NCBI GenBank assembly: GCA_965285935.1
Contig: OZ260661.1
Coordinates: 113,088,001-113,152,000, forward strand
Length of the DNA: 64,000 nt
Source: Ophelia neglecta
Lineage: Eukaryota
Direction of reading: 5' to 3'
The first letter of the stretch is position 1; every line of letters begins with the position of its first letter. The notes below the pieces were generated by a model. It was not told the DNA's origin and did not search any database. It saw only the letters and a list, made by a program, of their open reading frames with translations. The position numbers and the translations under genes were made by a program. Below are positions 1 through 64,000 of this stretch, piece after piece.

Positions 1-2808
1 AAAATTCTTGCAATAGTTACCAGCTAGGCCCCTAAACCAATAGCAAATATATACTTCCCATGATATTAAGATTTCTAGAACCTGGTATGAAATATTGTAT
101 TTAGACATTTAAAGATATCATTAAAGGTGAAGACAAGCAGATATAAGATTATAAGGCTATATACAGTACTTTTATAAAATTTAATCTTACTAAACTTAAA
201 TATCGTCTATCTTTGACTATATTAATGATGACCCCCTTTTTTCTGCCGGCCCTATTCCGTAAGTCCATCCCTGAGGCAACTATTTGAAGAACTCGCAGAT
301 TGGCAGGCCACATAATGCACTCCTTGGTCTTTGTTTTTATTCTGCCGTTTACTTTGTCACCAGCCGGTGTGTAAGTGGTGTAGGAGAAACCGCTGGTTTT
401 GTTTTTCTGTGGGTTAGGTGCGGCTGGCTGCCGTAATGGACGTATGGGTTTGTCTTGTGGATTATGCTGATCCGTTCTCCAATATTGCTACAGCTGTATG
501 CATCGCCCTATACAAAACTCCCGACCAAAATAGTCTGCCGGGATGTATACCAGCAGGCTAAGAACATTGAACGTTTGACTTTCCTTATAATGCTGAGAAA
601 GTGCACCTTCCCCATCAAATTTCTGACTTTGTGCTTGTATTGCTTTGCACCTAGCCCTATTATACCTTTTAACAACTTGTTAAAGTTGCCCCCAATAATT
701 CTGCATTTTATTAGAATTATGCTATGAATTTTCTAGCCATTTAATGCTTATCAACATCTATTTTAGGGTGAATTGGGCAACATAATTATTCCCTTAGTAT
801 TGAATTATTAGCTAAAATGATGTGTAGTGAATCAAATCATCTTATAGATGATGGCAATTACCAGTATTTTATCCTTAGCTATTGTCTTGTGCTGCCCTAT
901 TTGTCACTTCACCCTATCAAAGCTGGTAAATAATGTCCTTTTCTGGTGATGAACACATAAAGAACACTGTTATCTCAGGATGGTTCATCTTTGGGATTCC
1001 TAGGATCATTAAATTGATTGCTGCATGTTAATGAAAGCCTCCAACTAGATACAAATATTGAGTTACTGAGGGTGAGTTTTTGTTAGTTTCTACCTCATCT
1101 TGTGGTATAGTTGATTAAGAGGCTGGTATAGGGATCAATCTGAATAGAAACTAAAAAGTCGGAAAGTAAAGTGAGGAAATTGGCCTACTCGTGCATTATT
1201 GTGAAAATAAATGCTGGAGAAAAATAGGCCTTCAAAACTATGTATAATGTGAGTACTATTTACATAATTAGCTCATATTTGAAAAGGTGACTAAGAAACT
1301 TTTGAAAGCAAAGATTGATAAACAGACAAAAACTTACCGGCTTCCTTGTGTCAGAGAAACCCCTTATTTATTGTGTGGGTCTTTTACAGCTTAATTAACC
1401 CATGCATTCAGTATTAACAATTGTTACATACTCCCGGGAAGTCAATTAATTTAGCAGGAAATGAATTGAATGAGACAAATGTTTAAACAATTAAGGCAAA
1501 ATGTAATCACAAAAATGAATAGGCAAGTAAGCTGTGATTTATTAGAAGGACCAAATTTTATCAAAAGTTTACCCATAATTCATTGTACGTCTTTTCATGA
1601 GAATCATGGCTGTACATTTGGTTTGAAATGTGTTTGTTAATGTATGACCATGGTGAATCAGTCTCCTAATTGCTTCAGGTAGGCTGTCTTCATTAGGCAA
1701 GCCATACAACTATGTTGTTATTAGAGAGAGGCTTGTGGGCTGTAATCCCTGCAAATGGTGATTGGGTGCCAGTAGTCAGGGGCAATCTGGTTAATATACT
1801 CGGCGGTTCTCCTCCAGCCCCTGCAGTCAGCGAGTTTAATGTCCCCAGCCTCAATATACAGCAATGATGGTTCAGTAAGAACAGCATTTGATTATTTTTG
1901 TGATCAGCTCTGTAATAAAATGTAAAATAATTTCTTTTGTGGATTTTCCTGTACTTGGAAGTAAAGACACTTCCCCACAGTCCCAATATATGTATGAAAA
2001 ATGGTTATTTAAAAAAAATTAGATTAACCCAAACAACACATCAAATTTTCATAAAAGCACTGTAAAATTGTTTAATGAATAAACTTAAAATGTCAGCTCA
2101 AATGAATGTAATAACGTATGGTAAGAGTGCGAGTGATGATGAAACTAGAAACTTGTCTTTTGTAAATTTAATTCTAACACTTCCTACTTGTGAGCATTAA
2201 GTGGTGATCAGAACAGGACAGACTTGGTGAATGGTTTACATTGGAGCTAAAACACCCAGTTATTGGTGGTGCAAACCCTACGCTAAACCCATTACAATAA
2301 GTATCTTAGCTCAACAGACTTAGCCGGCCAACATAGGCCTGTTTAATAAAATCAGAATGAAAATAAAATTGTCAACGACTGCTCCGTGTGCTTGGAGCAC
2401 CTTAAATGTATTACACAGATTAGATTACAGCTTGCATTTGTTGGTGAATTTGATTTTGGATCGAATTATTGAATGCACAGCTATTAAATCAAAACCATCA
2501 CCTCGGTCTGTGTAGTACCAAGACTGAAACCATTACGGACGGAACACCTAACCATTTCATAGCAGATTTGATTTCAACAGAAAGTATGCTCTTCTGCAAT
2601 TTAGGCCATTTCCTCGATCACTACAAATTATTAGATTTTCAGCGAAAGTGGTCAGTTGTGATGCCATTGAGTTTTTGATGAATTGAATGAAATACTTATT
2701 TATCTTCTTGTTAGTATATACTGTCATTTTACTTATGCTTTTACTGACTATCCACTAGATAACTCTTAGTCAATAGAGAAACTGATGTCTTATTCTATTT
2801 TGTTTCAG

Positions 2809-2882
2809 GGAGAAAGAAGATGACCTTGAACGGAGATTTGACCTTTTAAATCGGGAGTTGAGACAGATGATGGCTATTGAAG
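2809..2882 (+). CDS. EHBP1: EH domain-binding protein 1 orthologue, third-to-last coding exon (bMERB/DUF3585 domain)
   Basis: tttcag| acceptor and G|gtgagt donor; 74 nt encoding EKEDDLERRFDLLNRELRQMMAIE, closely matching my recollection of the vertebrate EHBP1 C-terminus (EKEHDLERRYELLNRELRAMLAIE). Upstream exons lie outside the window. Confidence 0.95.
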
Positions 2883-5800
2883 GTGAGTGAAGGCAATGAT
2901 AGAAATGATCCCCTCAATAAATTAAAAGGGTATGAAATTCCCAACTGGTTCTGGATAATGAGACCAGAAGCTTTGGGATTAAGGCAGATTCTTTTTAGAT
3001 TAAATCAGCACTGTATTTCAACTGAAAATACCTCAGAGGAACAATATATTTTTAAACATCGCCTCAGCCCAATGGAAGAAGTGGATCATTTGTGTATTGT
3101 TAATGTTTGCGGGAGTTCCTTTCTGGCTGTGAAGCTTAGCCCACCTGTGCTAACGACGTGTAAGGGCGGAGGTGGGAACCTAACCAACAGGTGTACATGT
3201 AAACAAGCTGGTCTGATAGTGACCCAAACTCCTATTTACCTGGGTAAACTGCAAAACAAAGACAACATTCCAAGATAGAAATGTGTGAATAACTGGTGTG
3301 GTCAGTGCTGTGGACAAATGGTCCGGTGCTATTGAACGTGGCTGTCAATGCAGTCGGTGTCCTTTCCAATGTCAATACCAGCTCAATACAGCACTGGATT
3401 ACTCCATGGCTGATATCATAGCATTACGGGTTGAGGCTTTTAAGCCAAGCGCCAAAATTGGTCAAAACAAGCTGCACTATCTACATCATGAGAAAACAAC
3501 ACTAGTAATAAGTGTTAAGAAAATGCTAAAGTTTAACCAAAGTTATTATATGTTCATTGTGAACAATGAATTGAAAATATTTTAATGGCACATAACGTAC
3601 ATAATGAAGAAAACAAAAGTTTATAATTTATTTACATTCTTTAAATTAAAACCATAAATAAATGATGTAATGCAATTTCTACACTGTTTTTTGATTGGAT
3701 ATTAATGCTTCTGAGAACCTTTCCCCAGCTTCCCAGGCCTTCTCTATTACCTGGGAAAATATTTATTTAAAACACCTCTGTATAAAAGGGATCTTACCAA
3801 ACTCTTTGTTTCAACTTATGGCACTCCCTTGTTGTTTGTTTATTTTTCTTTATTTACCAATTAGATGATAGTGGATGTGTAAACAAGACTAACTGCTAAA
3901 TACTCTTTTAGGGTTAGTTTGGGACATCAAAGTTTGTTCTGCCTTTAACAGAGAGGACTTTGCGAAATATTTCCCATCAGTATGTAAATACATGGCCAAC
4001 TTCCATCTTGTTGTTTAATGACAATAAAATTAGAGACAGTGATATTTCAACTGGAAATATTTTTTTGAATGTACCAAAGCTAATCCCTTTCCGTTTTACT
4101 GGTTTATCAAATGTTATTAGTTTGATATTTAAGGATTTTGAATGAAGATATTACCAGACAGGTGTTCTAATAGAGGGAATAAAGATTAGGATGCTCCTGA
4201 AATGCTTCTCCCCATGAAATTTCAATATTTATTGCTCAGTAATCCCACACATCAAAGATCCTCCATTAAGTAATGGTTCAGAAAAGTGTGAATATCAGAT
4301 GTGAACTTGAATTCAGAATATTAGCAGTTGGTCATTTTTCTGCCGGCAGCCCCAGGATTCTAGGACAGGTGTCCTTGAGGCCTGCCAAGAATCACAATGA
4401 AATTCACCAAATATCTCCTGCCAGATTTCAAATGATAGGCCTCCGTAGGTTTCTATTATGAAAATATTGAAATTCCACAGTCTGTCGCTCTACACCGTAG
4501 CTTGCAATGTCCTACCGCGGGTCATACATGTACAGGTACTACTTCAGTATTGTACATATTGTCCGTGGTGGGTTTGTAAAATCCACTTCCATACCCTCTC
4601 GCCTGACTTGAGTTGTTTAATAAAGATCTGTTTTATTATCATAAAAGTTTGAGTATGGCCTGAGGGAGGCCCTGTCATGTCACTGGCAACAGATAGCATA
4701 GCAAGGAAAATGCTAACACCTAGCTGAAATAAAATACCATTATGCATCTGGTAATTCCCAGACATTTCTGGCTGGTCTGGGGACCGCAGCCTTAAGGTGA
4801 TGTGTATAGTTCTTCTCGGGTACAAATCATAACAAGTGGCCGTTATTATATCAACTACTCAGCCAGGTTTAACACCTTATATGTTGACTTTTCCAGAATT
4901 TATAGGATTATAATTTCAAGGCAGTGTGTAGTCATTATTAAAGGGGGGGGGGACACTGCTCTCTAGTACATATTCCTGTGGTACATAGTGATTTCATAAT
5001 AAACTGGAAAAATCATTAAAGTTTTATTCTTCCCTGTGATTGACTTTTTTAATCATGGTAGTTTCTGTCCCTCAATGTCTGGACTACTGTTTTGTCTTTT
5101 TTTCTATAATACTTTTGGTTTTATTGGCATAGGCATAGGTAAGAAACCCAAATACTATATAATTTATTCATGGACCCTTCAAATGTTGTCTCTAGGTATG
5201 TTGAAACACATCCTTCACCCATTATTATGTACTCTACTAGATTTAATGTTCCTCTACTGGTTTAGGGGGTAAAAGTGACTTGGGAATCATCTGTTAGTAT
5301 GTGTATAAGGGATACTTCTTACTAGCCATGTTGCCACAAAGGAGATGATCCAACTATTTGTATGAAAATGGGATGCAGCTAGGTGTTTTTAGACCCTCCT
5401 CTCTCTTCCAGCGTATGAACATAACCCTGCCATCAATCTTCTAAACTGCGATGGTGGTTTTTCCAATTTCAGAAGCCACCAGACTGCCATAATTTGTCTT
5501 TCCCGTTATGAATAATAGCAGATTAGGTGTCTGTGGGAGATTTTCCACATGAACAAGTTCATTTCTGTCAAAATCAATGTGGCGTGCAGCTACACATGTT
5601 GGAGTATTGCTTAGTTTCGGGCCCCAGTAATTCATCAGGCTAGGAGCTATGATCGAGCTGACAGCTCTTCGTAATGTGAACACTGAGAAAATGTCCTAAT
5701 GGCCTGGTTATGCAATGGGTTTTGTGAAATATGCCATGTTGATACAGCATCTTAGAAAATGTGAATTTTACCCAAGACCACATTGGCACCAAGTGGTATG

Positions 5801-8800
5801 AATATTTCAATAGGTGAACATTTTGTCGAGACACCTGTGCCTGGGGGTTTCTTATTTACCAAGGAACACTGCCACATCCTGTTGCCTTGTGGTGGGCGAA
5901 AACAGGCAAAAGTGAAAAGTAAAACTCTGGCTGAACTAATCTCCACATTACAGAGATGGCCAAAGTGTCAAGCTTTCACACAACAAAACTTGTGATCAAG
6001 TTGCAGGAGAAAATGGTAGGGAAAAATTGCTGTCAGCTTGGGATTAGAGATGCGACAATATTGATTTTGGGTAGCTTCCTCAAGCATCATAAGCAGCTGT
6101 CCAATTGTCTGCGGGTAGCATATTTTTCTTCCAGATTATTTTCTGAAAAAAACATGAATGCTAGCTTTATGTTTACCTGTAGAATCTATATACATGTATA
6201 CTTCCTGGATGCCACTAGTTAGGGTGCTGGAAGATCAATTGATATCCTAACAAATTGGAACTTAGAAATAGAAGAAATGTTTCCCCAAAGGAAAATTCCC
6301 TCATTTCCTCATGCTGAAATTATGGCTGCTGTATTGACAGGAAAATAAAACAAGATTTTTTATAAAACATTTAGGTTTGGTTTTTCTGCAATGGTGATCT
6401 GGCTATTCCACTTCAGAATGTCTCTTTTGATAATTACTTTCCACTCAAAGTAAGTGGAACTTCACATAATTTGGAAGGTACCCGAGCCAAGACTTGCCTT
6501 AATTAATTACTTTTTTTCTGCAACTTTTCCCAATTTGTTTATGTATTGGCAATGTCATATCATGTTTCTTGCCCTACCCTCTATAAATGTCTGTTGAATC
6601 AACATCCAGTAATAGCAACGCCTACTATCTAAATAATATGATAAATGAATTATTGATTAACATTCAAGTTTGAGAGGTGTCATTTAAGGATCCTGACAAG
6701 AGAGGATCCACAAATGTGTGACCACCACCCATGGAGATGGCAAGGAATTCATGCAGTCAGTTCTATTCTCCTTTTCCACTGATTGAATCTGTGTGTGTTA
6801 TGGCCCTTTAGATGAGTATATTGTGATTTATTTCAGTTGAAAATGGGCTGAAGCAGTGATGAAGTCTTCATTGCTGATAATATAACATATATTCCATCAA
6901 ATATACTTTTTATAGACAAATATGTGTGTACATGTACATATATATGCAGAAGTCATAAAAAAGCAATGTACAAACAATGTAAGGGAGAAACCATGTGAAG
7001 GAGGGTGTTCGGGAAGGCAAAAAATTGAACCGCAGACAAGTTATTAGCTGTCTGACTGACTGGCAACCAGTGCTTCCTGTAATTTAGGCCCTCCCCACCC
7101 CCGGGGCTCTGTGACATATAGAACCACACAAACTCAGGAGGTGAGCAGTAGCCAGAGGACTTAATGATGATATACTTTCTTATTGGAAAAAAGCGTACAT
7201 TATGGAATGTTACTTGATATGAGATTGAAAATATGTAAAGACTAGCTCAGTTGTATATGTAAACACATTTGGTAATGGTGAGAGATAATTTTAGAAGAAG
7301 GGAAGCCATGAGATAATAATTTGTTACCTGTAGGCTTGCTTGAGTGTTTTCTTTATTAATGTTGTTCATTTGTAGGCTGGGGCTGGAGACCAGAGCCCCC
7401 CATCTCAGGGGATACAATTAGAGGGATTAGGTTGATGTTCGACATGATCCCCTCCTTAAAACCTCTGCCTCTCTGACCCACAAATTAATTACTACACAGT
7501 AATGTACTCCGGTCAGAATGTGTTGCGGCAAAATTGGCCTCTCTGTTCGTGTCGTCCAGTAAAGGCCAAAGACGCAGCAAGCTTGTAATGGGCTTATGTC
7601 TGTAATATAGCACACTCGTGGTTCACAGTGCTCGGGTCTGCTAAACCCAGTTAGGGCTTTATTTTTAAATGTGAATTGTGTGCATTGTTTGATAAAAAGT
7701 ATTGTAGGATATAATATGTAGTTTTAATGGTTATGTCACCATCAACAGGAAATATACTAATCTTTGAAGAAAAGTTTTTTTTTTTTTGTGATAATCTTTA
7801 TTTAATCCTTTCAATTTGAACAGTAATGGTAATACTGAATTATTTGGGCAGTTCACTGACATTGCTTTGACTGAAGATAGTTCAGAATTGTCTATGTATT
7901 ATTAATGGTGAACAAGCTTTATTCTATCTTAAATTTCAGCTGGTTAAAATAAATATTTGATCATCTAATGGTGTGATCTGTTCTGAAGTTAATTGCTGAT
8001 CAGTTGTGTGAAGCTGAATAGGCAGGATTAGCAAGGATATGCCATGGCTGAGGGGCTGTCCTGGCCTGCATTTGATACATATAAGTATCCTGAGATGGGC
8101 TTTTGCCGGATATCAAGTCTGATTTGCTTGGTGCCTATAGACTAAAGCCAGATTCTAATCCTTGTTGAGTGCCTGCATTCAGCGCATGGCCTCAAATAGA
8201 CGTTTGACTGATATAGCCTTACATATTATGGACAATCCCGACCCTTTCACTTTATTAAAACACATTTAGCACAGGATGCTTCAATATAAAATTTGCTAAT
8301 TTTGATTCCTTGTTTGCTTCAAGAGTTTAACATTTGCACTGTAATTGGTCAAGGTAATATGGACAGGAGTACAAGAAACCCTATAGCTGTGGTCAAACGC
8401 TGTGAATGGCTAGGTATTGCTGTGAAATGGCTTGGCTGCAGTAGAACAAATTTGTGTTGTAGTCTTGCACAAAAGTGTCACTCATGGAGTGGTTGGTTTA
8501 TTTACTGACAGGGCAAGTGGACAGACAAAGCATGGCAAATAAATCAAGAAAAGAATATGGTGCTCTGATGACGCAAGGGGCTGATTTTCCTACTGTAGAA
8601 TCAACAGAGTTAATGGTGTAGAGAGCTTTCAGCTCATGGTGAAAACCACCACCAACACTTGAGGGAAATCCTCTGGCTGCACCTGAGATCTTACCAGGGA
8701 AAGTCTGGCTCAAGAGTCAGCCTCAAATGTGTTCAGCAAACCTAGGCAGACCACTTGATTCCTGTACAAACTGCTATTCACAATGTTCGCGGGATCCAAT

Positions 8801-11764
8801 TGCTGGCAGCCGGACCGATTTTTCATGTCCAACCCTCAACCATTTGGTCATGACTTTGAAATTGTGTGAACAATTTTTCTGCAATTTGTCGCTCCAAGAT
8901 GACATCAAGAGATTTCTAGGCCTTTTGTTATGACAGGCTGAGTGGCAATCGCTTCAATTTTTTCCACTTTTTGGCAGTTACAGGGGATCACATTTTACTA
9001 TTTCCACTCCTAAAAGTCATTCAGCAGGCAGCAATTACCTGAAGCATCCTTAAACTTGTAGAATGTGAAATTGTATCCTATAAAAGAAATGTCGGGACTG
9101 GAACAAAAAAATTGTCTTTGTTAGACTGAATATTTTGCAGATCATTCAGTGCTGAATATTCCAGATTTGTTTTTCCTGGTAATTTTTGTTTTCCAAAAAT
9201 GATATATCATTTATATATATAAAATGTACTTGAAATATAGAAACATATTTTCATTATCTTTATTATACCTAAAGTACTTCTGACTCATTAAATTGATTAA
9301 TAGAAGTAAGTTTTGGAAAAAAATTATTGAAGGGAATAGGCAGTAACATCCTTTTCTTTGATTGTGAAGATTAAACAAAAGAAAAAATCCAATTACTAAT
9401 GTGAAATTTCAAAGTCTGCCTAGTTCTTGAGATGGATTTTTTTACATAAGATAAATGTTAGAGACTTGATTTTCTGTGTCTGATGGTTTCATAACTTCCT
9501 TTTTAAACCTTATCACTGATTTCCATGCCGCTCTGAGCGCTGACAAATTCATTTTGCCTGGTTAATGTTGACTTTAATTATCACAACTGGCTAAGTAGAC
9601 ACATTACTCTATCTCTAGGCTGTGACGAGTTCATTGTCTCAGCCCCGGAAACCAAATTATCCTGATTTATGTTCATGGAACAGCCACAATCAGATTGGAG
9701 ATTAGGGGTTTTCTCCACATTGCAATGGCCAATGTTCCCATAAAGCATTTCAGCCACTGACAACGTGATTAACATAAGAGATATTGGAGGAGGGAGGGGC
9801 AGCTCTGTACATGTATAAATGAAGTGGCAGTTTGTCCCCTAATCTTAGGATGGCTCAGGAACAAGTGGTGGTGCTGTGCCTCAACATTTACTGGTGGAGT
9901 TTTTCTATGTCTTGTATATAAACTTTGCTGTAATCATGTTTGTTTTATTTTGTAGCTTGCACAAGCAGTGTAGTCCATTTATATGGCCAAAACTATTATT
10001 AACACAATTAAGTCACATGTATTAATTATCAATTATAAGTATAAATTTATAGTCACAATAAATGCTTCTACATAGAAACTAATTAATACTTGCATGTCAT
10101 GGTGGAGGCACTCGCATTCCTTCTTCTTTGCATTTATTTTTCTTTAAATTCTGAATAATAGGAATATGTTATTTATATGCAGACTTTTTTTCTTATATGT
10201 ACTCAAGAAAAATAAATATAGAAAACTTTCAGAAGTTTAAGTATGGCAGACACAATGGATTAAATATATACCGGTTGACACAATATACTGAAAATTGTCA
10301 TTGTTATATCTTAATACGCCCTGACAATGAATATATTAAATGATTGCTCAGACTATAAACAGCTCCTGGGACTAATCACATTAGCTGGAGTAATGTTATG
10401 GCTCCTTTCAGTTCTCCCGCCTGCCGGAGGTCTTGTACTGCTATCAGTGTTATTTTGGACCATGATACATAGGCTTGGGACAATGATGATCTCTTGTCCT
10501 TCTATATATTATTAAAAACCATGACAATATGAACAATTTTTCCTTTCAGTGACAATGTACATATACTTAGAATCATCTTTCTGCTCTCCGGCAATAGACG
10601 TTCAGTCTAGTATTTTTATGGGTTTTTATAATTGCAAATGTTTTATGTTTGTCAAAGATTTTCCTTAAATACTTTTGTAGCCTTTGGAATGATTTAGTAT
10701 ATAAAATGGTTGTTTACATCATTTGGACTTGCTATTTTCTTCATGTTCCTGTTTATCAATGGAGAGCAGTCTTTACCCCCTGGCTTGTTTGGTTAAATGA
10801 TATTGAATATAATGATTAGATTTGATCAGATTGAAAAAGTCAAAACTAATTCACATCTAATATATAATTAGACTTATTTTTCAAAATGAATTTTGAATAA
10901 TTTATTGAATTCATTTTACTTTTCTCTACTCTCCCTTCTTTTATTTATGGAAGTAATTAGAAGAAGAAAAGAGGAGTTCATTTCTCATAATTAATTAATC
11001 AGTATATGTACCTATCAATGTGAAGACCTACTAACTTGCCAAAACATATCATTGGCTCTCTCTTACAAGAAGTTAGGAGATATGGATTGGGATATCTTCT
11101 GCTGACACTATCATTTGATTTGGCTGTACATGTAACGGGAAAACAGTTTTGTTGGAAATCAGAGCATATCTTGTTGCCATAACAACCTCAGACAAAGAAC
11201 TGGAGTATTTCAGGCATAATGGTACTTTTTTACCTGAGGAATAAAGCTTTTGAAATGGTTAGTTTAAAATGGTTAGAGATCGTTTAAGGAGTGATTTATT
11301 GTGATTCTGATGGCTTTTTCCAGATTTGACCTTGACCTATTTTTTCTAGGTTTTCCTTACCACTGTGTTAAATAATCTGGTTTTGATTATTATTCAGTTG
11401 GTCTTCATTTCTTTACAGACATAATTGCCTTACATATAAAACACTCGATACTAGGCAATGTTTCACCATTGTTTTAACAAACACTGGCAGGTGGGGTAGG
11501 TTTGAATTATGGGAAGGGGGGGGGGGGAAGTGGAGGTACAGGGCAAGCTTTTTCCTGGACCAAATGTAACGTATGTTTAAGATGTTACAATTTAAAATGT
11601 ATTAAGGGGGTATAGGAAATATTACAATTCAAGTCTGATGATATCAGATTTGACCTTGAGCCATAGCCATCTCTTAGGCAGTGGCATTTCTTAATGCACT
11701 GTTCAAATCTCTTTAATAGTAACACAGTGCCATGGCTGATTATGTCCTGTTTCTTTCTCCTCAG

Positions 11765-11879
11765 ATTGGCAGAAAACCGAGTCTCATAAGCAAAGGGAGA
11801 AGTTATTACTTGATGAACTAGTGAAGATGGTTAACAAACGTGATGAGATTGTTCAGGAGCTTGACTCTCAAGAAAGAGG
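11765..11879 (+). CDS. EHBP1: EHBP1 penultimate coding exon (bMERB domain)
   Basis: Polypyrimidine tract + cag| acceptor and GG|gtgagt donor; phase-compatible with the previous exon (G+AT=Asp); encodes [39 protein letters not shown], matching EHBP1 DWQKTEAQKRREQLLLDELV... Confidence 0.95.
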
Positions 11880-14800
11880 GTGAGTTGTTTAAATTTTGAG
11901 TGAACAGGAAGCAATTATAATGAAGAAATAGTGATGAAAATTAAAGCGGTAAGTGTTCACTTGTAGGCTGAAGGTTGTACTCATGTGTTTAAGAGGGGTA
12001 AATGTGGTAAGTACAAAAAAAAAAATCGTATTTTGAGTGACATCAGCCCTTGCATGTTAATTAAAAACTTCAGAATCCTCTCATTTAGGGTATTTATGAC
12101 AAAACTTTAATCTAGCAGTAGTTTGTCTGAGCATATGGCCAGAGGTCTGCTCACATAAACATGGCCATACTCTGAGGCATGTGCCAGTGCGTGTGTCTGG
12201 GAGTGTGAGCCTGTAAATCCCGTGGTCGGGTAATCCCTGCCTCCCTGACCCTCAGACCTGTTGAGCCCTCATCCCTCGGTAATACTCACCCGTACTAGGC
12301 TCTGACTTCAAACTTGTGCCCTTTGCATGTGAACAGGCAATCCTTCATGCTGTGTCAGAGGGGTCAGGGAAATATTGCTCATAAATGACTCATAATTAGC
12401 AGTTTGGATTAACTAATATTTAAATTTCATGTTCTCCAATCAACTTCTTTGAACTGGAAGGTGAAATGTATTTCTAATAAAAACAGCCAAAAATGTCCTT
12501 TGCAGAAAAGAGAAATCAAATATTATCTTGATATAATGTATGAATGTGTTTGATATTCATATCGTAATTTAAATCTACATTAAGGAATCCAACACCTTCT
12601 CACAATGGAACTTTTCTAACATCAATTATCATTATGTTATTAGATGAAACAGGAAAATAAAATTATAGTAATTCACTAATGAATACCTGCAGCTACTTCT
12701 ATTTATGCTGAACTTTATTATGAACTCACAGTATGTTTAGTTTAAACTAAGCATACTGGTGGTAGCCTTTTGTTCCCTTATAAAAAGGCCATTTAACATT
12801 AGAACATTGCAATATAAAGAAAATGTGTGCTGGATACGAGAGTCTAATGTAAAGCTAGCTAAGTATCCAGTATAAACCTAAGTCTTACTAGAGCAGGTTG
12901 AGAACAATGGTCACCTAGGGAGGTTTTGAACCTCTAGATCTGGTGGAGTGCTAAAAGGACAGTGGGACACTCCGGTATCTGGTAGTGTGTCCCGGCTTTT
13001 AGCACCCTGAGCACTGAGCAGGGTGGGAGTTTAGTTGGCCCCAGGGGCAAGGATTAGGGAGGGGCCTCACTTTCATTAACCATGGAGCCATGACAGAGAA
13101 TCCCACCCCTTTCATGTCTCCAGCCTCTACTTTCTATACTTTAGTCCTTGTTCAAATGAAATAACTGTAGTCAAGGCTAGCAGGCTATTACCAAACTTTT
13201 TGCAAAGAATTTTCTTCTCCATTCAAATATTTACTGGTCAAATAAAGTCCTGCTGTCAGTATTGGCACAAGGGAAGTAATTCCTGTATCTAAGCTCATGT
13301 AGGTGAAAAAAGTTTTCAAAGCATCTGTAAGTAGATTATAGGTAAGAATGAGGTAATTGTGCAAAAAATCTTGTAAGTCATGCGTTTGAATGAATCATAA
13401 AGCTTACAATCTTAAATGTGATTTGGATAGGTGTGAAAAAAATTCACAAGTTTACCTTTAATAGTTGGTGGAGTTGATCCCGAGACCACAAGGCCTGCCG
13501 GGCATTGTATGGTGATTAGTCTTCATGTCTGCCTGCGTGTGCCTCCGAGTGTCGTGGCCAGGTGGTCGCGTGCAAGGGGCAACCCCTCCACCGCAATATA
13601 AGCCATCTGCAAATACAGCAGTTATTTAAAAACTGTTTAAAATTTATATAAACTATTTCCTTCGAGCAGAATCAGAGGGATTTAGTGGAATTCACACCCA
13701 GATTTTAATGCCCGATGCCTGTGGCAAAAACTTGCAGCCCACTTGAGCTCTTGCGATGGCAGCTTAGCCTAAGCTGCAGCCATATTGTTTTCAGGGAATA
13801 TTAACAAAAGAAGGGAATGGAACTGTGTGTGGAATTTCAGAACTTTGCCACCTGTGAGTTCCCTGTGAGGTTTTGTGACAATTTTTCCTTACTCTTCTTT
13901 CTCCAGTTTCTGTCTCTTGTCAGGTTTTTTTCATCCGAAATATGACTTTCTCAAACAAGCCACATTGGGAGGGCAAATATGGCTGTTTGGGAAATGCGAG
14001 TCAAGCAATTATTGGTTTTCCAACAAAAACAACCACAATGAATTGATTATTTCCTGCCAACAAGATGAGGTTTCCCTTTCTGCCTCCCATAAATACTTGA
14101 TGAGCACCTTTTGTGGATTAAAATGCTCAGCCACCACCACTGTGCTGGCTTAGATTTCATTCGGGGAAACAGCTTTGTGCTCTCCATCTCAGGGCCACGA
14201 GGGGAGGACACCTTGGTCAAAATTCTATTACATAAACCTCTGCTCTTAGCATGAAATTATAGCATTATTTGATGTATGACTAGCTATGAGAAAGGTTATT
14301 GGTAAGCATATTATTGCAGTGAATAATAAATAAATAAGATTTGTTTCAAGTGCTAATTTAGTTTGTTCAAAACGTTTGCAAGAACTCATTTGTGTGTGCT
14401 AAACTACTGCCCAATTACTGAATGGGTTTCTTTAAGCAGGGAAATAAACACAGCTAAAAAGTAATGACAGTCAACAGAAGTGAGCTATTTTCAAAGAAAA
14501 GAGCCATTCTTTGGTATATTTTTAGTTTTGTTGAAGGGGCTTACTGTATGGTCTTTGCTCTTGCTTTTGCCTTTAAAGTAAACCTAAACAACACACAATG
14601 TTGATGTGCTTAACTTACATTGGGGGACTGATTATATAAATCAAATGAGAAAGCTTGTCTGTGGAAAACAATTGAGTTTGGATTTTTAAAGATGAAAAAT
14701 CATATCACTTTGTTTACTGTCAAATATAGTCTTTTTTCTTTTGTTCAGAGCCAGACAGTCTAGCCATAAAATTGTTGATGGCTAAACAGTTAGTTAGCCT

Positions 14801-16299
14801 GGTGAGTTGGCTTAGCCTAATCCTAGCCGAGTTGGCTGCATGTTGTGATTGCTTGGCCTGATCCCTCCGTGATTAAAGGCATGGCCTCCTCATCTGCCCG
14901 ACAGCTAAATACGTCATGGCCACCTCGCTAATGGAAGTAATGGCAGGCAGAAAACCATGAAAGTCGTCTGCACGGGCACCAAAGTCGTCTGCCAGCCACA
15001 ATTTTCCAGGCGCACCTCTTCACATCGCAAATTGTGTTGTCTTTTTATCAATATAGAACTTATATGGGTTGATACCTGGAATTTGACAGACTTTTGCCTA
15101 GTTCTTGGTTTCTTGAAGACTCAGAAAAGTCCCTACTGCCAGTACAATAAGTAGTTTAAGCAATTTATGTGATGAAAATAAGTAATGAAGGAGAAGCAGT
15201 TATGCAATAATGAGTTAGGCATTTTCAGGATTTTTTTTTAATGGAGGAATACAACTATGCTGTAAAATTTTGCTATAAACTTTAAGTGAAATAATTCTTG
15301 GACCTTGAAGAAGGCAAAAAATGGCCCAACTTTCTGACCTGTGCCTGTAAATACCATATCCTGTGGCCAGGCTGTCTAGAATCCATATAAAGGTGACTAA
15401 TTTGCCTAATCAAAGCATGCCCCAGGTGCCTTGATTCTCTGTGATATCACTGTGGCTCTCTACAACTTGGCTGGCCAGAGGAGGAGCCCGCCCTTGACAA
15501 CATTGTATCTCCTCTACCAGCCCCATCAAAGGCATGATGCTCTGCTACAAGCTGCTTATATGTATTATCATGTCTTAGCCAAAGTACTTGCATATCTTGG
15601 AGCATTAAATGGAATTACATAAAGAACTTAACTGCAGAAAGAAACAAACCACACAGAATAAGCCCTCTTTCTGTCACCAAGCTGGGGAGAGGGGGAGAAA
15701 AGTCCGTGATTAGTAGGTTTTCCATACACAAACTGTTGGAGTAAAGAACTAAAGGAGATCTGATCATAGCTTGATGAATTCACAAGATGTCAAATCTCAC
15801 AACTAAACCCATCAGACAATCAAAGAATTATTGTGCCAGCAATTGTCAGGATAAAGTTGTAGGGGAAGAGTTAGGAAGTCATTTGACTGGGGAGGATAGA
15901 CTTGAGCAGACAAAAAAATGTCTAGAAACCAGCAATAGTTTAAGAATTGCTAATAAGCTTAGGGTGACACACAATGATATTTTGATACAACGTAATTGAT
16001 CTACATGCGAATGACAATAAGAGTGTAAAAAGTTTAAAGTTGATCATTTGGTTTTTATCTGTAATTTGGAGCCCATTATAATATATGAAAGTCTCATTTG
16101 CCATCTTTTTATATTAATGCAGTTAGCTGCTGTAGATTTATAGGCAATGTATAATGTATAATTATATGTAGCCATATAGCCCAAATGCTTTTTTCATGAA
16201 AAGACAATTTTAGATATAACTTGGCTTTCTTTTCAATGCTACTCATGACTCCAGATCAATCCAGACTTTTATTAGTAACAGCGTCTGCTCTTGTTTCAG

Positions 16300-16396
16300 A
16301 ATTGATGAGGATGAGGAGATTGAGAGAAGACTGAATGAGAAACTGAATGAGAAGGCCGCCAGAGGCCAAGAGGACAAAAGTTGTGTTGTACAATGA
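16300..16396 (+). CDS. EHBP1: EHBP1 terminal coding exon with C-terminal CaaX prenylation box (CVVQ*)
   Basis: ttgtttcag| acceptor; phase-compatible (GG+A=Gly); encodes IDEDEEIERRLNEKLNEKAARGQEDKSCVVQ-stop (TGA 16394-16396). EHBP1 family proteins end in a CaaX motif. Confidence 0.95.
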
Positions 16397-16556
16397 AAAT
16401 ACAGCCAGAAAGAAAACGGAATTTTTACACAGGTTGATGTCCTCAGTCAGGTCATCATGCCTTATGGTGGTGAGAGAAGTGAGTGTGAAAAAAGATTAAC
16501 TGACAAGCCATATATACAGCTAGAAGTCTGATTGCTGTGTTATCGGACAGACTGTG

Positions 16557-16604
16557 AATTGTGATGATTTGTCCACGTTAAATTGTGATGATTTGTGGAC
16601 GCTA
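16557..16604. repeat. 24-bp tandem duplication in the 3' UTR
   Basis: aattgtgatgatttgtccacgtta / aattgtgatgatttgtggacgcta (3 mismatches). Confidence 0.85.
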
Positions 16605-17163
16605 ACGGTGGTTGAAATAGTATGTTGATGAGTCACTACTCTTCAAAATCAAGACAGTATTTCAGAAATGTATGAGCATTTTATTAGAATTTGTTACAAG
16701 CTTTGTCAGTGCCCTTATATGCTAGGTTTAATTGGTTCAATGCATGGCCAAAAGATGCATTTTTTGAAGAACATTGTTACATTTAAACAATCATGGTCAG
16801 TGGTTAAAGCTCCACTTAATATATAATCATGATTCCATGCTTTTGATCGTTGGTTCAGTACTTATGTTATTTTCATGTGGTGCTCTTTATTTTGAGATAT
16901 ATAGTTTGTTGTTGTTTTTAGTTTATCTCAATGTCCGGGCCATGTTTTAAAAAGTATGATTGCTCCAATACTTAATGATTTAGAATAATAGCATAATTTG
17001 TTAGGAAATATAGTAAATATTTTGTAATTGCCAGTAGTTAAGACATGTATATGTAGCTCAAACTTTTTACACATATATGAATGCAACCATTATGTCAACT
17101 TTGTCCCAAGGATTATTGGTGCCATATAATTTCACTGCTGTTTGGATATAATGTACCAAAGAA

Positions 17164-17225
17164 AACTTAATTTTCAGATTTTTTTTTTGAACAGAACTTA
17201 ATTTTCAGATTTTTTTTTTGAACAG
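17164..17225. repeat. Perfect 31-bp tandem duplication in the 3' UTR
   Basis: aacttaattttcaga(t10)gaacag repeated twice exactly. Confidence 0.9.
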
Positions 17226-18463
17226 TAGGCATATTTGATGTTAATTCACCATTTGTTTAATAATTTTATACCCCTTATAACGTGATGTATCATTTACAAT
17301 ACTAGTTGACTGCTTTTTATTGGCAAATCATATTCTCAAAATGAATATGTGTTATTTAATATGCCATAGATTATCCCCAAGTAAAGGATGTGCAATTGAT
17401 AAAGCTAAATAAATACTTTCATAACATGTTTATTTAATTTATTTGGTGTTGGGAAAGTTCATACATATATTTGCTATTATCAATACAGTAAGTATATATA
17501 TGTGTGAGGTGAAAAATGCTCAGCTATGTATAGCATTAAGAATATGAAGGAAGACATTTTCTTGCTATTATTTTGAGAACTGTGTATGCAACGGTCTAGG
17601 TCTCATTCCTATCTTTTGCCTATGTGTCTCCTTTCATTGTGTACATAGTCCTAGAAGCAATACAGTCTTTGTGTACATTTTTATTAATAGATAAACCTAT
17701 GTTGAAAGTGAACATGTGGCTAAGCTGAACATAACAACTGATCCATGGGTGTAGAACAAAATTTTCTATCTGCTATATATGTTTTGTTTATGTATATGTA
17801 TGCAATGATATTGGATTATTCATCTTTGTACATTGTGAACCTGTGCGCAGATTGTTTCCAGAACTGAAGAAAATGGTGGCCAAAAACTTAAACAGTGTTT
17901 ATATTCTGCCATCTTGAATGAATTCCACTGGTATATTTTGCCAAAAATTGATAAATAGGTGCAACCTTTTCTTCAGTTTTGAATACACTTATGGTATGTT
18001 TTAAGTGCATACAGAAATATACACTATAAAACTTTCTAAATGTCGTTTCCATTATTCTGTCTAGCTTCATCACATTTGTATATATTCTCATCAAACTTTG
18101 CTACCATTGTTGTGTATTAATATTCTGATTTGACAATCTGGATCTACTTTCTTGTTGATGTCTGTGTCCATAATATATATACTGAAGTCAAATCAAGTGT
18201 GGACAGCTTACTCAAAGGAGTATAGTTTACAACAGGTACCATTTAGTTTATATGTACATGAAGGCTCTGTGGAGTATAGTGTATATTATTTGAACAGGAA
18301 ATTCCGTTTGTTAATGATACATTTTATATTATGTAACTACCTTATATTAGTATGTAAGATCAATGACATCAAATCTGTTGAACCAAACTATTCACATGGC
18401 TTCTTGATATTTGACTGGTGTATTTAGTATACATTAGATACTAGCCTTATAATTTATATTGTC

Positions 18464-18469
18464 AATAAA
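18464..18469 (+). terminator. Candidate polyadenylation signal of EHBP1
   Basis: AATAAA followed by T/GT-rich sequence, just before the shift to CpG-rich DNA at ~18.9 kb. Confidence 0.55.
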
Positions 18470-19159
18470 TATGTTTGCTACTTTATTTAAACATTTGATG
18501 GTGATATGTTTATCGTCTGCACAACATTCTCACTTCACTTAATCTGAAAATTCTCATGTTATAACAGTGTATTTATTTTCCTTTAAGGAAGGATTTATTT
18601 CTATTTCAATCACTAGTATAGGGTCTGTGGAAAGTATCATTTTTTCAACTATCATATTCTGGCCTGTTTTCTCGTATATCAGTTGTGCTTCCAACAAATT
18701 ACCTCTGAGCTGAAATGGTCATATCATTTTGACAAATCTTTGTTTCACTGGCGCTTTATGAGAATATTGGTGTTGACCCTAAAATCCTCCTTATCTGGTG
18801 ATACAGATGTGCTCAATTGGGCAAATGAGGGCTGTATCACATTCTAGTATCAGATGCCTCTCCTTTGTTCTTTAAGTTGATTTTTGAATGGTAATTAAGC
18901 CTAAATTGTTCCTTTGCAAGAACATGTCATCCACCAATCGGCCCAATTTTCCCATCTGGGTGTACCATTTCGCCCGGCTGACAGTTGACAATGCTGGCCG
19001 CGTCTTTAGCGTTCTGCCACCATTGTCTTCAGGCCCGATGGCGGTGTAAAGTAATGATGTGCTCCGTTTATTGTGTACTCCCGTGACATCCATTAGTATG
19101 TGGCACTTGACTGGCGGGGACCCACATTTCCCGTGACAACTCAGACACGGCTCTTTCTC

Positions 19160-19237
19160 GGAACATCCCCGATCCCGAGTGTCGGTAACAGACTGTCAGT
19201 TTAGATTGTTACGCGATATTCCGGGATTTGATGTTCT
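19160..19237 (+). ncRNA. Pre-miRNA-like long hairpin (candidate)
   Basis: Hand-folded: GGAACAUC/GAUGUUCU, GAUCCCG/CGGGAUU, AGUGUCG/CGAUAUU, GUAACAG/UUGUUAC; about 29-32 bp in 78 nt, with several G:U pairs that form only on the + strand. Confidence 0.35.
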
Positions 19238-21396
19238 TCTTCTGCCTAGCTCATCTTCCCCACCAAACTCTGTTATGGCGGAGAAATCGTTAATATGACA
19301 CACGCAAAGGAACGCCCAACAGGCGGTCACGCGCCCATGCTTTATCCTTGACATATATAGTGTTTATCGCAATAGGAGGACAATAACTAATAACACATTT
19401 GCTTGAAAGGCATTATGGGATGTTCAAGATTGTTAGAATTGTATGCCTTAATGCCCCTAAACGGTCCAGTGATGTGTTCTTTTAAATTATATAAGTTGAC
19501 CGATCATCTTGCAGCATGCTTCTTGGGGATATTTTGGACACATATGTTCTGTGATCTATTGCACCATTTCCTTTCGCATATCATTTGGTGTTGATACATT
19601 GGTTTGTTTTATTAAATGTCCACGGTCAGGCCAATGATAGAACTGAAACTTTGATATTAGCTTTATAGTCGCCGATAAAGTATTTTTAAATTACAATACT
19701 TTTGAATACAAGGCATTTGATCCTGTCTTTATTTTGCCGCGAGTGGGTTCAGATGGATAATCTACTTGGAAATGAATTGTTTGTCCCATCCATATACTTT
19801 CAGTGACTCTCAGTGTATTTTAAATGATCGAGAAGTGTTCAACAGCAGAGTCATTGATGTTCAGTAATTACCATGATTTTTCAATTGTTGTATACTCACT
19901 TCCCTATGCTCGTATATTGAGATATATAAAGATATATGTATTGATATACATGGGTGTTTCCGTATTCATACACGTATTTTCAAACTGTAGAAAAAAAACC
20001 AACATATACATTGTAAACAGTACACATATTTAGACATTGACAAGAACATTGTTTACTCATCATTATTTTGCGGTAGCTTGTGTATCGTATTTTGCATAAA
20101 GAGACGAAACAATGATGGCAAATATATAAAAATACCTTTATAGCTTTTGATTGTAATAATGTAGGAAAAGCCTATGTCGTTACAACTTACGTTAATAAAG
20201 TTTATCATGTTAAAAAACGATCTTTGTTGTATTGTGTAGATTAATATTACGTGATCTTGGTGGGAACTATATATCCTGTTTTTTCCGTTCAAATTGGATG
20301 TTTTCTTTTATAGTAGTTCGTTTTCTTAACATTTTGTTAACGTTTTGAAATCATTGAACCAAAGACGATAATTGTTTGATACTTTTGGGAAGATATGCAA
20401 ACATTAATATTGAATAACCAGTGATTTACAAAGGCTTCTTCCCATTGGACTCTTTTTGAGGGCCGTGAAAATATATGTCTGTAGATAGGCCAATATAGGT
20501 TTTGTATCCAACTCGCAACTTATTTGTTTTTTTTGTCAATATTTTGACAAAATTAAGATCAATAGAACAAGGTCAGCTTGGTATACAGAAATAATGTTCA
20601 GACCCAGTATGAAAAGGAATAAAAGGTTCAGCTCGTTGGATTAATATGATCTCAGCAAAATCAACATTTGTTCTAAAATAAACATTGAGGATTTCACCCC
20701 AATTTGACTTAACACTTAATTTATGAAGCAGTAAAGTTATTTACAGTTAATTTCTTGGATCAAGTAATTCATGATCATTTTTTAAAAATATGAACTTGAT
20801 TTGAAAAGAGAGTACCCCTAGATAATTAATCAAATGGTAGGTAGCCTCAATCACAGCAATACGCCTAGGGTTACAGTAGAATAATTACTAGGGTTATATG
20901 AGAAACCTACTGATGAAGTTGCAGGTTCGGTGTTGTATAACGATTACACATCTTTGTAATTTCAATTTGTATCGCAGCATTAAAATAAACGGCATTTAAA
21001 GGACCGTTAGTACAGTACTGTATATTGAGGTATATTAAAGTAAACTTATTTTCTCTCGTGTGTGAAAATACCCTCGCTGACAACAGTACCAAGAACCTCC
21101 AAAGTTATTGGTTAGTATGGAACGGAATCATGCCACTCTGAGCAGGGTAGTTTAAATATTGACTTCATGATAGTGCAGTCAGTCATCCTTACGCGAAGTT
21201 TGGCTAATCTCAATGTTTTTTCGGCCTCAATTCATGAAAAAGTTCCTCGGTTAGGCCTACCATCGCGCTAGTTGTCCTGGTACTCTTATATGGTAGAAAA
21301 CGTTTCAAAAGTGAAAGATGTCAGTACGAACATGCATGAAGTAAATCAGTGCTGTTAAACCAGTTTGTTCTACCCACAGGGTGCAGGGTCACCCAG

Positions 21397-21853
21397 CACC
21401 TAACGTGCAAGCTTAAACCCCCCTGCTGCATCTAACATGCGCTCTCTGCTATGCTGCACATATCATATGTTTTCTCCATTATTGCAACTAACATTCTCCA
21501 CACTACTGCTCCTATGAAGTATTTTCTCCATTACCTGACCTAACATGTTTTTCCTCTACTGCTGCACCTATAATGCGTCTTCTCCACTGCTACACCTAAC
21601 ATGCGTTCCCTCAACTGCTGCACCTACCCTGCGTTCGCTCCAGTACTGCATTACTGCACCTAACAAGCGTTCTTCCCAATAATGCTCCTAATAAGTGTTC
21701 TCTCCACTGTTGCACATAACATGCATTCCTTCAACTGGTGCACCTAACACACATTCTCTCCATTACTGCGGCTAACAGGCGTTACTTTCACTGCTGCGCC
21801 TAACATGCGTTCCCACCACTGCAGCACCTTACACGCATTCTTTCTAGACTGCT
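21397..21853. repeat. Degenerate minisatellite, ~16 copies of a 28-bp unit
   Basis: Consensus GCACCTAACATGCGTTCTCTCCACTGCT read directly from consecutive units; flanked by poly-C tracts. Confidence 0.9.
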
Positions 21854-22086
21854 TAAGGCTTAACCTCCCCCCCCCCCGACCCTGCCCTATAGCACTTTGG
21901 GTGAAGGATTATACCACCATCCTCCCCCCCCCCCTCCCCCATCACTCTGGGGAGCACGGTGCTTTTAGGTGCAGGTTCACCCTTTACCTTTAACGTAAGA
22001 AACCCCTCGTTCACTGCAGGGGTAAAAAGTTATGCCTACACCCAACAAAATAAACTCTCTCTTCGGATGAACACTCACCCTTCTCC

Positions 22087-22227
22087 AAAAATGACCACAC
22101 TCACCGGAAGAAGTGTGACCTTATACATCAAAAAGGACCACGCTCGCAGGGTAAAGGTGACCTTGAACCACAATGAGATCAACACTTACTGCTCAACGGA
22201 AGTGTGACCTTGCCCCAAAGGACCACT
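22087..22227. repeat. Degenerate ~43-bp repeat (about 3 copies)
   Basis: Recurring ...GTGACCTT...AAAGGACCAC blocks. Confidence 0.45.
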
Positions 22228-25200
22228 TAAATTTTGTGCCTTTGTTAAACTGCCGTTACAGAGTTTTAAAACAATACTGTGCCTTTACATGGGTAAAATG
22301 CGAACGAAACCACTGGGCGACAGGGCAGATATTTAACATAATATTCAAAATCGAAAAGTGCGACAAGCTGGTTTAAAAAGTGCCAGGATGAAATATTTGC
22401 CTACTTTAAAATCGGAAGATATGACAGGCCTCCTTAAAAAATAGACCCATGTAGAGGTACAACAAATATTAAGCCTTGGAATATCAAACGAAGCTCATTG
22501 CGGATATCTAGTGTGTATAATCTCGTATTCAAGATTTACTAGCGAAGTAAGACACAAATTTTGGTAAATTCTAGTCCCCTTCTGGTTGTTATTATAAAGA
22601 ACTTTTAATTTTTGTTCCGTTTATTATAGGCCTATCTGTGTATTGGGTGCTGAGCACATGGTAAGCCGGCTGTAATTCCCGCTTTTTTCGCACAGTTCAC
22701 TGAGCGCAGACTCGAAAAGCAATCACGTGCTCAACGGCGCGAAAAATCCCGACATGTGCGACAGAGACCTCCGTCGATTTGTCAAGTGTTTTCTTCTCGG
22801 TCACCTCCCAGCATGCTCGTTTGTCATCGCTCGGCAGACGTTAAATTGTTCCGAAGTGCGACCTCGTCGTCTGATACGTGGAATGGTGGGCGACTTGGTG
22901 AGATAACACTGGAACCTACAGAAGCGCGAAATCACCACTTGTCTTGTCGTTTGTTTGATTTATGAGTAGACAACGCGAACTCTGCGCGCCATGGAAAGAT
23001 GTTTCCCTAAAGATAAAACGCAAATTGGACTCAACCCTGGCTTATGCTTTCCATAAAGCGGCGGCAAGCGACTGTGCTTTTGCATTCAAACGAGCTATGA
23101 ATTAAGAAAACAGGCACCGTTTTCTTAATCGTGCCTTATTAGAGAAATTTGACGTCGCGCACGAAATGGATAAAGAAAAAATATATTTCATGGAAAAATC
23201 CATTTATTTGTGTTCGAAGTCTGTTTGTCACGCTTTGCTTCTGCCTCATCATTTTCATTATCTAAATTTGAAATTAATCTGACAATGTCAGAAAAGTGGA
23301 AACTAGTAGTACATTAAACACAGCAAAATGATATTTATAGGCCCTATGAATAATTCAGGCTTCGCGGCAGCCTCTCAACATTATTTGTATTTCAGTCACT
23401 TATATTCTGGTCGATCCATGTGTTATTGTTTATTTATTATTTTCAAAAGATCTTTAGTATAACATTACATTTGACATTTAACTCCCACGCAGTTTAGGTA
23501 AAAATGCGAGGCAGGCTTCTCTTAAACTCTGACCCTCTCTCAGTTCACAGCACCCTGGCGATAAGAACTAACGTAAGAAACGCCAATGAAATATTATGAC
23601 GCAGGCACTATACAAAAGGTATATTTTTTCTTTCGACCAAGCTCATTATTTTTTTTTACAAAATCCGCCCAGAATTCGCCTAACTACAGATGAATATATA
23701 TTATGCATGAGTTGCGATATAGGGGTTCGTCGTTAAAGAAGCATGATGAAAAGACCTGTGCAATGGACATATGAAGAGATAAATAGTTGAGTTATGGTTA
23801 TATAGAGCTAAGCTAAGCTTTATCTCATATAATTTTATATTTCACTCACAAAAATCGTCGATATGCCTTTAAGACAAACAGATGGGTGGAACAGTGGTGC
23901 ATTTTGTAAAACCTATAATTGAATAAAATGAGGTGATAATGTGACACCATTATGATTTCAATAATGTAGTTACTATCCTTAAGTGGTCGTTTGGCTATTT
24001 CCGCTAAATTGCCTTTGAGATTCGGCCAAGACAAAACAAGTGTCTCGCGGGACCATTATCTCACCAATCAAGTTTGGTTGCAAGCAAAGAGGACGAAACT
24101 AAGGGGTGGGCAAAGTGGCCCAATAACTATTTCTTCACTCTTATGATCAACAAAGAAAACCTAATTGCTATGAAAATAACCCCAGGCCTGAAAGTGGCAT
24201 CACCTTTTTCTTGCTTGTAAGTACCTATTCGAAAATTGGTGAAATGGCACAAGCTCAATTAGTGGCATCATTAAATTCAATAGGTTGTTTATATAAACAA
24301 GAGCGTGTCACGAGCAAAGAGTGGCGGGAAGGAATAGCTGTCGTCTGCGCCCGGGTCAAATCGGTTGACATTCGAACAGGGTAGAGCAATGCCGCCTCCA
24401 GTCGCTTTTAAATGGAAATCTGTAACATAAACAAAAGTTATTTTGCCTCTTGTGGGAGAGAAAAGGTTCACACATATAGATATATGTACAATAGGTATAT
24501 ATAGGCCAAATGAGCATAGCCATGAATGAAGAAATGTCAAAATACGAATAATTATAGTTAATTCATACCCAAGTTATCCTAATTTTTCTAACTAACATGG
24601 AGATTTGATTGACACTTTAGAATACAAAGGAAAATATACAATGGTTCGTCAGTTATTCGTGCATAGTCTTTTATTAAGGCTATTACTTTATGGTTATGTG
24701 CTTTTCACTGGCGTTGAGTGAGTAACTCGCAAACATTTAATTTGTTTATTTTTATCTCATCAAAGAACCCGATTAGCACACATTGTTTCATTGTAATAGC
24801 ACTACCTATAATTTAATACGGTGGTACTGTGTTGAAACGTGTAACATATGTTGTGTCTCTTTCAAAGCGGGTGTAAAACAATTCTACACGGCTTGGTGAA
24901 TTTTTTTCTCTAACGTTAGAATCAAGTAATGAAAAATAAAATGAAAAAATTCATAGCCACAACCATTTCCGCACAATGCATGAAACCCTAATTGTTTTAA
25001 TGAGCTACCATAACTTTATCTATACCTGTTGCCGTTTCTGATTCATGTTGAATTGAGAGCCGTATATTTCCCATATGATACTATGCTCCAGACGACAACA
25101 AAGTTGCGCTCTCAAAGATCCGTCGCGATATCCCCCTTTCCACCACTGGGGCTAGAACTGTGGTATAGGTGTATATTCTGGCCATTTTTTTTTTGTCTTC

Positions 25201-27964
25201 TTAAGTTTTATGTGTTATTTGACATAAATATGATGCTTACAGACTTCTTTTCAATATAATTAAGCCATATATATAATTCTAATACTTGCCTGGGTCTGAA
25301 TATACATTATAGTGGACTTGGTTGTCTATTTATACATAAATAAGCACGAGCTACATGAATGCGGATGAAATTATTGAAAAGAAATGTCTACTTTTAAAAA
25401 CTATGCCCCTACAATATGAGAACAATTTACAGTGACAAAACCCTCCAATTTAACCAGAATCTTACCCCGTATAAACTTTGACAGTTGTCGGATTTAGCGA
25501 TAACGAGGAAAAGCTATCAAACTCAAATCGGCGCGGGTGTATAGGCTTGGATAGATTGACTGACAATTCAAACAAACTCGGGATACCTCGATAGCCATTT
25601 TTAATCTTGATAAGATCACTCCAATGCGATCTCCATAGGGTACATTCTGACGTCCTTCAGACATAAACTATAGGCCAGTGACATTTCTTGCTTTCAAACT
25701 TTTACCTGCGGAGAGGTTGTTTAGCGGGGGGTGAGCATACCTTGGATTAAGCCAGCAGTCTGTAATAGTCGGTGACTGGTAGGGGCATATCATATTATTC
25801 ACTCACCAGTTTAAGCCTTTGGTCTTTACCTCAAATCATTACCAAGTACATAACAAACTGAAAATGAACAATGGCACAGCAGTTAATACCATTTTCCACC
25901 CGACACAAGGGATGCGATTGAAGAGAGGTATTTACTGATTTAAGTCTCATTCTTCCACTCGACTGGGCCTAATTCCACAGAATTAAATACTAGATTGGAG
26001 TTATAGGACTCACTGATGTGGACTCCAGTCTCCTGGTAAATGTATAATGAGGGCAGCTCATTATGAAATCTTATGGAAGGGATTTGGCCCTCACCGTTGT
26101 ATGAAGTCGCAAGACATGTTGGCAGTTGTAGGGCTGTATGCAGACTTTCAACGGTCCGTAGATATTATAGGCCATATGAATATTTTTGTCTAATTCTCCC
26201 ATCCATATTTCCTAAAGAGCGTCTGTTGTCAAGCCATAAAAGAAGCACATGCTTGGATCTACAGAGGAGAGCAAGGGGTCTAGAAAAAAATCCACTTGTC
26301 TCTAGACCTTCATAGTTCATCCTCTAAAAATGTTCACTTTTACTGTAATTATACCATATTAATTAACATTCAGTGCAACGCACTTGGCAGCGTAATTATC
26401 GGATTATTCAGTGAAATCCCGCATATTTTGGTATACGTTAACATTTATTGACATTGCTATGTATCCAATTAAGTTTTCGAATTGTGTCTAAATTAACTTG
26501 CCAGTTTGTTTTTCCAATTCAAACTTCACATAGGCTGACAGTGGGAAACCCTCCCCTCTTTCTGACTGTCCATGGCGCAATAAAAACACATACCGCCGCC
26601 CAACAATGGTTGAACCAATTGATAATGATTATATTTATGTAGCAATTTCCTTGACTATTTTACTAGTGTATTATCACGAATTTGATCGACAAGTTAGAGA
26701 AATCTCATATGAAAACTTCCGTCGGCAAATTACGCATAGGTAGAAATATATCAATTCACTTACAATGTTAATTCATTTGCCGTTGAAATAGATATGCCAC
26801 GAATCTGGTCGTTGAATATAACCTTGTTAATTACCATAATGATAATTAAGTTTCGCAGTGTATTATTCTTAAAGAAAGGGCCGCAATTTACTGTGAACAA
26901 AATCAGGGTGTGTCATTATAGTCATCATGAGCTATTTAAACATTAAATATATCAAAGGATGGCGTCTATTTTCTGTTTGTACAAAAATATATTAACAACA
27001 AAACAATATTAATATATCAACAATATTATAACTCTTATAAACAATATGATACATCTAGATTCTAAAAGACAGAAAACCCTTAAATTCAGCCCGCCTTGTG
27101 AAGATTACCTGGTCAAAGCATAAACACGTGAAGCGAAAAAAAAGTGCTTTATGATTAGATTTTTCAAATGCGGTAGACAATCGACCACAGATGGTATATC
27201 CCTATAAGCTTCCGATAATATTCCTAGCCACCCTCAATACTATAGTGTCCATATTAATATCACTAATACTGGAGAGCCCACTGTCAGTTCCGATACATTG
27301 TATCTCTCTTTTGTCCTGCTAGTCTCATTTCCTGATATACCTCTCATCTCATCGCGCTCAATTTCATTAGCGTTCAGTATTTAGTCAACAACATGTGGCT
27401 AAGAACGAGGATCCTGCTTCAACATACTTTGATTCTCTGTTTTGACTTTTCTTTTTACAAGTTTTCCTTTCATCGTCCAGCCCCATGATGATGGTGAAGC
27501 ATACCTTTTCTTTGATATCCTTTGTCCATCTGGCGATTGTTTTGTCAAAAGAGAAAACGGGAAAGAGGACCAATATGTCCACTTCATATTCACGTTATTA
27601 TCCCTGATGTATCTTGCCCAGACGTTCAATTCTCTCCTATAAACCTGGCCCATTTATAAGATCTAGAAAAAATGGGAGATGAGTTTAGTGACTAAGGCCT
27701 ACATACATGGACATAAGCATTGGACGTGTTTTCAACTTATTCTCCAAGAATTTTTAAACAGGAACCAATCCGTTTTTTAGTCTTTTATTTAATACGATAT
27801 TTACCAATGAAGTGACTCAATCTTAAACAATATACAACCTACAGGTTATTATTGTCTAGTTTCAACGCATTTTCCAAATTTCGGCAAATCATCCTCGAGG
27901 GGGTGATATATAAAAAATAATAAAACTTTTTGTTTGAAATTGTGTCCTAAAGACGAGAGCAGAT

Positions 27965-28039
27965 AAATTATTGGAAATGGACTTGTCACAAATTATTGGA
28001 AATCGATTTGTCATAAATCATTAGAAATCGACTTGTATA
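27965..28039. repeat. 25-bp tandem repeat, 3 copies
   Basis: aaattattggaaatggacttgtcac / aaattattggaaatcgatttgtcat / aaatcattagaaatcgacttgtata. Confidence 0.85.
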
Positions 28040-31000
28040 CGAGGGTTTTACTGCAGATTTGTTACTAACTTAGTTTCAATAGCCCGGTGATATGCTAATC
28101 AGGTGGTCGTATAGGCCTACAAATTGAAAGTATTTCGTATTTCCAAAGTAAGTATGCCCTAGACTAAAAGGTCATAATTTAAAGCAGTGTTTCCGTGAAC
28201 ATTGGCCACGTAAACAGGTCTAGGGCGATTGCAGGTTATTCTTGAATGTGTAAAGGAATTTCAATTTCCTGAAACGCAAGTACATGGAAAATGGCACAAA
28301 ATGGCGACTAAAGTAGACTAGGTATAAAGTGGAATTTAAAGCATCTAAAGGGCGGGAATCAAGAAATTCACAGGTGGACGTACCTGTATAGGGTTTTCTT
28401 CAGGTATGGCTCCACTGTGATAGGCCTACTACATCTAATGTCGGTTGCAATCGCACGACCTCACAGAGAGATTGCTTTAACGATGCCTTTGAAGATCTTA
28501 TCAATGTCTCCGTGATATTAAATTGGACAATTTGTATCTATCTAATTTTACTTGTTTTTCACAAACAAATAGCAAAAAGGGGCATATCGGGAACGCAGCA
28601 GGCCACGCTGTCAAGAAGGGCAGACGACTTTGAAGCATTTGTTCCCGCCGCCTAATCCTTTGCTCATTATAGAATGTAAGATGGTGGGATTACTCTCAAA
28701 ATGACGGGCCCCGTCCCTTTGTGGGATTTATCTATTCACATCCATTCAATATCTTTTTATTTACAAATAGTAGAGAAGATGGCCTGATTGTAATTGAGAT
28801 GTGGCCTCCGTGCATGTGGTATGGACTAAGATGGTTGAAAGTTTCTTGAAGATTTTCACCTTTTGTTTTGCGTATGTGGGTGTTTTCCTGTGTCGCTGTG
28901 TTCGTTGATGAGGTTAGGATATCTGGAAAGGATGTTACCAGATTTTTACCTGCACTGGTAATCATATCAACTCACCGGGCGGCGGGATCAAAGGGATGAA
29001 TCTCAGGAGATGGAGTCTGTTCTTTAGCACACGTGAGGCATTTTCGGAATGACCGGACATCTGAAGAGGTTCTACCCCAGGGAATGCGGTACCTCGCTAT
29101 CCGGTGTACCCTGGTGGCCGCAGCCAAACCTCTAACCCCTTTTATATCCGCAGGGGTATGTCAAATATAGTAAACAGCGACATATGGGGCGTCCATGAGA
29201 TACAAACCCAGCTGACAGGAAAAATATAAAGTTTCTCAAACCTGCAATTGTCGCACATGTATAGTGTGGGTATTTACAGCTGTTTAAAATTATCTTACTG
29301 GTAATTATCTATTTAGCCCCAGAGCTAGTAACTCAATACGGCCCATGTTGATGAAAGTTATTTAACACTGGATACTTTAACCATAATCCGAGTAATAGGG
29401 ACTCACAGGTATACTGTCTCAAATTGAAAATCTGTGATTGTTATCAAATAATACTTTCTTTTCTTTTCTATTTGAAGTTGGTTAATAGTGCTTTGTTTAG
29501 ATTCTTGTGGTTGTAAGAAGAGTCTGTGTCACCTTTTAATGAGTGCTTCCATCGGTCAGTTAATAGCTGTGTCCCTTTCACGACCATAACCTTCTTTAAA
29601 TGTCAAACTTATTTATGGTGACTTTTATTTAATTGAATTCATAATTTTGCATCACTCACGTGACCATGGGGTCGAATTGCTCATTTGAAGTTGAGCATAA
29701 TTTTAAGTGAAAGTCGAAACGGTCATATTTTGGTCAGCTTATTCTTCAAAGACAGATTTGCCCCAAATGGAGCTCCGATGGCCTCATATTGCTTTGCTAG
29801 GTTTCGTGCCCTTTGACCTAACGCTAACCCTAATGTCCAGGCTCTTGGGAGGTAATTATTTGGTTCTTCTCCATTTAACTAACTCTAACTTTAGTTTGAC
29901 ACTCATTCAAACATAATCGGTCTGCCTCCTTTAAAATCGCCGCTCGTTGAGATCATATGTTTGTCTGACAGCCGGGTGGATTGGAGAAACTAGACAAATC
30001 AAACGCATACCACCATAGCTAAGTCGAAAATTGTTTACAGTGTTAGAACTCTTTCTAAAAAAAATGCCCCCTTAAAAGCTCGGGTCAACTTTTGTTTAAA
30101 AGAAAGGTGACATCTCCCTTTGGACCATTTGGTAAATTAGTTCAAATTATCTTCCCTCTCGCTTTGTTATACCATTTTCAAATAAATATGCGAACGCTTG
30201 TTACCCCTTTGGAATTTGTTCGTGTGTAGGGCGTCACAGCTCGGCAATTTGATGTTTATTAGAGACTGTAGGCCTATATGCGTTTAGGGATTTACGATTT
30301 ACGATACTAACGTCTTATATTCCCATTTAGCGTAGATTTCAAAGGTTGAGTTATGATAATGTATTGTGTCGGCTGTCTGTATGCCTGCATGCTAGAGAAA
30401 AGCAAATTTGTCATGCATAACATTTTATTTCCATTTTAAACATTTCTTTACTTCCTGAATCAAATGGTTTCCATGTTCACACATTTATCTTTTCATTTTT
30501 ATCATAAATTAAATATCTAAGCAATTTTCAGGATATTCACTTATGTGCGTATATTTTAATCTTTTGCGCATGCATTTGTCGGCATTGTTTTTCTCAAAAA
30601 CGTTTTAGTACTATGACATATAAACCTTAATTATAACTCAAAACTTAAATTTAGCATAGACACGCGGCCCTGGCAGACTTATAGGCATAGATACATACGT
30701 TTTAAGTGAAGTAAGTTGTAATTGTTTCAGAGTGCCCCCGAAATTTCGCCTTCTGTATGGTGCATATAGGTCGTATATATATATATGTATAAATAAGTTA
30801 AGAAGTCGGCGGCTTGGAGCTGTGTTTAACTTTTTGACCAATTATCCATCTTAAATTGTAATAAATCTCATTGTCATTTTAGCCTCAGTATTGTCTCGGG
30901 GTTAAACAAATACTTTAATATCAGCATTGCTTCCGCGGTAAGCGGATAGAGGCTCCATCTTGTCACCTCAAACGTTCTCCTGTGACAGTTACAGCATATC

Positions 31001-34000
31001 AGCCTACTATATCATAACCTCATAAGTCACCTAAGTATGGATAACTCAGAGAGTAAACTGATTTAGTTCACCCCCAATCGTTATTTAATTGGATAGGGTT
31101 TAGGTAAAACCTCATCATCCTCATGTATTGTATTATTATCATAGTCCCAGTGGCCTTTACGGTGATTCAAAGAGGGCATTACACACCGGCGAAATTAGCG
31201 AACGGTTTTGTAAGTTTATTGAGCTAAGAGATTGCTACATTCGTTTCGTTGTAGTTTATGCATAAGGCGATTATGATTATTTATAGATTCTTTCCATTTT
31301 AATATTGTCCGGCTGGTCCAAAATTTACCTAGCATTCGGCTCCAAGTTTCGATAATGCCTGGGAGAAAATCAAGGACAAGTTAACCTACTAGGCTCAAGT
31401 GTTTCAAAAGTCAAAGCGGTTTAAGATTTACATCAGATAATCGGCCTTCTTATCGACCAGCAGGACAAACACAGTGTGTTACATTGTTATGATCTTAGAC
31501 CTGTCTGTATATATAATAGTATTAACTGTACCTCAACCACATGTCCTCAGTTAGGTTTACCAATATGCGAAGACGTACAGCAGGGTAGATAGAACATTAA
31601 TTTGTTGGAAAATGGTTAAGTAATCCGTATGATGAAATCTACTAAATCTTGTATGGGTGTCTAATTGACTAACATTTTTAATATTGATGGTGCGATGACG
31701 GATGCCACTCCCTATAAGCATGCAAAGAGGAGATATACAAAACAAATCACAACATACAATAATTACACAACAGCCCTGGAAATCCGACAGATCAGCAGCC
31801 ATTTTATGCTAATGGAAAATAGAGGTCATAGACCCATAATTGTATACAGTAACAGTATTATTGCCTGATGGACATAAGTTTCAAAAATGTTATGCACCTC
31901 AGTTCTAGACAAAGTGGAACTTTCCCTTGTAATTAGGGTGTCGAAGTCATCCGGATGTAATCCCCTTTCTTAAGAACTTAGCCGAATATTGAATGAATCT
32001 TGTCATTTCTAACCAAGACGATACATTAGAAGATTGGTGGTTGCTGCGTCTGTTACGTCAAAAGCAGACGACAGCAGTAACCATTAGACATTACTAGGAA
32101 GGTTTAATCCGGAAAAGTAGGAAGTGGGAGGGCATGTCTGCCGAGGAACACAAGTGACATAGCCAGGGGCGACCTCGTCGGCAGGACGAACAGGGCGGCG
32201 AGCAACAGGTCTAAACAGCAAACACACCATAGACAAGCTACAGCAGGTGAATCCATCGAGAAAACATTGGGCAAGACGACGTGGTTCTTCGCAAAATGCC
32301 ATTTCCCGAATCAAAATTAGGAATTAGTGTACGCATAAGATAAACATAGAAGAAGATCAAAAACTAATCCCCCTAACTCCTGCCTATCCTTGGCCTTATA
32401 TCTAAAGACTTTAAAATTAGCCATATATACACTTTTTACAGTGTCTAGGTCTCCTATATCCAAAACACATCGATTGACATAATGTAAATAAGTTAGTTGT
32501 TTAAAGTTGCAGGTTTTAATGAGAAGTTAATATTATTAGGTAGAAAAATAGTTCATTAATTATTGCTCAACAGACTTAATTTATATTTTCGTTAATTAGG
32601 TGTTAACTATTATGTACAGGTCCTCTATTCTCTGATGGAGTACGATAGGGTGAATAAAGATCTATGTATACAAAATATATAGTAAACGGTCACATAACAC
32701 AGTAAATATAGCTTATGGAATATTATCATTACATGTCAACTTCATTTCAATTTGTATAAGTTAGCAAACAAGAAGTTTACCCAGCCAACAGGTAGGATGG
32801 TTGCTTCTAAAGGTGAACCTGTCTCACAAAAGTGACACCCAGCGTAGCCACATCTAGGGCAACATTCACTGCTGAAAGAATGCTATAACAATTAATGAGC
32901 CTTTAGTTTCTCGAGTGGCCGAAAGGTGCTGCTAATGGCTATTTATGTACATTTCTCATGTATTTCTCAAATTTCCCTTTCCTTGGTAAATTGACTTTAC
33001 CCTTTTTGAGTTGACCGCTATTGTTGGCCATTGCATATATTATGCGGGTTTCTATTTTCACAGAAAATATTGTTTTCCTGAAGTAATGTTTTCTTTTGAA
33101 TGAAGTAGAATATTATTATATAGGCTAGTAAGCTGTGATGATAGAGTGATTTTCTGTCGGTGAAATTCGCCACCTTGATTAAGTTGGATAATGTCGAAGT
33201 GTGCCGCGGATGTATGCAGCTTTAGGCCGCTTGCGTTGGGGTTTATTTCGATTTGCTTCTGATCGTCCTTTTTGTATTTATTTGAGAATATAAGCACCTT
33301 AGTCGGTATCTGCAAATTACATTACAGGATTAGCAAATAAATCTTCAATGTGAAACCCTCGTTTTCGCCTTATTATCATTTTAGATATCAACAAACTTAG
33401 CACCGATTTATTCGGATTAAAGTTGTAATAAAATAAACTGCTGATGTTTCACCCGGCCCGCCTTTGGCTTCTTATCTGTATAATATTTGTGCTTATCCTA
33501 TCATAGTATTTTGTCTAAGCATATGTTTTAGCAATGGTTCACGGCTTATTAGTATTTCTGAAACAGTTTAAATGCGATTCACCAATGACACGAGTGTCTG
33601 TTATGTTGTGATACTCGAGTACATAGTTTAACCCGCCTATTGAGTAGGTCTAAGCCGGGACTTAGACACCTCCAGTGAAATCAAAGACCAAAACACCGTT
33701 TATAGTAAATACTTGGAGTGTTTATAATTACCGTACCAAACTGCGTTTTATTGAGACTCATCCGCTCTAAACCTAGTTTCATATAAGACCAAATCGTTCA
33801 GATTATTTTAAAGAGTGTTTGGGTCTCCGCAGAATATATATTATATATATAGGCCTATATACATATGTATTATTATTATTATTATGGATTATACCACTAC
33901 AGTGGCTACATAACAGGCCCGTGCAGCGAGTACAATATCGTGTATTTTCAGTGTATAATATGCGTGCCAATTATTTAAGTTATTGTTTAGCAGCCTCTTA

Positions 34001-37000
34001 GAGATGAACGTAATAGAACATAGCATAGAGAGCCAAGTCGTGTTTTGGCGACGACCAACCACAAATGGAACATGCTTTTCTTTCATCAATGTATTTTCTC
34101 TCTATTATTACTTTGTTGCGTAACGTGATTTCTTGGCGATATTTCGGTGCAATTATATAGCATTCCAGTCATCAGAACGGCTAGGGGGTAAGTCTTTTCA
34201 CTTTCCACTCCACACTACTATTGTTATTTCCTGTAGCAGAAATATTGTAATTAGTGAGATTCATTGTTGGCAGTGGATTATCCTCGGCCACAACCACCCC
34301 AGGAACGCTGGCTTTCTTTGGATGTCTTTTGACTTTACTTTGCCAGTGAAAGGAGGCTTGGAACAAGTCCAGGCTGGCATCAAACCTCGCCGTTGTCATA
34401 CAATCCAACGCCCTCTGGCACCAAGCATACAAATTAGCCATATATAGTCAAGTTGGTTGTTTGGTGTAAAATACAAATAAGCCCATGTATGGAGAGGTTT
34501 GGTTAATTAGCAGCGATGCGGTAATGTCAGGCATTGTGCCAGTGCCGGAGAAATGAACCTGGCCTGTAATCATCTCAATAACCGGGGCGCCAAGTGGTGA
34601 CAAAATCGTCTGCCCCATTCTCACCCTTGGCTGCAAGAGTTGACTAGTCCAGTGTGATAATTATAATGAAATTGCAGAGCTTTTAGCGTGAAAATTACAA
34701 ATTGAAGTTTTTGAATGGCCTTTAAAATATATGACAGAAGAAATAATTTATCTGATGAAAATTTCTCTGCAGTGTCAAGTAAATGCTAGCTCAACGACTT
34801 TGTTATTTATAAGCATATCATATACTTTATGCATGAATCGCAATCAATTTTAAAATGATCAGTGATTCAGAGAGCCCCTGCTTTCTAAAACTACAGACAA
34901 TGCCCATGTAATACTGTTACCCTACATTTGTTCCAAAGCTGGCTAGTTTGTGAAATTTTCAATATTCAATTAGACCTACTAAAGCTTACAATATATAAGG
35001 TTGCGATTCTAAGCACTCTTACTATTTTAAAAATAACCTCTTTCTTTATACATAATTTTTGTATTACGTGTATAATACCTTATTAGATTAATGGGATAAT
35101 GTGTTCCAGCGATTTCTTTGATGGGCACGCTTCTCGATCATTCTTCACATGCAAAACGGATGCGCCCTGATGTTTTGATTTTCTAACTGACGAACAAGAC
35201 AATCGCCCATTCTGGATTACATATAACTTCGCGTGCTCTTGTTTCGTGCAGTTATGATTGGGGATTGTTCTAGATTCTTTATTGTCTTTGTAGCAGTCCG
35301 CCCTGGCGTATACCTGTTATGTTGATGGCAGATTTAAGTTACATACAATCCTCTTTGAAGTAACAACCATCCAATGTGAAGTTTGCTTTCTCTGTTTCCG
35401 ACCCACATATGCAAATTTACCCGTACCAAAATACAAAGAACCACAAACAAATTAAAGCAAACATTTAAAGATTCCTATTATCTTAAGTTTACGATTTGAT
35501 TGTGCCTAATGAACAACCAATTGCTTATCAACAATGTTGTCTTATGTCTTATATCGTATGTAGAAGTATATTGAGTCAACTACACTATTGGTACATTGCT
35601 ATCAAACCAATTGAAGTTGACAAATAATTATCTTTGTATAGCTTCTGTGCTTTGATCCACATCAGATAAATGTTTGCAATATTATCAAATGTCTTTGCAA
35701 AGTAAACCACACTTGTCTTTAGCTATTTTTCCGCCGTCTTGATTAATGATTGAGACTGTTCTTGAATAGATGGCCTAACAAGATGCTACAATTCAATACT
35801 AGGTTTACATCTATGGAGTTTACACCTTCAAGCTATCCCACTTATCTATATTTCCAGGCAAATTTTTTTTCAGTTTTTGTGGCATGGAAAATATATGGTC
35901 TCATAGAATTTAATTGTCATATATACAACTATAACTAAGAGCTAACAAGTGTAAGTTTCTACTAATCTTCACTTCAGAATATGACATACGAAAAACTTCA
36001 ACGCTTTCTTGTCCATTTGACGAGCTTAAATATGTAAACCTTGACACTAATTTCTTGTAAGAAATTCAGATAAAAATATCATGGTTCTTGACAATTTGCC
36101 TTTGGAACGCGAGAACTTATTAAACGTAGCTTGGCTGTATATTATGACTTTTTTGCAATTAGATTACAAATTAAAGTGATTCCGCCCTAGCCATTGATAG
36201 AGATAGAATGTTGTCACTTTTGAAGCCTGGTTTGTTTCAAAACTTCACCGTTCAATGCCTTTAGAGGCCGACCAGTGCAGTTTTAGAAAACGAATTTGCC
36301 AGAGGAAATTCGGCGTAACTGGAGTCACAAAAAAAGAAAGGTGTTAGAAAAAATGTGACAGCTTACATGCATGTTTAACATAACCACCGCACACCTGGTA
36401 CAAGAACTCATCTCTGTTTACAACTCATTGGAGAAGAAAAATACTAATTTCGCCAATTCATTGCTTGGATGTTTCAGTTAGGACAGTGTAATGCGAGACT
36501 TAATTGTACGGGCATATCTAACTGACAGTATCATTAACAAATCTACTCGTGAAGCCGATGACTTTGATTGTCAGTGCTGCAATGCCCATTTCTGGGGCTT
36601 TATACATCTCGGATTTCATTATCATCGCCATTATGGTTAGTATTTTTCTGTTGGGCACAAATTGAATCGGATTGAATCAAACCATTGTTGGGCTATTGTT
36701 ACGCGTGTGTAAGGGCCCGTAACCGTGAGAGGCATGGGTTTCCTCCCTACCATTGTCCTCACCAGGCGCCTTCAAAAGGCGATCACCCCCACGGCACACC
36801 TGTTCTATTACCTATCTGCCGGCTCGGCGCTCCCTTTGATGTTGATTGACAATCAAGGTGAGATGGGGTTCATCTAAATTGACAGCTACCCTGTCTCTCG
36901 TCGCAGTCAGCCTCATTTCAAGTCCTCCTCTTCGCTCAGCTTTAGTCGGTACCTCGACAGTATAGTCTCCGTCGGGGAGCTTTCAAGCAAACTAATTTTC

Positions 37001-38277
37001 ACTCGCCCACAATTAGGGCGGGCTGGCAATGGTCTTTCTCTCTCTGCTGGTGGCCATAGAGACTGAATGGTACCTCGGTACGGAGTTATGGTTGAAGCCT
37101 CGGCCTTCCCGCGGTATAGTGTTAAGATGCCCAGGTCTCATCTGTGCTACCAATCGCAATCACGACCAGGCTTATTCACTAACTAGACAGGTAGCGAGCT
37201 TCATTGGGAGATTTGCTTGTTCATCAGCCAGAAGTCGGCCAGTTCATTTCTCCCTGACTGGCTAATGACAAAAAAGTGACGAGAGTTGTGTTCTAGGCGA
37301 GTTGACGGGTAATCCCTCCACTCAATCACCGTGGCACCTATCCCCGAATTGTGACTCAAGTATCAATATTGTGCACAGGCCAATCCGCAGGCCTATTGTC
37401 AGCGTCCCGGCCCATAAATTAATTGGAAGATTTGCCGCAGAAATCATTTAGCCGCTGCACGGGGAAATTATGTCGCCGTGCCAAATTGAGCATGTAAATA
37501 TGTAATTTCAATGTAATCTTTTGGCGTGCGAGATGAATTTAATTCACGGAAAGCGTTGCTAATTTCCCGTTGGGCTGGCATATTGATAGACAGCTCGCCC
37601 CACGCCATCGTGGCTTTGAAGCTTTCTATTGTCGGCTGCTGCAGCAGACGACATCTTGCTGGCTGTTGTTATCAATGGTAATTTTCTACCAGACTTCAAC
37701 GGCGGATTTGTCCATCCCCGTCTGCGGCTTAAAAGTCAATGGAAATCACGCTTGCCTCTTGACTCGACTGTTACTGTCATATTGGATCGTAATTAGGAGC
37801 TTTCCAATCTGTTTGGCCTTTGAGGAAGTCTGGTGGCGAGCCAGCAAGCTGTGTGACATATGGACTGGCCAGTAGGCTAGGCGTGTGTCAAAACTATAGA
37901 CAGATGTAACCGACTTCTCTTCCCCCGACCGCCATCTTATATAACCTTGTCATTCTTCAAAATATTCCCAGTATCAAAGAGTTTCGAGTGCGACACATGA
38001 GGCCACTAATGGCTATAATCCTAAAACTAATTCCCAGCCCTGATTTGTCATGACATATCGTTCAGTAAATTGCAGTAATTATCTGTAATGAAAATGAAGC
38101 TTAAGTCTATGTTCAAATTTGTATAACAGCCATCGGGACATTGTGTGTTGAGTCCTTATAATATATAGGTGGGAATGAGATACTATAGGCCTATAATTTG
38201 AACGTAAGAACAATATGAACAACTCCAGAGATTTTTATTCCAGGAACTCGAAGCCTACGTTGGTTACGGCCTAGACT

Positions 38278-38300
38278 TATATATATATATATATATATAT
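38278..38300. repeat. (TA)n microsatellite
   Basis: About 11 consecutive TA units. Confidence 0.9.
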
Positions 38301-40767
38301 TAAAGCCGCAAAGTAAATTTTGTTTAGATATGCCTGTCTCTTGCATTATAAGATAAGATAAGATAATGTTTATTTTAAAATAGAAGCTTTCAGCAGAAAA
38401 GCTACTATTGATTATCGTTTTAACCATAACTATGCCTATTTATGCCTATTATAAGCGACCTATAATTCTGTCAGTACAAAAAAAGGTGAAAAATCATGTT
38501 TTATATACGCTTAGGCGACCCTCTATAGGCCTACCTGTACAACCAGACACGCTTTCAAAAACCTCTCTTTTCCAAAGCAAATCCTTCCCAACCCGCGGTT
38601 AATAATTCCTTCATTGTTGGAACGAGGAGAGTCAACCTAAATAGATAGTCTAAACACAAAACCGAACTTAACACAAATCTTCGAACAGTGGTCTTTATCA
38701 ATAGATTTTATGACTTGATCCGATTTTGGCTTTTGCTATTTTACCCTATTGAGTAGAGTCGCTCGGAAGGCTTGTAAACTGTTGGACAAAGCCCCATGAA
38801 TCTCATCTCACCAACGCACGTGTCCCTTTTGTTATGCGCCTTGCCCCGCTCGGTCTTTTTCTTCTTCGCATGGCAATAGCAAGTTTTTAAAATGTGACCT
38901 GTACACCTTCTATGGTTTTCAAATACTTGATTTTATTTGCTTCGGTTGTAAATGACTGCTACTGAATGTAAGATGGGTAAAGACATGATTTTGGTGGTAT
39001 TGCATTGCAACATAAATTGAGTCGCAACTGCAAGGAAAACCTCGACAAGGAACGTCCAAGGGGTGCTAACATCCAATTGTAGAACAAGATGCCGTGATTA
39101 ATTGCAATTTTCCTTCTCCAAGGGTGGTTTTGTTGAAAAAGGTTGATATTGATTGAGAATCAGTATTGCTATTATCGCCCATTTATATGCAAATCGCTGT
39201 TGCTCCAATCCCACTGTGCAGCCGATTGTTCTGTGTCTTTCAATAAAATCCTCGCCTTGTTTTGCTATTGCCTTCTATTTTCCGCTTACATTTCCCAGGA
39301 CGAAATGAAAAGATTGCCGAATAATGGCGACAGCTTCAGCATGGGCCCGACCATCTGTCCGGGGACAGATAGCTCTGTTTTTCTCGTTAGGGCAGGATTG
39401 CTGCAATCGTTCAGCCCATTTAAAAATAAATTATCCGTCTATTTGTGCAACAGTTCAATTGAAATTGAATTTCATGGGATAATTTGGAGCTGATTGATTA
39501 CGATGGCAGTAGCTATGATAATCGATCTGTGTTTTAACAGGAAACACAATTCGGAATCGAGTACGTACATACCTTTAATACTAAATCCGACGGGCTCGGA
39601 AAAGAAGCACAACATCATGGGGTTAGGGTATAAAATAATGTTCTAGGCCTATTGTTCAGACTTTATCTTCCTAAATGCTAGATAAATTCACGTATTTAGA
39701 CTATTCTGTGCGTTAGAAATTGAGGAAAATAGAAACTTGGAGGGTTTACGCAAGAATTTGCATGCAGATAAGACACAGCATTCCAGGTCAGTATATAGGT
39801 ATTTCAATGGAGGTAATCCTTGAGGGGTTAGTTGGCGCGAAAGGACTTTTTTCAATCTTTAATCTGGATATTGAGTACACTTAAGAAAACCAAGAGCTGC
39901 AGGCTTGAGATATTATAGTTTAGAATTTTTATTTAAAATAGAATTAGTTAGTCAGTTCTTTTCACTTTTATCGCGCGTTGCCATTCGTTTGCTTGTGGGT
40001 GACATACAATCATTTACAAAGAAGAAAATCCCGATTTCCTTTGCTGTCATTTTCTCATTGAGGTACTTTGGCAGATGAAGTGGGGAGTGTAAGCGATGGA
40101 GAGCCCTGGCAGGGCAATTCATCTTCATTAATGAGACACCAATCGGCGGAAAATGACGGTTACAATGCCCCTGTCGTGCTCTTGACTGGCACAAGACGGG
40201 TGATGAGCGATATTGGGGTTGCTGACGGAGGTCGTCTGTTGGTCCGATCTTCCAGCCGCCCGGGCACGTCTTATCGGCGTCGCCCCCTCCAGTGCCAAGC
40301 GTGCCCGAGGGAGATAAGCCCGAATCAAGAGCCCGACTAATCAAAACAATATTTCTAGCAGAAATTCGCACTCCAGTGACACATGCTGTGAATAATGTGT
40401 CGCGCTATCTCGGTCCAACAGAGGTTCTTCTATTAGCAATATCGCACCCCAAATGGGCTTTCAGCCACACAATTCACATTGCCCGAAACGGGACATAGCC
40501 TTTGTGGAATTGGAAAATTCGCTAGATACGTGCTGCTTGGGAAATAATGCAAAAATTCCTTCTATTGCTTGCTGAAACTAGGACTCACTCGGAATATTCA
40601 GCGTCAAAAAGCACTTGAATGATCAGCGACCGAAAGTGACACCAGCATGGTTGTCAAGTACCGCCGATCTGTCCGCCATGTTGGTGCAGATCAGAAGAAA
40701 CGAGAGGTAGGCATCGGCACGACTCCTAAATATATGCGGCCTCACACGGTCCGCCCAATGTCTATAT

Positions 40768-41340
40768 CACAGTAGGCAACGTGATATACTCACCGACGAC
40801 TTCCGGTCATGTTTGCGGGATCACAACAAGCACATGTTCGTGTTTTGATGGAACGGCAGGTAAGTAAATTATAATTTTCACAAACAAAGAAGCTTCTGAT
40901 TGATAAGATAATTGACCCCTGGAAAAAACATACGTTTAGTTTCCTTGTAATGAAATCTCAGTCCATGCCATCATTAAATGTATCGGTGAGAGACAATTTT
41001 CTGACCTCCCCTGACGCGGCTAATTGACAAGTAGTTGTTTCCCTCGATAAGGAGCTAATTACCTAAATCCCATACTTTTGGTCGACATATTCATGTAAAG
41101 TAGGTCCTATTTGTTAGTCCCATATATATTTGCCCGGTAAGAAAAATCTGAATTAGCCAGAAACAGGCTATTTATTGTTTTACTTGTTGTCGCTACTGAC
41201 GGAGTTGGGCAGCCACAACAAACGGCGCGACAGGAAAAGTGATGTGCACATCGGACGGAGGCTTAAATGTACAAAACATGGCAATTTATTGTTTTGAAGC
41301 CTTCTGCAGATTCTAGCTCTTCGAAATTTATCACGAACTG
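40768..41340 (+). repeat. Left terminal inverted repeat (573 bp)
   Basis: Reverse complement of 43712-44284; contains ETS-type ACTTCCGG (40799-40806), ATG GAA CGG CAG and a CAG|GTAAGT donor (GT at 40860). Confidence 0.95.
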
Positions 41341-41433
41341 TAACCATTTGCTCCGCGAGTAGTCGTTCCCACTATCCCGTGCGTTTATATTACTGGTATA
41401 TGATTGAATTAGACAATTCTAGCACATTTACAG

Positions 41434-42150
41434 ATAAGAGTCGACATCCATCATGGAATCAATGGTGTTATGTGGTTATTGCCCCTATTCTGGATATTTA
41501 CCGGATGTGATAGTACATTTAATTACTGGACACGCAGAGAAGAAGGTTAAGGTTAGGGAGAAGCTGTTGTGTGATTTTGTTCGGGCGGCCAGATACTAAT
41601 TTGTTTATCTTTACAAAGTCTCCACATTTTCAAGCAGTTAATCTGAAATGTTTTAAAAAACGATATCATGCCAAATTTTTCATAATTTCAAACTTAATTA
41701 TTAAGAAGCCAATATTAAAGGGAACATGTAATTGCAGACATATCCTGTATCAATGTATTTTTGTATGTGAACATGCTTTTGAGAGAGAAAATCCAGCCAC
41801 GAGAAGAAGCATCATAACTGAATCTCCAGAAACTCTTCCTTATATTGATATCGAGTACGCGTTTCTCCTAAAGTAATCTACCCGCATGCCTACCAGAAGT
41901 TAACATATGGTCATAATTTACCTCCCTGTAGCTCATGTATTGTTTGAAATATTGCAATAATTGCAAGTGCACTTGACATACACTATACACTAATTGGGGA
42001 TAATATGATATTTTAATTTTTGAAATTAATGAAATCATTTTTATGTCATAGGCCTATTTAAATAAATATGTACTATTTCCTTGCAGGGATCATTTCTTTG
42101 ACTCAAGTCATAGGAGACGCGGAAAACAGAAACGTCGCCGAGGGGAATAA
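41434..42150 (+). pseudogene. Internally deleted spliced gene of the transposon (probable transposase remnant): N-terminal zinc-finger-like exon plus two C-terminal exons
   Basis: Acceptor tttacag|41434 and ATG at 41453 in Kozak context give MESMVLCGYCPYSGYLPDVIVHLITGH... (Cx2Cx11Hx4H; stop at 41599). Exon 41738-41872 (135 nt, phase 2/2) joins in frame to exon 42087-42150, giving ...YAFLLK|DHFFDSSHRRRGKQKRRRGE*. AATAAA at 42217-42222. No catalytic core is present. Confidence 0.55.
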
Positions 42151-42770
42151 GTGGGCCAGACGAGCCCTCTCGACATATAATTCAACATAAACAGTTAATT
42201 GTAATCTTACCGGGCGAATAAAATTCCATGTAAACAACGTAAACTCAGTCCTAAGTTTATTGAAATAAGAATGCACAAAACATTCTACAAGATCAAGAAA
42301 ACGAAGGAAATAGTTTTCATATCTTTACAACAAATAATTTAATGTAAATCACAGTTAGTGCATTTGGCAAACAACTTGGTACTATATTTGTAAATGTTTA
42401 AAAAATAAACCATAAAAATACCTGAGTAAATACAAATACTTTGGTTACATATTCAGAAATAAAGAACAGTACACATACTTGGGTCCATAGATTTTCATCA
42501 TTTGACATACTGGTATATGTTTGATTCAACTATATCCTATTAACTGTTATCAAAAATAAAGTTATAAAGTAAAAGAAAATTGAACAGACACTTAAGGTTT
42601 GGAAAAAAAATAAAAAACTTGTTTCACTTAATATAATGTGTATGGTAACTTCCCTTCACGTGAACAATAAAATGGGACAAGCCAGGACGAAAAATAAACA
42701 AATACCTTGTTGACTAATACAATAAAAGAATAGCACACAAGTTAATACCAAAAAGTTCAACATTTAACAA

Positions 42771-43525
42771 TCACACATTTATTTGGCATTTTTGAAAGTG
42801 ACGTTTAAAGCTGGTCCTCCACCTGAAACGTTTTCCGCAGTTACTGCAACGGTGTTTTGGTTCTTGGTGTGGTGTCATATGTCGGGATAGTTTTTTCTTA
42901 GTGCCACTTCCAGTCAGCAAATGTCACATGCATATTTATTTGGTCTGTGGCAGTTCGTGTGTTCCTTCAAGCTTCTCTCATACATTTTTCTACAGCCTAG
43001 TTCTTTGCACTTAAATGGTTTCATCCCTGCATGTTTATTCACATGTCCTTGATATAAACTCTTTCGTCAGTAAAAGATTTATTACAAATGGCGCAGTGAC
43101 GTTGATTCCTTTGGTATTCACTCTGCTCACTGTGAGCATGTTGTGTATGCCATTGAAACTTATTCTGACTCGCAAATAAAAGGCCGCAAACTGGACAAAT
43201 CACAGGCTCATTTTCCCCGTGCACGCCTGTAACATGCTGCTTCAGGTCCGAAGGTAGAGCAAACTTTGACGGACAAAGACTGCAGACATTTTCCCTTGAG
43301 CCGTGCATCCTTTGCAGGTGTTTTCTGAAAGGGTCTCTGTGCCTTATTTGGAAGTGACATTCAAGGCACTGGTAACCCTTCAATGTCGGGGTAGCCTTTG
43401 CGGTCATTTTTTCCTTCACTATTTTTCCCATGCTCAGCGGTGGAGTCGCCTGTCCCTTGGTCAACCTCCTCCTCATAAACATTGAGGCTGGAGTCAAGGG
43501 GAGATATTGTGACTGCCATTAGACT
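42771..43525 (-). pseudogene. Tandem C2H2 zinc-finger gene (7 fingers), disrupted, inside the transposon
   Basis: Acceptor ctttctttttttacag|43525, ATG at 43519. Fingers CLEC..H..H, CSLC..H..H, CPVC..H..H, CAIC../QGHVNKH, linker AGMKPF, CKELGC..H..H, CDIC*../LSRHMTPH, CSNC..H...C, then TGA (42773-42771). Frameshifts at ~43050 and ~42893 (probably also ~43380), in-frame TGA at 42916-42914; AATAAA on the minus strand at 42261-42256. Confidence 0.9.
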
Positions 43526-43711
43526 CTGTAAAAAAGAAAGATGAGAAGTGCCTTAGATTAGTTATACCTTCATAGGCCTACATTATAGTATGTATGACAA
43601 GTGGAAGTAAAAATGTGACGCATATATTTTATGTTTGGCAGCCTTCCAAATAGAATTTTTTTCATCTTTTAATTTCAAAGGTGTTTATTGCAATACAATG
43701 CTACCAGAATG

Positions 43712-44284
43712 CAGTTTGTGATAACTTTCGAAGAGCCAGAATCTGCAGAGGGCTTCAAAACAATAAATTGCCATGTTTTGTACATTTAAGCCTCCGTCCG
43801 GTGTGCACATCACTTTTCCTGTCGCGCCGTTTGTTGTGGCTGCCCAACTCCGTCAGTAGCGACAACAAGTAAAACAATAAATAGCCTGTTTCTGGCTTAT
43901 TCAGATTTTTCTTACAGGTCATATGTATATGGGAATAACAAATAGGACCTACTTTACATAAATATGTCGACTAAAAGTATGGGATTTAGGTAATTAGCTC
44001 CTTATCGAGGGAAACAACTACTTGTCAATTAGCCGCGTCAGGGGAGGTCAGTAAATTGTCTCTCACCGATACATTTGACGATGGCATGGACTGAGATTTT
44101 ATTACAAGGAAACTAAACATATGTTTTTTCCAGGGGTCAATTATCTTATCAATCAGAAGCTTCTTTGTTTGTGAAAATTAAAATTTACTTACCTGCCGTT
44201 CCATCAAAACACGAACATGTGCTTGTTGTGATCCCACAAACATGACCGGAAGTCGTCGGTGAGTATATCACGTTGCCTACTGTG
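43712..44284 (-). repeat. Right terminal inverted repeat (573 bp)
   Basis: Reverse complement of 40768-41340; CCGGAAGT at 44246-44253; donor GT at 44192-44191 on the minus strand. Confidence 0.95.
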
Positions 44285-47200
44285 TATATGGATTTGTTCT
44301 GGAAGGGCAAGCAAAAAATGAACAACTGCTTAAACAGCAAGAATTGGTCCACGTCCCTATATTTACCGTGATACATCGGTAAATAAGCGGGTAAACTTTG
44401 ACCCCCGTCTATTGTAACCCTATCTATCTTTGGTCTCAACGACAGTGACTTAGCCCGAGTCTGATCAGTTTAACCACGCCTTTTCTCTCTTGTGAGAAAC
44501 AAATTAATTAAACCGTCAACGTTACAGATCTAGGCCTATACCTACAATGGGACTAATGGTGAAGTGCTGAGTTGTTGTTTTAATTATGTATACATAAGCT
44601 TACATATTAATTATTGTGACCAACCTGAGAGTTTGAAGTAATGTATCAAAATGTAACTATGTCATTATTTCATTGTTCTCTTTCATTGATGATGCCGACC
44701 ATGCTAATTATTATGTTATTTTGTGATACATTCAGACAAATGATGACATTAGTATTCTGAATCTTTGAAACAAAGGGCCTTTTGTTAGTAGGCCTATATC
44801 AAAGGGGATTACAGTAAAGAGAGAAACTTATTCTGACAATTTTCCAAACTTTCAGGTATCTCCCAAATTGGCAATATCTGTACACTATGTATGTTAAATC
44901 AATAGTTGCCTAGTACTAACTCGCCCCCGGACAAATTCGTGCTGGACCCGTACGTGTATACAAGAGCATTCACCACGTCGTATATAGACTGAGACAAATA
45001 TTTTGGCTGGACACACAGCCCCTCGGCACCTTCTGACCGTTCTATTTTTGCCCAACTACAAATCTCAAATGACTAAACAAGCACTTGGGTTTTGCACCCA
45101 TATAAACTTAACAAAAAAATCTCCTACAAAGTTAGGTAACTATATTTCAGGCACACCGGTGGCCATATGATTTAGGCCCATCGTCCTGTACTCTTCAGAT
45201 TCGAGAAATATTTAAGGAAAAATCAGCTGGCCAATAAATAATAATATACTTTTATGGGAACTCAATTATTATATTAACCCGTGATCGAGTTCAGTGACTT
45301 TTCAGTCAGAGCTCGCAATGTTAAATGCTTGTCTATATAGTCATCACAAATTCCAACAAGCTTGTATTGAAAATGTTTTGATCAAAACGGTTTTAGGAGG
45401 AGCCTATTGCCGATAAGCTCTTAAACGTACATAGCCACGCGCGCTGTTGGTAAACTTATTGCAAAGCTCCAAAATTGCTGTCCTTTCGCCTGTGTTTGTT
45501 CTTTACCAGGTAAGTTTGCACGAAGCTTTATCACAACTCGAGGGGAGGATAAACCAGCTTTGCCATTATTCAATTTGATATGATGAGTAAACGCGATTAT
45601 TGTTTGAAAATATCAAAATTGTATATTTAGACTTGTGTGTTCAAAGTATCTGCGACGCGTGCGCGGACAATGCCGGTAGCTTCTTAGGGTCGGAATAAAC
45701 ATAGATTAGACACTTATACTCAAATTAAGCCTATTAGCGTCGTTCTAATTCCGGATGAATTTGTATCCTTACTAACAGCGTTAAGCGGAGCGGGGTGAAC
45801 TTTATAAACTGTCAACAGACTTTAACTAACTGTTCAAGTGCAAAGCTCAGACTCGATCAAGTAAATATCTCTTATTCCGTGTAAACAAGTTACGAGTGGC
45901 CGGGCATATTCATACGCCATGGTAATATAGGTGTAAAGTGCTTACACTGTTCTCTGCTTTCTATAGGGCTACCTTAACAGCAATAGAACAGTCACCACCA
46001 GATATATATATTTTAAAAAAGACCATGACACAGCACCAGGCACAATGGACCATTTTCTCATCTAACAAGATTGCAAAACCAATGACATTGGAGACTTTTT
46101 CATTTGCTCTAATGTGTTCCCTTGATATCATTCGGTGAATGAAAATCATCGCGGAGATCTGAAAGCGGCCGAAATGAGAGTTTTCTAAGGAAGCTATGCC
46201 ATGTCGTGACATTCAATGCCCCTCGCATCAATTTTTTCCTCAAATTATCATCTCTTTTCGCATTCCCGTCCTCCACAACATAGAATCTTTCATGAACGTA
46301 ACAAAGCAACTTTTGTGTGGTTTCCTGAAAGAATATAATGTATGCCGCTCCGAATGTTCTTTGGTATATACTGGGTCGGCTGGGACCAGAAGACCAATGT
46401 TTCCATCAAAGAATACAGGCGCACTGGGTGTAAATTTCTAGCTGGAGGGATTCAATTCAGCTGAAAACGTCCAAACTTGCTAAGTGGTCCTCCAGAAAGG
46501 CTACCCGGAGGAAAACTTATGTTCCGGTTTTCTAAAGGACCCCTTAATGCTTTCCACTATGCATTCAAACAGGGCTGCGCCTATCTGCCAAACTTGACGA
46601 GTCGAACACACACAAAAGCACAATAGGCAATGTTTGCAAATAGTAGAATTCTTCGTAAGACATGAAACAGCCCGCCAAATGTGTAGAAGAGAAAGAGGAC
46701 CGCTGTGAAATAAAGAAAGGGGATATCTATATGAGTATCTTGTTAGCCATTTGTCGAGCACGCCCGATTAGTTCCGGAGAATATCGAGCGGGTGCATGCC
46801 ACTTTAGCCTACGGAGCACCACTTTAGTCTGGACCTGGACACAATGTACCCCAAGCTGCCCCCTACTCAATGCCATTGTTGGGGATATGATAAAACGGAC
46901 ACATTCTGGATGTGCATTTTTCAACCTGTCCATTGATAGGGCAGAGGATGCCCTAAGGCGGGCAGCCCACAAGAACAAGTGCCTCGATCACTCCTAAAAC
47001 CCGTCGCGCCGTGGACAACATTTTCGTAACAGTTTTAGCTGTTATCTGGCTCTAAAAAAAAATCAATTATAACCGAGAAACATCGGACAGTAAATAGGCC
47101 TAGCGAGCGACAAGCGGGCAGTCGAATATAACAGCGGAGCGAGCTTATTAGATGTCACGGCTAGGCCTCTAGATGGAAACAAAATGCATGGAAATGGTAC

Positions 47201-47532
47201 CGATTTCAGTTAGTTATATAGTGTGATGCTTGAGAGTTTTGCCTTCGCCAACTGATCCGGCGATGTCGTAGTAGTGGTAGTAGATCTCTACTCATTTTGG
47301 TTTCACTGAGGTGGAATTAACCTTAGTCATTTTTGGATTGCATAGCCTCTCAATGCGTTCGTTTGTAATACAAATCATCGCACAATTTAGATTTTAATTT
47401 AACGAGTGTTATGTATTGGGTGATTGTAATGATATTTATAATCGAGGATTTAATTTGTGATCATATTGAAGCAGGCATATATAGGTCAAAATGCTAGCGG
47501 TAGCATCAATTATTGCAATACACGTACACATA

Positions 47533-47710
47533 CAGTGAAAGCTATAAATTAAGACCACCAAAGGGACTGGAGAATACTGGTCTGATTTTGGAGGTGGTCT
47601 GTTTAGACAGGCTATTTAACATTGAAAGTATACAGTATGGCCATCATATTGGTGGTTTTAATTGACAGGTGGACTGATTATAAAGGTGGTCTTTGAGGCA
47701 GGTTTGACTG
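47533..47710. mobile_element. Tc1/mariner (pogo/Tigger-type) MITE, 178 bp
   Basis: TA|CAGTGAAAGCT...AAGACCACC at the left and GGTGGTCTT...AGGTTTGACTG|TA at the right (imperfect TIRs, TA TSD); internal repeated GGTGGTC motifs. Confidence 0.75.
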
Positions 47711-50700
47711 TAGCTGATAGGGGAGAGCGAGGCAAAATGGACGTGGGGCTAGACAGGGCAAACCCTATTTCTGATTCAAGACATGTCTTTTTTCTTGTAA
47801 AATGGATTCGCCTAAAGGTTCTCAGAAGCACGGGAAGCATTTTGTCGGTGTTTCAGAAAAAAAACACGGTGAAGCATTTTGTCGACGAGTAAAAATACAT
47901 ACAAATATATTCAATAGCCTGCAATAGCAAAAATGGACGATTAAATTAGAAGGTTAAAATGAAAGTTTCCTTAATGATCAAGAGCTCCGCACGATGAAAC
48001 TGTGGAGTGGCAAATGAGAGGTCCCGTATTTTCTAACAATAACGGTCTATATGTTTTAAAAGAAGGACATTTTAATCATGTCAATGGGAATGTCTGACAT
48101 GCTTGTGGGCAAGGATTGATTAGTCAGCCCAAACCCATGCCTTGGTCACATACAGACTTGTTATAGGCTACATCATTTGAAATGCCTTAGGGCAGGCCTA
48201 GTGGACTACATGTATATGCTACTTAAATCTTGTCCCACATTTTTTCCTTTCCTGCTTTATAGAGAAATAAAAGTGACATTAACATTTATTAATAGAATTG
48301 TGATTCAAAATAGTCTTCATTAGATAGGCCTAGGCTAGATATGCGTATATCTCGATTACTATCATTGCATTATATATATATGTTTTGTAAGACTTTCCTG
48401 AAACTTATATAGATTAATTAAATCATGCGTTGTTTCGTTTGGGGCGCGCTTCGCCCACTCGCCGACAGCTAGGCCTCCGATAGCTTCTAAACTATCAGAC
48501 ACACGCACCTACTGAAAATATTGAATGCAAGTGATAATATGGGATATAAAGGCGTAAAATTTGCCAACAACTTTCTCCTTTCTCGTACCCTTGACTGGCG
48601 GGAAGCTGTCGATACTTTTGTCCTTTTCAGCAGGGCTCCCCATCCGGTTGACAAACACCCAGCAGGTTCTCTGTTTTGTGGGAATAAATCTGTTTGTTTG
48701 CAGCAACCATAGACACCTATTTAGTGTGATTCACCACGACGGCTTATTGTGTGTTTATTAAAGGATCTTCCACTTTTCATTTAGGGCACAACAGTAACAT
48801 TGCAAAAAAGGCTCCCCTATAGCTAATATCGAGAGACATCTAAGTTGTAATCGGTAAGTGACAAAGAACCATATACATGCATTGTAGCAGATTATGAAAG
48901 AATCACCTTATTTATATTTATATTTATATTCGTACAGTTAATTTTCCTTACAGGAAATTGCCTTAGTTATAGGCTAGATCGTCTTAGTATCTATATACTG
49001 TCGGTCACAATTCGGTAGGAGTGTCGTCCTCGCGCAGGTACAACAGGACACCCGACCATAGCAATTTACAAGATTTCTTTATAGGCCTACATTATATTTT
49101 CAAGAGCTTATAAATATCAATTTGTAGACTAGGCTAAATCATGCCCATTACCTGGATAACAATGTGGGGGGGGCATTTATAAGTATCAAAGTGTGAACAC
49201 AAAGCTATAGGCATATAGAATGGGCCATACATGGTAGAGAGTTCGCTTAATGAAAAGGGAGCAAGTTATTTGGGCCCTGCTATCATATCAGAAAACGTGA
49301 CATAACATAATGTTCTGTTTTCCTTTTAATACACAACCGGATTTCCAGCCGAGAGCCAACCAAAGCGTCCGATGAATAACGATACCTTACAAATTGGTCT
49401 AAATGGAAGAGTTTTACCACACATCGTCAACAGGTCGAGATGCTATACCCAATTTCTCCATTTGGAGGCAGACGGCCGGAACACGTCCATTCGCTCATGC
49501 GCATAATCAATTCTGGCTTGGAAATTTGTCGCCAGGGAGGTTTTGACATCTTTTGCCCTAAGGCTATCTCTCGTTAAGGACAACCAACGTCAAATTATGT
49601 CTAAATTATGTTTAAAGTATTTGTCCTCTTCTGATGGGGAAAACTGATAGATAATGTGAGACATCAACACGTAGAGGAACACCTACACGAAGAATCGTCA
49701 ATTGAAAGCATCATGCGAAAAATATTTTTCCCCGAGTTTTAGGCCAACCTCAAAAGTTTCATATTACAATGAAAAGAATGTCAAATTACATTTTAAAGAA
49801 ACATATTAATGTAGTTCACAGATAATCACGATACCATGTTGCCAATATTCATGGCACACCTACTGCATTTAATTTCAAATGTATAAAGTTGACATAAGGA
49901 CAGTTGATTGAAAACTGTCACACATGAGAACAAGTCCACCAAATACGATTTGATTGCCTCTAGATTGGTCTGCTTTTTCATCTTGCATTGCCGTTATATG
50001 TACAGGGCGCTTTACTGTTTTTTAAACATTTTCCAATTTCCCCGCAAATAACATTGTGTTCAATCAGAATTGGTTTATTGCAGCTGCATCACAGGAGGAC
50101 CCAACCGTTGACTGTGGCATCTGCGAAGCTATATATCGAAGCAATATTGTAGCGATGATGGGGTTATTCTTATGTTAATTTTCACACACCTGATTCTCCA
50201 GTCGACAATAGGTGAATACGCTGTAATTTTCTAGTTGAGCACCGGGCCTATGCCGTCTTTTGATGCAGTTGGTGACACAAAGCACGGCTGGGTTGGATAA
50301 TTATTCAACCTAAATATAACCCTTTTAACGTCCGCCCCAACCAAAAGTGTAATTATTGCTGGAAATGCAAGGTATAACTTTCTAAGGGAGGGTATTCAGT
50401 GCTTACAAAGGGTTAGGGACATTTTAATACACTCGCTACAGCTCCAAATGGCCTTGTTTACATTCAACGCTAAAAAGGCTATGAACTGTTGGTCAGCGGG
50501 CGCAGTCTATATGTATAAACCTAGGACTATAGGTCTGGTAAAAGTACATCCACGCTGTGTTGTTTATAAGCCTATAGGCCTATACAAACGCACTCAAACA
50601 TAATATGTTTCTTGCTCTTTAGGAGTCCATTGTGTGATAGGCCCATAAAGGTGCTTTCCTATTGCCAAATCAGTGCGTTAAGTCTCTATTGACGTATACC

Positions 50701-51151
50701 AATCTTAGCTTCGTTGAGGCTAGTCCCTTCTGATAATATTTACATCGGCAACTTTTTGCGACAGCCGAAAGAAAGTTCTATTTATTTGCAAAAGCAGCAC
50801 AGGAGAAGTCGCCAAGCTTGAATGGTAGTGAACAAACTGGAAAGGTGAAAGATCATTATGTACAGTTATTGAAGCGATCAAACAAACCCGCTTGTAAATA
50901 CTAATGATATTAAAGACAGGTTGATCCTTATTTGACACACTAGGGCTACTCTACTATTTACCCGAGGGATGAGCCAACCAACGTGTGCCAATACACCTTA
51001 TAATTCTTAACATCACCACACGCTGATACTCGGAGCACTGTGTTATCATTTATAAAACTCCGATTAAGTTTGATTCCGATTTAACTCTGAAGTGGTTGGG
51101 TACTTACAAATTGATCTAGATATTTGTTAAGAATGATTAAAGCTAATACTC

Positions 51152-52687
51152 GTGACTATTGCAAAGTTTGGGTTCATTCCAGGAGACTCAACTGTAAACA
51201 AGATACTTCATATTTGTCAAAACATTTACCGAGCTCTGGACGCCGGGGACGAAATGCTGGCGATCTTTCTTGATTTTTCTAAGGCATTTGACAGAGTTTG
51301 GCATGCTGGTCTTTTATATAAACTTAGGATGCTTGGCATTCGTGGTAAAACACACAAGTGGCTGGCAAGCTATTTGCATTGTCGTCGACAGCGGGTAGTA
51401 CTTCCCGGGGGAATGTCGTCGTGGGGAGAGGTGCCTGCCGGTGTGCCACAAGGGTCGGTTCTCGGACCGCTCTTGTTTCTGATATATATAAACGACATTG
51501 TTGATGATATTCAGTCCGATGTCAATCTTTTTGCAGACGACACTTCCCTTTTCTCCAGGATAGAGCAGGGCAAAACAGCGGACGCCTGTCTCACTCTCAA
51601 TCGAGACCTCGAACATGTTTCTCAGTGGTGCAAATCGTGGCATGTGGGCATTAATGCTAACAAAACTAAATGTTTGCTCATCAGCAAAAAAACGGTCCCT
51701 TCGCCTGCTTTTCCCTTGATTTTAAACAGTTCTGTACTCGAGCTTTCTGAAACAGCTACCTTTCTTGGCGTTATCTTAAATAACAGAGCTACATGGGACT
51801 CTCATATCAATGATTGTATTAAAAAGGCAGCCCTCCGTCTTAACCTTCTAAGACCACTAAAATATAAGTGCTCTAGGAAAGGTCTGGACATGGCTTATAA
51901 ATCCTTTGTGAGACCAGTCTTGGAATATGGCAATATTGTCTTTGACAACTGCGACAACTATTTAGCTCGTAGTCTTGAAGGTCTAAACTTGTCTGCTGCA
52001 AGGCTAGTCTGTGGTGCTCGACGTGGCACGTCTCACCAAGCTCTTCTCTCTGAAGTCGGTTGGGCCTCTCTCTCAGACCGACGTACCTATTGCAGACTCA
52101 TGAAACTGCGCAATATAGTCTTTCAGCAGGCACCTCAGTATTTACTTTCCCATTTACCGGCGAAGGTAAATCATCGCCATAACACACGCTCATCTCTCAC
52201 GTTGAAAATTCCTTTAATGAAGTGTCGAACTGAGTATTTTAAATCATCTTTTTTCCCCAAAACAATATCTGAATGGAACTCCCTGCCTGTTGAAACACAA
52301 TTATTACCAACTTCCCTTGCTTTCAAACGTAAAATAAACCCTACACCTGGTCCACCTCCCGTGTTTTACCATCTGGGTTCACGCCCAATCAATGTTTGCG
52401 TGGCACAAATGCGACTCAATTGCAGTGAGTTACGCTACCATTTGTACTGTAATCACTGTGTTGAAAGCCCACTGTGCGAGTGTGGTGAGGAAAGCGAGAC
52501 ACCCTTTCATTATTTCTTTTGTTGCTTGCGTTTTGCGGCTCCCAGGGGCGCCCTGCTGGACTTTCTGCACTCAAATGGTATACCAGTGTCTGTTGCATCA
52601 ATTCTCTATGGTACAAAAAATTCAACTATTAATATTAGATTAATGTCTACCCTTGAAACATTTATACAATCCACTAGACGGTTTTAA
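51152..52687 (+). CDS. LINE ORF2 C-terminal part: reverse transcriptase plus C-terminal Cys/His motif (lacks endonuclease and a true start codon)
   Basis: Motifs GF.PGDST, FLDFSKAFDRVWH, GVPQGSVLGPLLFLIYIND, LFADDT, FLGV, YKSFVRPVLEY, SFFPKTISEWNSLP and CECG..ET..HYFFCC; uninterrupted for ~505 codons. The first few codons are flanking DNA. Confidence 0.93.
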   Translation: MTIAKFGFIPGDSTVNKILHICQNIYRALDAGDEMLAIFLDFSKAFDRVWHAGLLYKLRMLGIRGKTHKWLASYLHCRRQRVVLPGGMSSWGEVPAGVPQGSVLGPLLFLIYINDIVDDIQSDVNLFADDTSLFSRIEQGKTADACLTLNRDLEHVSQWCKSWHVGINANKTKCLLISKKTVPSPAFPLILNSSVLELSETATFLGVILNNRATWDSHINDCIKKAALRLNLLRPLKYKCSRKGLDMAYKSFVRPVLEYGNIVFDNCDNYLARSLEGLNLSAARLVCGARRGTSHQALLSEVGWASLSDRRTYCRLMKLRNIVFQQAPQYLLSHLPAKVNHRHNTRSSLTLKIPLMKCRTEYFKSSFFPKTISEWNSLPVETQLLPTSLAFKRKINPTPGPPPVFYHLGSRPINVCVAQMRLNCSELRYHLYCNHCVESPLCECGEESETPFHYFFCCLRFAAPRGALLDFLHSNGIPVSVASILYGTKNSTINIRLMSTLETFIQSTRRF

Positions 52688-52993
52688 TAAAATTTGAACC
52701 TGTATTTACATTGAACATATAAAGGTAATTTATCAATATTTTCTATGCAACAGACACGTACTACATTAATGAATGATCAGTGATTTATTTATTTATTTAT
52801 TTTTTCCTCTCTTTTACCTATAGTCTACTTGGTTTCAGCTTTGCTTCATTTTTCTTTGTTGTTGTAAATACGTTAAACTTTACTATGTTACCTTATTATA
52901 TATGTCATTTAATATTAATCTGTATTGTTATTAAGGAGAGACCGCTCGATTAGCCTAGCGCTACTCGGTCAATCCAAATAAATATGTTTAAAC
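51170..52993 (+). mobile_element. 5'-truncated non-LTR retrotransposon (CR1-group LINE)
   Basis: Open RT frame, then a T-rich 3' UTR, a terminal stem-loop (GGA..GACCG...CGGTC..TCC, 52935-52975) and AATAAA at 52977-52982; candidate TSD CAAAGTTT at 51162-51169 and 52994-53001. Confidence 0.9.
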
Positions 52994-53089
52994 CAAAGTT
53001 TATATGTACGGATGCCGCGCTTAGTCAGGTTGGAAAGCGAGGGTGGACTATTTTTCAAAGCGGAGGGATCGCATAGCGACCGCATTGCC

Positions 53090-53587
53090 TTGTTTTCATT
53101 GGCGGACATGGTCTTTGGCTGGAAGAGGTTTACCACTGGGGCCTTATTATACAGCTCTAGAGAGAGAGAGAGAGAGAGAGCTAGCTCGGGGATAAGCTGC
53201 AGCTAGTCGGATCGATCAAACAACATCGCATCAGCCCAGACTTTGCCTCGCATAAGCCTCTCTTTTACAAGGTTAAGTCTTGTTTTAGTTTTAGATTATG
53301 TTTTGGGTAAATCCTTTTGGCGAACGTCTTATGAACACAGTCTCAGTTGATATCTCGCAATCGACGGAAGTATGTCTTATACATGGGTGCACGTCCTAAG
53401 TTTCCCATATGTCAGGCATATAGGGAACCATCTTCATTTGTCAAAATGGTTTGATAGTTTGACAAGGATATTCACACTCTCTTTTCAATTCTACTTCAGC
53501 TGATTAGCCACCAAGGCCGATTGGGAAGACTAAAGAAAGACGCATCCTTTTGCAGGAGAACGCTAAAGTCAAACAGGGCAGGTGAGT
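53090..53587 (+). promoter_or_regulatory. Candidate promoter with two non-coding exons
   Basis: Inverted CCAAT (53098-53102), TTATTATA (53144-53151), GAGA run, AAG|GTTAAG (53272), pyrimidine tract + cag|53500, and CAG|GTGAGT (53582). Confidence 0.3.
53159..53180. repeat. (AG)11 microsatellite / GAGA element
   Basis: Read directly from the sequence. Confidence 0.9.
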
Positions 53588-56500
53588 AGTCTTTATTATT
53601 ATCAGCTTTCAGTAGAAGGTCATAATTTGTACCCAAACAACTGAGTCACGAGACATTTTTTTAAGGACAGTTTTACAATAATTGGGATCTACTATAATGA
53701 AAGCCTCTTCAGCCCACCTACAATTATGATCCATTTCATTTTTGTTCAGTGGAGTTAAATTTACTAGTTGGATGAGACTTGGTTGGCCAGTGGTCGGCCA
53801 AAATGGTGTGAAACCCGCCCTTTTCAGCCACAGTCCTTGTGTCTGTCGCTTGCTTTTGAGAGCCCGCTATGAAGCACGATATTGAATATTAAGTTTCACG
53901 ATTGTCGGTGTCGAGGAGGCAGGAAGGGAGCCTTTAATGGGAAATGTTTGCCCTCACCTTTCGAGTGTTCAGAAAGTCGGGCATGCCTTTATATCGCATT
54001 TTATTCAGCGCAAACGTTGACTGTGACCCCCACTGCTTCATTATTTACCATTTGAAGGGTCAGCCTGTTGCTCCCCTTTGGCAGGAGAGTTGGCCCCTCA
54101 TTTATTCATACCATAACACGGAGCATTTTGTTCTATTAGAGGTAAGAATTGCTGAATTATTCAGTTGGCAAAATGGTACTAGATTTTTTATGACAACTAA
54201 TGAGTGTGAATCCTGTAGCGGATCTGCATGCAATGGAGCGTTTTTACATTACCTAATAATGTATTTGCATGAAGTACATACATGGACCTTCGGTTTAAAA
54301 ACATATGCATTATATACACTACGTTTATAGGGTATACGTATGCCCTATCGGGCCTGTTTCCTTTTCCTCCACAGCTAAGACATTGCAAATACTATAGACA
54401 ATTTCTCAGCCTGTGAAACTCGCTGGAAAACCTAGTTTTTCCATGATCGGCGTGGAGATTACGGCCTTGGTACAGCAGGTGTCCTGATGGGCGTCTCGTC
54501 TTCCGTAGACCGGTTAGCTCGCTTAACGGGACAGTGACAGGCATTTGTATAGAAATTGTATATTGTGACTATTACACTGCTGATTATAATCAGCCAAGTA
54601 TTAATGGATATCGTAGGAAATTATCCAGAAATAGAGGATAGAGGGTAAATTTGACTTTCTGTTGTGTACCGCCCTCTTCCCGTCATTGCCAGCAGCCGAG
54701 TCGGGTGTTATCCATCTGATACGACGTTATGAAAACGCTCACACCGCCGGGTACTCTCGCCAATGTACTACTAATTAATCTAAATGGGATGTAATTTCTA
54801 TTTGTTTATCGTAGAGGATACACCCAGTATTCACTTTCCTACCGGCTACTTAGTGTCAGGGTAAGCTTTCCCCGGGCAGCGGCGTGTGGCTTCCCCGAGA
54901 AGGACGTCTATCATGGGCGGGTCTTCTCTCAATCGTGATTTCTATGTGTGCCTGCCTCTCTGCGCAGACGACAATTTCACAAATTGCAACCTCATAGCGT
55001 CTACTCCATTTATTAAATGTAATCATAATTTATTACCGGCGACAAACGGCTCTTTCATGGATAATTCCTGGCCTTTGTTCAGCTGAAAACTTCACACGTG
55101 TAAGGGCCATTATTATCTGCCGTTTGGTCGAAGTTCTGGACCCTAAAAGTGGTAAAATTAGAAACGACCATTCTACCGTTATGACCCTTACGAAGATCTA
55201 AAACGATTTGCGCGTGAAGGTGCCAACACGCCTAATTTAGGCAATATTTCCGCTTAAATAGTTTGGATAATTTTCGGTCATTTTCGCCTATTTTCTTTGC
55301 GGTAGAGTGTTAAACGTTAACAAGGCTGGCCTAAACGGTGGTCGCGTATTCAGACTATTGTGCAAACACAGGACAATCCACTCCATATCAAGACCCATAT
55401 CTAAAACACCTATTTCATTGTATGGGACAAACGCAAATTTCTGTCCAGTTCTGGCATGTCAACTTTGTAGTTTTAAGTAAAGCGTGCGTGCGTGAGCAGC
55501 AATTTTGTCCAGTCCATAACAGTGTCGGACAATACTCGGGTAAAGTTTGTCAACTGGAGGTGGTATAAAGGTAAATATTATTTGAACGTTCAACTGTGTG
55601 ATTAATCATTAAAAAGCGTCCAGATTTCGACTGTCATTGGTAGGTTGATAGCACAATATCGGGGCCCGATTGCCAGTATGGATCTCGACCGATGAAATAA
55701 TTAGCCGAGGCCGTGTGCAGGTATTTCATTATCAGGTCTATAGCTGCACCTTTGCACCTCCCTCAGTTGACACAGCATTGCGAAGGCAAATATTTTTGGT
55801 GGCTGTTTTATCAAAAATCACCAATCTTCAATGGCGGGACACCAAATGTCAGTCGAGTTGGCTTTGCTCGACGAGTTTGGGCTATGCACACACACCTATA
55901 GTTTGTCTACGCATTTCATTAAATGACCATTTAAACAAGTGGTACCGGCGCGATTTAATAAGGCAATGACAAAGCCCAAACGTCGCGAAAAGTAAGAGCA
56001 TGCACTCGAAATGAAAGTGACCAGCCAGCCTTTTAGGTTTGAACGTGAAGGATCGTGACAATACGATCAGAGAGAGCGGGGGTTTGAAGGTGGGGTCTGT
56101 CAAGTGGGCAACGCCGCAAAGGCCGACTTCTCATAAAGGGTATGAACTTTGAGGGGGCGGTAACCTTTGACCTGGGGCTGAATGACCCCATTCTGTAGCG
56201 TGTCACCGGTGGCGGGGCCTAACCCTCGCCGTGAAGGGTAAATTGAATAATATTCAATCAGAGGAGGGCTAGTTTTATAAACATTCACAGTGTGCATCTG
56301 TTAGAAACTAGACACCGTTATGAAAGGCAATAATACATCTAATCACCCTATCTGTGACGGTTATTAAAAAACCGGCATAGGCCTTGTGGTCTAGCACCTA
56401 GACGAGAGCAGGTGCTACACTGCTGGTTCAAACTGAGGCCTCTTGCTCTTTTGACTGTTGAGAAGCATTTCAGGCTCACAATATAAAACCCAACACAGGT

Positions 56501-59500
56501 GTGTAAGGTGTAAACAGCATATAGCCCACTAGATAAGTAAGTGCCTAATATCTTGTTTTTGTAAACTTGGCACCGATTTCAAGCTTCAAGTGGCTTGTGC
56601 TAATTCGCCATGGAAGGAATTTATTAAATGTGCCATTTTCTCAGATGGCTAGTGACCCGACAACCAATTGCTGGGATATTTGTTCATTATTTCAATATAC
56701 CTGTATTTGTCCTCTACACAAAGCCTTCTGTGTACCTATTGGAATATCGATAATACAGAAGGTTTTAAGGATTTGGCCAACCATGGCAGAATCTATACAG
56801 GCTAAATTACGAGCCTTTGGCCCATTAGTTGACAGAAATGCACAATATGGTATACCAAGTTGACCAAGAGCCTTTGTCGGTGAATTTAATATACCTTGTG
56901 TCAGTTTATTAGTATAATTTTTGGACACCTTGTCTGTTTATGAAGTGGACACTTAGCTGCGCGGACGTAGAAACTAGAGTTCTAGAATTCGTGCAGAAAA
57001 AAGGTTTAAGGTAAATATTTTGCTTGTATTTTTTGGGCATATTTGGTCTCTGTTTGTTGTTTCTGCCTTAAATTGACTTGCTGTTTGCATTGGTGTGTGA
57101 TTATTTTCTCAGCAATCGATGCTTTTTAGGCTTTCCATGTAGACAATTGAAATATTGCAGTGAGTGGCAGCATTTCACAATATTAAGTAGGCGAGACATT
57201 CATACTTGGCTATACATTGTTTATGCTGTTTACACAATTTGACAGTTTATTATACTTTCCAAGTTTAGAGTCAAGCAAATATATTAATAATGAAATTGTG
57301 ATAGGGTTTCAGTCAAAGGCAAGGAATGATCAATTCAATTTTTAATATGAAGGCTATTTCTATTAGTGTAATAGTCGCCATGCTTCCAGCTGAAACGGCC
57401 ATTTTGCAAGGTGGTTTATCAATATTCAGTAGCTGAACAAGATAGGCACCCCGAAGGACTATGTATGCAAGTTATGGTTAAAATTCGAAGCGATCTATTC
57501 ATCCTTGTATTTTCAAGGTAAACCTCACACTGTGGTGCTGTGTTGACATGATACCTCTGTTAGGTACATATCTTACTTCTTATTTGGTATTCCCATCATA
57601 ATTCAAACAGTGGATGAGAATAGCTGGCTGGCTATCTCAAAGCCCCAGGGGACAACGCATACAGCTCCTACTGATATATTCTTCCACACAAGATTTGGTA
57701 AATACAGATGATTTCCTATCAATAGGTGTTAGGTAATTGTGATAGTCCGCGGTGTGCATTGAACAGGGCGAGGATGATAATATGTGAATTGTTATGACCC
57801 TCTCCGTGATGGTAACCAAACTGAATCCTGAATAACCCATGCTTATTCACATCATTATTTTTGCCCACTGCTTAAATTTTAGTGCTAATTTGAATAAAAA
57901 TGAAAGTACACAAAGGCATGTTTGAAAAATATGGGCCTGGACTACATTGTTGTCCCTCATACTAAATTCACGAATAGCTTAAACTCATTTGTTTGAGGAG
58001 GTTTGCTAAAGCAATAGAAAAATATGTCTATCATTATGAATATATAACTTCAAATGATAATTTAGCAAGGTTTTCTTTTCATTAGCTGTAGCATTGTGGT
58101 CATTCAGGAAGCACGTTTAAATTAATGACCTAACACGAACCAATGTTAGATAGGCTATATAGTCATGATAATGTCATTTTACTGCGGCCCTCCACCGACC
58201 ATTTCTCCCTTGGACCAGTCCATCAAACCTCATCATTTACCCATTAGCCGTCAGCGAGGCGGGTATCAGCGGCCATCAATAGAGGCTGCTCCGCCCCAAA
58301 GAGGCAACGAGCTGGTTATCTTCGAACAACACACCTACAAGTCTCAATGCGAGATGTGCCTAGCATAACAGATGTATTTCAATTTGCCACCTCAATAGGC
58401 GCTCATCTAAGCAAATGTATGTGATGCAAGAAACGGTGAAATAGCCTTTGACGACACAACCATGTGTTGTGCCCTGAAACTAAAGGGGACTAGATTGAAA
58501 TTTGAGCAATCTACTTTGTAGTTGGGTTTCACTATAGTGCCTGTATAATGATATTTTGATAAGGTGGTACCTTGTTACCTGTAATTATTATTACACCCTT
58601 TGATGAGCACAGGCTTACCATATGGCTGGTTTGAATAAAAACACTAGGTAATTGATGTGACTTGGCATTATATAGCCGCATATAAAAGTATGGGCTTTAA
58701 CATGCCTGTAGTCTATGATTATATACAACCGATTTGTTACTAGCTGGGTTCTTGTACAAGAAGTTATTGGGCATATCATGTGTGTATTCATGCATTATTG
58801 ATGTGGGATTTGAGGGGTATACTGTTATCTGAAGCCTGGACAGTAAGGAGGTACCTATAAGGGTTACAAATACTCGACTTATCTATATAATAGTACGGTA
58901 AGAGTCGGTTATACTAATACTAAAGTCCACTGGTACATGTTCAACTGACCATCTTATTATACTTTTATTCAGTGTTGGTTAGAAGTATATATATCTCGCT
59001 ATCTCTTTGGACTTACGGGGCATCAGACCATCTCGAAATGTTTGTTTTCGCCACTCGGTCAGATAAATAAAGCTAAACTGGCTAATCCTTTGAATATCTG
59101 AACTGGGTGTGTGTGGGGGGGGGGGGACATACACTGCCACCAAAACTAAATGGCCTGTCAAGTTTTTGCAACAAATTCTTAAAAGCATAGACATGTGTTA
59201 GATATAACGATTAATCCAAACTTTGGGGTTTTTTTTCTAGGTGACTTCCTGATATAAGACTGCGTTTTATAAGATATAGAATTACATTGGAATTCAAACA
59301 CTATAGAATGAATACGCATTAGCAAATAAATCACGATTATCAGTTTTTCTGTAATACCAAGTTCCAAAAGTTTTGGTTGTGAGTATATCGCGTAGGCCAT
59401 CTTGCAGCCGTGACGTATTTCAGGATGGTGCTGGTATGTTAGCAATTTTTAGCAAATTACATAATATCTATGTCTTCTGATATTTATTTTGCAGTTGCAT

Positions 59501-62500
59501 AATGCTTTCTGCAAATGTTGCGTGGAGATCCTCAAGCCTTAACCAGGCCTGTATCATACACCAACAATAGTGCGGCTGCCCTTGGACAAGGAGCAGCGCC
59601 ATTGCCAGTGGTGGCCGTCCGATACATCACAATCTTAACCCATCTATTGACCACTTCCCACTGACCTATCTTAATACTCGAGGCTGATGCCTGCACCTAG
59701 TCTATACTGATATTGAACTGACTCCTGTGGTCGTTCACTCCAGTCCATTCACAAAACATTTCTTGTCGATAGAATAATTATGGTGTTCATACTAATTGAT
59801 ATAAATCTCAATTGCCTACTCAACCGTCGATAATGCTGCAGGACAAATTGATATAGGCCAGTTTATAAACTCCATGTCATTTAGTTGAATATTTCATTCT
59901 ATACAAATAGGGCTTAGGACAAGGTCGTAGGTGTTAAATGTTTCTATCAAATTCAACCATATCAAAAGATACATACAATTTCGAACCTGCCAAAGTTCAA
60001 TGTCCATTGAGACTTTGAAATTGATTAATAGTTAATTCGAAATTTGGCATATGTTTTCTTAGATTAATAGTTGATTAGAAATTGCTCTTGTATTTTCTTC
60101 ATTATGTATTTATACTGTAGTGATCAAGGAGACACCAGAGCCAGTAGTAATAGTCTCTGGATGTGGTGCCCGCTGTTGTTGTCCATTAAATATTATTTTT
60201 AAGTTGATTTTGGACAGGTTTTTGCTCTTTCGGACAGAGATAACCAACATGTTCTGTTTGGTTTATAGAATTGACTCGTGTCAAAATGTGCATGTCATGA
60301 TGTACTAATTGCCATCGAGTGATGAGACAAACATCGTGCACCATTATTGACTAGCATACTGTCCGAAAAATGGCACGTCAAGTTGGTTGCAAAATTAACT
60401 TCACACATTTAGATCAGCTGATCATCATGTGTGGCGGGCTTGACAGGGCACACGTGTCCCGACAGGAAGTCCAAAAGCATGACGTATCAAAGTAGCAGAC
60501 GGCCCCAATATCTGGTTAATTTTCGAAAAATTACTTGCTAAACCAAGGCAAGTTGGAGATCATATTTAATATCTCACAGTTCTAGAGTGTTGCCACGAGG
60601 GTGCGGGATTCCTGTAATCTTTTCGCACCTGCATTGGACAGTGTGTCAAGGCCCGGGGGGCATGCGCAGATGCGCGAAAGAACAATTGATTGACAATGCC
60701 TTATTTTCGCCCACCTCGAAAGAGTCGTCGGCATCGTGCTGAGCAATACCTGGCTCTGTAATTAATTTCGCCATATGGCTACGGCGACTCGCCTGCAAAT
60801 CTCCAACGAATTCTCATCATATCGCTTACAGAGGTTACAGGGCTAGCCCAACACTTGATTAACCCTGCAGCTACATCAAGTCTCTAGCACTAATTAATTA
60901 GGTAGCGACAATTTTCCACCTTTTGCACTCGGACGACCACATGAAAGCATCAATTATAGTATAAATTTTGTCCTCTCTCCGACGGCCTGCTATTTTCTGC
61001 AGCAATATCTTGCTCCGTTTCGCCTGAATTCAAAGTCGACCTGTTCATGCCAGCGACCCCTTTGTGCGTGGAAATTAATTTCATAAATGCATCCACCGAT
61101 TCAGGTGGTAGTGGTTTGTATCTTTTGAAAGGTAATTGAAATCCCTACATGACGTGGGCGCACAAGTGTGTTCAGGAAAGAACGAGCCCCTTCGCACAGC
61201 ACATGAACTACAAGACCTTATAGCAGCCGATATATTCGACGGCAAAATGGCAACGACAAGGGTCGCCTTCTCCTTTCTATTGCCTTCCTCATAACACCGC
61301 CATTTCCTTCCTTTGTGTTACCTTAGCGATGTGCCTTAATTTTATTAATGATATTTTCCGAGCAATTTCCTTATCGCTGTACAGCCAGCGGGCAGCCACG
61401 GCACTACTTTAATCATGTAGATTAATGCCCCTTAGTTTTGTCGACTTTCATGGAGCCATTCGCGTGACTTTCATTTCCCGAACCCATCAAACCCATGAGC
61501 TCTTCGCAACTCCCAGAAAGGTTGCAAGCAGTAATATTAAATTGGATGAGTCCTCTATGTCATATAGCCTTTGGTTATAATAACAGGATGTTTTGCTGTC
61601 GTCTGGTCATTTGATCAACACTCAGGCCTACCTTAATACTTTGGCAGAAAAAATCGGTGTCATCACCTTTTGTTTATGAAGTTGTTGATCCTTTAATGTA
61701 GTGAAAGAATTGTGTAAAACTTCCATCTATCATAGCTAATTCTGTTTTAAGTCGGAGAAAATGGCTGATAGGCGTGATAGTATGGAGACAGAATACCCCT
61801 GATCCTTAGAAATGTGCCCCCATTAAGTGAAAGGGCGCATGTATATATATGCATATAATTACAGGTTGATCTATATACAATGATTGTGAAGTGCTCCACA
61901 CAATTAACTATACAGCTCACTAAAGGCCTGGTCAGTCTAGAGGCTACTAAACACATTATATATATAAAACCACAGCGTTTACTATGAAACAAAATACATA
62001 TAGGCCTATATATATAAATTATTTTAGGCAACCCTGTGTTGTTATACTGAAATTTTGCTCATATTACTATACATGTCGGGGGCTATTGGGGGACTGGGTG
62101 GCAAAAGTGCTAAATGAAGCTTTGGGATAAGCTACCTTTATGAAGTTAATTTGTGACGGTTCGCTTTGACTTTGAAATCAAGGAATATTTTGATCTGTAT
62201 TCTGTGCCCATCCAATAAAATTAGTTTCCAGGCTATTCAACGACGAAATTGCGTAATTCCATCATCAGAACCGAACCATTGCTTTCGGGTGAATTTACAC
62301 TCACGAAACCTGTGACCAATTGACATGCAAGTGATCCAAAGCTCATAGGCCTCTCACGAGCATCCCAGTGGCAACCCTAGTGAGTTTTCTAATAACCTGA
62401 ACAGTCGTTGTCAAGTTATATAGCCGTGAAATGGTCGTGTGGCGCGTCCCGAATAACAATTTCACGGAAGTTGGCGGTCGTACAATCTACTCGACAGACG

Positions 62501-64000
62501 AGAAAGGGTGTAATCATAAAGATCTCTGATTTCCCGTTAATTGTTGTTGCCCCTGGCGCTTAGTTATTGATGGATTTTGTTTCATAGTAAACGCTGTGGT
62601 TATTTTTGTTCCATGCATTAAAAATGCATTTCACATGTTAAAACTATATCAATTAAACGTCCCATGCAACTGAAGGGACTGAAAGCACCCATTCTGTATG
62701 TACTACGAGTCGTATGCATCTATTATTTGGTGGATGACCTGCAAGGCATGTGCACTTATATACACGTATATGTAAGAATGGTAAGAGAAAGCTGTTCTGG
62801 CGCCCGCATGTTCCGTACATCCAATTTGCCCGTTTCATTTAGGCCTATATGTACATGTAAATTTGTGCTCAGTGAAAAAAAAATGGAAGAAAATATATAC
62901 TATATGCCTATATCAGTGTTTAGAATATTAGCTTTCACTTTCCTTTCATCATGCATCGATAAACCAATTACAGTCAAATTGTGGCCATGATTGATTTTCT
63001 ATAAGAAAAGAGCTGACTCAACATTTGTCACTGCAATCCCTCACTCAGCTGAGTTTCAGTTTTGTGTCATCTATTGGTCAGCTGATGCACTTCGGAGGGC
63101 ATTGCAGTGCCCGTTCCCTAGCTGGCACTCATGACAACACCACACAATAGCTAAACCAAACAGATTCGGTCAAATTATCCCTGCATTAATAATGCAAGGC
63201 GAGGTACTCAATTACGTGTTTAGGAGCTCTTTAGCCTGTGCGTTCGTTTTGTTCTAGTGGCAAATATGGCTATCCTCTGGGACTACCTAATGGCCGCTGC
63301 AAGATGCAAAAGGAGAACTTCGATTTTCGGGGCTACATCACAGAATCGAATGATGTTGTGTATTTGAGCCGCTCATTATGCAGTGCATTGTTAAGTTGAT
63401 TCTTGGGAGTGCTCGTTTGATGATTAACTGAAAGATAGCAAACAAATAATCAACATAAATATATACATACATATATGCATGAATTGAGTAAGCAAGGAAC
63501 GTTCCTCTTCTTTATAACAGATGCCATGGAGGTCCGGAAATAATCAAATGATACATTGGGTATAGGCCTAGTATTTGGCCCTTTCAATCAATGGTATTCA
63601 TCGTGCATGCATTAGGCCTCCATGCAGTTATCCAACTGGTCATTTTTTTGTTTTTTACACATTAGAATTTTCACGCGTGAATTGAGTACCTGTGAAATAG
63701 ATACCGTGATCAAACAAGCAAAGAAGTGAGAAGACAGCCAAGTATTTGATCTAAATTTTTTTTTAAATATTGCGTAATATAACCATGGGTCAAATGTTTC
63801 ATGTTTAATGTATGTTTAACCCATGCCTATATTTTGCGTATTTGATTTTATTCCATTCCACCGACACTGGTGTTTGAGATAGCGACGGTCGTCTGGTACC
63901 GTGGTCGTCTGAGATTGGAGACAGGGATGTACAGGGGTATAGTTAACAGACAATGACAGGGCCGCGTTTAACTGAGGGGTGGATTTACCCCTTTGTTACC

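What the first reader, a model, noticed from the sequence alone, without database searches (positions are those of the whole stretch)
40763..44289. Long-TIR CAC-ended transposon with two tail-to-tail genes, one a poly-C2H2 zinc-finger array
Seen: 573-bp TIRs (~96.5% identical), ends CACAGTA (one base from the RSS heptamer CACAGTG), TATAT flanks, a + strand spliced gene remnant and a - strand 7-finger gene whose poly(A) signals face each other ~35 bp apart (42217-42222 on +, 42261-42256 on -). Known: CAC ends with a 5-bp TSD characterise Transib and ProtoRAG/RAG-like transposons; RAG-like elements carry RAG1L/RAG2L tail-to-tail, but their TIRs are short and the partner is a kelch-type protein; MuDR drives convergent genes from TIR promoters but has different ends and TSD. 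Inference: this may be a deletion derivative of an undescribed two-gene family in which a C2H2 array is the accessory gene (for TIR recognition, target selection or autoregulation). Caveat: TATAT is also compatible with a 3-bp TAT TSD, pointing to Chapaev3/EnSpm-like groups.
Basis: partly seen in the sequence, partly recalled or inferred. Interest (0 to 1): 0.85.

Follow-up and report, generated by a model that had tools for sequence, protein, structure and literature searches.

The report
Young two-gene transposon remnant, 5-bp duplications
This is a real, recently jumping 3.5-kb DNA transposon that has lost its cutting enzyme but keeps a decaying zinc-finger gene. Its ends look like those of the transposons from which the antibody-gene recombinase RAG arose, yet its gene remnants point to a different, apparently undescribed transposon family.

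Summary
Window 40768-44284 is a 3517-bp element with 573-bp inverted ends (96.5% alike), CACAGTA...TACTGTG tips and TATAT on both sides.

It is a transposon family, not a local duplication:
- The assembly holds 11 near-full copies (2.75-3.6 kb, 98-99.6% alike), one old 6.5-kb copy and two mini-derivatives.
- 13 of 14 insertions have perfect 5-bp target duplications, all different.
- Public reads hold the empty allele of this very insertion, which skips 3522 bases (3517 + 5).
- The 3-bp alternative is refuted.

No copy encodes a transposase. The 7-finger C2H2 gene is intact in two copies. Eight of 11 copies, the window's included, share a frameshift yet kept transposing, so the gene is not needed in cis.

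The two-gene layout recurs in two much older relics.

The first and last coding exons of the + strand gene resemble the ends of a ~5-kb gene present at four loci. Two of those loci show a 956-aa frame with a YqaJ nuclease domain. Earlier notes of this scan describe, on other DNA of this genome, a long-TIR transposon with such an enzyme and a convergent zinc-finger partner.

The deletion-derivative idea is therefore supported. The RAG/Transib affinity rests only on the ends and the 5-bp duplication.

The parts
40763..40767 (.). left copy of the 5-bp target site duplication (TATAT)
   Evidence: The empty allele in reads joins 40762 to 44285, leaving one TATAT.
40768..41340 (+). left terminal inverted repeat, 573 bp, tip CACAGTAGGCAACGTG
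   Evidence: In every copy one end is 99-100% and the other 96-97% like this arm, so most left/right differences predate the burst.
40768..40859 (+). predicted shared leader exon within the TIR, followed by donor GTAAGT at 40860. It contains ACTTCCGG and has CpG o/e 1.1. Prediction only.
   Evidence: Sequence. In the older subfamily the donor reads GCAAGT. No RNA evidence.
41166..41295 (+). two copies of a 16-nt motif (GGCWATTTATTGTTTT, 41166-41181 and 41280-41295) inside each TIR. Candidate protein-binding site.
   Evidence: The first copy is partly conserved in the 73%-identical subfamily. Function not tested.
41434..41551 (+). gene A, first coding exon. ATG at 41453, a single C2H2-like finger (C-x2-C-x12-H-x4-H), donor GT at 41546 or 41552.
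   Evidence: Identical in 7 copies. 44% identical over 32 aa to a motif inside 331-aa frames at four loci.
42087..42222 (+). gene A, last exon. A basic, NLS-like tail of 59 aa is open in most copies and ends at the AATAAA. In the window copy it is cut short by a 1-nt deletion at 42147 and a 49-nt deletion at 42172.
   Evidence: About 88% conserved against the 73%-identical subfamily. 54 protein-level relatives in the genome.
42771..43519 (-). gene B, a seven-finger C2H2 gene, broken here by three frameshifts. Acceptor AG at 43527-43526, ATG at 43519-43517, stop at 42773-42771.
   Evidence: The intact 247-aa form is L035:1065-1808:+.
43712..44284 (-). right terminal inverted repeat with the mirrored leader and donor (exon ends at 44193)
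44285..44289 (.). right copy of the 5-bp target site duplication (TATAT)

Best explanation
This is a non-autonomous, internally deleted member of a long-TIR, two-gene cut-and-paste DNA transposon lineage. The ancestral element carried gene A, a large transposase-type gene, converging on gene B, a seven-finger C2H2 gene. Both genes probably start from the same promoter and leader held in the two TIRs. In this family gene A is reduced to its first coding exon (one C2H2-like finger) and its last exon (a basic tail). The enzyme must therefore come in trans, from a full-length relative that is either absent from the assembly or not yet recognised. Insertion makes a 5-bp staggered cut at AT-rich c|WNWAT|g sites. 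The zinc-finger protein is not needed in cis. If it has a role, it is a trans-acting DNA-binding partner or regulator of the TIRs. Shown: the transposon, its copy number, the 5-bp TSD, the polymorphic insertion, the absence of a transposase, the decay of gene B, the age of the two-gene layout, and the homology of gene A's two exons to the ends of a YqaJ-bearing gene. Inferred: which enzyme moves it, the TIR promoters and splicing, and any function of the zinc-finger protein.
For: Mobility: 11 near-full copies (2.75-3.6 kb) 98-99.6% alike, one old 6.5-kb copy and two mini-derivatives. 13 of 14 have perfect, different 5-bp TSDs. Reads of one sample hold both the filled allele and an empty-site contig that skips 3522 = 3517 + 5 bases, at similar depth. 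One flank in the reads matches none of the assembly's insertions. No transposase: only C2H2 Pfam hits in any frame, and a 25-nt terminus search finds no longer copy. Gene B is dispensable in cis: +2 at aa 152 is shared by 7 copies and -1 at aa 204 by 8. Substitutions show no codon-position bias (6.9, 7.7 and 9.7% variable at positions 1, 2 and 3, against 6-8% in non-coding parts). The layout is old. The relic L029 (73% nt identity) has TIR, gene A's last exon, then a gene B remnant (aa 15-52 and 186-224, 67% identical) on the opposite strand. C2:94.969-94.970 Mb has gene A's last exon on + and gene B (47% identical) on -. Gene A is a deletion remnant: at C2:66.41, C5:72.63, C7:27.76 and C12:33.50 Mb an exon-2-like motif inside a 331-aa frame lies 5.0 kb upstream, on the same strand, of a last-exon-like peptide (E 1e-7). 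At the C2 and C5 loci a 956-aa frame between them matches Pfam YqaJ above its cut-off. Earlier notes of this scan (s1-734085, s1-734102, s1-739942) describe such a transposon in this genome, with long TIRs and a convergent zinc-finger partner.
Against: Their ends, TSD length, TIRs and any zinc-finger partner are therefore unseen. They are only 44-47% identical to gene A's two exons, so they are a sister family rather than the parent, and cross-mobilisation by them is doubtful. The exon-2 match alone is weak (E 0.19) and gains weight only from its position. The Pfam model of the P-type RNase H domain does not hit those loci, so the 'P-like' label of the earlier notes is untested here. P-type elements normally make 7-8-bp TSDs. 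CAC ends with a 5-bp TSD are the published hallmark of Transib and RAGL elements, which the genome holds in recently duplicated form.
Confidence: 0.55

Rival explanations
1. A non-autonomous element of the Transib superfamily in the wide sense (Transib or RAG-like), moved in trans by a resident RAG1L/RAG2L or Transib transposase that recognises the CAC heptamer. Genes A and B would be cargo unrelated to the enzyme.
For: 5-bp TSD and CACAGTA tips, one base from the RSS heptamer. In 2005 Transib was described as the only eukaryotic superfamily with 5-bp TSDs (PMC1131882). The target form c|NNNNN|g recalls Transib-N1_AG. The genome holds three RAG1L-B subfamilies (up to 265 bits to PF12940; best PDB match is amphioxus RAG1L, E 5e-127) and RAG2L. 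One pair of copies is 99.8% identical on two chromosomes, which suggests recent movement or duplication. Non-autonomous RAGL elements are on record (PMC7204232).
Against: Positions 8-10 are GGC, not the A-rich block conserved in RAGL-B TIRs. The one resident RAGL-B terminus found is CACGAACAAATGTTCC. There is no A-rich nonamer after a 12- or 23-bp spacer. Targets are 19% GC, whereas Transib and RAG prefer GC-rich sites. The element shows no DNA or protein similarity to any RAG1L or RAG2L locus fetched. No Transib-type transposase turned up with PF12940, though this is a weak negative. Gene A's exons are homologous to the ends of a different large gene.
Confidence: 0.3
2. A Pack-type element: a TIR pair of some family that captured fragments of host genes (a zinc-finger gene and a small gene), with no functional tie between cargo and transposition.
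For: Gene B decays neutrally in the copies and is dispensable in cis. DNA transposons that carry host genes are common.
Against: No close host parent exists: the best match outside the family is 42% identical, against a 30-37% background for C2H2 arrays. About 1.8 billion representative proteins gave only generic 27-35% matches. The same two genes in the same convergent layout occur in lineages 27% or more diverged. Gene A's exons match the ends of a multi-copy, mobile-looking gene rather than a single-copy host gene.
Confidence: 0.08
3. A local inverted duplication, not a mobile element.
For: None beyond the inverted repeat itself.
Against: Fourteen insertions on six contigs with different 5-bp TSDs, and an empty allele.
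Confidence: 0.01

Closest known systems
Transib transposons and their non-autonomous TransibN derivatives (Kapitonov and Jurka 2005, PMC1131882)
   Same: 5-bp target site duplication, 5'-CAC...GTG-3' heptamer-like tips, non-autonomous copies outnumbering autonomous ones, and a target of the form c|5 bp|g.
   Different: TIRs of 573 bp against about 38 bp of conserved terminus. No nonamer-like A-run. AT-rich rather than GC-rich targets. Transib elements are stated to encode a single protein (PMC4411706), whereas this lineage has two genes. No Transib-type transposase was linked to it.
RAG-like (ProtoRAG / RAGL-B) transposons (PMC7204232, PMC10462144)
   Same: Two convergent genes between TIRs and a 5-bp TSD. 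ProtoRAG's full-length TIRs act as promoters, and a C2H2 protein (host YY1) binds them and restrains transposition (PMC7481187). That is the nearest functional analogue for a TIR promoter paired with a zinc-finger factor.
   Different: The genes are not RAG1L and RAG2L. The tip lacks the A-rich block at positions 8-10. The resident RAGL-B terminus differs. Here the zinc-finger protein is encoded by the element itself, not by the host.
The long-TIR two-gene transposon with a YqaJ-bearing transposase and a convergent zinc-finger partner, noted earlier by this scan on other DNA of this genome (s1-734085, s1-734102, s1-739942). Its follow-up found no published description.
   Same: Long TIRs, convergent two-gene layout with a zinc-finger partner, and a leader shared through the TIRs. 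Relatives of gene A's terminal exons flank a YqaJ-bearing 956-aa frame.
   Different: This family has lost the enzyme-coding middle of gene A. I could not compare ends, TSD or the partner gene. The P-type fold is that note's claim, and the Pfam P-type model did not hit the loci.
ISL2EU elements of the PHIS superfamily (PMC4482050)
   Same: Two-gene DNA transposons that include a YqaJ-domain protein.
   Different: ISL2EU makes AT dinucleotide TSDs, has TIRs that begin with GG, and keeps YqaJ in a separate second ORF. Here the TSD is 5 bp and the ends are CAC.
Two-component plant and animal DNA transposons with a DNA-binding accessory protein (En/Spm TnpA, PIF/Harbinger Myb-like ORF1). Comparison from general knowledge.
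   Same: A transposase plus a separate DNA-binding protein. Deletion derivatives retain part of the coding capacity.
   Different: Different TSDs (3 bp), different ends and unrelated proteins.

Membership tests
Transib superfamily | 5-bp target site duplication | tested here: met
   13 of 14 insertions have perfect 5-bp repeats, all different. The empty allele skips 3517 + 5 bases.
Transib superfamily | termini 5'-CAC...GTG-3' with an RSS-like heptamer | tested here: met
   CACAGTA / TACTGTG in all copies.
Transib superfamily | A-rich nonamer-like block 12 or 23 bp after the heptamer (38-bp consensus terminus) | tested here: not met
   Positions 20-28 read TACTCACCG and positions 31-39 read GACTTCCGG. 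Criterion from PMC1131882.
Transib superfamily | a Transib / RAG1-core-type transposase in the family or in an autonomous partner with matching ends | tested here: inconclusive
   None in any copy. No longer copy has these termini. All PF12940 hits are RAGL-B genes with no similarity to the element. The flanks of two RAGL-B subfamilies could not be read.
RAG-like (RAGL-B / ProtoRAG) transposons | convergent RAG1L and RAG2L genes, or remnants of them, between the TIRs | tested here: not met
   No DNA or protein similarity to the RAG1L or RAG2L loci. Only C2H2 Pfam hits.
RAG-like (RAGL-B / ProtoRAG) transposons | TIR with CAC followed by a conserved A-rich block at positions 8-10 | tested here: not met
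   Positions 8-10 are GGC. The resident RAGL-B terminus CACGAACAAATG does have the block. Criterion from PMC7204232.
   TSDs are 5 bp at 13 sites with unrelated sequences. The empty allele confirms it.
Long-TIR two-gene transposon with YqaJ-bearing transposase and zinc-finger partner (scan notes s1-734085, s1-734102) | long TIRs enclosing two convergent genes, one a zinc-finger protein | tested here: met
   573-bp TIRs. Gene A on +, the seven-finger gene B on -.
Long-TIR two-gene transposon with YqaJ-bearing transposase and zinc-finger partner (scan notes s1-734085, s1-734102) | the large gene holds a YqaJ (lambda-exonuclease-type) domain | tested here: met
   Met by relatives, not by this deleted copy. 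YqaJ hits (34.9 bits, cut-off 22) in 956-aa frames at C2:66409745 and C5:72627667 lie between the exon-2-like and last-exon-like matches on the same strand.
Long-TIR two-gene transposon with YqaJ-bearing transposase and zinc-finger partner (scan notes s1-734085, s1-734102) | P-element-type RNase H catalytic fold | tested here: inconclusive
   PF21787 gives 35 hits in the genome but none at the four loci. The fold could not be predicted because the sequence could not be fetched.
Long-TIR two-gene transposon with YqaJ-bearing transposase and zinc-finger partner (scan notes s1-734085, s1-734102) | same termini and TSD length as this element | not tested
ISL2EU (PHIS superfamily) | AT dinucleotide TSD, TIRs beginning with GG | tested here: not met
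   5-bp TSD and CAC ends. Criterion from PMC4482050.

The most novel reading that the evidence does not exclude
The element is the non-autonomous form of an undescribed DNA-transposon lineage. Its enzyme would be a large RNase-H-type transposase with a built-in lambda-exonuclease-type (YqaJ) nuclease, working beside a C2H2 partner gene. This lineage, not Transib or RAG, would make the RSS-like CAC ends and 5-bp duplications seen here. That would be a second, independent route to the end chemistry thought to be peculiar to the RAG/Transib line, still active in a living animal population.
Probability: 0.3. Interest if true: 0.8.

Novelty: new variant of a known kind. Interest (0 to 1): 0.6.

Why it matters
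Three points matter.

1. The insertion in this window is still polymorphic. The reads hold a further insertion site and a variant copy that the assembly lacks. An enzyme that makes 5-bp duplications at RSS-like CAC ends is therefore active, or was active very recently, in this animal. Natural substrates of that kind are scarce outside insects and lancelets.

2. CAC ends plus a 5-bp TSD are routinely used to file elements under Transib/RAG. Here the coding remnants point to a different enzyme family with a YqaJ nuclease. If that holds, the hallmark is not exclusive, and TIR-based counts of RAG-like elements in invertebrate genomes need care.

3. The family is a natural experiment on an element-encoded zinc-finger partner. 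The partner is ancient in the lineage but dispensable in cis. This makes its role (trans-acting cofactor, repressor or passenger) directly testable, by analogy with host YY1 on ProtoRAG TIRs.

Tried and rejected
- RAGL-B as parent: blastn and tblastn of the element against 16 RAG1L/RAG2L loci gave only one 35-nt AT-rich match, E 0.001. Rejected as parent.
- CACAGTAGCAGAC at C12:73088419, next to a RAG2L gene, looked like a RAGL terminus. It is the centre of an unrelated palindromic MITE with 64-bp arms and 25 or more copies. Dead end.
- The 6.5-kb copy L041 as autonomous element: it is an old copy with two nested insertions and a deletion, and no transposase.
- Orthologues of the zinc-finger protein: the word-based search found none at E 1e-10 or better. 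The exhaustive HMMER search gave only generic C2H2 arrays at 27-35% identity. PDB gave ZNF568, CTCF, YY1 and similar at 38-66 bits. No specific family.
- RNA evidence: no RNA run was offered. The three runs laid are DNA contigs of one sample and show no intron joints. Splicing and TIR promoters remain predictions.
- Rfam on the element gave no match. The conserved last-exon region folds no better than shuffles, z = -0.14.
- Exact-sequence look-up of the zinc-finger protein in public assemblies: not on record.
- A read variant that leaves the element at 41573 has no match in the assembly with up to 3 mismatches.
I did not try to read those letters by other means.
- PF21787 (P-type RNase H) does not hit the four loci.
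- Selection on gene B: no codon-position bias and many indels. Survival of two open copies fits chance, since 5 of 11 copies carry no private indel in the gene.

Full report
OBSERVATION

The inverted repeats are exactly as described. The arms are 40768-41340 and 43712-44284, 573 nt each, with 20 mismatches, no gaps and 96.5% identity. The element (40768-44284, 3517 bp) begins CACAGTAGGCAACGTG and ends with the reverse complement of that. TATAT lies directly outside both ends. A further - strand AATAAA lies at 42783-42778, beside the zinc-finger stop codon, so the picture of facing poly(A) signals is only one option.

IT IS A TRANSPOSON FAMILY WITH A 5-bp TSD

- A search of the window's own genome (762 Mb) with the left arm found paired arms at 12 places and shorter pairs at two more.
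- After fetching them there are 11 near-full copies of 2.75-3.6 kb, one old 6.5-kb copy, and two mini-derivatives of 694 and 101 bp.
- Thirteen of the 14 insertions are flanked by a perfect 5-bp direct repeat. All differ: TATAT, TGAAT, TGTAT, TGTAC, AGTAT, GTTTT, ATATT, TGTGT, TCAAC, ATAAT, ACTAT, AATGT, ATAAC. The old copy has TTAAT and ATTAT.
- The sites are AT-rich (19% GC against 39% for the window). They have the form c|WNWAT|g.
- A search with the 25-nt tip, allowing three mismatches, finds only these copies and a few one-ended old relics.
- The copies are 98-99.6% identical. The window copy is closest to the one on C9, at 99.6%.
- In every copy one arm is 99-100% and the other 96-97% like the window's left arm. 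Most of the 3.5% difference between arms is therefore older than the burst.

THE INSERTION IS POLYMORPHIC

Three public runs of one sample hold the family. All three are DNA, kept as contigs. Laid on the window, each has a contig that joins 40762 directly to 44285. It skips 3522 bases, which is 3517 plus one TATAT. Its depth (10, 21 and 25) is of the same order as that of the contig for the filled left flank (11, 36 and 36).

- Loose ends at the left tip carry other flanks. One matches the old copy L041. One matches none of the 14 assembly sites, so the sample holds at least one further insertion.
- A contig also leaves the element at 41573 into sequence that the assembly lacks.

CODING CONTENT

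No frame of any copy resembles a transposase.

Gene B, on the - strand:
- It has a canonical acceptor six bases before its ATG (43519).
- In the C20 copy it encodes 247 aa with seven C2H2-type fingers. The last finger is C2HC and four fingers have non-canonical linkers.
- Its relatives in the PDB and in 1.8 billion representative proteins are generic C2H2 arrays. The best match outside the family in this genome is 42% identical.
- The gene is open and free of indels in two copies only.
- An insertion of 2 nt at codon 152 is shared by seven copies. A deletion of 1 nt at codon 204 is shared by eight. The window copy and its C9 sister share three more indels.
- Variable sites are as frequent in the gene as in non-coding parts and show no codon-position bias.
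- The lineage with a broken gene B produced most of the copies, including the still-polymorphic one. Gene B is therefore not required in cis.

Gene A, on the + strand:
- Its first coding exon (41434-41551) holds a single C2H2-like finger. Its last exon starts at 42087.
- In most copies the last exon is open for 59 aa and runs into the AATAAA (L035:2360-2536:-). The window copy is cut short by a 1-nt deletion at 42147.
- A phase-compatible join of the two exons is not evident, so the transcript structure is unresolved. No RNA data could be had.

THE TWO-GENE LAYOUT IS OLD

- Relics on C2:12.34-12.83 Mb are only 73% identical in the TIR but begin with the same tip, CACAGTAGCCAACGTGATATACTCA.
- One of them (L029) has the TIR, then gene A's last exon, then on the opposite strand a gene B remnant covering aa 15-52 and 186-224, 67% identical.
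- The last-exon region is about 88% conserved against those relics, well above the 73% of the TIR.
- A third relic at C2:94.969-94.970 Mb has gene A's last exon on + and gene B on -, 47% identical.
- The zinc-finger gene is therefore an ancestral part of this lineage, not a recent capture.

WHERE GENE A COMES FROM

- The 59-aa tail has 54 relatives in the genome. The first-exon finger has a few weak ones.
- At four loci that give identical match scores on four chromosomes, both occur on the same strand 5.0 kb apart. These are C2:66407892 to 66412906, C5:72629853 to 72624780, C7:27760029 to 27754955 and C12:33501358 to 33496285.
- There the finger lies inside a 331-aa frame.
- The chance that a match of E 0.19 falls within 6 kb upstream of one of 54 loci, on the right strand, is about 4e-5 by my estimate.
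- At the C2 and C5 loci a 956-aa open frame between the two matches Pfam YqaJ above its cut-off.
- Gene A of this element is therefore what is left of a large gene of that type after an internal deletion, which is the usual origin of non-autonomous elements.

Earlier notes of this scan, on other DNA of the same genome, describe an 8.4-kb recently mobile transposon. It has long TIRs, a transposase with a nested YqaJ nuclease (called P-like by fold) and a convergent zinc-finger partner. Another note records convergent genes that share a leader duplicated in the TIRs. These notes changed my reading. I tested the YqaJ link, but not the fold, the ends or the TSD of those elements. The Pfam model of the P-type RNase H domain does not hit the four loci, which settles nothing.

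THE RAG/TRANSIB QUESTION

- The genome does hold RAG-like transposon genes: three RAG1L-B subfamilies and RAG2L. One pair of copies is 99.8% identical over 4.4 kb on two chromosomes.
- By aligning two RAG2L-side flanks I could place one RAGL-B terminus. It reads CACGAACAAATGTTCC, with the A-rich block at positions 8-10 that Martin et al. describe.
- The present element has GGC at those positions. It has no nonamer-like A-run, prefers AT-rich targets, and shares nothing with the RAG1L or RAG2L loci.
- Ends and TSD therefore fit the Transib hallmark. Three other features, and the coding remnants, do not.
Mobilisation by one of them stays open.

HOW IT MOST LIKELY WORKS

- It moves by cut-and-paste, using an enzyme supplied in trans, and inserts with a 5-bp stagger at c|WNWAT|g sites (shown, apart from the identity of the enzyme).
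- The two TIRs probably each provide a promoter and a short leader. The signs are a CpG-rich first 150 bp, an ACTTCCGG motif and a GTAAGT donor at position 93. The leader would be spliced to gene A on one strand and gene B on the other (inferred).
- ProtoRAG gives a precedent: its full-length TIRs are promoters and are bound by the C2H2 protein YY1, which restrains transposition (PMC7481187).
- The zinc-finger protein, made by the few intact copies, may bind the TIRs. A 16-nt motif occurs twice per arm. This is speculation. The data show only that the protein is old in the lineage and dispensable in cis.

VERDICT

- I rate the finding a new variant of a known kind, interest 0.6.
- There is a 0.3 chance that it marks an undescribed lineage which shares the RAG/Transib end signature without the RAG/Transib enzyme.

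Noticed in passing
L045 (G000:C8:1111810-1116264) vs L049/L051 (G000:C2:83631931-83636282): Two RAG1L-B copies on different chromosomes are 99.8% identical over the whole 4.4 kb held, apart from a 101-bp indel. One has an open 583-aa frame. This suggests very recent movement or duplication of a RAG-like transposon.
   Followed up: partly
L069:413 and L068:2827 (reverse strand): The similarity between two RAG2L-side flanks ends sharply at CACGAACAAATGTTCC (CATGAAC... in the other copy), about 1.3 kb upstream of RAG2L. This is a likely RAGL-B terminus, with the published A-rich block at positions 8-10. The other end and the TSD were not seen.
   Followed up: partly
L070-L081, e.g. G000:C8:47628480-47628634: A palindromic mini-element family with 25 or more copies. 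It has two 64-bp arms facing each other across about 20 bp, with CACAGTAG at the inner ends. A longer form lies twice, 1275 bp apart, next to the RAG2L gene on C12.
   Followed up: no
G000:C2:12.34-12.83 Mb (L028-L030): At least seven same-strand relics of an older subfamily of this transposon lie 21-140 kb apart. Two have 98% identical flanks, so they lie in a large segmental duplication array rather than being separate insertions.
   Followed up: partly
window 41573 (reads only): Contigs of runs X1 and X3 follow the element up to 41573 and then continue into sequence absent from the assembly (TCTCTACCGGTAAAATG...). This may be a copy with a nested insertion, or the full-length parent.
   Followed up: partly
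window 51152-52687 (+): A 511-aa open frame with a reverse transcriptase domain (RVT_1, E 2.5e-26): a retroelement 7 kb downstream of the transposon.
   Followed up: no
L041:6729-7085 (-): The old 6.5-kb copy sits inside a reverse-transcriptase-like open frame that runs into the TIR. It also holds two nested insertions of about 1.8 kb each, without long open frames.
   Followed up: no
G000:C8:23993595-23994170: An open 270-aa frame is 42% identical to the element's zinc-finger protein, clearly above the 30-37% background of other C2H2 arrays. It may be a host paralogue, a source gene or a domesticated copy. It could not be fetched.
   Followed up: no
window 41166-41181 and 41280-41295 (mirrored in the right TIR): A 16-nt direct repeat (15 of 16 identical) lies 114 bp apart inside each TIR. 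By my rough estimate the chance expectation is about 0.01.
   Followed up: no

Follow-up and report, generated by a model that had tools for sequence, protein, structure and literature searches.

The window analysed here, a stretch of 64,000 nucleotides from Ophelia neglecta (contig OZ260661.1), contains at positions 40768-44284 a DNA element bounded by two 573-nt terminal inverted repeats (TIRs), one at 40768-41340 on the plus strand with the terminus CACAGTAGG, the other at 43712-44284 on the minus strand, which are 97% identical to each other. Between the TIRs lie a C2H2 zinc-finger gene on the minus strand (42771-43525; PF00096) and, facing it on the plus strand, a 48-codon open reading frame (41453-41599) followed by a separate exon at 42087-42221. 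The element is flanked by a 5-bp target site duplication (TSD), read from the sequence as TATAT at 40763-40767 and again at 44285-44289, and a 5-bp TSD, with a different sequence each time, was found in 10/10 other copies for which both ends were located; three further family copies matched at one end only and fall outside this count. An empty allele was also recovered, on the basis of a single contig of the X3 run that, followed from the left flank, passes into right-flank sequence. The window has no long host ORF close to the element; a 516-codon ORF at 51137-52687 resembles, by eye, the reverse-transcriptase part of a LINE.

A genome search with the TIR returned at least 41 matches, about 12 of them near-full elements and the rest small deletion forms or older relatives, the last at 66-73% identity; the young copies are 95-99% identical to one another. 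Among the small derivatives are one of 101 bp with a 5-bp TSD (L043:501-601) and one of 694 bp (L042:501-1194). The left and right TIRs differ at position 50 (40817 vs 44235 in the window), and left-right differences recur at shared positions in most copies, which means that no copy-by-copy homogenisation of the two TIRs is taking place. Copy L041 holds two foreign insertions (2070-3880 and 4597-6357), the first with CAC..GTG inverted ends, and comparison with the transposase found no similarity in either. Decayed older relatives that share a flank form a tandem cluster at G000 C2:12.34-12.83 Mb (L044-L047, L083-L086), and the long ORF adjoining it is, by its look, what we take to be the XPG-type nuclease of another transposon. 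A decayed relative in L049 has histone H3 and H4 genes (7944-9947) about 6 kb away. A pair of 13-mer matches 29 kb apart on C2 was considered as a further element and ruled out, there being no common TIR or TSD.

Both TIRs carry ACTTCCGG, the reverse of CCGGAAGT, at positions 32-39. We take CCGGAAGT (40799-40806 on the minus strand, mirrored at 44246-44253) to be an ETS-type word and thus a putative binding site, and it is intact in 23/25 TIR ends of the family. A consensus splice donor, CAG/GTAAGT, follows TIR position 92 on both sides, giving candidate exon ends at 40859 and 44193; this 9/9 match was equalled in 0/300 dinucleotide shuffles of the left TIR and about 4/300 of the right. The word and the donor had both been named in the original prediction and stand as described. 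The predicted exon 1 on the plus strand (40809-40859, no start site being placed) holds ATGs at 40809, 40834 and 40848, and the right TIR mirrors the leader ATGs together with the ETS-type word and the donor. Predicted intron 1 would span 40860-41433 for the plus gene (574 nt, mainly TIR) and 43526-44192 on the minus strand for the zinc-finger gene (667 nt), and splicing would take out 481 of the 573 nt of the first TIR. The corresponding acceptors are at 41434, with the ATG at 41453, and at 43525, with the ATG at 43519. These are the sites originally proposed, but they had been put just inside the inner edge of each TIR with each acceptor immediately before its ATG, whereas the acceptors fall in unique sequence, past the inner TIR edges by 93 and about 187 bp, and 19 nt separate the plus acceptor from its ATG. 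Three sequencing runs of unrecorded kind contained no joints at the predicted introns, a result with no bearing on expression. A dsRNA of about 570 bp, also envisaged earlier, would require unspliced read-through beyond the AATAAA words present on both strands between the genes, words that are common in AT-rich DNA.

The leader ATG at 40848, which is TIR position 81 (ATG81), reads in frame into the zinc-finger gene (MERQ/SLMAVT). Through acceptor 41434 it is out of frame with the ATG of the plus gene, where it opens a 42-codon overlapping uORF, and a TAA at 41435-41437 is in frame with that plus ATG. The frames are thus as first reported; the description of a single leader ATG, in contrast, had overlooked the ATGs at TIR positions 42 and 67, the former sharing the frame of ATG81, and an alternative acceptor at 41441, a weak GAG site that brings the leader into frame with the plus ATG.

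The zinc-finger gene is decayed in most copies. A frameshift near 43407 shortens the window ORF to 58 aa, and, counted from the leader ATG, the ORF is intact in one of the 12 copies (L035, 253 aa) and truncated in nine including that of the window, two copies having no gene model. Against two older relatives dN/dS is 0.33 (89 codons) and 0.47 (41 codons), values confined to aligned blocks, of which a third relative yielded none; they replace a whole-gene estimate in which unaligned sequence had been included, and they point to past purifying selection on this gene. A protein atlas returned generic C2H2 clusters only.

The plus-strand ORF had been regarded as a putative transposase gene, a reading that has to be given up. 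It carries a CxxC..H..H finger and ends in TAA after 48 codons in 9/9 copies read of the 12 examined; two protein searches found no homologue of this ORF (47 aa), and in the genome it matched family copies only. What matched relatives was the last exon rather than the 5' ORF, and it is on this ground that the gene could be identified: the exon at 42087-42221 (RDHFFD..HKRL), deletion-damaged in the window copy, has 55 genomic matches and corresponds to the C-termini in 10/12 sibling loci and of proteins labelled Mytilus. The 5' piece in turn aligns with the N-terminal finger of the sibling family L095 (E 0.004). Between finger and last exon there are 633 nt in the window element but about 5 kb in L095, which means that the larger part of the transposase gene has been deleted; the comparison identifies the plus 'gene' as a deletion remnant, a transposase gene of roughly 5 kb reduced to its first finger and final exon. 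Genome searches found no autonomous parent with CACAGTAGG ends. The genome also contains RAG1-like genes (13 PF12940 matches) with a convergent RAG2-like ORF of kelch/PHD appearance, in at least three sequence types (L051-L062; G000 C8:1.03 Mb and 1.11 Mb, C12:73.6 Mb, C1:15.62 Mb and C2:83.63 Mb). These loci were ruled out as the parent, having no DNA similarity to the element, and in the portion of results examined they showed no CAC ends with a TSD.

From the 55 last-exon matches, 20 loci and further flanks were examined, and at least eight other families were recovered. These have TIRs that range from about 60 to 620 bp, and they combine a long ORF with a convergent C2H2 gene. Their termini are mostly CAC, also TAC and CAG, and an exact 5-bp TSD is present at 11/15 boundaries (of the four misses, three resemble off-by-one boundaries and one has a mismatch). 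Several members of about 8 kb are apparently intact and near-identical, namely L095:293-8666 with L096 and L110, L105:1490-9689 with L106, and L108:603-8751. A convergent C2H2 gene is likewise present in 3/7 contigs from outside this genome, the three being those that extend furthest downstream. Many single TIR ends of a decayed family, L098, are clustered on G000 C1:4-14 Mb, and its TIR contains an inner ACAGTAGGC word that resembles the terminus of the window family.

The proposal that each TIR serves as promoter and first exon could be considered across nine unrelated families; in all of them a donor points inward close to either end and, on both sides, an acceptor lies near an ATG. The donor is 66-190 bp from the end and is followed by an intron and by an acceptor that at most ends lies 0-19 nt before the ATG, the leader ATG elsewhere joining the next exon in frame. 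In the short-TIR families L105 and C1c the donor, 103-155 bp from each end, falls outside the repeat, and in L156, a contig that does not come from this genome, the likely right end has a leader ATG and a donor 126 bp in, followed by an in-frame acceptor 460 nt on. On the zinc-finger side of L108 the exon reached from the leader gave no in-frame join to the fingers. Family ends also contain CCAAT, AAGATGGCG and TGACGTCA, presumably promoter-type words. Donors matching at least 8/9 positions within the first 200 nt point inward at 10/18 ends and outward at 1/18, a count in which the two ends of one long TIR are not independent; in four of the nine families, including L108, C1c (right) and C7b, the donors are weaker or hand-chosen. 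This shared layout, read from sequence, makes it likely that each TIR is an inward promoter plus a short first exon for two facing genes.

The same features could instead be due to chance or be leftovers; on that view the long TIRs would, as in Galileo, do no more than bind the transposase, and each gene would have, or have had, an internal promoter of its own. Conservation within the family agrees with such an account: the donor 9-mer is identical in 25/25 TIR ends and ATG81 is kept in 24/25, as the original prediction would have it, but the same invariance is seen in 17% of all TIR 9-mers, and since the young copies are 95-99% identical we set aside the persistence of donor, ETS-type word and ATG among them as evidence. 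Beyond the young copies conservation does not hold. Of eight older-relative ends spanning the donor site, two keep GT, three have GC and three have lost it, the ETS-type word is kept in two older-relative ends, and ATG81 is absent from 7/7 aligned older relatives, five of which come from one tandem cluster, so that the seven amount to about three independent insertions. These decayed donors, and splice models drawn from nucleotide sequence, also speak for chance. Neither the inward bias of strong donors nor the placing of acceptors beside ATGs, or of in-frame leader joins, at nearly all ends is expected under it, since an acceptor beside an ATG needs a donor upstream; in three families, moreover, joining leader to exon yields open frames. 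We therefore regard a chance origin as very unlikely, and retain as likely the interpretation of each end as promoter plus first exon.

A different matter is what the leader ATG does. It had been suggested that ATG81 opens a selected overlapping uORF that lowers the transposase relative to the zinc-finger protein, a dosage control; in a variant of this idea it would now block translation of a harmful truncated transposase. The reading frames are compatible with this, ATG81 is intact in nearly all young ends, and in the L098 family the leader frame likewise stops on the transposase ATG. That family is nevertheless the sole one to repeat the out-of-frame pattern, and both its leader ATG and its leader length differ between copies. 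The long-ORF families L108, L105 and C1c have a leader ATG whose frame continues into the following exon on both the transposase and the zinc-finger side; L095 lacks one, that of C7b is short and ends inside the leader, and in C3a an out-of-frame leader ATG overlaps the zinc-finger gene instead. One side in frame and the other out is moreover expected by chance in about 2 of 9 cases, the acceptor only 7 nt downstream (41441) restores the frame, and the older relatives lack ATG81. Since the window family has no transposase to control, none being left in any copy, uORF dosage control is not supported, and we hold a selected brake of either form to be unlikely. The leader ATG might alternatively be a start codon common to both genes, the plus gene being spliced at the GAG at 41441 to give MERQ/STSIMESM... 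An in-frame product does exist at that site, and parallels occur elsewhere: in L108 and C1c an ATG carried by the TIR reads in frame into the next exon of either gene, and in L156 it does so towards the zinc-finger gene. GAG is, however, a weak splice acceptor, and here it sits behind a better one, TTTACAG; both genes keep their own ATG near the acceptor, as in families with non-coding leaders, and ATG81 is missing from the older relatives. A common start codon in this family is accordingly quite improbable. We favour instead the view that the MERQ ATG most likely arose in the family by a recent mutation, and that it would add a few residues to the zinc-finger protein and have no working transposase to repress.

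As the window copy has lost its catalytic core, the enzyme was examined in the sibling L108. Of 7981 candidates scored, 27 proved to be relatives of its ORF, four of them labelled Mytilus, and Pfam assigned YqaJ to 10/26 and a TNP-like RNase H domain to 6/26 of the aligned members. No Pfam match to THAP, MULE or RAG1 was obtained in the 26 aligned proteins or in eight ORFs, N-terminal ones among them, the genome's 13 RAG1 matches belonging to other loci; at the N-terminus, where THAP would be, the proteins have a CxxC..H..H finger or a basic stretch. Comparison of the core profile with the sequences of solved structures gave nothing relevant. A structure model of the last 646 residues of the L108 ORF (mean pLDDT 79) aligned with the Drosophila P transposase (6p5a) over 266 residues with Z 20.2 and rmsd 3.4 (Foldseek E 2.7e-4), compared with Z 6.9 for RAG1, 6.2 for Transib and 5.5 for Hermes. 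The motifs occur in the order DGKK, YqaJ ExK, DGQF, DPHH and LDSE. DGKK precedes the YqaJ ExK in 14/27 relatives and 4/4 genomic ORFs, several of the relatives without it starting downstream of that motif, while DGQF follows YqaJ in 27/27 and DPHH and LDSExF come next in most. We infer from these motifs that the YqaJ nuclease is nested between the first and second candidate catalytic aspartates, which is consistent with the alignment of the P chain beginning only at residue 250, as fits a first strand upstream of the modelled part; a YqaJ domain in front of the whole DDE core is at odds with the candidate first aspartate upstream of it. On the model, the longer members of the group encode a P-element-fold DDE transposase with a nested YqaJ and no THAP domain.

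Putting these observations together, we consider it probable that the window element is a DNA transposon no longer autonomous, with most of its transposase gene gone and the facing zinc-finger gene kept, each of its ends likely being an inward promoter with a short exon 1. Polymerase II would start within the first roughly 40-80 bp of each end, and splicing from the TIR donor to the acceptor just before each gene's own ATG would remove most of the TIR, so that transposase and zinc-finger protein would be expressed together. The zinc-finger protein is probably a regulator or helper that acts by binding DNA of the element itself, and present copies may be zinc-finger carriers moved in trans by transposase from another element. 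The promoter, splicing and zinc-finger predictions are directly testable, since several apparently intact, near-identical copies exist (L095/L096/L110, L105/L106).

In its catalytic part the group resembles the P element, with which it shares the fold [Z 20.2 in the model] and a DDE triad with DxxH (DPHH and LDSExF motifs), and its long TIRs recall Galileo (PMC4168063). For both P and Galileo a THAP domain at the N-terminus and TSDs of 7-8 bp are described (PMC4168063), whereas our group has no THAP match, a 5-bp TSD, YqaJ inside the enzyme and a second gene. The DDE core with DxxH is that of the P superfamily, but with neither THAP nor a 7-8-bp TSD the group fails as a member of it. Transib and RAG-like elements have CAC termini and a 5-bp TSD, and their RAG1L-RAG2L gene pairs are convergent; such convergent pairs are present in this genome. 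The window element is like them in its CAC terminus (CACAGT) and 5-bp TSD, some sibling families starting with TAC or CAG, and unlike them in a fold far nearer to P (20.2) than to RAG1 (6.9) or Transib (6.2) and in a partner gene that is C2H2 rather than RAG2-like. The ends and TSD length thus agree with this class and the transposase, not of RAG1/Transib type, does not, so that assignment fails as well. A P-type core combined with Transib/RAG-like ends and TSD length bears on the relations between the superfamilies.

A YqaJ or lambda-exonuclease-like nuclease is also described in the DNA transposons ISL2EU (PMC4482050) and KolobokE (PMC9587614). There, ISL2EU is given an AT TSD and YqaJ in a separate ORF (PMC4482050), unlike our group, whose TSDs are variable and 5-bp and whose YqaJ and DDE motifs share one ORF; KolobokE as presented there (PMC9587614) differs in TSD and in the position of the nuclease, which in our group lies between the first and second candidate aspartates. 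The literature searched, as listings and the openings of abstracts apart from the papers cited here, gave no description of the group, Repbase, Dfam and the supplements of PMC9587614 and PMC4482050 being outside the search; it is apparently an undescribed group of animal transposons, a novelty that is provisional as it may already be catalogued. Tentatively, and as a possibility that we rate at somewhat under even, we hypothesise an unnamed animal cut-and-paste lineage that combines a P-fold enzyme with nested nuclease, RAG/Transib-like CAC ends, 5-bp TSDs and its own multi-finger C2H2 gene, in which mirror-image promoter-plus-exon-1 modules would drive both genes, one TIR-borne start codon would in some families serve both, and each zinc-finger protein would read the TIR of its own family, forming a self-contained feedback circuit. 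The group also hints that multi-finger C2H2 genes may come from transposons, as may portable promoter-plus-donor modules that could rewire host genes.

In layout the closest likeness is to maize MuDR, whose TIRs contain the promoters of mudrA and mudrB (PMC10401008) and permit convergent transcription with possible antisense RNA (PMC3276141). The group shares with MuDR long promoter-containing TIRs (predicted here) and a transposase gene convergent with an accessory gene. It differs in that MuDR pairs a MULE transposase with the unrelated mudrB, whereas in our group the enzyme is P-fold with YqaJ nested in it, the accessory gene is of C2H2 type and the TSD is 5 bp long; the exon 1 and donor within the TIR are a prediction for this group and are not put forward as a contrast to MuDR. 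The group would in this respect be an animal counterpart to the MuDR design, with a TIR predicted to double as promoter, and by analogy its layout would likely operate as in MuDR and its catalysis as in P.
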